Shown in pieces: positions 1 to 64,000 of a stretch of 64,000 nt of DNA. The notes below the pieces were generated by a model that was not told the origin of the DNA, did not search any database, and saw only the letters and a program-made list of their open reading frames with translations. Origin of the DNA: Heterodontus francisci. Lineage: Eukaryota. Position numbers and translations under genes: made by a program. Numbering within the stretch: the first letter of the stretch is position 1; each line of letters begins with the position of its first letter. Where the stretch lies: NCBI RefSeq assembly GCF_036365525.1, contig NC_090415.1, forward strand, positions 13,702,001 through 13,766,000, read 5' to 3'.

Positions 1-962
1 ATAAATGATTTGGAGGAAAGTATCGGTGGTCTGATTAGCAAGTTTGCAGACGACACTAAGATTGGTGGAGCAGCAGATAGTGAAGGGGTCTGTCAGAGAA
101 TACAGCAGAATATAAATAGATTGGAGAGTTGGACAGAAAAATGGCAGATGGAGTTCAATCAGGGCAAATGCGAGGTGATGCATTTTGGAAGATCCAATTC
201 AAGAGTGAATTATACAGTAAATGGAAAAGTCCTGGGGAAAATTGATGTACAGAGAGACTTGGGTGTTCAGGTCCATTGTTCCCTGAAGGTGGCAAAGCAG
301 GTCAATAGAGTGGTCAAGAAGGCATACGGCATGCTTTCCTTCATCAGACGGGGTATTGAGTACAAGGGTTGGCAGGTCATGTTACAGTTGTATAAGACTT
401 TGGTTCGGCCACATTTGGAATACTGCGTGCAGTTCTGGTCGCCACATTACCAAAAGGATGTAGATGCTTTGGAGAGGGTGCAGAGGAGGTTCACCAGGAT
501 GTTGCCTGGTATGGAGGGCGTTAGCTATGAAGAGAGGTTGAGCAGATTAGGATTATTTTCATTAGAAAGATGGAGGTTGAGGGGGGACCTGATTGAGGTG
601 TACAAAATCATGAGAGGTATAGACAGGGTGGATAGCAAGAAGCTTTTTCCCCCAGAGTGGGGGACTCAATTACTAGGGGTCACGAGTTCAAAGTGAGAGG
701 AGAAAAGTTTAGGGGGGATATGCGTGGAAAGTTCTTTACACAGAGGGTGGTGGGTGCCTGGAACGTGTTGCCAGCGGAGGTGGTAGACGCGGGCACGATA
801 GCATCTTTTAAGATGTATCTAGACAGATACATGAATGGGCAGGAAGCAAAGAGATACAGACCCTAAGAAAATAGCCGACATGTTTAGATAGAGGATCTGG
901 ATCGGCGCAGGCTTGGAGGGCCGAAGGGCCTGTTCCTGTGCTGTAATTTTCTTTGTTCTTTG
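1..962 (+). mobile_element. CR1/HER1-type LINE, 3' portion (RT C-terminus and 3'UTR), runs off window start
   Basis: ORF 10-696 has KFADDTK, WQMEFN..KC.VMHFG and [13 protein letters not shown] motifs of CR1 ORF2; frameshifted continuation 657-866; tail gggccgaagggcctgttcctgtgctgta. Absent at the paralogous site ~55760. Confidence 0.9.
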
Positions 963-1067
963 AGTGGGGCAAATGCGAGCATTGAAGTGCAAGTCCTTAT
1001 CTCCATGTAGCGTGCCAAATAAGATTGGTCAGCTGCAGTCACAAGTAACCACATGAAAGATTTATAT

Positions 1068-2155
1068 GACAGCGCTTCTGATATGTCTTCCTTTTTTCTC
1101 AACCGAGGATACCCTTGTCCTCACTTTCCACCCCATCAGCCTCCACATCCAAAGAATCATCCTCCGCCATTTCTGCCACCTCCAGCGTGATGCCACTACC
1201 AAATACATCTTCCCCTCCCTTCCCCTGTCAGCATTCCGAAGGGATCATTCCCTCTGCGACACCCTGGTCCACTCCTCCATTACCCCCACCACCTTGTCCC
1301 CTTCACATGGCACCTTCCCCTGCAATCACAGGAGATGTAATACCTGCCCATTTTACTCCTCTCTACTCACAATCCCAGGCCCCAAACACTCCTTTCGAGT
1401 GAAGCAGCGATTTACTTGTACTTCTTTCAACATGGTATACTGTATTCGCTGCTCACAATGTGGTCTCCTCTACATTGGTGAGACCAAACATATACTGGGT
1501 GACCGCTTTGCGTAACACCTCCACTCAGTCCGAAAGCATGACCCCGAGCTTCCGGTTGCTTGTCATTTCAACACTCCCCCCTGCTTACATCTCTGTCCTG
1601 GGATTGCTGCAGTGTTCCAGTGAACATCAAGGTAAGCTCGAGGAACAGCATCTCATTTACCGATGAGGCACAATACAGCCTGCCAGACTGAGCATTGAGT
1701 TCAATAATTTCAGAGCATGACGGGCCCCCCAATTTACTTTTATTTTTAGTTATTCTTTCCTTTTTATCTTTATTTTTATATTTATTTTATTTAATATCAC
1801 CTCAGTTGGTTCAGTTTGCTTACCCACTTTTCTTTCATGTTTGTACTTGCGGCTGTTTAATTTTCATCCATTAACACCCTATCTGTCCGAATGCTTTGTC
1901 TTTCAACACACCATTAACATAATGTTTGCCTTTGCTCCATGACCTTCTGGTCAGCTATTCTGTGACATTTTCCTTTCTACACCTTCTCCCTTGTTATCTC
2001 TTGCCCCACCCCCGCTTTACTTGCTTAACACTTTTCACATTTCTAATATTTACCAGTTCTGAAGAAGGGTCACTGACCTGAAATGTTAACTCTGCTTCTC
2101 TCTCCACACATGCTGCCAAACCAGCTGAGTATATCCAGCATTTCTTGTTTTCATT
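1068..2155 (+). mobile_element. Penelope-like element, 5'-truncated: GIY-YIG endonuclease remnant plus terminal repeat with hammerhead motif; 15-bp TSD
   Basis: Translation has CNHRRCNTC and NMVYCIRCSQCGLLYIGET (GIY-YIG-like). TSD atgaaagatttatat at 1053-1067 and 2156-2170; empty site at 30300-30314. Confidence 0.85.
2055..2091 (+). ncRNA. Minimal type-I hammerhead ribozyme motif (stem III variant gaaatgtt)
   Basis: AGTT-CTGAAGA-A-GGGTC act GACCT-GAAA-TGTT-AACT: CUGANGA/GAAA core, stem II, stem I AGTT/AACT. Confidence 0.55.
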
Positions 2156-2439
2156 ATGAAAGATTTATATCGTGACCATTACATAATTCTGGCTGAAACT
2201 AGGCGAGGCAAGGGAACTTATTATTACTGGCGACAAATATTCAGGAAAGACAGGTCTGAAAAAATATGGAGGGTTGTGGAGTTGAAATAATTGATCAAAT
2301 ATAATATGATAACACTGGCAGGGATGATGTTTTTGAGGTGTTAACAAAAGCATCTATTTGGTCACATATGTGGAATATGGCAGGAGGAAATGCATGGACA
2401 TTCTGGGTCGCGAAATATTTGTCCTTCCCTGCCGGACAT

Positions 2440-3385
2440 GTGAGTGTGGGATTCATTCTGTGCCCATCAGTATGTGATATTTACCCGTGGCTTTTACTCC
2501 ATATCTGTCAATCTATGGTCAATGATTTGGTCATTTCATTCAATAATTTCAATCTTCAATAGGTGATTCTGTTTTATTTTTCTCCGTAACATTCAGTTTC
2601 TAAATGGGTGATGATGGGTTTTGTTCTGTGAGTGTGGGTTTTGCTATGTATCTGTTAATATCTGATTTTGGAGTCTGGGCATTTCTCTTTATCTGTCAAT
2701 TTCTGAATTGTGAATTTGGATTTTAATCTGCACCTGTCAGTTTCTGGTATGAAAGGTTGTTTGATTTTGTCTCTGTACCTGTTAGTAAGTGGCATTTTTG
2801 TGTAGCTTTACACTGCACATGTTAATTGATGACACGTCAGCGTTGTTTTCACTCGACATGTCAGTCTCTGGTTTGGAGACCTCAACTGTGTTCTGTACCC
2901 ATCAGATGTCTACATATAAGGATGGGTTTTAACCTGTTTCTTTCAATCTGTTGTATGTAAGTACTGTTTATTATCTGTATCTAAGTTTCTGATGAACGAA
3001 TGGGGACTGTATCGTCTCCCTGTTAGTGGTTCATTAAGAGATATTTTACAAGGTACCTGCCCGTTCTGATATGTGAGTGTGGGTTGTGACCTACATCTGG
3101 CCGTTTCTGGTACGAGACATGAGCATTGTTTTCACTCTGTGTACGTTAGCCTCAAGTGTCAGAAGCTGGGTTTAGTCATACATCTCATTCTCTGCTGTAT
3201 GATTGTGGATTTACATCTGTACAAGTTCGTTTCTGATACGGGCGTGTGAATTTTATTCTGTATGCCAATTTCTGGTATGTGAGTGTGTGTTTTTTCTGTC
3301 CTGTCACTTTCTGCTGAACTGTATGGTGGATTTGCTTTGGATCTGTGAATTTCTGCTATCTGAATGTTGGCTTTCCTTTACATTT
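2440..3385. repeat. Degenerate ~41-bp tandem array, block
   Basis: Recurring ttt(t)actctgtacctgtcagtttctgatatgtgagtgtgg-like units. Confidence 0.7.
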
Positions 3386-6110
3386 GTCATTGAGTTATAC
3401 AGCACAGAAACAGGCCATTTGGCCCACTGTGTCTTTGCCTCCCATCAAGCATGAATCTATTCGAATCACATTTTCCAGCACTTGGCCCATAGTCTTGTAT
3501 GCTATGGCATTTCACGTGTTCATCGAAATCCTTCTCAAATGCAATGAGGGTTCCTGCCTCTACCAGCCCTTCAGGTAGTGTGTTCCAGATTCCAACCACA
3601 CTCTGCGTGAAGTATTTTCTCCTCAAGTCCCCTCTAAACCTGCTGCCCATTACTTAAATCTATCTCCCCTGGTTGTTGATCCCTCCACTGAGGGAACGTT
3701 TTCTTCCGATCTGTACTATCAATGTCCCGTGTAATTTTGTATACCTCAATCAGTTCCCCCCTCAGCCTTCTCTGCTCCAAGGAAAACAACCCTGCCTATC
3801 CTGTCTCTCTTCATAACTGAAATGCCACAGCCCAGGAAACATCCTGATGAATCTCCTCTGCACGCTCTCCATTGCAATCACGTCCTTCCTTTGGAGAGTT
3901 GACCAGAACTGTACACAGTACTCCAGCTGTGGCCTAACTAGCATTTCATTCAGCTCCCTCATAACCTCCCTGCTCTTATATTCTATGCCTCGGCTAACAA
4001 AGACAAGTATCCCATATGCCTTCCTAACCACCTTATCTCCCCGTGCTTCTGCCTTCAGTGATCTATGGACAAGTACACCAATGTCCCTCAGACCCTCTGT
4101 ACATCTTAGGATCTGCCATTCATTGTATATTCTCTTGCCTTGTTAGGCCTCCCAAAATGCATCACCTCACATTTTCGCACTTCTCTGGATTAAATTCCAT
4201 TTGCCACTGCTCCACCCATCTTACCAGCCCATCGATATCATCCTGTAATCTAAGGGTTTCCTCCTCACTATTTATGACACCAATTTTCGTGTCATCTGCG
4301 AACTTACTGATCATATCTACTACATTCACGTCTAAATCATTCATGTACACTACAAACAGCAATGGTCCCAGCACCGATCGCTGTGGTACACCACTGGTCA
4401 CAAACTTCAACTCACAAAAACAACGCTCGACCATCACCCTCTGCTTCCTGCCACTAAGCCAATTCTGAATCCAATTTGCCAAATTGCCCTGGATCCCATG
4501 GGCTCTTACCTTCTTAACCAATCTCCCATGTGGGACCTTATCTGAAGCCTTACTGAAGTCCATGTAGAAAACATCAACTGCCTTACCCTCATCTACACAT
4601 CTAGTCACCTCCTCAAAAAATTCAATCAACTTTGTTAGACACGACTTTTTTTTCAAGTCACCTCCTCACTCTGCTTATTATTCTTATATTTTTTTTTTAA
4701 AGTACCACCTCCCCCCACCCCCCCTTACATTTTCTATACTCCTCTAGCGCCTCCGCTGTTTTCTGCCCCAATCCTCTTTTTTTTTCCCTTATCCAATCCT
4801 CTCTATCCCTTGACATCCAGGGTTCCCTGGATTTGTTGGTCCTCCACTTCACCTTTATGGGAACATGTTGGCCCTGAACTCTCATTATTTCCTTTTCGAA
4901 TGACTCCCACTAGTCTGATGTAGACTTTCCTATAAGTAGCTTCTTGCAGTCCACTTTGGCCAGATCCTGTTTTATCATATTGAAATCGGTCTTCCCCAAA
5001 TTGAGTACATTTATTTCTGGTACCTCTTTGTCCTTTTCCATAACTACCTTAAATATTAGAGTTATGGCCACTATCCCCGAAATGCTCCCCCACTGACACT
5101 CCTACCACTTGTCCGGCTTCACTCCCTAGGATTAGGTCGAGCACGGCTCCTTCTTTTGTAGGACTTTCTACCTGCTGGCTCAAAAAGATCTCCTGTATGC
5201 ACCTTAAGAATTCTGCCTCCTTTAAGCCATTTGCACTAAGACGATCCCAGTTGATATTGGGTAAGTTGAAATCCCCTACAATTATTACCCTATAATTTTT
5301 ACACCTCTCTGAGATTTGCCTACATATCTGCTCCTCTATCTCTCCCTGACTGTTTGGAGGCCTGTCGTACACTCCCAGCCAAGTGATTGCCCCCCTTTTT
5401 GTATTTATGTTCTACCCATATGGATCATTTGAGGAATGTTCGAAGATATCATCCCTCCTGATACAGTAATTGACTCCTTGATCAACAGTGCACTGCCACC
5501 TCCTATTTTATACCCTCCCCTGTCATGCCTGAAGTTTCTAGACCCTGGAATATTGAGCTGCCAGTCCTGCCCTTCCTTCAACCATGTCTCCGTGAAAACA
5601 ATAATATGATATTTCCATTTGTTAATAAATGGCCTCAATCCATCTGCCTTACTAGTAAGATTCCTTGTGTTAAAATAGATGCAATCCAGCCTTGCATTGT
5701 TAGCTTGTGTCTTAACAGGTCTGCATTTTCTCTGCCTTCCAGACTGACTCAGCTTCTCTTCTATATTTGACTGTGCATCAACCCTTACTGCACGTCCCCT
5801 CTGTATCCCACCCCCTTGCCAAATTAGTTTACAACCACCACCCACCCCCCACCCCCCTCCCCCAAAAGCACGTGCAAACCTCCCAGCAAGGCTGTTGGTC
5901 CCGATCCAGTTCAGGTGCAATCTGTCCAACTTGTACAATTCCCACCTTGGCTAGAAACCGACCCAGTGATACAGGAAATTAAAGCCCTCCCTCCTGCACT
6001 ATCTCTTCAGCCACACATTCATCTGCTCTATCCTCCTATTCCTATACTCACCTGCACGTGGCAGCGGGGGTAATCCAGCGATTACAACCTTTGTGGACCC
6101 CTTTTCTTTA
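3385..6110 (-). mobile_element. Decayed CR1 LINE with internal deletions (ORF1 esterase end, APE endonuclease, RT, 3'UTR)
   Basis: Minus-strand ORFs: DRLHLN (SGNH-like ORF1), TETWL and GDFNLP (APE), DFSKASDKVPH, GVPQRSVLGP, KFADDTK (RT). Confidence 0.85.
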
Positions 6111-6159
6111 ATCTGCTACCTTGCTTTTGATGTTCATGTTGAATGACCTCATCCCTCTT

Positions 6160-6830
6160 TGAACCTGTCAGTTTCTGGTATGGAATAAAGATCTTTACTC
6201 TGTACCTGCTAGTTGCTGGCAAGTGATTGTGACATCAATCCATATCTGTCAGAGTGTGATGTTACTTCAGATTTTACTCTTCAGCTGTCAGTTTCTGACA
6301 TGTGAATATGGATTTTCCTCATTCTGGTCACTTACTGCAATGTAAGTCACTCCTTTAATCTGTGCCTGTCAGTTTCAGGTCTGGAAGAAAGATTTTTTTC
6401 ATTACCTTTTATAATCTGGCAAGTGAATGTGAGATCACCCTGTATCTGTCAGTTTGTGACATATTACTGTGACTTTTACTCTTCACTTGTCAGTTTCTGA
6501 TACGTGAATGTTTATTTTATTCTGGGTGCCTGTCAGATACTAAAATGCAAGTATGTATTCTATTCTGTTCTTGTTTGTTACTTGCAATTAATTGGAGTGT
6601 TTACTCTTGATCTGTCAGTCTCTGGAATGTGAATGTGGCTCTTACTCTGTGTCTGTCTGTGTTGGATTTGCCAGCAAGTGTTTTTCTTTGCCTTTCTGTT
6701 CCTGATATGTGAATGCGAATTTTACTATGTACCTCTCAGTTACTGGTATGTGATTGTGGTTTTATTCTGTCTCCACGAGCCTATGATTAATGATTGCAGC
6801 TTGTGTCCAAGGCATGTCAGTATCTTGTTT
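6160..6830. repeat. Degenerate ~41-bp tandem array, block
   Basis: Repeated ctgtcagtttctg...gtgaatgtg units; paralogous to ~35410-36060. Confidence 0.65.
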
Positions 6831-6859
6831 GCACATGCCCATTCTTATGTGCATGTTGC

Positions 6860-7640
6860 TTTACGGGAAATGACTATAGGATTTACTCTTTTTTCTGCCA
6901 TATTACTTCTATGGCTTCAAGGGCTGGTCAGAGATTGGGAATTCTATGATGAGCAACTCATGTCCTAACTTAGTTTAGATTAGAGATACAGCACTGAAAC
7001 AGGCCCTTCGGCCCACCGAGTCTGTGCCAACCATCAACCACCCATTTATACTAATCCTACACTAATTCCATGTTCCTACCACATCCCCACCTGTCCGTCT
7101 AATTCCCTACCACCTACCTATACTAGGGGCAATTTATAATGGCCAATTTACCTATCAACCTGCAAGTCATTGGCATGTGGGAGGAAACCGGAGCACCCGG
7201 AGAAAACCCACGCAGACACAGGGAGAACTTCCCAAAGTCTTTCCACCACCTACAAGCCACATGTCAGAATTCTGATGGATTACTCTCCACTTGCTTGGTT
7301 GAATGCAGCTCTAAAAACACTGAAGAAGCTTGATACCATCCAGGACAAATCAGCAGCCTTGATTATCTTACCATTCACCAGGTTATGCATTTACTCCCTC
7401 CACCATCAGTGCACAGTGTATCCCATCTAAAAGATATACTGCATCAACCTGAGGAAGTACCGTACAACAGCACCTTCCAAACCCATGACATCTGCTACTG
7501 ACTGGAACATGGGCAGCAAGCTTATGAAAACATTACCACCTGCAATTTCATCTCTAGTTTGCACAACATCCTGACTTCAAATATATAACACCATTCCTTC
7601 ATCATCACTCAGCCCAAATTCTGGAACCTCCTAACACCAC
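6860..7640 (+). mobile_element. 3' fragment of a second CR1/L2-group LINE family, interrupted by a SINE
   Basis: MDYSPLAW..TLKKLDTIQDK matches the 21157-21567 ORF (MEYSPLAW..TLKKLDTILDK). Confidence 0.7.
6970..7230 (-). mobile_element. HE1-type V-SINE, 5'-truncated
   Basis: Reverse complement of the V-domain (ctccggtttcctcccaca) and LINE-like tail gggccgaagggcctgtttcagtgctgta. Confidence 0.85.
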
Positions 7641-7659
7641 TTTGATGAATGACATTCAT

Positions 7660-9190
7660 TCTGTAGCTGTTCATCAATGGTACAGTCTGAGTGTAGAACT
7701 TATTCTGCATCTGCCACTCTGAAAGACAGGATCTGTTTGTTTATATTTAAGGAACAATGAAGGAGCTCTTACACACCTAGATCTGTCCAAATATCTGTCC
7801 CTCTTTGTATGGTATGTGTGTGAGGGATTCATTCTTTATCTCAGAATGTGGAATGTGACTATATTTATCTCTGTCACTTACTGATATGTGCATGTGCACT
7901 TTTCACTCTACCTGCCAGCTTCTGATGTGAGTGGATTTTTTTCTGCACCTGTCATTTACTGATGAATTGAATGGTGGTTTTGGTTTGAATCGCTCACTTT
8001 CTGTTACGTGAATATGAGTATTCCTTCGTACTTGTCAATTACTGGTATTGAAGTAAGATCTTTAAACTGCACCTAATACAAAGCAAAATACTGTTAATGC
8101 TGGAAATTGGAAATAAAAGCAGAAAATTCGGTAAATACACAGCAGGACTGCCAGCATCTGTGGAGACAGAAACAGAGTTAGCCTTTCAGGTCAATGACCT
8201 TTCATCAGAAAGGTCTGTCCTGATCAAAGGTCATTGACCTGAAATGTGAACGGAATTTCTCTCTCCACAGGTGCTGCCAGACTTGCTGAGTATTTCCAGA
8301 ATTTTCCATTTTCATTTACACTGTACATGGACATGTACATTTTCTGGCAAGTGAATGTGGGATCAATATTTAACCTTTCAGTTCTGATACGCAAATGAGG
8401 ATTTTACCCAGCATGTTGTCAGTTCCTGCAGTGCAATTATCTGATTTATTCTGTAACTTTATGATTGTGGTAATTGATTGTGGGTTTGACCCTACATCTA
8501 CCAGTCTCTGTAATGTGAATGTGGCTATTACTCTGTATTTATCGGTGTACAATTTGTGAGTGTGTGTTTTGCTCTCTGTGTCTGTTTCTGACATGTAAAT
8601 GTGGATTTTGCTATGTACCTCAGTTACTTTATGTGTATGTGCTTCATTCTGTTTCTGTCCATCTGTTGTGAGCGTAATATTTTCCCTGTACCTATCAGCA
8701 TCACACTTCTTTGTATGGCCATTATTCTGCACTTGTTGGTTTATGGTACTGCTTGAATTACTCTTTCCCTCTCATTCCCTGATATGCTACTGTAAATTTT
8801 CCTCTGTACTTGGAAGATTCCACTCTGTGATAATGTTGTTTCTCTGTCTGTCTGCGTCTGGTATGCTATTGTAAGATTCACTGTGTGCCCATCAGCTTCT
8901 GGTATTTAAATATGAAGTTCACATTGTAACATTCAATTTGATCTGTGTGAATCTGCTTCTACCTTGAACTGACAGTTTCTATTCTGTGAGTGTACATTTA
9001 CAAGTGTGCTTGTTAATTTCTGCTAAATAACTGTTTGTTTTACTCTGTGCATGTCAGTTGCTGCAATGGGAAGATGGGAAAGGTTTTTAATTCTGAAAAT
9101 GGCAATTACCGATAAGTAAATGTGGGTTTTACTCGGTAACCCTCATTCTCTGGTATTTGAGTTTGTTTCTTTTTATTCTGGTTAGCTGTC
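7660..9190. repeat. Degenerate ~41-bp tandem array, block (interrupted by palindromic element)
   Basis: Same T/G-rich unit; paralogous to ~36430-37950. Confidence 0.6.
8075..8318. mobile_element. Palindromic mini-element made of two inverted Penelope terminal arms
   Basis: Left arm ...gcatctgtggagacaga..tttcaggtcaatgacctttcatcag is the reverse complement of right arm ctgatcaaaggtcattgacctgaaatg..ctctctccacaggtgctgccag; very short spacer. Confidence 0.75.
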
Positions 9191-9199
9191 ACACTCACT

Positions 9200-11365
9200 T
9201 CTCTGAAGTAAACATCTCATGAACCGTCTCCAACACATTTACTTCCTTCATTAAATAAGGAGTCCAAAACTGCACACAGTATTCTAGATTGGTCTCAGCA
9301 ATGCCCTGTATAACTGAAGTACAACAGGCTTATTTTCATTTTCAATTCCTCTCGTAATACTGGATAGCATTCCATTTGCCTTCCTTCTGTCTTGCTGTAA
9401 CTGCACCCTAACTTTTTTGACTCATGCACTAGAACACCTAGATCCCTCTCCAGAATTCTGCAGTCGCTCAGCACTGAAGTATTTTTAAATCTTCCTGACA
9501 AAGTGAACAACTTCCCATTTTCGCACATTGTACATCATCTGCCAGATTCCTGCCCACTCACTCAACCTACATATATCAGTCTTCAACTTCCTTATGTCCT
9601 CTTCACAACATACATTCCTACCTATCTTTGTTTCATCTGCAAATTTAGCTGCCATGTCATCACTCCCCTCATCTACGTCATTGATATAAATTGTAAAAAG
9701 TTGAGGCCCCAGCACTCGTCACATCCTGCCAATCAGAAAAGGACCCATTTCTGCATTCTGTGTGTTCTGCCAGCCAGTCAATCTTCTATCCATGCCAATA
9801 TGTTACCCATGAGCTCCTACTTTGCACAATAACCTTTTATGTGGCAACTTGTCAAATGCCTTCTGGAAATCCAAGTACTGTATGTCAAACAGGTTCCTCT
9901 TTATCCACAGTGCATGTTAGTCCTTCAAGGAACTTCAATAAATAGGTTAAACATGATTTCCCCTTCACAAAACCATGTTGACTATTCCTGATGACCTTAT
10001 GTTTCTCAAAATGCCCAGCTATAGCCTCCTCATCGATCAATTCTACCACCTTCCTCATGACAGGGGTCAAGCTAACTGGCCTATAGTTAATGTTAACTTT
10101 GCATCTCTCTCCACAGATGCTGCCAGACCTGAGTATTTCCAGCACTTTTTGTTTTGTTTCAAATTTCCAGCATCTGCAGTATTTTGCTTTTATATTACTG
10201 TAGTTACCCTGTCTCTGCTTCCACACCTTCTCGAATAGAGGGATTATATTTTCTACTTTCCAGTCTGATGTAACCCAGTTCACTTCAGCTAGCTCAACTT
10301 TCATGCCCACATAGCTGTCCTTATTTAAGTTTAAAATACTAGTCTTAGATCCACTCCTCTCATTTTCAAACTGGATGTAAACCTCAATCATATTGTGATC
10401 ATTGCTACCAAGAGGTGCAGATACTCTGAGGTCATTAATTAATCCTGTCAAATTACACAATACCAAGTCTAATATAACCTGCTCGCTGGATGGTTCTAGA
10501 AGATGCTGCTCAAAGAAACTATTTCGAAACCATTCTATGAACTCCTCATACAGGCTTCTGTTACCAATCTGATTTTTTCCAGTTTTTATGAAGATTAAAA
10601 TCACCCATGATTATTTCCATCCCTTTATCACAAGCACCCATTAGTTATTCTTGTAGACTTCATCCTACATTGTGATTACTGTCTGCGGGCCTGTAGACTA
10701 CTCCCACTAGTGCCTTTTTTCCCTGACTGTTCCTCATCTCCAGCCAAACCAATTCTACATACTGATCTCCTGAACCAAGGACATGTCTAACTATTGCACT
10801 AATGCCATCCTTGATTAACAGTGCCACCCCTCCAACTTTACCTAGCTTCCTATTCTTCTTGAATGTTACACATCCCTCAATATTGAGGACACAATCCTTG
10901 TCATCCTGCAGCCATGTCTCCATAATGGCTATTAGATCATATTTATTTACTTCAACATGTGCTATCAGTTTCTTTACTTTGTTATGAATGCTCCGTGCAT
11001 TCACATACAGAGCCTTTAGTTTTATCTTTTTGTTATCCTTGTAACATCTAGTGTTGACTGTTGGTCTGCTCTTAGTTTTTTTTTCCTCTGTGTCCCTTCC
11101 TGTCATTCTCTGGCTTTCATTTCCCCGGTTTCTATTCTGTTTTCCTGCCTTGACTTTATCCCTTGGTTTGTTACATCTGCTAAAGCTTGTTCCCCTCCCC
11201 CTTTGTTTAGATCAAGTACCTCTCTACATCCCTAGTTATACGGTTTGCTCGAACACTGGTCCCAGCTTGGCTCAGGTATAGACTGTCCGAATGGTACAGC
11301 CTCCACTTTCCCTAGTACTGGTGCCAGTGCCCCACAAACTGAACCTGACTTCTCCCACACCAGTC
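9200..11365 (-). mobile_element. Decayed CR1 LINE (APE and RT fragments)
   Basis: NARSIHNK, METWL, GVVYRP, SQHGFVKGKSCLT and KFADETK motifs on the minus strand. Confidence 0.85.
10091..10197 (+). mobile_element. Solo Penelope terminal-arm mini-insertion within CR1
   Basis: atgttaact..ctctctccacagatgctgccagacctg..gcagtattttgctttt, flanked by imperfect direct repeat ctatagtta/ctgtagtta; paralog at ~59760-59870. Confidence 0.65.
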
Positions 11366-11374
11366 TTGGCAGGT

Positions 11375-13200
11375 GTAAATTTCACTGTTAATCTCTCAAT
11401 CCCTAGTCTACAATTTACCTCTGTCATTTTCGGATTTTGAGTGTGGCTTTATCTGTACCTGTCAGTTTGTTTTGTGTGAGTAACGCCTTATTCAGTACCT
11501 TTCAGCTTCAGTTGTGTGTGTGTTCTGGCTTGTAATTTGTCCCCCTCAGTATATGGTATGTGAGAGTGGATTTGACAGTTAATATTACATTCTTGTGTAT
11601 ATGAGTGGGAGTTCAAACTTTATCTTTGATTGTCTAGTAGCCAATTTAAGGTTTAACCTGCGCCCTTAAATGTCTCATGTGTAGCTGTGGTTTTTAACCT
11701 GTCTCTGTCACTGTCTGATATAAGAGTAAGGGTTTCAGTCTGGTTTTTGAGTGTGGAATTTACACCACATCTCTACATTCTCTCGGATGTGAATGTGAAT
11801 TTTAATCTATACATGCCAGTTTCTGACATTTGGCTGTGAGATTTACTTTGTACATTGTCATTCTCTGATATGTGACTGACAATTTTATTCTGAACTTGTC
11901 AGTTTATATTCTATCTGTGTGAGTTTTAACCTGTATCTGTCAGTATCTGATATCTGAATCTTCTTAATTATGTTTGTGTTGCTCTGTATCTGTCAGTGTC
12001 TGAAGTGCAATTGTCAGGTTTACTTTGTACCTGTCAGTGTCTGTTGTGGATGAGAGGCTTTCACTCTCTAACTGTTAACTTCTTGCAATTCATTATTGAT
12101 TTCACTCTGTGTTTGTCAGTCTCTGGTAGTTAAGTACGGCATTTATACTGTATCTCCTCATTTCTGATGTGTGGATGTAGATATTAATGTGTACCTGTTG
12201 GTTTCTCCTATGAGAGTCTGGGCTAAAATCAATTTCTGCCAGTTTCTCATATGTGAGGGTGGCATTTATTCTGTACCTGTTACTGTCTGAATTGTGAGAA
12301 GGTTTTAATCTTTCTCTGTCAGTTGCTGGTATGTTAATGTGGGTTCATTCTGGATCTTTCAATCTTTGGAATTTGAGTCTGTGCTTTACCCTATTTTGTT
12401 TCTGTTAAGTGAATGAGGGATTAAATTTGTACCTGCGCATTGATAGTAAATGAATGTAGTTTTTAGTCTGTACCTGTCAGTTTATGAAAAAATGAAGGTG
12501 GTTTTATTTCTCTATCTGCCAGATTCTGATATGTGACTGTTGTTTTATTCTGTACCTGTTATTTTCTGGGATATGATTGTGGTTTTTGATCTGTATCTGT
12601 CAGTTTCTATTACTTGAGTGAGTTTTACTTTGCACCAGTTGTCTTCTGGTATGTGTGTATCGGTTTTAAGCTGGACCCGTAATGTAAAGGTAATATAGTG
12701 TGGGTTTATTCTGTATCTATCAAACTCTAGTGTATGACATGGGGCCTTTCTCTGAATCTGTTGATTTCAGCTCTGTAACTGTAAGTTTTAATCTGCAACT
12801 TACAGTTCCTGATAGGTGTGTGAGCTCATTTTCTTTTCTTCTGCAGCTATCAATGTCTGGTACAGAGGATGTGTGTTATTCTTATATTTCAATTTCTGTC
12901 ATTGAAGAATTGCTTTTCCTTTGAACTTCTCAGTCTCTGCAATGTGTCCATGGGTTTTACATGGTAACTGTCTCTGTTAAGTGACTCTGGTGTGATTCTC
13001 TATCTGACAGTCTCTTGCCTGTGAGTGGTTTTATTTTCTTCTCTGTAACTGTCAGTTTCCCTTCAGTGGCTGGAGGTTTTAATCTTCACTTAAACTCTTT
13101 AATAATTTGTAAATGTGAATTTCACTCTGTGTCTGTCTGTTTATATTATATGAATGAGTTTATTTTCATTTTGTAATCATCAGTTTCAGGTATGTGAGGG
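11375..13200. repeat. Degenerate ~41-bp tandem array, longest uninterrupted block
   Basis: Successive unit ends at 12480, 12522, 12562, 12603 (spacing 40-42 bp); consensus ~ctgtcagtttctgatatgtgagtgtgggttttactctgtac. Confidence 0.8.
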
Positions 13201-13279
13201 TGAGATTCACTGTCTCCAGGATGCACCCTCTTGTGAAATTGACAGACTGCCTTTTAATCTGATAGTGGGTTCTGCTTTT

Positions 13280-14560
13280 GAACTTTACCTAACTTTCATC
13301 AGTATTGATTTGGAATGGATTGGATACAATGTCTGTCTCTTCTGCTTTGTTTGATTGCTGAATTGGAAATGTGTCTCTGAACTTGGGATCAGTGAGAGTT
13401 TCACTACATCTGCTCCTTGTGACTATGGAATGAAATGAAGGCCTAAAGGAGTGGTACTGTACCTTGTCAGTGATGGAAGGAGCCGACTGCACTTTCCCTT
13501 GTTCCTGGGAATCATCACATTCATTCTGCTCCCTTGAACTATTCACCGACAGTAAGGAAGAAAACTATGTATTGTAAGTCACGAGCAGTTGAGGTGGAAG
13601 CTGGAAAAGAGATTAATGTAACATTTCAATTAATAATCATTATGACTAATCACAAATGCTAACCAGAAATACAAAGAATATCACTGTCTGATTCCACTGC
13701 AGCTCTCAGCATCTGCTGACGAGGTGTCCTGGCAGTTCCATAACAATTTTGAGACATCCAGAAACAAGCCAACATCTACACTGCTCCAAGGTTGGAACGA
13801 TCTGATGGAGCAGGGATATTTGTGCAGGTCAGCTTTCTATTTCCATCTGGCATTATAATATAATGACCCAAGAACTAGGAGCATGAGTAAGCCATTCAGC
13901 CTCTCGCGCCTGATCCACCATTCAATAAGATCATGTCGAATTTGATCTTGGCTTCATTTCCATTATCCTGCCTGGCCAATAACCCATTACTCCCTTGTAG
14001 ATCAAAAGTTTAACTCATCCTTGAATATATTTCATTTTCCAGCCCCCACTACTCTCTGGTGCAGAGAATTCCATCGATTAATGACACTTTGAGAGAAGAA
14101 ATTCTTCCTTACCTCTGTCTAAAATGGTAGACCCCTTATTCTGAAACTGTGCAACGTGGTTCTTGATTCCCTCAAGAGGGGAGTCATCTTCTCAGCATCT
14201 ACTCTGTCAAGACCCCTCAGAATCTTACACTTTTCAATAAGATTAGCTCTGATTATTACAAACTCCAATGAGTGTAACACAACCTGCTCAACCTTTTGCT
14301 CATCAGACAGCCTCTTCATCTCAGGAACCAACTGAACGAATCTTGCCTGAACTGCATCCAATGCACGTATGCACGAAGGAGACCACAACTGTATCCACTA
14401 TTCCAGGTAATGTCTCACCAACACCCTGCAAATTTGTAGCAAAACTTTCCTCCATTTATATTCCAGCCCCCTTGCAGGTAATGTCAAAAGTTTTCACTAT
14501 TCACTTTTCAATAACAACAAACAGCGTGAAACCGGAGCTAAACCAGGAACAAACATTACA
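13280..14560. repeat. Local duplication, copy 1 (copy 2 at ~16150-17450); non-TE block plus minus-strand CR1 3' fragment
   Basis: Near-identical text at both sites, e.g. gtgatggaaggagccgactgcactttcccttg and atatcactgtctgattccactgcagctctcagcatctgctgacgagg. Confidence 0.85.
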
Positions 14561-16140
14561 GGTTTGAGAAGCAATTTTTTTGTTCATTACTTCTGCCATT
14601 TCCTTATTACCAAACTTGAACTTCCAATTTACATTCTCAACACTCACTTTCCTTACACTTTTCCTTTTCAAATGCCTGCAGAAACCCTTGTTATCTGTTA
14701 TTACATTTCTAGTTAGCTTACTCCCATGCTCTAATTTCTTTGCCCCTGATTAACCTTTGGTCAGAATATATAGAATGACACAGAATGACTCAATCATCTG
14801 ACCTACCACTCATCTTTGCACAATTCTCTGCCTTTTCATTCAGGTTGATGCCTTCCTTAACTTCTTTAATCAACCATGGATGGAGGATCCTCCCCTTGGA
14901 ATTATTCTTTACAGTAGGGATATACTTATTTAAAGTATTCTGAAATATCCACTTAAATGTCTGCCACTGCTTCTCAATTGATCCCAGTTCACTTCAGCTA
15001 GCTCAGCTTTCATGCCCACATAGTTGTCCTTATTTAAGCTTAAAATATTAGTCTTAGACCCACTCCTCTCACTTTCAAACTGGATGCAAACTTCAATCAT
15101 ATTGTGATCATTGCTACCAAGAGGTGCATTTACTCTGAGGTCAATAATTAATCCTGTCAAATTGCACAATGTCAAGTCGAGCAAGTTCTAGAACATGCTG
15201 CTGGAAGAAACTATCTCGAAAGCACTCTGTGAACTCCTCATACAGGCTTCTATTACCAATCTCATTCTTTCCAGTTTATAATTATTTACTTCAGACATAC
15301 AGCACTGAAACAGGCCCTTCAGTCCATCGAGTCTGTGCCAACCATCAACCACCCATTTAGACTAATCCTACATTAATCCCATATTCCTAACCCATCCCCA
15401 CCTTTCCTCAATTCTCCTACCACCTACCTATACTCAGGGCAATTTATAATAGCCAATTTACCTATCAACCTGCAAGCCTTTGGCTGCGGGAGGAAACTGG
15501 AGCACCCGGCGAAAACCCACAGAGTCACAGGGAGAACTTGCAAACTCCACACAGGCAGTACCCAGAATTGGACCTGGGTCGCTGGAGCTGTGAGGCTGCG
15601 GTGCTAACCACTGCACCACTGTGTTGATTAAAACACCTGTGATTCTTTCCATCTCATTATCACAAGCACCCAATAGATATTCTTGTATCCTTCATCCTAA
15701 ATTGCGATTACTGTCTGGGGGCCTGTAGACTGTTCCGACTAGTGCCTCTTTCCCTGACTATTCCTCATCTCCACTCAAACCGATTCTACATCCTGATCTC
15801 CTGAACCAAGGTCATGTCTAACTATTGCACCAATGCAATCCTTGATTAACAGTGCCAGCTCTCCACCTTTACCTCGCTTCCTATTCTTCTTGAATGTTAC
15901 ATATCCCTCAATATTGAGGACCCAATCCTTGTCATCCTGCAGCCATGTCTCCATAATGGTTATTAGATCATACTTATTTACTTCAACGTGTGCTATCAGT
16001 TCCTCTACTTTGTTATGAATTCTACATGCATTCACATAAAGGGCCTTTGGTGTTATCTTTCTGTTATCTTTGTCACATCTAGTGTTGACTGTTGATCTGC
16101 TCTGAGGTTATTTCTCTCTGCCCCTTCCTGCCATTCTTTG
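14560..16140 (-). mobile_element. Decayed CR1 APE-domain fragment with nested SINE
   Basis: METWLQDDKDW and LDLTLCN..LGSNDHN; homologous to 10260-11120. Confidence 0.8.
15285..15624 (-). mobile_element. HE1-type V-SINE, full length
   Basis: Minus strand: tRNA-derived head cacagtggtgcagtggttagcaccgcagcctcacagctccag, V-domain, LINE tail. Confidence 0.9.
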
Positions 16141-16149
16141 GCCTTCATT

Positions 16150-17450
16150 TCCCATGTTACTATTGTGTTGAGTTGGAATGGATAGGATACAATGTCTGTC
16201 TCTTCTGATTTGTTTGATTGCTGGATTGGAAATGTGTCTCTAACCTTAGGATCAGTGAGAGTTTGACTACATCTGCTTCTTGTGACAATGCCATGAACTG
16301 AAGGCCTATGGGAGTGGTACTGTACCTTGTCTGTGATGGAAGGAGCCGACTGCACTTTCCCTTGTGCCTGGGAATCATCACATTCATTCTGCTCCCTTGA
16401 ACTATTTGCCTACAGAAAGGAAGAAAACTATGTCTTGTAAGTCACGAGAAGTTGAGTTGGAAGCTAGAAAAGAGATTAATGTAACATTTCAATTCATAAT
16501 ATTTATGACTAATCACAAAGGCGAACCAAAAATACAAAGAATATCACTGTCTGATTCCACTGCAGCTCTCAGCATCTGCTGACGAGGTGTCTTGGCAGTT
16601 TCACAGCAATTTTGGGACATCCAGAAACAAGCCAACATCTACACTGCTCCAAGGTTGGGACGACCTGATGGAGCAGGGATATTTGTGCAGGTCAGGTTTC
16701 TATTTCCATCTGGCATTATAATGTAATAACCTAAGAACTAGGAGCAGGAGTCAGCCATTCAGCCTCTCCAGCCTGATCCACCATTCAATAAAATCATGTC
16801 TGATTTGATCTTGGCTTCAGCTCCATTATCCTGCCTGGCTAAAAACCCATTACTCCCTTGTAGATAAAAAAAAACTCATCCTGGAATATATTTAATCATC
16901 AGCATCCACTGCTCTCTTAGGTATAGAATTCCTTGGATTAATGACGCTTTGAGAGATGAAATTCTTCCTTACCTCCGTCTAAAATGGGAGACTCCTTATT
17001 CTGAAACTGTGCGGCGTGGTTCTTGATTCCCTCAAGAGGGGAGATATCTTTGCAGCATCTACTCTGTCAAGACCCCTCAGAATCTTACAGTTTTTCGATA
17101 AGATTAGATCTGGTTATTACAAACTCCAATGAGTGTAACACAACCTGCTCAACCTTTTCCTCATAACGCAACCTATTCATTGCAGGAAGCAACCGAACGA
17201 ACCTTGCCTGAACTGCATCCAATGCACGTATACATCCCTCATGAGCGAAGGAGACCACAACTGTATCCAGTAATCCAGGTGAGGTCTCAACAACACCCTG
17301 CAGAGTTGTAGAAAGACTTTCCTACATTTATATTCCATCCCCCTTGCAATAAATGCCAACAATCCGGCTCTGTTTTCACGATTCACTTTTCAATAACAAC
17401 AAAGAGCGTGAAATAGGAGCTAAACCAGGGGCAAGTATTACAGGATGAGG
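16150..17450. repeat. Local duplication, copy 2 of 13280-14560
   Basis: Direct sequence match as above. Confidence 0.85.
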
Positions 17451-17494
17451 AGAGAAAACAGCCATGAATTTCAACAGCAGCTTCTTGACCTTTT

Positions 17495-17720
17495 GTCTCA
17501 CTTACGCAGTGCACACGCACAGCCCGAGAAATGCCTCTGCCTTCCGCCGCTCACTCCATGTTACGGGATCACTTCCTGCCTCACTCTGTTTCTTGCAAGT
17601 AAATGACGATCAGCAGCCGAGCTGGCGCAAGTGAGCGCATGCGCTCTAAAGGTTAGCAATCATCAGCGGTGTGGGCGGGGCTATGACGCGCATGCGCATC
17701 TTTAGGCAACGTTGTGAAAT
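17495..17720. promoter_or_regulatory. CpG-rich promoter-like element with minus-strand splice donor
   Basis: NRF1 GCGCATGCGC at 17635-17644 and 17688-17697, GC box 17673-17680, ETS-like cacttcctg 17570-17578, GTAAGT on minus strand at ~17500-17505. Confidence 0.6.
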
Positions 17721-18249
17721 TCAATAAAATCAATTGGAACTTTATCCAGTTGAGTTTTTTTCACATTTTGAGCAATGAAACCGGGGCTGTGGGTAAGATA
17801 GTGATGTTTCCCTTCTGGGAGATTACCCCTTTGTGCAGTTCAATTTGAGATTATTCTCTGCAGTATGCTTGCTGTCCTTCAGCCCGGCTTCTCAAAGCAA
17901 TCCTCTGAGGGAGTCGGTGTGTTTGCTGGGATCGCGCAGGAGTTAATATCTGACAATAACAGTCCTACATTCATGTCAGCAGATTTAAACTGTCGGTCAC
18001 TGAGAGTCATAGCGAACGGTTTGAGCTGAAAGATTGCAGAGAGCTCAACAGGGCAGAAACAAGTTAAATTTGGGACATTGTGTGCCTCACTTTTGGACAC
18101 GTCCTCGGAATGTGAGATTAATAATGTGGCTGCCTGTTGCACCATATCAGTGAGAGATGAGTTTGTATCGTCGCTCTCCCCTGGCGGAACTTTCGAGATG
18201 AAACAAATCTTACAGTTCAGCCTACAACTCAATAATTACAGGCTCAGTC

Positions 18250-19750
18250 GTGGGCAAAATATTGGAATTCATTCAGAGAGACAGGATAAACTGTCACTTA
18301 GAAAGACAAAGATTAATCAAGCATAGTCAGCGTGGATTTGTGAAGGGAAGATCTCGTCTGACCAACTTGATCCAATTTCTTGAAGAAGTAACAAGGAAGT
18401 TGGATGATGGCACTGTAGTTGATGCGGTCTAGATGGATTTTCGCAAGGATTTTGACAAGGTCCCACATTGCAGACTGGTTAAAAAAAATAAAATCCCGCG
18501 TGATCCAGGAAAATGCAGTAAGCTGGATGCAAATTAGGTTTAGTGGCAGGCAATAAATGGTAATTGTTAACGTGTTTTTTCGATTGGAGGGCTGTTTCCA
18601 TTGGCGTTCCGCTTGGCTCAGGACTGGGTCACCTGCTCATTGTGGTATATATTAATGATTTGAACGTAAATGTACGGAACATGAATAAGAAGCTTACAAA
18701 TGACATAAAAATTGGTCGTGTGATAGAAAACGAGGAGGATTGCTGTAGGCTGCAGGAAGATGTTGATGGTCTGGACATATGAGCAAAAAATGGCAAATGG
18801 AATTCAACCCGGATAAGTGTGAGGCGATGCATTTTGGGAGGTCAAACAAGGCAAAGGAATACACGATTAATGGGAATATACTGAGTTGTGTAGAGAATGT
18901 GAGGGACCTTGGAGTAAATGTCCACTGACCCAGAAGGTAGCAGGACAGGTCGACAAGGTGGTTAAGAAGGCATATGGAATCCTTCCCTTTATTAGCTGAG
19001 GTCTAGAATATAATAGCAGGAAGGTTATCCTGGAAATATATCAACCATTGGTTAGGCTACAAATTGAGTACAGTGTGCAGTTCTCATCACCTCATTATAG
19101 AAGTGATGTAATTGCATTATAGAGGGTACAGAGGAGATTTACGAGGACATTTTCGGGACCTAAAAATGCAGCTATGAGGAAAGATTGGGTGAGCTGGGAT
19201 GTTCTCCTTGGAACAGAGAAGGGTAGATCTGATTGAAATATATCACATTTTGAGAGGCCTGGATAGAGTGGAGGTCAATGGCCCATTTACCTTCATAGAG
19301 AGTTACTCGGGGGCAAAGACTTTAAGTGCTTGGTAGAAAGATTAGAGGGGAAATAAAGGAAAGTTTTGACTTGATTGAAACATATAATATCCTGAGGGGT
19401 CTTGACAGGGTGGATGTGGAAAGGATGTTTCCCCTTGTGGGAGAATCTATAACAAGGGGTCACTGTTGAGAAATAAGGGGTCGCACATTTAAGACAGAGA
19501 TGAGGAGATTTTTTTTTCTCAGAGGGTCGTGAGACTTGGGAATTCTCTTCCTCAGAAGGTGAAGGAAGCAGAAACTTTGAATATTTTTCAGGTCCAGGTA
19601 AATAGATTCTTGACAAGAAAGGGAGTGTAGAAAACCGGGTCGTGCTGGAAATGTGGAGTAATCAGTTCAGAAATAAACTTATTGAATGGCAGAGCAGGCT
19701 CGAAGGGCTGAGTGGCCTACTCCTGCTCCTAATTCGTATGTTCGTATAAC
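18250..19750 (+). mobile_element. Decayed CR1 LINE RT-to-3'UTR fragments (composite)
   Basis: HSQRGFVKGRSRLTNL, GVPLGSGLG; tail gggctgagtggcctactcctgctcct. Confidence 0.8.
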
Positions 19751-21855
19751 ATGAGCGAGGTACCAACAGCAGCAGAATTGTACTCAACCCCAATCTTTAA
19801 GCTCATGGCCCAGCATATCCCTCACTCTAAAATTAACATCAAACCAGGAGACCAAACGTGATTCAATGAAGAGTGCAGCAGGGCATGCCAGAAGCAGCAC
19901 CAGGCATACCTCAAAATGAGGTCTCAACCTGGTGAAGCTACAACACAGGATTACTTGCATGTCAAACTGTGTATGCAGCATCCGATAGACAGAGCCAAGC
20001 AATTTCATAACCAATGGATCAGATCTAAGTGTTGCAGTCCTGTCACATCCAGCCGTGAATGGTGGTAGACAACTAAACAACTAACTGGAGGAGGTGGCTC
20101 CACAAATATGCCCATCTTCAATGATGAGGGAGCCCAGCACATCAGTGCAAAAGATAAGGTTGAAGCTTTTACAACAATCTTCGCTAGAAGTGCCGAGCTA
20201 ATGATTCATCTCAGACTATTCCTGAAGGCCCCAGCATCACAGATGCCAGACATCAGCCAATTCGAATCACTCCGTGTGACATTAAGTAATGACTAAAGGT
20301 GCTGGATACTGCCAAGGCTCTGGGTTTTGACAATGTTCTCCAATAGGACTGAAGACCTGTGCTCCAGAACTTGCTGGGCCCATAGCCAATCTGTTCCAGT
20401 ACAGCTACAACACTGGCATGTACCTAGCAATGTGGAATATGCCCCAGGTATGTCTTGGACACCAAAAGCAGGACAAGTCCAAGCTGGCTAATTAGACCCC
20501 ATCAGTCTACTCTCAATCATCAATAAAGTGATGGAAGGTGTCATCAACAGTGCCATCAAACGGCAGTTGCTCAGTAATAACCTGGTCAGTGACGCTCAGT
20601 TTGTGTTCCACCAGTGCCACTCAGCTCCTGACCACATTACAGCCTTGGTTCAAACATGGGCAAAAGAGCTGAACTCAAGAGTGAGAAGAAAGTGACTGCC
20701 CTTGACATCAAGGCAGCATTTGACCAAGTATGGCATCAAGGAACCCGAGCAAAACTGAGGTCAATGGGAATCAGTGGGAAAACTCTCTGCTGGTTGGAGT
20801 CATACCTAGTGCAAAGGAAGATGGTTGTGGTTGTTTGAAGTCAATCATCTGAACTCCATGACATCACTGCAAGAGGTCCTTAAGGTATTGTCCTATGCCC
20901 AACCATCTTCAGCTGCTTCATCAATGACTTTCCTTCAATCATAAGGTCAGAAGTGGGATGTTCACTGAAGATTGCACAAGGTTCAGCACGATTCGTGACT
21001 CCTCAGCTACTGACGCAGTCTGTGTAGAAATGCAGCAAGACTTGGACAATATCCAGGCTTGTGCTGATAAGGGGCAAGTAACATTCACGCCACACAAGTG
21101 CGAGGCAACTACCATCTCCAACAAGAGAGAATCTAACCATCTCCCCTTAACATTCAATGGCAATTAGCATCGCTGAATCCCCCACTATCAATATCCTAGG
21201 GTCTACCAATGACCAGAAACTGAACTGGAGTAGCCATATAAATACCGTGGCTACAAGAGCAGATCAGAGGATAGGAATCCTGCGACGAGCAAATAACCTG
21301 CTGACTCCCCAAAGCTTGTCCACCATTTACAAGGCGGGAGTCAGGAGTGTGATGGAATACTCTCCACTTGCCTGGATGCGTTCAGATCCAACAACACTCA
21401 AGAAGCTCGACACTATCCTGGACAAAGCAGCCCACTTGATTGCCACCCCATGCACGAACATTCACTCCCTCCACCACCGACACACAGTAGCAGCAATGCG
21501 TACCATCCACATGATGCACTGCAGCAACACACCAAGGCTTTTTAGACAGCACCTTGCAAACCCGTGAACACTACCAACTAGAAGCACAAGGGTAGTAGAT
21601 GCATGGGACCACCATCACCTGCCAGTTCCCCTCCAAATCACACATCATCCTGACTTCGAACTGTATTGCCATTCCTTCACTGTCGCTATGTCAAAATTCT
21701 GGAACTCCCTTCCTCACAACACTATGATTGTTCCTACCTCACATGGAGTGTAGTGGTTCAAGAAGACATCTCACCACAACCTCCTCAAGGGCAGTTATGG
21801 ATGGGCAATAAATGCTGGCCAAGCCAGCAACACCCACATCATATGGATGAATAAA
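19750..21855 (+). mobile_element. Second CR1/L2-group LINE family, RT region and 3'UTR, decayed
   Basis: ALDIKAAFDQVWH and MEYSPLAW; ends gggcaataaatgctggcc...atgaataaat. Confidence 0.8.
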
Positions 21856-21859
21856 TCAA

Positions 21860-22088
21860 ACAGGGTGGTGGTAGTCTGGAACTCACTGCCTGAAAGGGTA
21901 GTTGAAGTATAAACCTTCAAATCATTCAAAAGAAGTCTGGATATGCGTCTCAAGTGCCGTAATCTGCCGGGTTACGGACCAAATGCTGGCAGGTGGGATT
22001 AGAATGGGTGGAAATTTTTTCGGCTGGCACAGATACGATGGACCAAGTGGTTCCTTTCTGTGCCATAAACGTTCAATGTTTCTATGAT
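21860..22088 (+). mobile_element. CR1 3'-end fragment
   Basis: gggtggtggtagtctggaactcactgcctgaaagggtagttga; similar to 26450-26665. Confidence 0.7.
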
Positions 22089-22350
22089 TCTGAGTGAAAG
22101 CATATCTCTCCTTCTCACCATCACCCAAGCCTCTCGCCCACTCCAGATCTTTCTCTCTCTCTCTGCCTTTTTTTCGCTATTGATGCTGTCTCTCTCCCTC
22201 TGCCTTTGGTGCTGTATCTATGTTGGCGATACAGTTACTGAGTGTTATGTGTATGCATTCTATTGTAGTACTGATAGTCTCTCTCTCTGATGATACAGGT
22301 GAAGGTGAAATACTGTTGTTCAGTGTGATATGGACACACAGTTGGAAATT

Positions 22351-22727
22351 ATAATAATAAAAGCAAAATACTGCGGATGCTGGAAATCTGAAATAAAAAC
22401 AAGAAATGCTGAAAATACTCAGCATGTCTGGTAGCATCTGTGGAGGGAGAAGCAGAGTTAACGTTTCGTGTTAGTGACCTTTCTTCGAACCCCTTCACCC
22501 CTATGTCACCTTCACCTGTATCATCAGAGAGAGAGACACACACAGACAGACATAGTCCCTCACTCGCTCAATCAGTACTACAACAGAATACATACATAAA
22601 ACACTCACTAACTGTATCGTGAACATAGATACAGCACCAAAGGCAGAGGGAGAGAGACAGTTCCGAAGAAAGAATCACTGACCCGAAACGTTAACTCTGT
22701 TTCTCTCTCCACAGATGCTGCCAGACC
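22351..22727. mobile_element. Inverted pair of Penelope terminal arms enclosing an inverted copy of the local flank
   Basis: Arm 22351-22490 (-) and arm 22659-22727 (+); interior 22506-22660 is the reverse complement of 22186-22308 plus ~35 extra nt. Confidence 0.75.
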
Positions 22728-23735
22728 TTTTGGAAATGTAAGACTGATACACTCTCTCTCTCCCTCTCTCACCCCTCTCTCTCTTTCACTCTCCCTCTCT
22801 CTGTCCCTCTGTTGCTGTATATTAAAGGGTAATGGTGTTATTGAGCGTGTTATGGACACGCTGAACAGACGGTGTTTTCAGTCCTGCATCGAAGGACGGA
22901 GAGAACCAGCCTGTCACTGCCTGGAACAAAAAAAAACACAGCGTCTGAATGTGGGATTATTCTGTAACTGGACATCTCTCCTTGTTGACAATGGGATGTC
23001 TGGGACACCTGGAAAAATATGGATAGACTATAGGAAGAGACAGTCGATCATTTGTATTTTCACCGTCAGGAAACATGTTTCTGTGTGCGATCAATAACAT
23101 CAAACCGGACAGTAGTTTGAACACATTCAAAGCTGTGATTTGCTCTTGCCGTCGAACCTAATAAACAGACAACATTCGCAGCGCCAGTCTCAGAGTGTTT
23201 AACACTTACTGAGTCTAGAAAATACAAATACCCACCGTGAATCCGCAGCACAGGCCGAGCGGAGGGGAAATCCTGTCCTGGGAACGCTAAATTGAGCGAA
23301 CAGTTCGGCCTAAGATTGTGTGGATGTGAATATTGTGGAAGAGAGTGTATTAAAGGGGCGGGCGCGTTCGTCTAATGCCACTGTGTTTGTGGGTCTGGTC
23401 TCATCGCCGGATTTCCGAGTCCCTCTTGTGTAAAATAACAAGATTTTCCAGTCAAAGAAGCACTTTGCTCCCCTTCTAATCCTCAAAGTGGGAATTCAGT
23501 GTTGTTTGTTTGTTGATTTCAAGATTTTAATCGAAAAGTATGGAACATGTCAGCGATCGGCTGAGAGAGAGTCATCAGTGCAGCAATGAAACGGGTTTCA
23601 GTCGAAAATGGAGTCTTTACTTCAAGCGAAACCTTTGTGACAGCAAACATTCTGATGTCAGAGACAGGAAGGATCTAGCCTGGGACTCTGGAATACCCGA
23701 ATTTCAGTGGAATTGGAGAGTTTAGGACCAGAGAG

Positions 23736-23810
23736 AAACACAGAGAGGCAGCAGGAGCCGGGAGCTGACAGCAGTTTGTCTCCGCCCCGTCCGCTCGCTG
23801 CCTTTAAGTT
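23736..23810 (+). promoter_or_regulatory. H1 promoter elements
   Basis: H1 AC-box AAACACA 23736-23742, GC box tccgccccg 23781-23789, weak TATA-like tttaag ~23803. Confidence 0.55.
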
Positions 23811-23886
23811 GCTCAGTGCCGCCACCACCAGCTTCATTTCTGACCCAGTTCTGACTGACAGAGAGACTTTGTGCAGAGTCCTGGAC

Positions 23887-24570
23887 ATGACCGATACTGC
23901 AGCCGCCGAAACGGCTCCTCCAGCCGCCGCCGCTCAAGTCAAGACTCCAAAGAAGAAGAAGGCGGCTCCTCGGAAAGGGTCAGGCGGTCCCAAATTGGGC
24001 GAGCTGATCCTCAAGACTGTGGCGGAATGCAGTGTCCGCAGTGGGATGTCACTGCAGGCAATAAAGAAGGCTCTGCGTGTTAAAGGTGTCGATGTGGAGA
24101 AGAGCAAGTTCCAAATCAAGCAAAGTATCAAGCGGCTTGTGGCGAAAGACTTCCTGGTGCAGACGAAGGGCACGGGGGCCTCCGGCACCTTCAAAATCGC
24201 GAAACAGGAAAAGAAGGGAAATGTGGTGAAGAAGATTAAGACAGGAGCAGCCAAGAGATCTTTAGTGAAGAAAACAGCTGCCAAGAAACAGATAACAAAG
24301 AAAACAGCCAAGAAATCCCCAGGGAAGAAAATAGTCGCCAAGAAAGTGAGCAGCAAGAAGACGGCAGCCAAGAAAGTGAGCACCAAGAAGACGGCAACGC
24401 CAAAGAAGGCGGTAAAGAAAGCAACGCTTCCAAAAAAATCTCCAGCGAAGAATGCCAAAAAAGCCAAGAGGGCCACGGGTGGAAAGCCGCCCAAGAAAGT
24501 CCAATCATCAAGGGGCGGGAAGAAGCCGAAAGCAGCAAAGGCTCAGAAAGCAGCTCCTGGAAAGAAGTGA
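23887..24570 (+). CDS. H1: Linker histone H1 (227 aa), divergent globular domain
   Basis: First ATG at 23887: MTDTAAAETAP..., winged-helix core ending LVQTKGTGASGTFKI, Lys/Ala-rich tail with (S/T)PxK motifs; intronless with stem-loop. Confidence 0.95.
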   Translation: MTDTAAAETAPPAAAAQVKTPKKKKAAPRKGSGGPKLGELILKTVAECSVRSGMSLQAIKKALRVKGVDVEKSKFQIKQSIKRLVAKDFLVQTKGTGASGTFKIAKQEKKGNVVKKIKTGAAKRSLVKKTAAKKQITKKTAKKSPGKKIVAKKVSSKKTAAKKVSTKKTATPKKAVKKATLPKKSPAKNAKKAKRATGGKPPKKVQSSRGGKKPKAAKAQKAAPGKK

Positions 24571-24606
24571 AACAGCACGGGAAACTTGTAGACATCTGAA
24601 CCCAAA

Positions 24607-24648
24607 GGCTCTTTTCAGAGCCACCCACGTCTCTCAGGAAAGAGCTGA
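24607..24648 (+). terminator. Histone 3' stem-loop and HDE (H1)
   Basis: GGCTCT-TTTC-AGAGCC-ACCCA then aggaaagagctg. Confidence 0.95.
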
Positions 24649-25271
24649 TCCCCCGATCAAATGATCCCTGTCCCGCAGTCGTGTGCACATTTCACCTAGA
24701 AATGATTTGAATTAAATCCAAGTTCCCTGGTGACTCAACCCAGCCCTTCCTCACTCTCTGAAACAAATCAGGGATGTCCGGGCCTCACTGTACCCGGGCA
24801 TATGTTCGGTGAAGTCTCAGTTCATGCTCGTTTCAGGGCGACAGACAGTAACACAGTAACACGGGCGAGATACCCCGCGTCACATCTCAAACTCCAATAC
24901 ATGATTTTCTATAATTCAGCTGGGGTTAGGTTTCAGTAAACTGCTCAATCCGTCTGGGAGGAGCGGTGTGCCGAAACAGGTTGACTTGTGATCGGAAGCA
25001 CTGCACTTAGGCTTGTATATTACTAACTTTTAATTGTTACAGATCCGTATTTAGACCGCCGGTTTTTGTTATCATTGGCGATAAAGGCCGAATCTCCATG
25101 TTTTATGCTGAGCTCTAATGTCGAGAACTGTTTTTTTTTAATTGGTGGATCGAGCAAGTGGGAGGCGGAGCGAGAGGATCAAAGACATTTCTCTGCTCTG
25201 TCTGTCACTCAGTTTCCTCCAGACCCGCCTCTGGCTCTCTGTCTCTTTCACAGTCAGGTCGGGGCAGGCTG

Positions 25272-25278
25272 TATAAAA
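25272..25278 (+). promoter_or_regulatory. H4 TATA box
   Basis: TATAAAA ~60 bp upstream of the ATG, preceded by GC-rich boxes. Confidence 0.75.
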
Positions 25279-25325
25279 AGGCAGCAGAAACTACTCGTTT
25301 CTCATTCAGAATTAGGTTTGTCTGA

Positions 25326-25646
<321 letters not shown>

Positions 25647-25676
25647 ACAAATCGACCTTGTCTACCAAAAACAAAA

Positions 25677-25692
25677 GGCTCTTATAAGAGCC
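25677..25692 (+). terminator. Histone 3' stem-loop (H4)
   Basis: GGCTCT-TATA-AGAGCC-ACCCA. Confidence 0.9.
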
Positions 25693-25867
25693 ACCCAAAA
25701 CCTCATATAGAGATAAGTGACCTTGAAACTGCAGCGGGGATGTCTTGGGATGTGAAATTGTTGTAACTCATCCAATGTTATGTGGACTTTATCAGATCAG
25801 TATTGCATTCTCTTATAGTCACTTTACGTCTCGCACATTTTTTCACTCTTTTGTTCCATGTTTAATA

Positions 25868-26194
25868 ACCGCGTCATGAATTAAAAGATTGCATTTGATA
25901 ATGTCCATTGCCGACCTGAACTGCCGGTAAAGATGTAAAAAAGGATTTACTCCCGTTAGAGGAAGAAATGGCCGGAGCTTTATTCCCGCCAGAAACCGAA
26001 CAGGGAATGAACCCCTATTCAAACCGTGTTGGAAGACACAGAGGGGGATCGAGGGCGGAAAAAAATCACGCTAAAAGCACTGAGATTTTATAATCGTTCC
26101 CGCCAAATTAGGTTTTCTTTCATCTTTGCGTCGTTTACAAATTTGAAAATGGCGGGCTTTTTGAAATTGATTCAATTTCAGTTGCAGTTCAACC
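25868..26194 (+). repeat. Duplicate of the H3 distal promoter region (second copy ~27200-27519)
   Basis: cgcgtcatgaattaaa...tggcgggctttttgaaattga...tttcagttgcagttcaacc present at both sites. Confidence 0.85.
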
Positions 26195-27010
26195 GGATGT
26201 TGCCGGGACTGGAAAAAATGCAGCTATGAGGAAAGACTGAATAGGCCGTGGTTGTTTTCTGTGGCACAGAGAATGCTGAGGAGAGATCTGATTGAATTGG
26301 ATAACATTTTGAGAGGCCTGGATAGAGTGTAGGTGAAGGGCCAATTTACCTTAATACAGAGGTCACTGACTAGGGGTCAAAGACTTAAAGCGTTTGGTGG
26401 AAGATTAGAGGGAAGATGAGGGCAAGGTTTTTTTCCCTCTCATCTACAGGATGGTGGGGGTCTGGAACTCAATGCCTGAAAGGGTAGTTGAGGCAGAAAT
26501 CTTCAAATCATTCAAAAGAGGTCTGGATATGCACCTCAAGTGCATATTCTACAGGATTACAGACCAAATGCTGGCAGGTGGGATTAGAATGGGTGGAGAG
26601 CTTTCCGGCTGGCACAGACACGATGGTCCAAGTGGCTTCTTTCTGTGCCATGAACTTTCAATGATTTTCAGAAAAGAGAAGGCTGAGGGGGGACATGATT
26701 GAGGGATCCAAAATTATGAAGGTCATTGATAGGTTAGACAGGAATAAACTTTTTGTTTTCCCTTAGCGGAGGGATCAATAAGTCGGGGGAATAGATGTAA
26801 GGTAAGGGGCAGGAGGTTTAATGGAGATCTGAGGGAGAAAAAAACACTCATCATGTGGTTGGAATCTGGAACACACTGCCTGAATAGGTGGTAGAGGCAG
26901 GAACCCTCACAACATTTAAGAGGTATTTAGATGAGCACTTGAAACGCCATAGCATACAAGAATACGGGCCAAGTGCTGGAAAATGGGATTAGAATAGTTA
27001 GATGCTTGAA
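26193..27010 (+). mobile_element. Two CR1 3'-end fragments in tandem
   Basis: ggatgttgccgggactgg..ctatgaggaaagactg; VGVWNSMPERVVEAE; second tail 26670-27000. Confidence 0.75.
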
Positions 27011-27014
27011 GAAA

Positions 27015-27195
27015 TACTTGCAGGTTTATCGGTCAATTGCCCCCAGTGTAGGTAGATGGTAGGAGAATGGTGGGGATGCCGGAGGGAATATGGGATTAAT
27101 GGAGGATTAGTATAAATGGGTGGTTGTTGGTCGGCACAGACTCGGTGGGCCGAAGGGCCTGTTTCTGTGCTGTTTAAATCCATGACTCTATGTTT
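27015..27195 (+). mobile_element. HE1-type SINE 3' half
   Basis: ggattagtataaatgggtggttgttggtcggcacagactcggtgggccgaagggcctg. Confidence 0.8.
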
Positions 27196-27419
27196 AGTTA
27201 TCGCGTCATGAATTAAACGGTGGCATTTGATAATGTCCATTGACGGCCTGAACTGCCGGTGAAGATGATGGATTTATTCCCGTTAGAGTAAGCAATGACC
27301 GGAGCTTTATTCCCGTCTGAGACCCAACAAGGAATGAACCCCAATTCAAACCGTGTTGGAAGAAACGGAGGGGGAATCGAGGGCCGAAAAATGAACTCCG
27401 AGCAATGAGATTTTATAAT

Positions 27420-27630
27420 TGTTCCCGCCGAATTAGGTTTTATTTAATCTTTGAGTAGTTTGCTAATTTGAAATTGGCGGGCTTTTTGAAATTGATGAAA
27501 TTTCAGTTGCAGTTCAACCAATCAGGGAGCAGCAATTCCCACCGCCCTGATCCATCGTTTCAAATTGGATGATGGACGGGGCTTCATCCATTCACAACAT
27601 TAGGGCGGTCCTTCGACTGTCTTAAATAGG
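27420..27630 (+). promoter_or_regulatory. H3 promoter: E2F/CDE-CHR module, CCAAT boxes, TATA-like
   Basis: TGGCGG-gctt-TTTGAA 27475-27490, CCAAT ~27518, ATTGG ~27564, cttaaata ~27621. Confidence 0.65.
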
Positions 27631-27683
27631 CAGTCCCTGACCAGCTTCAGCATTAAACGCGACATTGTGTAAGGTCTTCGTAG

Positions 27684-28097
<414 letters not shown>

Positions 28098-28140
28098 ACT
28101 GACCCTGCCCGGAACTGAGTTCGGCATCAAATACCACAAC

Positions 28141-28182
28141 GGCTCTTTTAAGAGCCACCAAATCGACAAAAGAAAGAGTTGT
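28141..28182 (+). terminator. Histone 3' stem-loop and HDE (H3)
   Basis: GGCTCT-TTTA-AGAGCC-ACCA then aaagaaagagttg. Confidence 0.95.
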
Positions 28183-28574
28183 GATCTCTTGTTCATTCCA
28201 GCACATAAACGTCTCAGAAGGTTTTGACCATTTATTTACTCAAAGCCGGGAGACACAATTACTTATATCTGCATCCGGTAGCTGGAGATTTCATGACGTG
28301 TCTGTTGTAAGATCTAGAGTAGCGATACCAATGTGCACAGCGCATTTTAATAGACCGGCGATCGTTTTAGGACTGAACAAATGTTTGTGATACATAAAGG
28401 GTAGAATGGTAAAAGTGCCTTTCTAATAGGGTCTGAGGGAATTAGAATGTATTTCATCTGATGAGCAACTAAATGCCAAAATCCAGTACTCTTCATTCCA
28501 ACACAAAACAACGATAACAGTACAATATTACAGTCTTTCAGACAGTAACCAGCCCTTTCACAGATAAAGTGGGT

Positions 28575-28756
28575 GGCTCTGAAAAGAGCCTTTGGGTTCA
28601 CAGATTCAAGTCAGGCCGCTTCACTTGCCCTTCGTGCTCGGAGCGCTGGTTTTCTTGGGCAGCAGCACGGCCTGGATATTAGGCAGCACCCCGCCCTGAG
28701 CGATGGTCACCCCTCCCAACAGCTTGTTCAGCTCCTCGTCGTTGCGGACGGCCAGC
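28575..28756 (-). pseudogene. H2A: H2A remnant: last ~44 codons, stop (28621-28623) and intact stem-loop (28575-28590); 5' part and promoter deleted
   Basis: Minus strand [44 protein letters not shown]; match to the 53547-53682 copy stops abruptly at 28756. Confidence 0.93.
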
Positions 28757-29030
28757 CAATATATTTGTAAAACAAATGTACTTATTCGTAAAGATAGACA
28801 AACTTCAACACGGCAACCAAGTAACTGAGAACATCTTTAAATCATGCGTTAAATCAGCTTTCATTTTCGAAATATAGCAAAGGGGCCGAATGAATCTGTA
28901 TTAACCTGAACTGACCGGATTTAAACAGAGATTTACAACCGCCATCAAAAATTTGCAGAGTATTCGTATTAACATAAAAAGAATTCGATAATCATGATGA
29001 TGTTGTAGCTATTTCAGAGAAATTGTGGGT

Positions 29031-29046
29031 GGCTCTTAAAATAGCC
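29031..29046 (-). terminator. H2B stem-loop with a stem mismatch
   Basis: Minus strand GGCTAT-TTTA-AGAGCC (A.G mismatch) versus GGCTCT in the paralog. Confidence 0.8.
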
Positions 29047-29084
29047 TTGTTTGTATATTGTGTTTTTCAGTCCATGGCGGATAT

Positions 29085-29465
29085 TTACTTGGAGCTGGTG
29101 TACTTGGTGACCGCCTTTGTCCCTTCCGACACGGCGTGTTTGGCCAGCTCCCCGGGCAGCAGCAGGCGCACGGCGGTCTGGATCTCCCGGGAGCTGATGG
29201 TGCTGCGTTTGTTGTAATGGGCCAGGCGGGAAGCCTCACCCGCGATTCGCTCGAAAATATCATTCACAAACGAATTCATGATACTCATGGCCTTGGAGGA
29301 GATGCCGGTGTCAGGGTGAACCTGCTTCATCACTTTGTACACGTAGATGGAGTAACTTTCTCTCCTGGATCTTCTACGTTTCTTGCTGCCCTTCGTTGGC
29401 GCCTTCTTCTGAGTTTTCTTGGCGCCTTTCTTGGAAGGTGCTGCTGTTTTCTTGTCATCAACCAT
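29085..29465 (-). CDS. H2B: Histone H2B (126 aa), divergent N-terminal tail
   Basis: [17 protein letters not shown]...[25 protein letters not shown]...AVTKYTSSK. Confidence 0.95.
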
Positions 29466-29518
29466 GATCACGATCAACTTCAGACACAGAATAACCGAAA
29501 TTTCGCTCCAAGCTCGCA

Positions 29519-29582
29519 TTTTATAGACTTCCCCAGAACCCTATGCTAATGCAGGATGGGAGAAAACCATGCTCATGATTGG
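29519..29582 (-). promoter_or_regulatory. H2B proximal promoter: TATA, octamer variant, CCAAT
   Basis: Minus strand CTATAAAA ~29519-29526, ATTAGCAT 29543-29550, CCAAT ~29578-29582; same layout at 55367-55431. Confidence 0.75.
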
Positions 29583-29613
29583 CTGGTTTACAATGATGTC
29601 ACTGCCTGATGTT

Positions 29614-29925
29614 GGGCGGCACAGTGGCGCAGTGGTTCGCACCGCAGCCTCACAGCTCCAGTGACCCGAGTTCAATTCCAGGCACTGCCTGTGTGGAGTT
29701 TGCAAGTTCTCCCTGTGTCTGCGTGGTTTTCCTCCAGGTGCTCCGGTTTCCTCCCACATGCTGGTTGATAGGTTAATTGGCCATTATAAAAATAGGTGGG
29801 GATGTGGTAGGAATATGGAATTAGTGAAGGATTAGTATAAATGGGTGGTTGATGGTCGGCACAGACTCGGTGGGCCGAAGGGCCTGTTTCAGTGCTGTAT
29901 CTCTAAAACTAAAACTAAAAGCTAA
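29614..29925 (+). mobile_element. HE1-type V-SINE inserted in the H2B promoter
   Basis: gggcggcacagtggcgcagtgg head, V-domain, tail with (ctaaaa)n; absent from the paralog at ~55462. Confidence 0.9.
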
Positions 29926-30579
29926 ATCTGTCTGATTGGATATCTAAAGTAACCAATCACACTTCATGCCTATCACAGCCACAAACTGACGCAGCAGTCA
30001 GATCGTCCAAACCCCTTTGCCCGCCCTTAACCATGACTTTCTGAGTCCCTCTGTCTCTTCAACCATTTCCATTTTGCTGGTATGAACACGTCCATTTTTT
30101 CACTCTGTACATATAATTTCTTGACCCTTCCATTCCTTATCAGGATGTACCGCCCTGCTGCACTTCCCTCCATCACCAGGACGGAACCGTCCAGTATAGT
30201 TGGGGTCAGACATGGGCAAATGCAAGCATTGAAGTGCAAGTCTTTAAATCTATGTTGCGTGCCAAATAAGGTTGGTCAGCTGCAGCCACAAGTTACCACA
30301 TGAAAGATTTATATAGTGGCAATTACATAATTCTGGCTGAAACTAGGCGAGGCATAGGAACTTATTATTACTGGCTACAAATATTCAGCAAGACAGGTCT
30401 GAAAAAATATGGAGGGTTGTGGAGTGGAAAGAGTTGATCAAATATAATATGATAACACTGGCAGCGATGATGTTTTTGAGTTGTTAACAAAAGAATCTAT
30501 TTGGTCATATATACGGAATATGGCAGGAGGAAATGCATGGACATTCTGGGTCGTGTCATGTTTGTCTTTCCCTGCAGGG

Positions 30580-31550
30580 TATGTGAGTGTGGGTTTCATT
30601 CTGTGCTGATCAGTATGTGATATTTAACTGTGGCTTTTACTCCGTATTGGTCAATCTATGGTCAATGATTTTGTGATTTAATTCAGTAATTTCAATCTTC
30701 AATCAGTGATTCTGTTTTTTCTTTCTCTGTAACATTCAGTTTCTAAGTGGATGATTATGGGTTTTGTTCTGTACCTATGAGCTTCAGCTGAGTGAGTGTG
30801 GGTTTTGCTATGTATCTGTTAATATCTGATTTTGGAGTCTGGGCATTTCTCTATCTGTCAATTTCTGAATTGTGAATTTGGATTTTAATCTGCACCTGTC
30901 AGTTTCTGGTATGAAAGGTTGTTTGATTTTGTCTCTGTATCTGTTAGTAAGTGACATTTTTGTGTAGCTTTACACAGCACATGTTAATTGATGACATGTC
31001 AGCATTGTTTTCACTCGACATGTCAGTCTCTGGTTTGGAGGCCTCACCTGTGTTCTGTCCCCATCAGACGTCTTCATATAAGGATGGGTTTTAACCTGTT
31101 CCTTTCAATCTGTTGTATGTAAGTACTGTTTATTATCTGTATCTGTAAGTTTCTGATGAATGAATGTGGTCTGTATCACATCCCTGTCAGTGGTTCATTA
31201 AGAGATATTTTACACTGTACCTGCCCGTTCTGATATGTGAGTGTGGGTTGTGATCTACGGCTGGCCCTTTCTGGTATGAGACATGAGCATTGTTTTTACT
31301 CTGTGCATGTTAGCCTCAAGTGCAGAAGCTGGGTTTAATAGTACAGCTCACTCTCTGCTGTATGATTATGGATTTTCATCTGGACAAGTTAATTTCTGGT
31401 ACGGGCATGTGAATTTTATTCTCTATGCCAATTTATGGTATGTGATTATGTGTTCTTTCTGTTCTGTCAGTTTCTGCTGAACTGTATGGTGGATTTGCTT
31501 TCAATCTGCCAAGTTCTGCGATGTGAATGTTGGTTTTACTTTGTATTTGT
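30580..31550. repeat. Degenerate ~41-bp array, block (paralog of 2440-3385)
   Basis: Colinear sequence with 2440-3385 and 57235-58215. Confidence 0.7.
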
Positions 31551-31554
31551 CATC

Positions 31555-33490
31555 GAGAGATAGAGTCATAGAGTTATACAGCACAGAAACAGGCCCTTAG
31601 ACACATTGATGGCCGGCACAGGCACAATCAGTGATCTATTCTAATCCCATTTTCCAGTACTTGGCCCATCGCCTTGTATGCTATGGCCTTTCAAATGTAT
31701 ATCTAAATACTTCTTAAATGTTGTGTGGGGTCCTGCCTCTACCACCCCTTTCAGGTAATGTGTTCCAGATTCCAACCACCATCTGGGTGAAAATGAAATT
31801 AAAAACAATCCTCAAATCCACTCTGAACCTCCTGCTTCTTACATTAAATCATGGCTGATCTGTTTCTGACTTGAATTCCACACTCCTATCTCCTCCCAAT
31901 AATCTTTGATTCCCTTGCCTGACAAGAATCTATCAATACCTGACTGAAAAATAATATATTCAGTGACACCGCCTCCACCACCTTCTCAAGCACTGAATTC
32001 CAAAGTCTCACAAACCTCAGAGGGAAAAAAAAATCTCCTCATCTCGGTCCTAAAAGTGTGACCCATACTTTTAAAGCAGTGCCCCCGATTTCTGAACTCA
32101 TCCACAAGAGGAAACATCCTTTCCCCATCCACCTTGTCAAGACCATTCAGGATCTTATACACTTCAATCAAGTCTCCCCTCACTCTTCTAAACTCCAGTG
32201 AAAACTAACCCAGTCTGTCCAACCTTTCCTCATAAGACATCCACTCATTCCAGGTATCAATCTAATAAACCTCCTCTGAAACACCTCCAACACATTTACT
32301 TCCTTCCTTAAATATGGAGACCAAAACTGCACACAGTATTCGAGCTGTGGTCTCACCAAAGCCCCGTATAACTGAAGCATAACATCCTTAGATTAATTTT
32401 CAATTCCTGTTGTAATAAAGGATAACTTTCCAATTGCCTTTGTGATTTGCCATACCTGCATACTAACGTTTTGTGACTCAAGCACAAGAACACCTGGATC
32501 CCTCTGCACCTCGGAATTCTGCAGTCATTCTCCATTTAAGTAATACTCTTTTTTTATGTCTTCCTGACAAAGTGAAAACTTCACAATATCTCACCTTGTA
32601 CTCCATCTGCCAGATTTCTGCCCACTCACTCAACCTATCTATATCAGTCTACAACCTCCTTATGTCCTCTTCAATACATACTTTCCTACCTATCTTTGTT
32701 TCATCTGCACATTTAGCTGCCATACTATCGCTAGCCCCACCATCTAAGCCATTGATTTAAATTGTAAAAAGTTGAGGCCCCAGGACAGACCCCTACAAGT
32801 CTCCACTTGTCACATCCTGCCAATCAGAAAAGGAGCCCTTTATGCATTCTCGCTTTTTATCACCATCCAGCCAAAATTCTATCCATGCTGATCTGTTACC
32901 CCCTACTCCATGAGTCCTACTTTCCACAAAATTCCTTTATGTGGCATCTTGTCAAATGTATTCTGCAAATCCAAGTACTGTACGTCAACGGGCTCCCCTT
33001 TATCCAGCGGGTATGATACTTCTTCAAAGGACTCCAATAAATTGGTTAAACATGATATCCCTTTGACAAAACCATGTTGACTATTCGTGATGACCTTGCG
33101 TTTTTCTAAATGTCCAGCTTTAGCCTCCTTATTGATCAATTCTAACATATTCCTCATGACAGGGGTCAAGCCAATTGGCCTTTAGTTAGCCTTTCTCTGC
33201 CTCCCTACCTTCTTGAATAGATGGGTAACATTTGCTACTTTCCAGTCCAATGGAACCTTTCCAGAATCTAGCGAATCTTGAAAAATTAACATGAACGAAT
33301 CTACTGCATCAGTAGCCACCAATTTAAAAACCCTAGGATGAAGCCCATCAGGATCCAGTGACTGTCAGCCAGCAGCTCTATCTGTTTACTCAATATCACT
33401 TCCCTGGTGATTGTAATTTCACCAACTTCTTCTCTTGCTTCCAACTCCTAATTTATAGCTCTTACTGGAATGTTTTTGCATCATCTATAG
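31555..33490 (-). mobile_element. Decayed CR1 LINE fragments
   Basis: [38 protein letters not shown] on the minus strand. Confidence 0.85.
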
Positions 33491-33509
33491 TCAAGAAAGA
33501 AGGGAAATA

Positions 33510-34040
33510 TGAGTAGAAGTTCACACTTTGATTGTCTAGTATGCCAATTTAAGGTTTAACTTGTATCCTCAAATTTCTAAGGTGCAGGTGTGGTTTTTAA
33601 TCTGTCTCTGTCATTGTCTTGTACAGGAGTCAGGGTTTCAGTCTGTTTTTTGAGTGTGGATTTTACACCACATCTCTCCATTGCCTCGGATGTGAATTTG
33701 ATTTATAATCTGTACATGCCTGTTTCTGACATGTGGCTCTGAGTTTCAGTTTGTACATTGCCATTCTCTGATATGTGACTGCCAATTTTATTCTGAACCT
33801 GTCAGTTTCTTGTCTGTGTGTCTGAGTTTTGGTCTGTATCTGTCAGTATCTGGTATATGAGTCTTCTTAATTATGTGTGTGCTGCTCTGTACCTGTCAGT
33901 GTCTGAAGTGCAATTGTCAGGTTTTCTTTGTACCTGTCACTAACTGTTATGGATGAGAGACTTTCAAATCAAACTGTAAATTTCTTGCAATACACGATGG
34001 ATTTGACTCTGTGTCTGTCAGTCTCTGGTAGTTAAGTGTG
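33510..34040. repeat. Degenerate ~41-bp array, block (paralog of ~11600-12140)
   Basis: Colinear similarity. Confidence 0.65.
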
Positions 34041-35400
34041 TCAAATTGCCCTGGGCACTCATCCAATCCTCTATTTCCCTTGACATCCAGGGTTTCCTGG
34101 ACAAGTTCATCCTACCCTGCACCTTTATAGGAACATGTTGGCACTAAACTCTCATTATTTCCTTTTTGAATGACTCCGTCTGGTCTGATGCAGACTTTCC
34201 TACAAGTAGCTCTTCCCAGTCCACTTTGGCCAGATCCTGTTTTATCATATTGAAATTTGCCTTCTCCCCCATTCAGTACTTTTATTTCCAGTCCCTCTTT
34301 GTCATTTTCCATAACTACCTGAAATATGCAGAGATATGGTCACTATCCCCGAAATGCTTCTCCACTGACACTTCTACCACTTGTCTGGCTTCATTCCCTA
34401 GGATTAGATCCAGCAAGGCTCCTTCTCTTGCTTGACTTTCTACTTGCTGGCTCAAAAAGCTCTCCTGTATGCACTTTAAGAGTTCTGCCCCCTTAAAGCC
34501 TTTTGCACGAGGTCTGTCCCACTTGATATTGGGCAAGTTGAAATCCCCTACTATTATTACCCTATTATGTTTACACCTCTTTGAGATTTGCCTTCATATC
34601 TGCTCCACTATCTCTCCCTGACCATTTGGAGGCCTGTCGTACACTCCCACCCCAGTGGTGCCCCCTTTTTGTTTTTAGGTTCTCCCCATATGGCCTCATT
34701 TGAGGAATCTTATAAGATATCATCCCTCCTGACTGCAGTAATTGACTCCTTGATCAACAGTGCACTGCCATCTTCTCTTTTACACCATCCCCTGTCACGC
34801 CTGAAGATTCTATAACATGGAATATTGAGCTGCCAGTCCTGCCCCTCCCTCAATTATGTCTCTGTGATAGCAGTAATATCATATTCCCATGTGTTAATCA
34901 ATGCCCTCAATTCATTTGCCTTACTAGTAAGATTCCTTGCATTAAAATAGACGCAAGCCAGCCTTGCATTCTTTGTTGTGCCTGAACAGGTCAATACTTG
35001 CTTTGCCTTCCAGACTGACACAGTTTCTCTTCAATATTTGACTGTGCATCACCCCTTAGTGTGCCTCCACTTTCTATCCCACCCTCCTGAAAATTATTTT
35101 ACAACCTCTGCCCCCTCCCCCGCACAGCAGAAGCAAGTCTCCCAGCAAGAATGTTGGTCCTGCTCCGTTTCAGGAAACCAGTCTAAATTGTACAGGTCCC
35201 ACCTTCGTCAGAAACAGACCCAGTGATCCAGGAAACTAAAACACTTCATCCTGCACCATTTTTTCAGCCATACATTCATCTTCTCTATCCTCCTATTCTA
35301 TTTTCACTAGCACGTGGCACTGGGGTAATCCAGAGTTTACAACCTTTGAGGCCCTCCTTTTTAATCTGCTACCTAGCTGTCTAAAATCTTTTTACAGGAC
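34040..35400 (-). mobile_element. Decayed CR1 ORF1-end/APE fragment (paralog of ~4790-6120)
   Basis: LLDLILGNE..HFGDSDH on the minus strand. Confidence 0.8.
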
Positions 35401-35409
35401 ATCATTGCT

Positions 35410-37950
35410 CTTTGCACCTGTCAGTTTCTGGTCTGGAATAAATGTCTTTACTCTGTACCTGCTCGTTACTGGCAGGTGATTGTGACATCACTCCATATCT
35501 GTCAGAGTCTGATGTGACTTCAGATTTTATTCTTCAGCTGTCAGTTTCTGACACGTGAATATGGATTTTCCTGTGTTCCAGTCACTTACTACAATCTCCA
35601 TTGCTCCTTTATTCTGTGCCTGTCAGTTTCTGGTCTGGAAGAAAGATTTTTTCATTACCTTTTATATTCTGCCAAATGAATGCGAGATCACCCTGTATCA
35701 GTCTGTTTGTGACCAGTTACTGTGGTTTTTACTCATCAACTGTCAATTTCTGATACGTGAATGTGAATTTTATTCTTTAACCATCAGTCTCTACAATGCA
35801 AGTATGTATTTTATTCTTAACCTGTTGGTTTCTTTCAACTGATTGTAGCTTTTTACTCTTTACCTGTCAGTCTCTGGTATGTGAATGTGGCTATTACTCG
35901 GTGTCTGTCTGTGTCGGATTTGCTAGCAAGTGTTTTGCATTGCCTTTCTGTTCCTGACATGTGAATGTGAATGTTACTCTGTACCTCTCAGTTACTGGTA
36001 TGTGATTGTGGGTTTTATTCTGTATCCATGAGCCTATGATTTGTGATTGTGTCTTGTGTCCTAGGCATGTCAGTATCTTGTTTGTATTTACCCATTATTA
36101 TGTGCATGTTGCTTTATGGGAAATGATGATAGGATTAACTCTTCTTTTTTGCCATATTACCACTATGGCCTCAAGAGCTGCTCAGAGGCTGGGAATTCTG
36201 TGATGGGTAACTCATGTCCTAACTCCCCAAAGTCTTTCCACCACCAACAAGCTATAAGTCAGAATTCTGATGGATTACTCTCCACTTGCCTGGATGAGTG
36301 CTCAAACAACACTCAAGAAGCTCAATACCGTCCAAGGCAAAGCAACAGGCTTGATTGGTTTACCTTTCACCAGTTTAAGCATTTACTCCCTCCACCAGCA
36401 GTGCACAGTGTTTACAGCTGTGTATATGCATGATATTCGTTCTGTGTCTGTTTATCACTGGTACAGTATGAGTGTGGAAGTCATTCTGCATCTGTTACTC
36501 TGAAAGGTGGGATCTGTTTGTTTATAATTAAGGAACAATGAAGCGGCTCTTATACACCTAGATCTGTCAAAATACATGTCCCTCTTTGTATGGAATGTGA
36601 GTGAGGGATTCATTCTTTATCTCTGAATGTGGAATGTGACTGTTGGTATTACTATGTACCTGCCAGCTTATGATATGTAACTAGGGCTCTTTCTCTGTAT
36701 CTGTCACATACTGATAAGTGCATGTGTTCTTTCCATTCTACCTGCCAGCTTCTGATGTGAGTGTGGGTTTTATTAAGTACTGATCAGCCTCTGGTATGCA
36801 TGTGTTTCTTTTATAATGTACCTGCCAATTTCTGCTGAATTGAACGGGGGTTTTGATTTGAATCTGTTACCTTCTGTTATGTCAATGTGAGTGTTCCTTT
36901 GTACTTGTCAATTTCTTCTCCTGAAGAAAGGTGTTAAAACTGCAACTAATACAAAGCAACAGACTGTGAATGCTGGAGATGTGAAATTAAAACAGAAAAT
37001 GCTGCAAATACTCAGCAGGCCTGCCAGCATCTGTGGAGACAGAAACAGAGATAACCATTCAGGTCAATGGTCTTTCATCAGAAAGGTCCGTTCTGATCGA
37101 AGGTCATTGACCTGAAATGTTAACTCACTTTCTCTCTCTACAGGTGCTGCCAGATTTGCAGATTATTTCCAGCATTTTCTGTTTTCATTTCCACTGTACA
37201 TCGTATATTCTGGCAAATGAATGTGGGATTAATCTTTAACCTTTGGTTTCTGATCTGTAAATGTGGATTTTACCTAGCATGTTGTCAGTTACTGCAATGC
37301 AAATATCTGTTTTATTCTGTAACATTTTGTTTGTGGTAATTGATTGTGGGTTTTACTCTGCATCTGCCAGTCTCTGTAATGTGAATGTGGCTTTTGTCTG
37401 TGCATGATTTGTGAGTATGTGTTTTACTTTCCCTGTATGTTTCTTAATGTGGATTTTGCTATGTACCTCAGTTACTTTATGTGTATATGTTGTATTCTGT
37501 TTCTGTGCATCGATGGTGAGTGTAACATTTCCCCTGTATCTATCAGAATCACTCGTGAGGATGGTCATTATTCTGTACATGTTGGTTTATGGTAGTGCTT
37601 GATTTACACTTTTTGGTCACTCTCTGATACGCTACTATACAGTTTACTCTGCACTTGTCAGATTCTGCTATGTGATATTGTCTTTTATCTATCTGTCTGT
37701 GTCTGGTATCCTATTGCAAGTTTTACGGTATACCCATCAGCTTCTGGTATTTAAGTATGAGGTTCACATTGTATCTTTCATCTTGTTCTGTGTGAATCTG
37801 CTTCTGCCTTGAACTGACAGTTTCTACTCTGTGAGTGTACATTTGAAGGGTGCTTGTTAACTTCTGCTAAATAGATGATAGTTTTACTCTGTGCATGTCA
37901 GTCACTGCAATGGGAAGTTGGGATTCATGCTGTATCTGCCATTTGATTTA
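35410..37950. repeat. Degenerate ~41-bp array, block containing a LINE fragment (~36140-36420) and a palindromic element
   Basis: Paralogous to 6160-9080. Confidence 0.65.
36947..37192. mobile_element. Palindromic Penelope-arm mini-element (paralog of 8075-8318)
   Basis: ttcaggtcaatggtctttcatcagaa / ttctgatcgaaggtcattgacctgaaatgttaact. Confidence 0.75.
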
Positions 37951-37959
37951 TTGATCTAT

Positions 37960-39007
37960 TCTGGTTTTTGGCTGGCCCATAGAAGACAGAGGGTGGTAGT
38001 AGATGGAAAGTATTCAGCATGGAGCTCGGTGACCAGTGGTGTTCTGCAGGGATCTGTTCTGGGACCTCTGCTCTTTGTGATTTTTATAAATGATATGGAT
38101 GAGGAAGTGGAAGGCTGGGTTTGCAAGTTGCTGATGACACGAAGATTGCTGGAGTTGTGGATAGTGTGGAAGGCTGTTGTAGGTTGCAATGGGGCATTGA
38201 CAGGATGCAGAGCTGGGCTGAGAATTGGCAGATGGAGTTCAACCTGGAAAAGTGTGAAGTGATTCATTTTGGAAGGTCGAATTTGAATGCAGAATACAGG
38301 CTTAAAGACAGGATTCTTGGTAGTGTGGAGGAACAGAGGGATCTTGGGGTCCATGTCCATAGATCGCTCCAAGTTGCCACCCAAGTTGACAAGGGTTGTT
38401 AAAAGGCGTATGGTGTGTTGGCTTTCATTAACAGGGGGATTGAGTTTAAGAGCCGCGAGGGTATGCTGCAGCTCTATAAAGCCCTGGTTAGACCACACTT
38501 GGAATATTGTGTTCAGTTCTGGTCGCCTCATTAGAGGAAGGATGTGGAAGCTTTAGAGAGGGTGCAGAAGAGATTTACCAGGATGCTGCCTGGACTGGAG
38601 GGCATGTCTTCCGAAGAAAGGTTGAGGGAGCTAGGGCTTTTCTCATTGGAGCAAAGAAGGATGAGAGGTGACTTGATAGAGGGGTACAAGATGATGAGAG
38701 GTATAGATAGAGTGGAGAGCCAGAGACTTTTTCCCAGGGTGGAAAAGGCTATCACAAGGGGGCATAATTTTAAGGTGATTGGAGGAAGGTTTCGGGGAGA
38801 TGTCAGAGGTAGGGTCTTTACACAGAGAGTGGTGGGTGCGTGGAATGCACTGCCAGTGCTGGGAGTAGAAGCAGATACATTAGGAACATTTAAGCGACTC
38901 TTGGATAGGTACATGGATGATAGTAGAAAGAAGGGTATGCAGGTAGTTTGATCTTAGAGTAGGTTAAAGGTTCGGCACAACATCGTGGGCCGAAGGGCCT
39001 GTACTGT
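37960..39007 (+). mobile_element. Relatively young CR1 LINE 3' portion
   Basis: SGVLQGSVLGPLLFVIFIND, ADDTK, ALERVQKRFTRMLPGL..., tail gggccgaagggcctgtactg. Confidence 0.9.
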
Positions 39008-39353
39008 TTAGTTTAGTTCAGAGATACAGCACTGAAACAGACCCTTCGGCCCACCGAGACTGTGCCGACCATCAACCACCCATTTATACTAATCCTACAC
39101 GAATCCCATATTCCTACCACATCCCCACCTGTCCCTATATTTCCCTACCACCTCCCTATACTAGGGGCAATTTATAATGGCCAATTAACCGAGCAACCTG
39201 CAAGTCTTTGGCATGTGGGAGGAAACCAGAGCACCCGGAGGAAACCCACGCAGACACAGGGAGAACTTGCAAACTCCACACGGGCAGTACCCAGAATTGA
39301 ACCCGGGTCGCTGGAGCTGTGAGGCTGCGGTGCTAACCACTGCGCCACTGTGC
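39008..39353 (-). mobile_element. HE1-type V-SINE, full length, inserted in the LINE tail
   Basis: Head, V-domain and tail all recognisable on the minus strand. Confidence 0.9.
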
Positions 39354-39364
39354 TGTACTGTTCT

Positions 39365-40910
39365 ACACCCCGTATCCTGAGACTGTGAGCCCTGGTTCTG
39401 GACTCCCCAGCCATCGGGAACATCCTCCCTGCATTTAGCATGAATCCTGTTAGAATTTTATAGGTTTCTATGAGATCCCCTCTCATTCTTCTAAACCAAA
39501 GTAAATGGAGGCCTACTTGACCCAATCTCTCCTCGTACATCAATCCTGCCATCCCAGGAACCAAGGCGAGAACAAAATTCCTAAGATAAATAGACCAAAA
39601 CTACACACAATACGGTGGCACAGTGGTTAGCACCACAGCCTCACAGCTCCAGCGACATGGGTTTGGTTCTGGGGACTGCCTGTGCAGAGTTTGCAAGTTC
39701 TTCCTGTGACCATGTGGGTTTCCGCCGGGCGATCTGATTTTCTCCCACAGCCAAAGACTTGCAGGTTGATAGGTAAATTGGCCATTGTAAATTGCCCCTA
39801 GTATAGGTTGGTGGAAGGGAAGGTGGTTAGAGGTAGGGAATATGGGATTAATGTAGGATTAGTATAAATAGGTGGTTGTTGGTCGGATGGGGTTAATGTA
39901 GGATTAGTATAAAAATGGGTGGTTGTTGGTCAGCACAGACTCGGTTGCCCAAAGGGCCTGGTTCAGTGCTGTATCACTCTTTGACTCGAAATACTCCAGA
40001 TGAGTCTCACCAAGGCCTTGTATAACTGCAGTAAGACATCTGTGCTCCTGTACTCAAATCCTCTTGCAACGAAGGCCAACATACCATTTTCCTTCCTAAT
40101 TGCTTGCTGCACCTGAATGCTTGCTTTCAGCGACTGATGTACAAGGACACCCAGGTCTCGTTGCACCTCCCCCTTTCCCTATCTATCACTATTCAGATAA
40201 TAATCTGCTTTACTATTTTAAAACCAAAATGGATAAATTCACTTTTATCCAATTTATATTTCATCTGCCACACAGTTGCCTACTCACCCAACTTGTCCAA
40301 ATCACATTGGAGCCTTTTGCATCCTCCTCACAGCTCACAATCCCCCCCCCCCAAACCCCACCCCCAGCTCTGTGTCATCTGCAAACCTGGAAATGTTACA
40401 TTTACTTCCCTCACCCAAGTCTCTAAGATATATTGTGAATAGCTGGGGCTCAAGCACAGTTTCCTGCAGTACCCCACTGGACCCTGCCTGCCACCCAGAA
40501 ATATACCCATTTATTCCTACTCTGTTTCCTGTCTGTCAACTAATTCCCAATCCCTGCCAGTATATTACCCCCAATCCCATGTGCTTTAATTTTGCACACT
40601 AACCTCTTATGTGGGACCTTGTCAAAAGCCTTCTGAAAATCCTAATGCACCACATCCACTAGTTCTCCATTATCGAGTCTGCTAGTTACATCCTCAAAAA
40701 ACTCCAGTGGATTTGTTAAGCATGACTTCTCTTTTGCAAAATTATCACATCCTTTATAATAGACTCCAGCATTTTCCCCACGACTGATGTAAGGTTCACT
40801 CATCTGTAATTCCTTTTTTTTTCCTCCCTCCTTGTTTTAAATAGTGAGGTTACGTTTTCCACCCTCCAATCTGTACGAACTGCTCCAGAGTCTACAGAAT
40901 TTTGGAATAT
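39365..40910 (-). mobile_element. Decayed CR1 RT fragment with nested SINE
   Basis: QRDLGVLVH, RGDLIETYKI on the minus strand. Confidence 0.8.
39614..39988 (+). mobile_element. HE1-type V-SINE with internal ~45-bp tandem duplication
   Basis: Head ggtggcacagtggttagcacc; ttaatgtaggattagtataaa..ggtggttgttggtc occurs twice (39848-39931). Confidence 0.85.
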
Positions 40911-42682
40911 CCGGTACTTCATATGTATCTCAGGCATTGTGGTGACAACTCTTTGTTTCACACGTTAATGTATCAATATGTGTTTACTTGTGTTTAATTT
41001 AAAATATGGATTAACAATGTTTTATTGCTGTAGGTTTTATTCAATTCTTGTTTGTGAGTTGTAGCTTTTTATCCAATTTGTATCTCTGCAAAAGCAATTG
41101 TGAATGACAATCTTTCAATTTTAGAGTATGACCTGACATGTAATGTTAAATTCCATCAGTTTGTAGTAAATGAATTAATCCTGTATGTTTTTGTCTGACC
41201 CTTAGTGACATGTTTACACTGGTGTGTAATTTGTAGTTCAGTTTATATTGTGGGGTATGTTATTGGGATTCATTCTGTAGCTTTCAATCAGGTACATTTT
41301 GTCTGTTCTGTTTAAGATTTGGTATTTGAATTGTAGCCAAGGTGACACAGTGTAATTAAATCAGATAATGTGTGTGTTTTTGGACTGTGAATCATGTATC
41401 TACCAGTCAGTTGGAGAGAAATAGAAACAAATACTATCTCTATGCTCTGTTTGACTATTGGATTGATAATGTGTCTCTTTGGGATCAGTCTGGGTCTGAC
41501 TACTTCTTTTGTTTGTTACAGTGGAAATGATGACCTGACCGTGTCACTGTGCTTTGTGACTGATACTGTACCTAATATGTGTTGGAACGAGCTGGAGGTA
41601 CTTTTCCATATATTGACGAGTCATGACTTTCGTTCTGGTTCCTTCGAGTGTTTGCCTGGCAGAAAAAAAAGGTAACTCTTACACTTGAAGAACAGGTGAG
41701 TGAGAAGACACAAAAGTGATCAATGTAATATTTTCAATAATAATCATTCTGAGCAATCACAAAAGGAAAGTTCACACATAAGCAGTGTCAGTGTCTGAGT
41801 CCACTGCAGTACTGCAGCACTCTGCTTCTGTTTCCCAGGTATTTGGAGCAGTTTTACAGCAATTTTGTGACATTCAGAAACAACCCATGCCCCGCACTGC
41901 TCAATGACCTGGACGACTCAATGGAGAAGTGACATTTGCACAAGCCAGATTTCTATTTCCATGTTCAATTGTTCAATGGACAAGAAGTAATAACTGTTTA
42001 AAAAAGTGTCCTTAATCTCCTCTCCTGATCCTGCAATAGAGAGTCTTTGAAAATCTGCCATGTCTTCATTATTCAGCCATTTTTCCCCCACCATTCATCG
42101 AGAGATACAATACCTAAACAAGCCCTTCAACCCATCGAGTCCATGCTGACCACCAACCACCCATTTATACCAATCCTATATTAATCCCATTTTTCCCTCT
42201 AAAGTCCCCACTATTCTCCCACAACATATCTACACCAGGGGCATTTTTTTTTTTTGCAATGGCTAATTTACCTATCAACTTGTAAGTCTTTGGCATGTGG
42301 AAGGAAACCAGAGCACCCAGCGGAAACCCATGCAGTCACAGGGAAAACTTGTAAAATCCACACAAGCAGGACGAAGAACCGGACCAAAGTCACTGGAGCT
42401 GTGAGGTTGCGGTGCTAGTCACTGGGCCACTCTGCCACCCAATTCACTATCCAACAACAACAAACAGTGAGATATTGAATCCAAACCAGGAACATTCATT
42501 ACAGTTTGGAGAGAGAAATCAGCAATGATTTTGAAAAGGGAGTTCATCATATTCTGTCTCTCTCTCCCTGTCCAGACAGTGACCGAGAAAGACCTCTCCC
42601 TTTCACTTGGCTCACTCCATGTTCCGGGACCAGTTCCTGCTTCACAGTGCATATTACAAACAGTCCCTCAGTCCTGCTGAAT
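40910..42682. repeat. Local duplication, copy 1 (copy 2 at ~46815-48365)
   Basis: Shared text, e.g. cacgttaatgtatcaatatgtgttta and gagttcatcatattctgtctctctctccctgtccagaca. Confidence 0.85.
42100..42440 (-). mobile_element. Older HE1-type SINE
   Basis: Diverged head, V-domain and tail; absent from copy 2 at ~47975. Confidence 0.8.
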
Positions 42683-45600
42683 TAGCAGAAGTAGACCATT
42701 CAGCCGCTCGAGCTTGCTCCGCTATTCAATTTGTTCTTGGCTGATCAATTTCTGAGTTGAATTCCGCACTCCCATCTATGCCTGATAATCTTTGATTCCC
42801 TTGCCTAACAAGAATCTATCTACCCCTGCCTTAAAAATATTCAATTACCCCACCTCCACCACCTTCTGAGGCAGAGAATTCCAAAGTTGCACAACCCTCG
42901 GAGAGAATAAAATCTCATCTCTGTCCTAAAATGGCAACCCCTAATTGGAAAACAGCATCCCCGAGTTTTGAACTCATCCACAAGAGGAAACATCCTTTCC
43001 CCATACACTTGTCAAGACCATTCAGGATGTTATACACTTCAATCAAGTCTCCCCTCACTCTTCTAAACTCCAGTGAAGAAAAGCCCAGTCTGTCCAACCT
43101 TTCCTCATAAGACAACCCACTCATTCCAGGTATCAATCTAATAAACCTCCTGTGAAACACCTCCAACACATTTACTTCCTTCCTGAAATATGGAGACTAA
43201 AACTGCACGCAGTATTCAAGATGTGGTCACACCAATGCCCTGTATAACTGAAGCATAACATTCTTACATTTATTTTCAATTCCTCTCATGATAAAGGATA
43301 GTATTCCATTTTCCTTCTTGATGACTTGCTGTACCTGCATACTAACTTTTCATGACTCATGCACCAGAACACCTAGATCCCTCTGCACCTCGGAATTATG
43401 CAGTTGTTCTCCATTTAAGTAATACTTTGTTTTTTTAATCTTCCAGACAAAGTGAACAACTTCACATTTTTTCACATTACACTTCATCTGCCAGATTTCT
43501 GACCACTCACTCAACCATCTATCAAGGTCTGCAACCTCCTTATGTCCTCTTCACAACACACTTTCCTACTGATCTGTGTGTCATCTGCAAATTTAACTGC
43601 CATGCCATTGCTCCCCTCATCTAGGTTATGGATATAAACTGTAAAAAGTTGTGGGCCCAGCACAGACCCCTGTGTTACTCCACTTATCACATCCTCCCGA
43701 TCAGAATGTTTTCTGTCAGCCAGCCAATCTTCTATCCATGCTAATTAAGTTACCCACTACATCATGAACTCCTGCTTTGCACAATAACCTTTCATGTGGC
43801 ACCTTGACAAAGGCCTTCTTGAAAACCAAATACTGTATGTCAATGGGCTCCCCTTTATCCCCAGTGCATTTTCCTCCTTGAAAGAACTCTAATACTTTGG
43901 TTAACCATGATTTCCCTTTCACATAGCCATGCTGAACATTTCCAATGACCTTGTGTTTTTCTAAAGGCCCAGCTATAGCCTCCTTAATGATCAATTCTAA
44001 TACCTACCCTGAATCAGGGGTCAAGCTAACTGGCCTATAGTTACCCAATTTCTGCCTCCCCACCTTCTTGAATAGAAGGGTTATATTTGCTACTTTCCAG
44101 TCTGATGGAACCTTTTTGGAATCTAGTGAATCTTGAAAAAATAACAAGTCAACTATTTCAGCAGCCATAACTTTAAGGACCCGAGGATGAAGCCCATCAG
44201 GACCCAGAGACTTGTCAGCCAGCAGCTCCATCGGTTTACTCAGTACCACTTACCTGGTGATTGTAACTTCACCAAGTTCCTCTCTTCCTTCCACCTCCTG
44301 ATTAACTGCTATTACTGAAATATTTTGTGTATCCTCCAGTGAAGACAGAAGCCAAATAATTGTTCATTTCAACCACCATTTCCTTATTCGCTACTATTAA
44401 CTCCCCATTCTCATTCTCTAGAGGACCAACACTCACTTTACTTACACTTTTCCTTTTTAAATACCTATAGAAACACTTGCTATCCGTTTTTACATTTCTG
44501 GCTAATTTTCTGTCATAATCTAATTTATTTTCTCCTGATTAACCTTTTAGACATTCTCTGCCTTTCATTATATTCTGACCAATCATCTGACCTGCCACTC
44601 ATCTTTGCACAATTATATGCATTTTCTTTAAGGTTGAGGTTATCATTAACTTCTTTAGTTAACCATGGATGGTGGGTCCTCCCCTTGGAATTTTACTTTA
44701 CTGTAGGAGTATACTTTGAGTATTCTGAAATATCCCCTTAAAAGTCTGCCACTGCTTCTCTATTAATTTATCTGCAAGCCTAGAAACCCCGTTCAATTCA
44801 GCTAGCTCAGCTTGCATGCCCACATAGTTGTCCTTATTTAAGTTTAAAATACTCGTCTTAGACCCACTCCTCTCAATTTCAAACTGGATGCAAAATTCAA
44901 TCATATTGTGGTTGCTGCTACCTCGAGGTTCCTTTACTCTGAGGTCACTAATTAACCCTGTTAAATTACACAATACCAAATCTAATATAACCCTAGCTGG
45001 ATGGTTCCAGAATGTACCGCTCTAAGAAACTATCTCAAAAAGCATTCTATGAACTCCTCGTCCAGGCTGCTATAACCAATCTGAATTTTCCAGTTGAAAT
45101 GTTGAACAAAATCCTCATTATTATTTCTATCCCTTTATCACAAGCACCCAAAATTTCTTCTTGTATACTTCACCCTACATTGTCATTATTGCTTGGGGGC
45201 CTGTACACAACTCCCACGAGTGACTTCTTTCCCCGACTATTCCTCATCATCACCCAAACCGATTCGACATCCTGATCTCCTGAAGCAAGGTCATCTCTAA
45301 CTATTGCACCAATGCCATCCTTGATTAACAGTGCAACCCCTCCACCTTTATCTAACTTCCTATTCTTCTTGAATGCTGTATACGCCTCAATATTCAGGAC
45401 CCAACCATTGTTGTCTTGTAGCCATGTCTCTGTAATGGCTATTATATCATATTGATTTACTTCAATGTGCACTATCTGTTCCTCTACCTTGTTATGAATG
45501 CTATGTGCATTCACATACAGAGCCTTATATTTTTATTATCTTTGTAACCCCTCGTGTTGACTGTTGGTGTGTTCTTAGGTTTTTTTCTCTCTGTCCCTTC

Positions 45601-45860
45601 CGCCATTCACTGGTCTTCATTTCCCATATTACTATTCTGCTCTCTTGCCTTGACTCTACCCCTTGATTTGTTACATCTACCCAAGCTTGATCCCTCTGTT
45701 TAGTTCAAAGCCCTCTCTATTTCCCTAGTTATGCAGTTTGCCAGAACACTGGTCCAAGCCGTTTCAGGTGCAGACCGTCAGAATGGTACAGCCCCCATTT
45801 TCTCCGGTAATGGTGCCAGTGCCCCATGAACTGAACCCCACTTCTCCCACACCAGTCTTT
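42683..45860 (-). mobile_element. Decayed CR1 LINE spanning most of ORF2
   Basis: AITETWL, GVVYRPP, GPDGLHPRVLK, NYRPVSLT, RGDLIEVY on the minus strand. Confidence 0.88.
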
Positions 45861-45864
45861 TGGA

Positions 45865-46410
45865 GTGTAAGTGTCAATGTATACCTCTCAATTCCCTAAT
45901 CTACAATTTATCTCTGTCAGTTTCTGATTTTGAGTGTGTTTTTCTGTACCTGTTTCATGTGGGAATCATCTTATTCTGACCCTTTCAAATTTTGATGTGT
46001 CTGTGTGTCTGGCTTGTACTTTATCCCCATCAGTTTAGGGTATGTGAGTGTGGATTTGACTGTTAATATTACATTCTTGGGAATATATATATAAAAAAAA
46101 AAGATATGGGGGTTCACATTTCATCTTTGATTGTCTAGAAGGCCAATTTAAGGTTTAACCTGTGCCCTTAAATTTCTAACATGTAGCTGTAGTTTTTAAC
46201 CTGTCACTGTCACTATCTGTTATAAGAGTAAGGATATCATTCTGGTTTTTAATTGTGGATTTTTCACCACATCTCTACATTGTCTCGGAAGTGAATGTGA
46301 TTTTCAGTCTGTACATGCCTGTTTCTAACATATGGCTCTGAGGTTTAATTTGTACATGTCATTCCCTGGTATGTGACGGCCAATTCTATTCTGAACCTGT
46401 CAGTTTTTGT
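45865..46410. repeat. Degenerate ~41-bp array, block (paralog of ~11375-11910)
   Basis: Colinear similarity. Confidence 0.65.
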
Positions 46411-46682
46411 CTGTGCGGAGTTTGCAAGTTCTCCCTGTGACCGCATGGTTTTCCGTCGGGTGCTCTGGTTTCCTCCCACAGCCAAAGACTTGCAGGTTGA
46501 TAGGTGAATTGGCCATTGTAAATTCCCTCTAGTGTTGGTAGGAGAATGCTGGGGATGTGGTAGGGAATATGGGTTAATGTAGGATTGGTATAAATGGGTG
46601 GTTGTTGGTCGGCAGAGACTCGGTGGGCCGAAGGGCCTGTTTCAGTGCTGCATCGCTAAATAAATAAAATAAATAAATAAAT
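46410..46682 (+). mobile_element. HE1-type V-SINE, 5'-truncated, (TAAA)n tail
   Basis: V-domain ggagtttgcaagttctccctgtg; tail gggccgaagggcctgtttcagtgctg. Confidence 0.88.
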
Positions 46683-46814
46683 ATATGCAAGTTACTGATA
46701 CTATGTCTGTATATTTGATTCATTCCTGATCTGTGAGGCTCTGGCACCCTGGTTGAGTGTAGGATTCACTCTGCATCTATGTGTCTTTGTGCTGTATGTG
46801 AGTTGAGATCCTGC

Positions 46815-48365
46815 TGTATTCAGGACTTAATATATATTTCAGGCACTGTGTTGGCAATGCTTTGTTTCACACGTTAATGTATCAATATGTGTTTAATTTA
46901 AAATATGGATAAACAAAATTTTATTGCTGTAGGTTTTATGCAATTCTTGTTTGAGTTGCAGTTTGGTATCCAATTGTCGCTCTGAAAAAGCAATTATGAA
47001 TGACGAGCTTTTAATTTTAGAACATGACCTGATATGTAATGTCAAATTCCATCCGTTTGTAGAAAATGAATTAATCCTATGTGTTTTTGTCTGACCCTCA
47101 GTAACATGTTTGGACTGATGTGTAATTTGAAGCTCAGTTTATAGTGTGGGGTACGTTATTGGGATTCATTCTGTAGCTTTCAATCAGGTACATTTTGTCT
47201 GTTCTACTTAAGATTTGGGAATTGATTTGTAGTCAAGGCAACACAATGTATTTAAATCTGATAATGTGTGTGTTTTTGGACTGTGATTGATATCTCTACC
47301 AGTCAGTTGGAGTGAAATAGAAATGACGACTATCTCTAATGCTCTGTTTGACTATTGAATTGATAATGTGTCTCTTTGGGATCAGTGTGGGTCTGACTAC
47401 TTCTTTTGTTTGTTACACTGAAAATGACGACCTGACCATGTCAGTGTGCTTTGTGACTGATACTGTACCTACTGTGTATTGCAACGAGCTGGATGCACAT
47501 TTCCTTCTGTCGAGGAGTCATGCCTTTCCTTCTGGTTCCTTCAAGTGTTTGCCTGCAGGAAAAGAAAGTTAACTCTTATACTTGAATAACAGCTGAGTGA
47601 GAAGACAGAAAAGTGATCAACGTAATCTTTACAATAATAAACATTCTGAACAATCACAAAAGGAAAGTCAACAACACAAGCAGTGTCAGTGTCTGAGTCC
47701 ACTGCAGTACTGCAGAACTCTGCTTCTACTTGCCAGGTATTTGGAGCGGTTTTATAACAATTTTGTGACATTCAAAAACAACCCAAGCCCCGCACTGCTC
47801 CATGAATTGGAATACCCGATCGAGTAGTGACATTTGTGTAAGCCAGATTTCTATTTCCATGTCCCATTGTTCAACGGACAACAAGTAAGCACTGTTTAAA
47901 AAAGTGTCCTTAATCTTCTCACCTGGTCCCTTCAAATCTGCCGCATCTTTATTGTTCAGACATTTTTTTCTGCTGTTCACTATCCAATAACAATAAATAG
48001 TGAGATACTGGATCTGAACCAGGAACATTCATTACTGAAGAAGGGTCACTGACCTGAAGCGTTAACTCTGCTTCTCTCTCCACAGATGCAAATAGACCTG
48101 CTGAGTATTTCCATGATTTCTTGTTTTTATTTCAAATTTCCAGCATCCGCAGTATTTTGCTTTTTATTATAACATTCATTACTGTTTGGAGAGAGAAATC
48201 AGCAATGATTTTCAATAGTGAGTTCATCATATTCTGTCTCTCTCTCCCTGTCCAGACACTGCCTGAGAAAGACCTCTCCCTTCCCCCCCAGCTCACTCCA
48301 TGTTCCAGGACCAGTTCCTGCTCCACAATGTACATTACAAACTGTCCCCCACTCCCGCTGAATGT
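46815..48365. repeat. Local duplication, copy 2 of 40910-42682
   Basis: Direct sequence match. Confidence 0.85.
48038..48170 (+). mobile_element. 133-bp solo Penelope-arm insertion with 14-bp TSD
   Basis: TSD aacattcattactg at 48024-48037 and 48171-48184; empty site at ~42491-42504. Confidence 0.85.
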
Positions 48366-48444
48366 ACCCGGTAATCAATGCTAATCTATGAGCACATCGG
48401 CAGACACGGGCCCAAATCTGTTGTACTGCTGTGAGCAGATACTG

Positions 48445-48610
48445 TTTGTTCACTTACCCCAGGCTTGTAATGTCTCCATTTGCAGCTGATTTAAACAATC
48501 ACAGTGAATGGCGCTCAGAGGCAGATCTGGGGGATGGTGTGCGCATGCGCTCTTCTCCGCGTTATGACGTCATATTCGACTGTCCTTTCTCGCGCGTGCG
48601 CAGATCTCTG
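48445..48610. promoter_or_regulatory. CpG-rich promoter-like element with minus-strand splice donor (positional paralog of 17495-17720)
   Basis: NRF1 48540-48550, CRE TGACGTCA 48565-48572, gcgcgtgcgca 48592-48602, minus-strand GTAAGT ~48452-48457. Confidence 0.6.
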
Positions 48611-51269
48611 CAATAATTCAGCAAATAAACATCAATGGGAACATCCCCCAATGTCCACATTGAAAAGTCAAACATGGGGTTAGGGTGGAGGGAGGGAGGG
48701 GAAGTGTGGGGGAACATGGAACATATAAAACTGGCAGCTGGTCCCATTTAGATGCTCAAATTGCGGACTCTGTCTGCAGGGTGTTTGTTACTATTGAGCC
48801 CCTCTTCTCAAAGCGACAGAAACATGGGAAGAATGAGGGAGCCGGTGTATTTGCTGGGACTTTGCAGAGTTAATATCAGCCAGCAACATTTTATTTTACC
48901 CGAGTGAAAACCCAGGTCAATGAGAGTAATACCGGACGGCAATCTTCATCGTTTTATTTGAAACAAGAGACATGTGGAAGTACCGCGATTACACCGGACA
49001 CACAAGCACAGTGAGAATAGAGCTGGACCGTCCCAGAGTCCCAGCTCCCGGTTGTTAAATGTCCTCATGTACACAGTCTTTGCTGTGATTTTCAGGGGTT
49101 AGTTGCCGATGCCTAGGTCTGTATCCCTTAAACACTCTGAGCCAGGAGATTCTCGCAGTCCCTGTTGTAATATTGATGGACGGGGATTTTTCCAATCTTT
49201 GGCCGAGACGATCATAACCTGCTGTTCAATCATATTATTATTCAACGAATTAATGAGACATTCTGTTCACTACTCAGGCCTTGAACTCGGTTTGAGCAGA
49301 CCAAAAACTGAAAGGTTCAGCACTTTTCCAGATAGAGCAGGTAAAGCTGGATAGAGGGACTCAGGGTGAATCCTACACACACAGGATAGAAGCAGTGACA
49401 GATACCCAGGGAGGGGAACTGGTCTCCTTTCTGTTGCCTTCTTCTTTGGCCTCCTTGTCTCGAGAGACAATGGGTAAGCGCCTAGAGGTGGTCAGTGGTG
49501 TCAGTCGCTGTGAGGCAACTATGGAGTGACCTCTCCATGGCCTACTCACCCAAAAAGAGACAGTTAGAGACTGATTAAACATCCAACCCACTGCAATTCA
49601 GTACTGGAGAAAGACATAGACTCATCTACTCCATCCTTCCTTACTGTTTCTGTGACATGGTACAAGGGAAAGTTTTCCAGAGCCCCTCACTCACAGACAG
49701 CAACTGACGTGTGTTCAGACCATCAGTATTAGTCTATCACTTAGTCTGAACTGGGGTCTCTCCAAGAACCTGCAAATGCAGAATCCGGAAGCAGCTGTTT
49801 TGCTCAGAACTTGGTCGTAGCAGGAGAACACCAAGCTGAGTGTGGAAACATTTTAGATATGTCCTCAAATCATCTCTCATTTGGGAAGATAGTTTACAGT
49901 TCAGGGAAATTTGTCGGTAACATGTGAATTCGAGGCTCGAAGGCAGCATCCATACCTCCAAACGGGTCATTTACCTGAACCCTTCTAACACCACCTAACC
50001 CTCATGTGGCAGAGTCTGCAGATCATGCATTGGATTTATCAGCTATTTCAGAACCCATCAAACTGGAGTGTAAAAAGTCATCCATAATCGCAGGGGACTG
50101 CCTGAGATGGAGGAGAATAAATAGGTCAATATGACCATCATCAATAATAATAAAGTGCATTGGGAGGAGAGCGAGAGGAGGGAGATAGAATAGAGAGGGG
50201 AAGTGGCGACAGAAAATGTCCTGTGATTATTGGCCAAAATAGACCTACAAGGTACAAACTCAAGTTCTGTGATCAAGTCTGAGAGTTTATTAGGCTTAAC
50301 TAAGATAGATAAAGTGAATGCTGGGGCGTGGACTTCTCTCTTTCTGCTTCCCTTGCTGTTTTGTTGACCGTACTCTATCTTCTCCTTCTAAGTGTGAAAA
50401 TGATGTTCCGTGGACGCCTCTGTAAGTGCCGACAATGTCCCGTAACACCCTTTCTTTTACCCTTCTTTGGGTGCAAGGATGTCACCATATTAGCTTTAAA
50501 TTGTTCGAATTATCCTAATTGGCCCAAGTTGACATCATTGTTTGACCCGAGTTAGTTAATGGTTCAATCTACACACATTACAGATACTTCCTGTTCCTTT
50601 CTATTTTAACAAGGATACTAAAGGTCACATTCTTGCTGATAGAAGCCATTTTGATTTTGCAATTCTACAGTGTCCTATTTATCTCATCTCACCCCCTGTC
50701 AGGATGCTGTGGTCTTCAACCTATCTCTCCCATTGTTCTTACATAGAGGTTTTAACAGACTATAGCCTTGAAATGTCATTTCATAATGAAGCAAGCATTA
50801 GCTCAAACAGACTGTAATATATTGATGTACATAGCATACAATTAGTCCTATTATTGTAGCTGTCATTATTCACAAAGGCAAAATATGTCATGATCCATCA
50901 CCCCCACATTGTGGGCCCCCTCCTGCTGCATGACTTTTCCTTTTTGTCGTGACTCAGTGCATCATCCACACAGACACATCTCTCAACATGGCATTTTGAC
51001 ATATTCCTGTGAAGTTGACCCTCATGCTTTGCCATCCAGCCTTGACATAGCAGTTCTTGCATAAATGTAAGCCATGGAAATGTTCTAACCTTTACACAGA
51101 GTATAGCAGTGTTCAGGTGACACAGAAAATCCAGTGAATTGGGCAGAGACAATCAGTTGATCTATCAAAGTCTCTTAGTTTTATGCTCCTATCTATACTA
51201 CTTAATACACAACTATTCTTTTGCACCTGAAAAGCTTGGATAGATGACTCTGGATTGTGTTATGTAAGT

Positions 51270-51560
51270 AAGGGTTTGTTCTCCTTGGAGAAATGGAGAT
51301 TGAGAGGAGGTTTGACAGAGGTGTATATAAGTTAGACAAGGATAACCTGTTGCCATTAGCTGATGGTACAAGGACTAGGAGACACAGACTGATGGTTTAT
51401 GGCAAGAGATGGAAGGGAATGTGAGGAAGAACTTTTTCTGTTTTACCTGCTGGAACTCGCTGTCCACAAGTGTGGTGGAAGGAGAGACAATCAATGATTT
51501 CAATAAGAAACTGGATAAGCACTTGAAGGAAACAAACTTGCTGCAGGGCGACGCTGATCA
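51270..51560 (+). mobile_element. CR1 3' fragment
   Basis: ttgttctccttggag..gagattgagaggaggtttgacagaggtgtat..tggaactcgctg. Confidence 0.65.
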
Positions 51561-52004
51561 AGCAAGGAAGTGAATCTGATTGGATGTTGAGAATATTTTG
51601 TAAGTCTTATTTCTGAATTTGCATTGACATTTTTAAACTGCAAAATTCCACAGCACACTTGACCATCAACTTTAAGGGAGAAGAACATAATGTTGAGAAT
51701 ATTTGTCATCTTCAATTTAGTCATGGCTTTTCATTTGTCACATTCTGTAGCAAGGTTGCAGAAATATATTTGACCGCGAGTGGGCATTGCAATGACCGGG
51801 AATCTAATCTGGGTCAATTGTTTGGAAGGCAGATATACTCACCACTATACCAGCATCGCTGGTATACATGTAGCTCGTCATTTATACAGTATACACACCA
51901 GAGCTCATTGGAACTCAAATGTCATTTCAACCATTTCAATCTGCACCTGAACACCACGTTCATGTTCCCATTGGAGGATAGAATCATGGAATGGTTACAT
52001 CATC

Positions 52005-52215
52005 TCCTAGAAACCGACAAAATTCTAACAGGACTGGACAGACTAGATGTAGGAAGGATGTTCCTGATGGTGGGGGAGTCCAGGACCAGGGGTGACAGTC
52101 TAAAGATAAGGGGTAAGACATTTAGGACTGAGATGAGGAGGGATTTCTTGACCCAGGGAGTGGTGAACCTGTGGAATTCTCTACCACAGAAAAGAGTTGA
52201 GGCCAAATCATCAAA
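52005..52215 (+). mobile_element. CR1 3' fragment
   Basis: KILTGLDRLDVGRMF..ESRTRG..VVNLWNSLPQ. Confidence 0.75.
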
Positions 52216-52814
52216 TAAATTAGTAAAAGTGGTAGTTGCACTGGTTTCGGGCGTTCAGCTGCTCACCAGATGAAATGCATTTCAGTTTCCTCTTGTCATA
52301 TTTGTAAGGCAATTTTTTTTACACTTCTACACTTTGTGTACTACTAAAGCGTGTCTGGAATTCGAAAATGATCGTCGCTTCTGTCGAAAGGGATCTCGGG
52401 AAACGCGGAGAAAGCGGGAACAGTTTACTGCGTTTCGATGATCTGCCATGATCTGATTGAATGGCGGTGCAGGCTGGAAGGACCGAATGGCCGACTCCTG
52501 CTCCTATTTTTCTATGTTGCTGAGGCAGCGACCGTTGGGCCCGTCGTGTCGGGGCCGGCTCTCTGCAAGACCAGCTCACCACCTCCCACCAACCCGCCTT
52601 TTCTCCATAACTCTGCAGTTTTGTTTTATTCTCGATATAATTATCCAATTCTGTTTTCAGGGTCTCGATTGAATCTGCCCCCAACACACTCGATGTTATT
52701 CCTCTCCAATTTCAGATATTTCTGAAGGAATGGGAATATTCTTGCATGACTCACTTTTAACCAGTAGATGGCATCAGTCTACAATCATTTGGATCTTGTG
52801 ATTTGTGTACACAC

Positions 52815-52970
52815 ATATCGACCGCAATGGGTCTGCTGCTGCCCGGGGAGTTCTCCAAGCACGCCGCCTTGGCAGGGACAAAAATACTGACGAATTATCC
52901 CAGTTCCTTGTAAATCTCCACAATGTACAGAAATAAAACACGAAACGCAACATCTCTTTTAAAATCCGCC
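52815..52970 (+). pseudogene. H2B: Old decayed H2B C-terminal fragment with degenerate 3'UTR/stem-loop
   Basis: 52815-52913 translates ISTAMGLLLPGEFSKHAALAGTKILTNYPSSL* versus [32 protein letters not shown]; followed by catctcttttaaaatccgcc. Confidence 0.8.
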
Positions 52971-53003
52971 GACAGCTTCTTTGAAACAACTGCTCTGAAA
53001 AAA

Positions 53004-53135
53004 TAAACTGACCCTGCCCGGAACTGAGTTTGGCATCAGATAACACAACGGCTCTTCAAAGAGACATCTAATTGGCAAAAGATAGAGCTGTTATCTCTTG
53101 TTGATTCCAGCACATAAACGTCTCAGAAGGATGTG
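53004..53135 (+). pseudogene. H3: Orphan H3 3' end (stop, 3'UTR, decayed stem-loop, HDE) with no CDS
   Basis: taaactgaccctgcccggaactgagtt..ggctcttcaaagagac..cacataaacgtctcagaagg matches 28095-28221. Confidence 0.88.
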
Positions 53136-53500
53136 ACCACCCTCTTTACTGTCCACTGATAACTCTCGAAGCAGAGTGACCCAGATTCCTTTGTCTCCAT
53201 ATTGCAGCTGGGAATTTCAGGACTTTGCAGTTCTCAGTGTGAGAGCAGTGACACCATTGTATACAAGACATTTTATCAGAGTAGCTCATTTTAGAACTCA
53301 AGACACGCCTTAGTGGTATATAAACGGTAGTATTGTAAAAAAGCCTTACAAATATGGCAAGAGAAAATTAAAATGCATTCCATCTGATGAGCAGATAAAT
53401 GCTCGACTCCAGTACAATTCATACCAACACAAAATAACGCGAACAGTATAACATTACCGTCTCTCAGACAGTAACCAGCCCTTTCACAGATAAAGTGGGT

Positions 53501-53516
53501 GGCTCTGAAAAGAGCC
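53501..53516 (-). terminator. Histone 3' stem-loop (H2A)
   Basis: Minus strand GGCTCT-TTTC-AGAGCC-ACCCA, HDE gtgaaagggctg. Confidence 0.95.
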
Positions 53517-53546
53517 TTTGGGTTGTCAAATTCAGGTCTGGCAGCT

Positions 53547-53936
53547 TCACTTGCCCTTCGTGCTCGGAGCGCTGGTTTTCTTCGGCAGCAGCACGGCCTG
53601 GATATTAGGCAGCACACCGCCTTGTGCGATGGTCACCCCTCCCAGCAGCCTGTTGAGCTCCTCGTCGTTGCGGACGGCCAGCTGCAGGTGTCTGGGGATG
53701 ATACGGCTCTTCTTGTTGTCCCGGGCCGCGTTGCCGGCCAGCTCGAGGATTTCAGCTGTCAGATACTCGAGCACAGCAGCCAGATAGACCGGGGCTCCGG
53801 CACCCACCCGCTCAGCATAGTTGCCCTTTTTAAGGAACCTGTGAACACGGCCCACCGGGAACTGCAGTCCAGCTCGGGAGGAGCGGGACTTGGCCTTGGA
53901 CCGAGCTTTACCACCAGTCTTCCCTCTTCCAGACAT
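53547..53936 (-). CDS. H2A: Histone H2A (129 aa)
   Basis: [32 protein letters not shown]...[15 protein letters not shown]; no SQ(E/D)Y motif, so not H2A.X. Confidence 0.97.
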
Positions 53937-53974
53937 TTCCACAATCTCACAAGCACTTTCACGAAGAATGTTGA

Positions 53975-54185
53975 GATCCGCCCACATTCCTCCTCCTTGT
54001 CCCTTCTGGAGGAATGGAGTGGTGGGCACTGCTGATTGGTCACTCTGCTCTGTGCTCTTCATGTAACCAATCGGAGAGCTGCTGAATTCACCAATCAGGA
54101 GACGCCAAGGAGATGAGGGCGGAAAATAACGGCGCCAAATTGTCAGACTGCAACCGATTTTTCAAATTTGAAAAGCCCGCCAATA
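53975..54185 (-). promoter_or_regulatory. H2A promoter: three CCAAT boxes, GC boxes, E2F/CHR module, no evident TATA
   Basis: gattgg ~54034, ccaat ~54067 and ~54091; minus strand TTGGCGGGCTTTTCAAATTTGAAA 54160-54183. Confidence 0.6.
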
Positions 54186-54878
54186 TATTGGGGCTGCTTC
54201 AATAGAGAATATCACATTTATAGTTCTTTTTTTACGGTTAAATAAATAAAACCTTTTTCATATTGTGTTATTCTACATTTGGTAACAAGTTCCAGATTGG
54301 CTTTTACATTCTGACATCTATTCGGGTTTACTCTCTGTCCTTTTTAAAACCAGCGAGCAGAAAGTCTCTTTCACAACATTCTCCAACCGGGCACATTTCA
54401 TGTCAATTTTCATAATAATACCGCATCACTGATGAACGATTGTTTGTTATTCGTGGGAGACAACAGCGGAGTGTAGATTTTCAGTGTCAGGTGTCAGCGT
54501 GTGAGACGGAGGGTTCCGACACCACCCGGGGTTCTAGATAATGTACTTATTAATTTTTGAGGTCAAACTTGAACTAGGGAAATAAGTGACTGCGAACTGA
54601 TGTATGTGCGTTAAATCAGCTTTTATTGTCGAAATACAAAAAAGGAGCCGAATATGAACACGTCCGAGAACAAACCTCACAAATGGTCAGTGGTCAGTAA
54701 TTTATGTACGGGACATTATTAGTTAGAGACAGAAAGATCGCACGGGCAGTGAAACTGCATTAACCAGAATCTATGGGAGTAAAACAGAGATCACAAAGGC
54801 AAGGACACTTGATATATAAATCAATATAAGTCGATACTATACAGACAATGTTGTAGCTTTTTCAGAGAAGTTGTGGGT

Positions 54879-54894
54879 GGCTCTTAAAAGAGCC
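54879..54894 (-). terminator. Histone 3' stem-loop (H2B copy 2), intact
   Basis: Minus strand GGCTCT-TTTA-AGAGCC-ACCCA, HDE gaaaaagct. Confidence 0.95.
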
Positions 54895-54933
54895 TTTTTG
54901 TGTTTTGGGTGTGTTTCAGTACATTGCAGATAT

Positions 54934-55314
54934 TTACTTGGAGCTGGTGTACTTGGTGACCGCCTTTGTACCTTCCGACACGGCGTGTTTGGCCAGCTCC
55001 CCGGGCAGCAGCAGGCGCACGGCGGTCTGGATCTCCCGGGAGCTGATGGTCCTGCGTTTGTTGTAATGGGCCAGGCGGGAAGCCTCACGCGCGATTCGCT
55101 CGAAAATATCATTCACAAACGAATTCATGATGCTCATGGCCTTGGAGGAGATGCCGGTGTCAGGGTGAACCTGCTTCATCACTTTGTACACGTAGATGGA
55201 GTAACTTTCTTTCCTGGATCTTCTCCGTTTCTTGCTGCCCTTCACTGGCGCCTTCTTCAGAACTTTCTTGGCACCCTTCTTGGAAGGTGCTGCAGTTTTC
55301 TTCTCGTCAATCAT
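54934..55314 (-). CDS. H2B: Histone H2B variant (126 aa) with G75R and S87R (human numbering)
   Basis: [21 protein letters not shown]...[26 protein letters not shown]...KYTSSK. Confidence 0.95.
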
Positions 55315-55366
55315 GATCACGATCAACTTCAGACACAGAATAACCGAAATTTCGCTCCAGGCTCGC

Positions 55367-55502
55367 TTTTTATAGACATCCCCAGAACCCTATGCTAATG
55401 AGGAATGGGAGAAGGCCATGTTCATGATTGGCTGGTTTACAATGATGTCACTGCCTGATGTTCTGTATCTATCTGATTGGGTATCTAAAGTAACCAATCA
55501 CA
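55367..55502 (-). promoter_or_regulatory. H2B promoter: TATA, ATTAGCAT octamer variant, three CCAAT boxes (one reversed)
   Basis: ttttatag ~55368-55375, atgctaat 55392-55399, gattgg ~55426 and ~55475, ccaat ~55494. Confidence 0.75.
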
Positions 55503-55863
55503 TTTTGTGCTTCTCACAGCCACAAACTGTCGCAGCAGTCAGATCGTCCAAACCCCTTTGCCGGCCCTTATCCATCGACATCAGTGACTTTCTGAGTCCC
55601 TCTTCCTCATCAACCATTTCTATTTTGCTAGTACGAACTCGTCTCTTTTTTCACTCTACGTATAATTTCTCTAAAGTTCCCTTCCTTATCAGGATGTAGC
55701 GCCCCTCTGCACTTCCGACCATCAACAGGACCGAATCGTCCAGTATAGTGAGGGTCAGACTGGGGCAAATGCGAGCATTGAAGTGCAAGTCCTTATCTCC
55801 ATGTAGCGTGCCAAATAAGGTTGGTCAGCTGCAGTCACAAGTAACCACATGAAAGATTTATAT

Positions 55864-56953
55864 GACAGCGCTTCTGATATGTCTTCCTTTTTCCTCAACC
55901 GAGGATACCCTTGTCCTCACTTTCCACCCCATCAGCCTCCACATCCAAAGAATCATCCTCCGCCATTTCTGCCACCTCCAGCGTGATGCCACTACTAAAT
56001 GCATCTTCCCCTCCCTTCCCCTGTCAGCATTCCGAAGGGATCATTCCCTCTGCGACACCCTGGTCCACTCCTCCATTACCCCCACCACCTTGTCCCCTTC
56101 CCACGTCACCTTCCCCTGCAAACACAGGAGGTGTAATACCTGCCCCTTTACCTCCTCTCGCCTCACAATCCCAGGCCCCAAACACTCCTTTCGAGTGAAG
56201 CAGCGATTTACTTGTACTTCTTTCAATATGATAGACTGTATTCGCTGCTCACAAAGTGGTCTCCGCTACATTGGGGAGACCAAACGCATACTGGGTGACC
56301 GCTTTACACAACACTTCTGCTCAGTCTGAACGCATGACCCCGAGCTTCCGGTTGCTTGTCATTTCAACACTCCCCCCCTGCTCTCATGCTCATATCTCTG
56401 TCCTGGGATTGCTGCAGTGTTCCAGGGAACATCAACGCAAGCTCGAGGAACAGCATCTCATTTACTGATCAGGCACAATACAACCTGCCAGACTGAGCAT
56501 TGAGTTCAATAATTTCAGAGCATGACTGGCCCCCCATTTTACTTTTATTTTTAGTTATTCTTTCTTATTTATATTTATTTTTCTGTTTATTTTATATCAT
56601 CTTAGTTGGTACAGTTTGCTTACCCACTTTTTTTTCCATGTTGGTACTTGTGGCTATTCAAATTTCATCCATTAACACCCTATCTGTACTAATGCTTTGT
56701 CTTTCAACACACCATTAACATAATGTTTGCCTTTGATCCATGACCTTCTGGTCAGCTATTCTGTGACGTTGTCCTTTCTACACCTTCTCCTTTGTTATCT
56801 CGTGCCCCACCCCCGCTTTACTTCCTTAAAACATTTCACATTTCTAATATTTACCAGTTCTGAAGAAGGGTCACTGACCTGAAACGTTAACTCTGCTTCT
56901 CTCTCCACAGATGCTGCCAAACCAGCTGAGTATATACAGCATTTCTTGTTATT
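55864..56953 (+). mobile_element. Penelope-like element (same insertion as 1068-2155)
   Basis: Same truncation point and TSD (55849-55863; 56954-56968); CIRCSQSGLRYIGET. Confidence 0.85.
56856..56892 (+). ncRNA. Minimal type-I hammerhead ribozyme motif, best-preserved copy
   Basis: AGTT-CTGAAGA-A-GGGTC act GACCT-GAAA-C-GTT-AACT; palindromic AACGTT in place of the stem III loop. Confidence 0.65.
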
Positions 56954-57234
56954 ATGAAAGATTGAGATCGTGACCATTCCATATTTCTGGCTGAAACTCG
57001 GTGAGGCAAGGGAACTTATTATTACTGGCGACAAATATTCAGGAAAGATAGGTCTGAAAAATATGGAGGGTTGTGCAGTGGAAGGAATTGATCAAATATA
57101 ATATGATAACACTGGCAGGGATGCTGTTTTTGAGGTGTTAACAAAAGCATCTATTTGGTCATATATGCGGAATATGGCAGGAGGAAATGCATGGACATTC
57201 TGGGGCGCGAAATATTTGCCCTTCCCTGCAGGAC

Positions 57235-58215
57235 ATGTAAGTGTGGGATTCATTCTGTGCCCATCAGTATGTGATATTTACCTGTGGCTTTTACTCCGTA
57301 TCGGTCAATCTATGGTCAATGATTTTGTGATTTCATTCAATAATTTCAATCTTCAATAGGTGATTCTGTTTTTTTTTTTAAATTCTCCGTAACAATCAGT
57401 TTCTAAATGGGTGATTATGGGTTTTGTTCTGTACCTCTGAGCTTCTACTGAGTGAATGTGAGTTTTGCTATGTATCTGTTAATCTCCTCTTTTGGAATCT
57501 GGGCATTTCTCTTTATCTGTGAATTTCTGAATTGTGAATTTGGATTTTAATCTGCACCTGTCAGTTTCTGGTATGAAAGGTTGTTTGATTTTGTCTCTGT
57601 ACCTGTTAGTAAGTGGCATTTTTGTGTAGCTTTACACTGCACATGTTAATTGATGACACGCCAGCGTTGTTTTCACTCGACATGTCAGTCTCTGGTTTGG
57701 AGGCCTCGCCTATGTTCTGTATCCATCAGATGTCTACATATAAGGATGGGTTTTAACCCGTTTCTTTCAATCTGTTGTATGTAAGTACTGTTTATTATCT
57801 GTATCTGTACGTTTCTGATGAATGAATGTGGACTGTATCGCATCCCTGTCAGTGGTTCATTAAGAGATATTTTACAAGGTACCTGCCAGTTCTGATATGT
57901 CAGTATGGGTTGTGATCTACATCTGGCCGTTTCTGGTATGAGACATGAGCATTGTTTTCACTCTGTGTACGTTAGCCTCAAGTGTCAGAAGCTGGGTTTA
58001 GTCATACATCTCATTCTCTGCTGTATGATTGTGGATTTACATCTGTACAAGTTCGTTTCTGATACGGGCGTGTGAATTTTATTCTGTATGCCAATTTCTG
58101 GTATGTGAGTGTGTGTTTTTTCTGTCCTGTCACTTTCTGTTGAACTGTATGATGGATTCGCTTTGGATCTGTGAATTTCTGCTATGTGAATGTTGGCTTT
58201 CCTTTACATTTGTCA
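57235..58215. repeat. Degenerate ~41-bp array, block
   Basis: Duplicate of 2440-3385. Confidence 0.7.
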
Positions 58216-61200
58216 GAGAGTTATACAGCACAGAAACAGGCCCTTTGGCCCATTGTGTCTCTGCCTCCCATCAAGCATGAATATATTCGAATCACATTTG
58301 CCAGCACTTGGCCCATAGTCTTGTATGCTATGGCGTTTCAAGTGTTCATCTAAATCCTTCTCAAATGCTATGAGGGGTCCTGACTCTACCAGCCCTTCAG
58401 GTAGTGTGTTCCAGATTCCAACCACACTCTGTGTGAAATATTTTCTCCTCAAGTCCCCTCTAAACCTGCTGCCCATTACTGAAATCTATCTCCCCTGGTT
58501 ATTGATCCCTCCACTGAGGGAAACGTTTTCTTCCTATCTTTACTATCAATGTCCCGTCTAATTTTGTATACCTCAATCAGTTCCCCCCTCAGCCTTCTCT
58601 GCTCCAAGGAAAACAACCCTAGCCTATCCAGTCTCTCTTCATAACTGAAATGCCACAGCCCAGGAAACATCCTGATGAATCTCCTCTGCACGCTCTCCAT
58701 TGCAATCACTTCCTTCCTTTGGTGAGTTGACCAGAACTGTACACAGTACTCCAGCTGTGGCCTAACTAGCATTTCATTCAGCTCCCTCATAACCTCCCTG
58801 CTCTTATATTCTCATTCTCTGGTATATGAGTTTGTGTCTTTTTATTCTGGTTAGCTGTCACACTCACTTCTCTGAAGTAAACATCTTATGAACCGTCTCC
58901 AACACATTTCCTTCCTTTATTAAATAAGGAGACCAAAACTGCACACAGTATTCTAGATGTGGTCTCACCAATGCCCTGTTTCACTGAAGTATAACGGGAT
59001 TATTTTCATTTTCAATTCCTCACGTAATACTGGATAGCATTCCATTTGCCTTCCTTCTGTCTTGCTGTAACTGCACACTAACTTTTTTGACTCATGCACT
59101 AGAACACCTAGATCCCTCTCCAGAATTCTGCAGTCGCTCAGCACTGAAGTATTTTTTAATATTCCTGACAAAGTGAACAACTTCCCATTTTCTCACATTG
59201 TACATCATCTGCCAGATTCCTGCCCACTCACTCAACCTACATATATCAGTCTTCAACTTCCTTATGTCCTCCTCACTACATACATTCCTACCTATCTTTG
59301 TTTCATCTGCAAATTTAGCTGCCATGTCATCACTCCCCTCATCTACGTCATTGATATAAATTGTAAAAAGTTGAGGCCCCAGCACTCGTCACATCCTGCC
59401 AATCAGAAAAGGACCCATTTCTGCATTCTGTGTGTTCTGCCAGCCAGTCAATCTTCTATCCATGCCAATATGTTACCCATGAGCTCCTACTTTGCACAAT
59501 AACCTTTTATGTGGCACCTTGTCAAATGCCTTCTGGAAATCCAAGTACTGTCTGTCAACCGGGTTCCCCTTTATCCACAGTGCATGTTAGTCCTTCAAGG
59601 AACTTCAATAAATAGGTTAAACATGATTTCCCCTTCACAAAACCATGTTGACTATTCCTGATGACCTTATGTTTCTCAAAATGCCCAGTTATAGCCTCCT
59701 CATTGATCAATTCTACCACCTTCCTCATGACAGGGGTCAAGCTAACTGGCCTATAGTTAATGTTAACTCTGCATCTCTCTCCACAGATGCTGCCAGACCT
59801 GCTGAGTATTTCCAGCACTTTTTGTTTTGTTTCAAATTTCCAGCATCTGTAGTATTTTGCTTTTATATTACTGTAGTTACCCTTTCTCTGCCTCCACACC
59901 TTCTCGAATAGAGGGGTTATATTTTCTACTTTCCAGTCTGATGTCACCTTTCCAGAATCTTACGAATTTTGAAAAATTAACACCACCAAATCTATTACTT
60001 CCGTAGCCACCATTTTGAAACTCCTAGGATGAAGCCCATCGGGATCCGTGGACTTGTCAGCCCGTTGCTCCATCACTTTACTCAGTACCACTTCCCTGGT
60101 GATTGTAATTTCAACAAGTTCCTCTCTTCCATCCACCTCCTGATTTACAGCTATGATGGGAATGTTTTTTGTATTTGCTACAGTGAAGATAGAAGCATTT
60201 TTTAATGTACATTTCTTCTGTCATTTCCTTATTCTCAACCTTTAACTCCTAATTTTCATTCTCTAGAGGACCCAACACTCAATTTACTTGCACTTTTCCT
60301 TTTCTAATACCTGTGGAAACTCTTGCTATCAGTTTTTAGATTTCTAGCTAGCTTACACCCATGCTCTAATTTATTTTCCTGATTAACCTTTTAGTTATTC
60401 TCTGCCATTCTATATATTATGACCAATCATCTGACCTGCCACTCATCTTTGCACAATTCTCTGCCTTTTCATGCAGGTTGATGCCTTCCTTATCTTCTTT
60501 AATCAACCATGGATTGGGATCCTCCCCTTGGAATTATTTTTCGTAGTAGGGATATACTTATTTTAAGTATTCTGAAATATCCACTTAAATGTCTGCCACT
60601 GCTTCTCTATTGAACTATCTCTTGGCCCAGTAACCCAGTTCACTTCAGCTAGCTCAGCTTGTATGCCCACATAGCTGCCCTTATTTAAGTTTAAAATACT
60701 AGTCTTTGACCCACTCCTCTCATTTTCAAACTGGATGCAAACCTCAATCATATTGTGATCATTGCTACCAAGAGGTGCATATACTCTGAGGTCATTAATT
60801 AATCCTGTCAAATTACACAATACCAAGTCTAATATAACCTGCTCACTGGACGGGTCTGGAAGATACTGCTCAAAGAAACTATTTTGAAAGCATTCTATGA
60901 ACTCCTCATACAGGCTTCTATTACTAATCTGATTTTTTCCAGTTTATCTGTTGATTAAAATCACCCATGATTATTTCCATCTCTTTATCACAAGCACCCA
61001 ATAGTTATTCTTGTAGACTTCATCCTACATTGTGATGACTGTCTGTGGGCCTGTAGACTACACCCAATAGTGCCTTTTCCCCCGACTATTCCTCAACTCC
61101 ACCCAAACCGATTCTACATCCTGATCTCCTGAACCAAGGTCATGTCTAACTATTGCACGAATGCCAATCTTGTTTAACTGTGCCACCCCTCCAACTTCAC

Positions 61201-61300
61201 CTAGCTTCCTATTCTTCTTGAAAGTTACACACCCCTCAATATTGAGGACACAATCCTTGTCATCCTGCAGCCATGTCTCCATAATGGCTATTAGATCATA
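58215..61300 (-). mobile_element. Decayed CR1 fragments (duplicates of 3385-3984 and 9200-10940)
   Basis: [29 protein letters not shown] on the minus strand. Confidence 0.85.
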
Positions 61301-62016
61301 TTCATTTAACACTTCCCCTATCTCCTCTGATTCCACACACAACTTCCCACTACTATCCTTGATTCGCCCTAATCTAACTCTAGTCATTCTTTTATTCCTG
61401 ATATACCTATAGAAAGCCTTAGGGTTTTCCTTGATCCTATCCGCCAATGACTTCTCGTGTCCTCTCCTTGCTCTTCTTTGCTCTCCCTTTAGATCCTTCC
61501 TGGCAAGCTTGTCACTCTCAAGCGCCCTAACTGAGCCTTCACGTCTCATCCTAACATAAGCCGCCTTCTTCCTTTTGACAAGCGCTTCAGCTTCTTTAGT
61601 AAACCACGGCTCCCTCACTCAACAACTTCCTCCCTGCCTGACAGGTACATACTTATCAAGAACACGCAGTAGCTGCTCCTTGAATAAGCTCCACATTTCG
61701 ATTGTGCCCATCCCCTGCAGTTTCCTTCCCCATCCTACGCATCCTAAATCTTGCCTAATCGCATCATAATTTCCTTTCTCACAGCTATAATTCTTGCCCT
61801 GCAGTATATACCTGTCCCTGCCCATCGCTAAGGTAAACCTAACCGAATTGTGATCACTATCACCAAAGTGCTCACCTACATCTAAATCTAACACCTGGCC
61901 GGGTTCATTACCCAGTACCAAATCCAATGTGGCATCGCCCCTGGTTGGCCTGTCTACATTCTGAGTCAGAAAACCCTCCTGCACACACTGGACAAAAACT
62001 GACCCATCTAAAGTAC
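61300..62016 (-). mobile_element. Younger CR1 ORF2 internal fragment (APE end and linker)
   Basis: QEGFLTQNVDRPTRGDATLDLVLGNE..HFGDSDH; REPWFTKE..IKENPKAFYRYI. Confidence 0.85.
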
Positions 62017-62576
62017 TCGAGCCAGAGACCAGAAGCAGCAGCGAGAGCCGCTCGGTTCTGTTCTGTGGACCTGCTTGACCAGCAAAAGGTGAAGTGTGAC
62101 GTCACAGGAGAGCTGCTAAGTGATTGGTGGGTATTTCTTTCTTCCATTTGAGCAGTGGGAGTGGTGAGAGTGCGAGCCAGGGGGCAGCCGGGAAGGTAAG
62201 TTTCACTGTAAAGTACTTACCTCGTGATTGGGCGGACGCAGACATGGGGACTGCTGGGTAAGTGAACTTATATATTCAGGCAGTGGCTAAACCTGAAACA
62301 CTGCACGTGTAGTGTCTCCCACCCATCCTCCTCCTCAAACCAAAAAAAAAGGTCTCTTGTGTGGAGGGTTCGGTCAGGTAAGTTTTTTCCTTTATTTTTT
62401 AAAATCTCTTTTGTCAATTTAGAGTGGAGGGGATGGAAGCTCGGGCAGTTGCATGCTCCTCTTACAGGATGTGGGAGGTAAGGGTCACCAGTTGTTTAAT
62501 ATTGGAAGGCATCAAGATCGGCGCAGGCTTGGAGGGCCGAATGGCCTGTTCCTGTGCTGTACTGTTCATGGTTCTC
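62017..62576 (+). mobile_element. Probable CR1 5'UTR and ORF1 start (ATG 62433) joined directly to a CR1 3' tail
   Basis: MEARAVACSSYRMWEVRVT resembles the Cys-rich CR1 ORF1 N-terminus (from recall); 62516-62575 matches the tail at 900-955. Confidence 0.55.
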
Positions 62577-62789
62577 ACCATCTGTTGCTCTCTCACTCTC
62601 ACCTATTTTCTCTCAGTCTCTCCATCTCTCTTTGATTCTTTCAAGCTCAGTTCTTCCTCTCTCTCTCCCCATCACTCTCTCTTTTCTATTTCCCTCCCAA
62701 TTACTTGCTCTCCAACTGTCTTGCTATGTCTGTCCATGTTGGGTGCCTTTAAGAGTTTGGGACAGTTCTGGTGGTGCAGGGTCCCTTTA

Positions 62790-63210
62790 AGAGTCTGGTG
62801 CTGACCCCCTCCCCCACCCGAGGGGGGGCGGGGAGGGGGGGGGTGGGGTGACAAGTCGCCTTAACCGCGGCTGCGCGGAGGCAGGTTTTGACCCCTTGAC
62901 CTCCAGACACGTGGGGCAAGGCAGGGGGTGTCATCAGCCGCCATGTTTGCGTGACGTCACAAGCCGGCCACTTATTTCCGTAAACAGCAGCTGAAAGGAA
63001 AAAGAGAAGCGGCTTCAGCTCTCGATCTCAATGGAGGAAAGTTGAACGTCTGAGCCGGGGGAGAAATAAAAAAGCAGCGGTTAACGCTCTTGTAGAGATG
63101 CGCATGTGCGGAGCATCCTCCCAGAGTGCAGCGCGGCCTGTACCGCAGAAAGGGGACGTTCCCAGTCGCGCTGCATTGTGGGAGCCGCAGGACGCCATTG
63201 CCCCCTCATT
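62790..63210. promoter_or_regulatory. CpG-island-like promoter (YY1, CRE, NRF1-like, two ZNF143/Staf-like sites, G-tracts)
   Basis: gccgccatgttt 62937-62948, TGACGTCA 62952-62959, tgcgcatgtgcg 63099-63110, ctcccagagtgcagcgcg 63118-63135 and inverted cgcgctgcattgtggga 63167-63183; G-runs 62822-62848. Confidence 0.65.
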
Positions 63211-63519
63211 AACTCAGTAAAAATTAACTCATTCCCTCTCTGCTCTCCATCCCTCCTTTTCATATTGCAGGCTGAAATGGGCTTTGTTGGCATTCATTAC
63301 ACCATCCCGGGTGTGATCAGATACTCTGTCCCTTCGTAATCGATTTCCCGTCCCTCCAACAGCTTGTGCTTGTGATTGGCTTTTCTCCTACTGAAATGGT
63401 TGCTGAATGTGTTGGCCTTTTTCCTGGCTTCATAGCTAACCCTCTCTCGCTCTGTCTCTCTCCTAGTGTCAGTGGTAGCAGGAGGGAGAGAGAGAGGAAG
63501 ACGGAGAAAGACACAAAGA

Positions 63520-63832
63520 ACAACCCCAGCTTCTCAAATCTATCCACGTAACTGAAGTCCCTCATCCCTGGAACCTTGCTCCTGAATCTTTTTTGCATCC
63601 TCTCTACAGCCCCCACATCCTTCCTAAAGTATGGTGTCCAGAATTGGACACAATACTAGATGAGGATGAAGCAGTGTTTTATAAAGCTTCATCATAACCT
63701 CCTTGCTTTTATGCTCTCAGCCTCTATTTACAAAGCCTGGATCCCATATGCCTTTTAACCACTTTCTCAACTAGCCCTGCCACCTTCAATTTGTGCACAG
63801 ACACCCCCAGGTCTCTCTGTTCCTGCACCCAC
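63520..63832 (-). mobile_element. CR1 RT fragment
   Basis: AVERMQKRF..VPGMRDFSYVDRFEKLGLF. Confidence 0.75.
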
Positions 63833-63931
63833 TTCCTTCTCTTCTTAGATTCCCATAACAGAGAGGGACAGAAGGACAGGGAGGTCTAGAAATAAGGAGG
63901 GGGAGAGAGAGCAAACAAACAGGAAACACAT

Positions 63932-64000
63932 ATGGGAACACCACCACCTGCAAGTTTCCCTTCCAGTCTCACACCATCCTGACTTGGAACGATATCACCA
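63932..64000 (+). mobile_element. 3'UTR fragment of the second LINE family
   Basis: atgggaacaccaccacctgcaagtttccc matches 21603-21665. Confidence 0.65.

What the first reader, a model, noticed from the sequence alone, without database searches (positions are those of the whole stretch)
56856..56892. Minimal, probably dimer-dependent hammerhead ribozyme in Penelope termini, with related arms across the window
Seen: AGTT-CTGAAGA-A-GGGTC(act)GACCT-GAAA-CGTT-AACT. It has stem I (AGTT/AACT), the CUGANGA and GAAA core boxes, a 5-bp stem II, a GUU cleavage triplet, and a loopless palindromic stem III (AACGTT). Related arms lie at 2055, 8175/8220, 22456/22659, 37050/37092 and 48035, with partial arms at 10091 and 59760. 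Established: Penelope-like elements carry minimal hammerheads that cleave as dimers. Inference: this shark family uses the same mechanism; the extra A after CUGAAGA is a core variant.
Basis: partly seen in the sequence, partly recalled or inferred. Interest (0 to 1): 0.7.

Follow-up and report, generated by a model that had tools for sequence, protein, structure and literature searches.

The report
Shark Penelope retroelement's minimal hammerhead
This is a real copy of the tiny self-cutting RNA motif already known from Penelope-type jumping genes, sitting in a dead fragment. Across this genome most copies were likely made from uncut RNA that likely begins at the motif, and the youngest, most abundant subfamily changed a core letter, so cutting is likely slow or optional.

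Summary
Observation confirmed. Bases 56856-56892 form a minimal type I hammerhead at the end of a dead, 5'-truncated Neptune-type Penelope-like element (55864-56953, 15-bp target duplication, empty paralogous site at 30300). This is a known kind (Cervera and De la Pena 2014). The 'extra A' is that kind's consensus, not a variant. The 11 arms are 5-6 insertions; only two are intact, and the close pairs lie on opposite strands, so they cannot dimerise in cis. Genome-wide, three age-ordered subfamilies change pair 10.1-11.1 from A-U to G.U (this copy, 5,119 exact) to G-C. The youngest also carries U4C (28,152 exact copies), shown by a CpG-decay control. Of 100 copies, 34 start at helix I, 29 nt behind a TATA-like box, and 2 near the cut site. 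So uncut RNA is likely the template. Apparent cut-site starts are partly explained by helix-I snap-back and by a second transposon that inserts at the triplet. Cleavage and dimer dependence are untested. The scan reported the start-site and U4C readings before, on other windows of this and other genomes.

The parts
56856..56892 (+). Minimal type I hammerhead motif, middle-aged subfamily (U4, G10.1.U11.1 wobble, unpaired A after A9, no loop 3); predicted cut after 56888
55864..56953 (+). 5'-truncated Penelope-like element copy (about 1.09 kb) that carries the motif
   Evidence: alignment to full-length L071 at 86%; target duplication
55864..56525 (+). Broken 3' end of the RT-endonuclease ORF with the C-X4-C-X2-C linker and GIY-YIG remnant; stop at 56523-56525
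   Evidence: translation; Pfam GIY-YIG E 0.008, below the curated cut-off; intact relatives
56526..56855 (+). 3' UTR / upstream part of the pLTR
   Evidence: follows the endonuclease in all 40 loci fetched
56827..56831 (+). TATA-like box (TAAAA here, TATAA in 52 of 58 young copies), 29 nt before helix I; promoter role inferred
56893..56953 (+). Downstream pLTR: upstream ATG at 56911; the copy ends at the first of the two family 3' end clusters
55849..55863 (+). Target-site duplication, left copy (15 bp)
56954..56968 (+). Target-site duplication, right copy (13 of 15 match; perfect in the 2055 duplicate)
30300..30314 (+). Empty target site in a paralogous histone-cluster unit
2055..2091 (+). 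Segmental duplicate of the same insertion (C15.2 decayed to U); not independent
8075..8317 (.). Head-to-head inverted pair of old-subfamily arms (A10.1-U11.1), both damaged
36948..37191 (.). Duplicate of the 8.2 kb inverted pair
10089..10201 (+). Partial arm without the catalytic core, inserted in a LINE-like repeat
59759..59874 (+). Duplicate of the 10091 partial arm (96.8% with flanks)
22356..22487 (-). Damaged short arm, divergent from the 22658 arm
22658..22728 (+). Short arm of the young type (CCGA core, C11.1) with a damaged helix II
48035..48171 (+). Short arm with a 13-bp target duplication (48025-37 / 48172-84); A15.1 changed, helix I 5' strand missing

Best explanation
The motif is a minimal hammerhead of the kind known from Penelope-like elements, lying in the end repeat of a dead, truncated Neptune-type copy; in the active element it likely forms the first 37 bases of the transcript and is likely a slow, conditional cutter rather than a required processing step. 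Shown: the fold, the element, the target duplication, two same-strand motifs about 3.25 kb apart in full-length copies, and no loop 3, so no monomer helix III. Inferred: transcription starts at helix I behind a TATA-like box. Reverse transcription starts at two internal sites about 62-76 and 101-117 nt past the cut site, on uncut RNA, and runs off the RNA's 5' end, giving the many 100-140 bp stubs, or jumps to another template. Cutting would need the second motif (4-bp ACGU helix III) and probably the element's protein. It would remove the capped first 33 nt, so it would act as an off-switch or timer. The youngest subfamily spread with U4C, a change reported to lower activity.
For: Fold above chance. 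EN-UTR-motif order in 39 of 40 fetched loci outside C45. Full-length L071 and L097 have motifs 3,254 and 3,220 nt apart. 5' ends: 34 of 100 at helix I (22 within 3 nt), 2 of 100 near the cut site, 38 of 100 longer than 100 nt (Fisher p 8e-20, arms not fully independent); 7 of 37 at helix I in random stretches. 3' ends fall in two clusters, 51 and 46 of 100, with none between, like the two internal RT start sites of Anolis PAc. TATAA at -29 in 52 of 58 young copies that keep the upstream pLTR. Exact genome counts: C4/C11.1 28,152; U4/U11.1 5,119; U4/C11.1 1,298 against the opposite-strand CpG control 1,161. Age order: 6.1, 3.2 and 1.1% divergence; CpG kept in 14/28, 27/37, 86/93. All CCGA copies fall in one derived clade of a UTR-only tree. 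PAc's motif cuts only with protein and cutting is dispensable for insertion in vitro. U4C lowers activity in vitro yet works in a viroid.
Against: No cleavage, cap or start site was measured; only Logan contigs of runs guessed to be RNA were available. 12 of 17 independent insertions that carry the ORF start extend at least 140 nt upstream of helix I, which needs a longer, circular or jumped template and fits the cut-and-circularise model as well. Cut RNA may simply not be copied, so the copies say little about how often cutting happens. The same upstream letters also fit a 3' splice site, as in D. virilis. U4/C11.1 slightly exceeds its control (137 copies, p 0.006), so a small canonical intermediate lineage is possible. 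The tree's root is weak and the clade support is 0.77-0.96. A comprehensive mutagenesis study found low activity for single mutants in the CUGA turn, so the young form may be inactive rather than slow.
Confidence: 0.5

Rival explanations
1. Dimer cut-and-circularise: the motifs of the two pLTRs pair through ACGU, cut out a unit-length RNA of about 3.25 kb, and the ligated circle is the template for long copies.
For: Two complete same-strand motifs in full-length copies. A start at helix I keeps the 5' motif whole. 12 of 17 ORF-start insertions are longer than one unit at the 5' side. The fold is kept through three subfamilies. S. mansoni dimers cut weakly and monomers not at all.
Against: U4C swept the youngest subfamily. 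No peak of copy starts at the cut site. In the nearest-neighbour model the double hammerhead (-8.5) lies far above a helix II duplex (-20.8), and with its 3' flank the window copy keeps helix II with P about 0.25. PAc insertion does not need cutting. Template jumps or tandem read-through explain long copies too; one junction joins ORF sequence exactly to the helix I start.
Confidence: 0.27
2. Vestige: the motif no longer cuts in this lineage. It is kept because it overlaps the transcription start and 5' leader, or simply because the subfamilies are closely related.
For: U4C fixed; G.U at the normally G-C pair in the middle subfamily; only one covarying pair, not above shuffles; no Rfam match; Naiad PLEs spread without canonical motifs.
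Against: The other subfamily changes in the motif fall at N7, loop 2 and a pair that stays paired, and the pair moved to the canonical G-C. U4C is a natural variant that is active in a viroid.
Confidence: 0.15
3. The boundary at helix I is a 3' splice site (or a structural RT stop), not the transcription start, as in D. virilis Penelope where the intron ends at helix I.
For: A pyrimidine tract and YAG end exactly in the helix I 5' strand in all three subfamilies; published precedent.
Against: Copies that start at helix I share no upstream exon sequence. The TATA-like box at -29 fits initiation. No such joint among those listed from contigs (8 and 4 joints not shown).
Confidence: 0.08

Closest known systems
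Minimal hammerheads (min-HHR) in pLTRs of metazoan Penelope-like elements (Cervera and De la Pena 2014, PMC4209133; main text parts 1-2 of 4, supplement file 2 part 2 of 3 and a term search)
   Same: Type I, 4-bp helix I, CUGANGAH with the unpaired base, GAAA-C-G-U-U without loop 3, palindromic 15.2-16.2, position in the pLTR, mostly solo copies in truncated elements.
   Different: No cartilaginous fish in the alignment part read ('shark' 0 hits). This copy has G.U and the old subfamily A-U at 10.1-11.1, although G.U also occurs in listed examples. U4C in the youngest subfamily is not in the part read.
PAc Poseidon element of Anolis carolinensis (PMC11167929; passages and section 3 part 2)
   Same: Hammerhead near the pLTR-ORF junction; two internal RT start sites bounding a 30-40 nt tail; uncut RNA as template.
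   Different: Different clade (this family has the Cys linker). In PAc the ORF starts at helix II; here an upstream ATG lies 22 nt past the cut site and the main ATG 117 nt further. PAc cleavage was assayed; this one was not.
Neptune-clade EN+ Penelope-like elements (PMC8557442 and PMC3846280, passages)
   Same: RT, CX2-5CxxC linker, C-terminal GIY-YIG; pLTRs, head-to-head inverted copies, optional tail; TATA and Inr-like motifs noted in a rotifer pLTR.
   Different: Clade assigned from the linker only, which Nematis shares; no tree with named reference elements was built.
U4C natural hammerhead of a viroid (as cited in Perreault et al. 2011, PMC3088659; passages and section 8; the original paper was not held)
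   Same: Same core change.
   Different: There a rare variant backed by tertiary contacts; here the master sequence of more than 28,000 genomic copies of a minimal motif.

Membership tests
PLE minimal hammerhead | Core boxes CUGANGA and GAAA with NUH | tested here: met
   Window copy; the youngest subfamily departs at U4 (79 of 93 have C)
PLE minimal hammerhead | [quoted passage not shown] | tested here: met
   A in 167 of 169 arms with a whole core
PLE minimal hammerhead | Helices I and II form; helix III reduced to a palindrome without loop | tested here: met
PLE minimal hammerhead | Highly conserved G10.1-C11.1 pair | tested here: inconclusive
   G.U in this copy and its subfamily, A-U in the old one, G-C in the young one; G.U occurs among published members
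PLE minimal hammerhead | Located in the pLTRs of a PLE | tested here: met
   39 of 40 loci; both ends of L071 and L097
PLE minimal hammerhead | Statistically supported covariation | tested here: inconclusive
   One pair changes on both sides; 156 of 500 shuffles reach it
PLE minimal hammerhead | Self-cleavage as a dimer or with helper protein | not testable with these tools
   No assay; no raw reads were offered
Rfam hammerhead families | Match to a curated covariance model | tested here: not met
   No hammerhead family among 13 matches at E <= 10
EN+ Penelope-like element | Single ORF with RT and C-terminal GIY-YIG | tested here: met
   Frames in L062, L063, L071, L097; Pfam RVT_1 and GIY-YIG E about 1e-3, below the curated cut-offs; homologues carry the same domains
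EN+ Penelope-like element | pLTRs, inverted 5' copies, optional 30-40 nt tail, target duplication | tested here: met
Neptune clade | CX2-5CxxC linker between RT and EN | tested here: met
   C-X4-C-X2-C; definition
Neptune clade | Groups with named Neptune RTs in a tree | not tested
   No named reference set was fetched
Non-LTR retrozyme | Tandem head-to-tail short units, each with a complete motif | tested here: not met
   No tandem array holds the motif in the window; no same-strand intact neighbour

The most novel reading that the evidence does not exclude
In shark Neptune elements the hammerhead is the capped first 37 nt of the transcript and acts as a self-destruct switch, not a processing tool. 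The RT makes a strong-stop-like cDNA from uncut RNA that is integrated, snaps back through helix I, or jumps. The U4C change that weakens cutting helped the youngest subfamily to outgrow its predecessors. The three dated natural versions (U4 A-U, U4 G.U, C4 G-C) give a ready test of whether cleavage rate trades off against retrotransposition.
Probability: 0.22. Interest if true: 0.65.

Novelty: new member of a known kind. Interest (0 to 1): 0.35.

Why it matters
What PLE hammerheads do is still open (stated in PMC8557442; only PAc has been reconstituted). The motif itself is ordinary and this copy is dead. The family offers a natural series of three age-ordered ribozyme versions, with tens of thousands of insertions whose ends record the RNA template. 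If the inference holds, cutting is not what defines the copied RNA, and a weakened core is compatible with, perhaps favourable to, spread. The two artefact classes found here (helix-I snap-back, a second transposon at the triplet) matter for anyone who reads 'copies starting at the cut site' as a fossil of cleavage. Seven literature searches listed no paper that describes a shark PLE hammerhead or U4C in a retrotransposon. The 2026 retrozyme preprint includes one chondrichthyan and its supplements were not seen.

Tried and rejected
1. Rfam scan: no hammerhead match. 2. The top 40 DNA hits of the motif all lie on C45 (8.8-14.2 Mb) and are duplicates within a histone-cluster amplification, so they were not used as independent copies. 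3. A 96-nt GT-AG intron that would fuse the upstream ATG to the main ORF: no such joint among 15 of 23 and 15 of 19 joints shown; not supported, not excluded. 4. Contig depth as evidence of expression or start site: rejected, because the runs are only guessed to be RNA and depth follows genomic copy number. 5. Three DNA searches with the 66-nt tail returned nothing because common words are skipped. 6. Cap-derived extra G: the base before helix-I starts was G in 4 of 10 (start at A) and 5 of 12 (start at G); inconclusive. 7. Cleavage footprint: 5,546 copies lack the GAAA box before the tail. By eye about 10 of the first 100 begin at the cut site, with similar numbers one base either side. 4 of those are snap-back junctions (4 of 4 inspected). 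Many others are interrupted by a TIR element (both halves seen in 5 of 13 inspected) or are small deletions. 8. The 5' end cluster at 262-264 nt is probably an alignment break at a subfamily indel and was not interpreted. 9. CpG decay as the origin of the window's U4 and U11.1: rejected, about 60 expected against 5,119 seen. 10. The original U4C viroid paper was not held.

Full report
1. Observation. They fold as helix I (4 bp) and helix II (5 bp, 3-nt loop), which is also the RNAfold MFE of the isolated motif, -5.9 kcal/mol. After GAAA come C-G-U-U, so 15.1-16.1 read ACGU with no loop: a monomer cannot close helix III. A descriptor for this fold finds 2 places in the window and none in 400 strand-level Markov resamples. 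It finds 18 in 800 kb of randomly placed G000 stretches and none in 10 resamples. Rfam has no hammerhead among 13 matches at E <= 10.

2. The other arms. All exist, but self-BLAST shows that 2055 duplicates 56856 with flanks, 8.2 kb duplicates 37.1 kb, and 10091 duplicates 59760. The 11 arms are 5-6 insertions. Only 2 pass the descriptor. The close pairs are head-to-head on opposite strands, so they cannot form a double hammerhead on one RNA. The 40 best genome hits of the motif region are all on C45 between 8.8 and 14.2 Mb. The window holds histone genes with stem-loops, so these hits reflect amplification of a histone-cluster unit.

3. The element. The motif ends a 1.09-kb insertion, 55864-56953, flanked by a 15-bp target duplication; the unoccupied site survives at 30300-30314 in a paralogous unit. 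It carries the broken 3' end of an ORF with a C-X4-C-X2-C linker and a GIY-YIG remnant (Pfam E 0.008, under the cut-off). The protein search gave 84,651 first-look candidates, of which 150 were scored. I fetched 40 of the matches outside C45, and 39 show endonuclease, UTR and motif in order. L071 and L097 are full length, with same-strand motifs 3,254 and 3,220 nt apart around an RT-EN frame. Among named homologues the highest identities (62-71%) are cartilaginous fishes. The Cys linker marks Neptune or Nematis (PMC8557442 and PMC3846280 passages). A 35-letter tail pattern has 90,896 exact matches; 37 looser matches in 800 kb extrapolate to roughly 280,000.

4. The extra A is not a variant. 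Cervera and De la Pena (PMC4209133; parts 1-2 of 4 and supplement part 2 of 3 read; supplement file 1 not searched) list a base between positions 9 and 10.1 as a conserved trait, with consensus CUGANGAH, and many members end in C-G-U-U. Here it is A in 167 of 169 arms with a whole core.

5. Three subfamilies. Of 216 arms collected from selected and random loci, 169 had a whole core. I classed them by tail letters outside the motif, and the older group by position 10.1; 11 mixed arms were dropped. Old (28): CUGA, A10.1-U11.1, 6.1% divergence, CpG at 15.2 kept in 14. Middle (37, includes this copy): CUGA, G10.1.U11.1, 3.2%, kept in 27. Young (93): C at position 4 in 79, G10.1-C11.1, 1.1%, kept in 86. 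Exact 35-mer counts in G000: C4/C11.1 28,152, window form 5,119, fully canonical U4/C11.1 1,298, and the opposite-strand CpG product 1,161. So canonical-looking young copies are mostly decay of a CCGA master; the excess of 137 (p 0.006) leaves room for a small intermediate lineage. The window form is about 85 times the 60 expected from double decay, so it is a separate older master. A FastTree built only on 230 nt of UTR from 81 copies puts all CCGA copies in one derived 58-leaf clade (support 0.77, parent 0.96), with the window copies basal; the root is poor. In contigs laid on a C4 reference, U at position 4 had 33% of depth in organism A, 14% in B, 21% in C (depth 89 only) and 70% in D, a hint that the C4 form is shared with relatives.

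6. What the copy ends record. I took the first 100 exact tail matches on C1, chosen without regard to the 5' side; they include some duplicates and both arms of inverted pairs. 3' ends fall in two clusters, 51 and 46 copies, about 62-76 and 101-117 nt past the cut site, none between, 3 shorter. This matches the optional tail and the two internal RT start sites of Anolis PAc. 5' ends: 34 at helix I (22 within three bases), 2 near the cut site, 19 inside the motif, 1 further downstream, 6 at 46-100 nt and 38 beyond 100 nt. The random sample gives 7 of 37 at helix I. These copies span the cut site, so their template was uncut. TATAA lies at -29 in 52 of 58 young copies and TATAA or TAAAA in 16 of 20 middle copies that keep the upstream pLTR. 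The start context resembles an initiator (consensus recalled, not from a call). A start at helix I is therefore inferred. The same letters fit a 3' splice site as in D. virilis, but the copies share no leader exon. An extra cap-derived G could not be shown.

7. Is there a cleavage footprint? Earlier scan notes suggested one. A pattern for tails that lack the GAAA box has 5,546 matches. By eye about 10 of the first 100 begin at the cut site, no more than one base either side. Four of these join the cut site to the 5' end of a complete inverted copy through shared AAC (4 of 4 inspected), which helix I complementarity explains as cDNA snap-back without cleavage (inference). Many others are old copies interrupted by a TIR element whose 3-bp target duplication is the triplet itself (both halves found in 5 of 13 inspected). 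I find no footprint above background, but cut RNA may not be copied at all.

8. Dimer model. It remains open. Full-length transcripts would hold both motifs. 12 of 17 independent insertions with the ORF start run at least 140 nt upstream of helix I, 3 start at it, 1 inside and 1 just upstream; 14 loci of one amplified insertion were counted once. This needs a circle, a jump or tandem read-through. In that amplified insertion ORF sequence joins exactly to the helix I start, which fits a jump. Nearest-neighbour energies favour a helix II duplex over the double hammerhead (-20.8 against -8.5), though such models omit core contacts. Published tests: S. mansoni monomer no cleavage, dimer low; PAc cleavage only with protein, not needed for insertion, and no read ends at the site. 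U4C lowers activity in vitro but supports viroid infectivity (PMC3088659), while a full mutagenesis found low activity for CUGA-turn single mutants (PMC9901934 passages).

9. RNA data. Only contigs of runs guessed to be RNA were offered. They cover the element but show no start, end or strand. A candidate 96-nt intron between the upstream ATG (stop at codon 31 in the copies read) and the main ATG was not among the joints shown.

10. Verdict. A real but ordinary motif in a dead copy: new member of a known kind. The family-level points (start at helix I, uncut template, U4C) were reached here before the look-up (notes) and had been noted by other agents on this and other genomes; those notes are not evidence. 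Added here: the dated three-step series with a CpG control, the empty site, and two artefact classes at the cut site. Literature searches listed no description of a shark PLE hammerhead or of U4C in a retrotransposon. The 2026 preprint (10.64898/2026.07.22.740005; part 1 of 5 and passages) covers one chondrichthyan, and its supplements were not seen. PMC6155905 and PMC1636495 were seen as passages only. Interest 0.35.

Noticed in passing
L346, L317, L318, L326, L308 (G000:C1): A GC-rich element with terminal inverted repeats (58-870 bp) sits exactly at the hammerhead's triplet in old copies, with the triplet as a 3-bp target duplication; it makes up a large share of the first 100 matches. PIF/Harbinger-like by recalled features only.
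   Followed up: partly
L331-L334: Inverted pairs joined through helix I complementarity (5' end of one arm to the cut site of the other), a possible cDNA snap-back.
   Followed up: partly
L103-L105, L107-L109, L113-L115, L124, L125, L127-L129 (C34, C66, C1097): One amplified deleted element: motif, tail, about 430 nt of ORF, second motif 585 nt later on the same strand; both motifs are damaged and the junction falls at the helix I start.
   Followed up: partly
window 23.7-29.6 kb and 53.5-55.4 kb; C45 8.8-14.2 Mb: Replication-dependent histone genes (H1, H4, H3, H2B twice, H2A) with 3' stem-loops. At least 40 duplicated units on C45 carry the same Penelope insertion, which could serve as a marker for the cluster's duplication history.
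   Followed up: partly
L116:1708-1822 (minus strand); window 56911: A 30-codon upstream ORF, in frame with the main ORF, starts 22 nt past the cut site. A candidate 96-nt GT-AG intron would remove its stop and contains both 3' end clusters.
   Followed up: partly
window 28550-28595, 29007-29051: A histone stem-loop at 28.55 kb for which I tested no matching ORF (the region aligns with the H2A region at 53.0-53.7 kb), and a sub-threshold one at 29.0 kb; possibly decayed units.
   Followed up: no
window 51788-51859: tRNA-like Rfam match just under the gathering score, not called by ARAGORN; possibly a SINE head.
   Followed up: no
L064:4870-9001 (minus strand): An 859-codon open frame of a LINE-type element with endonuclease and RT, lying directly beside a Penelope copy.
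   Followed up: no
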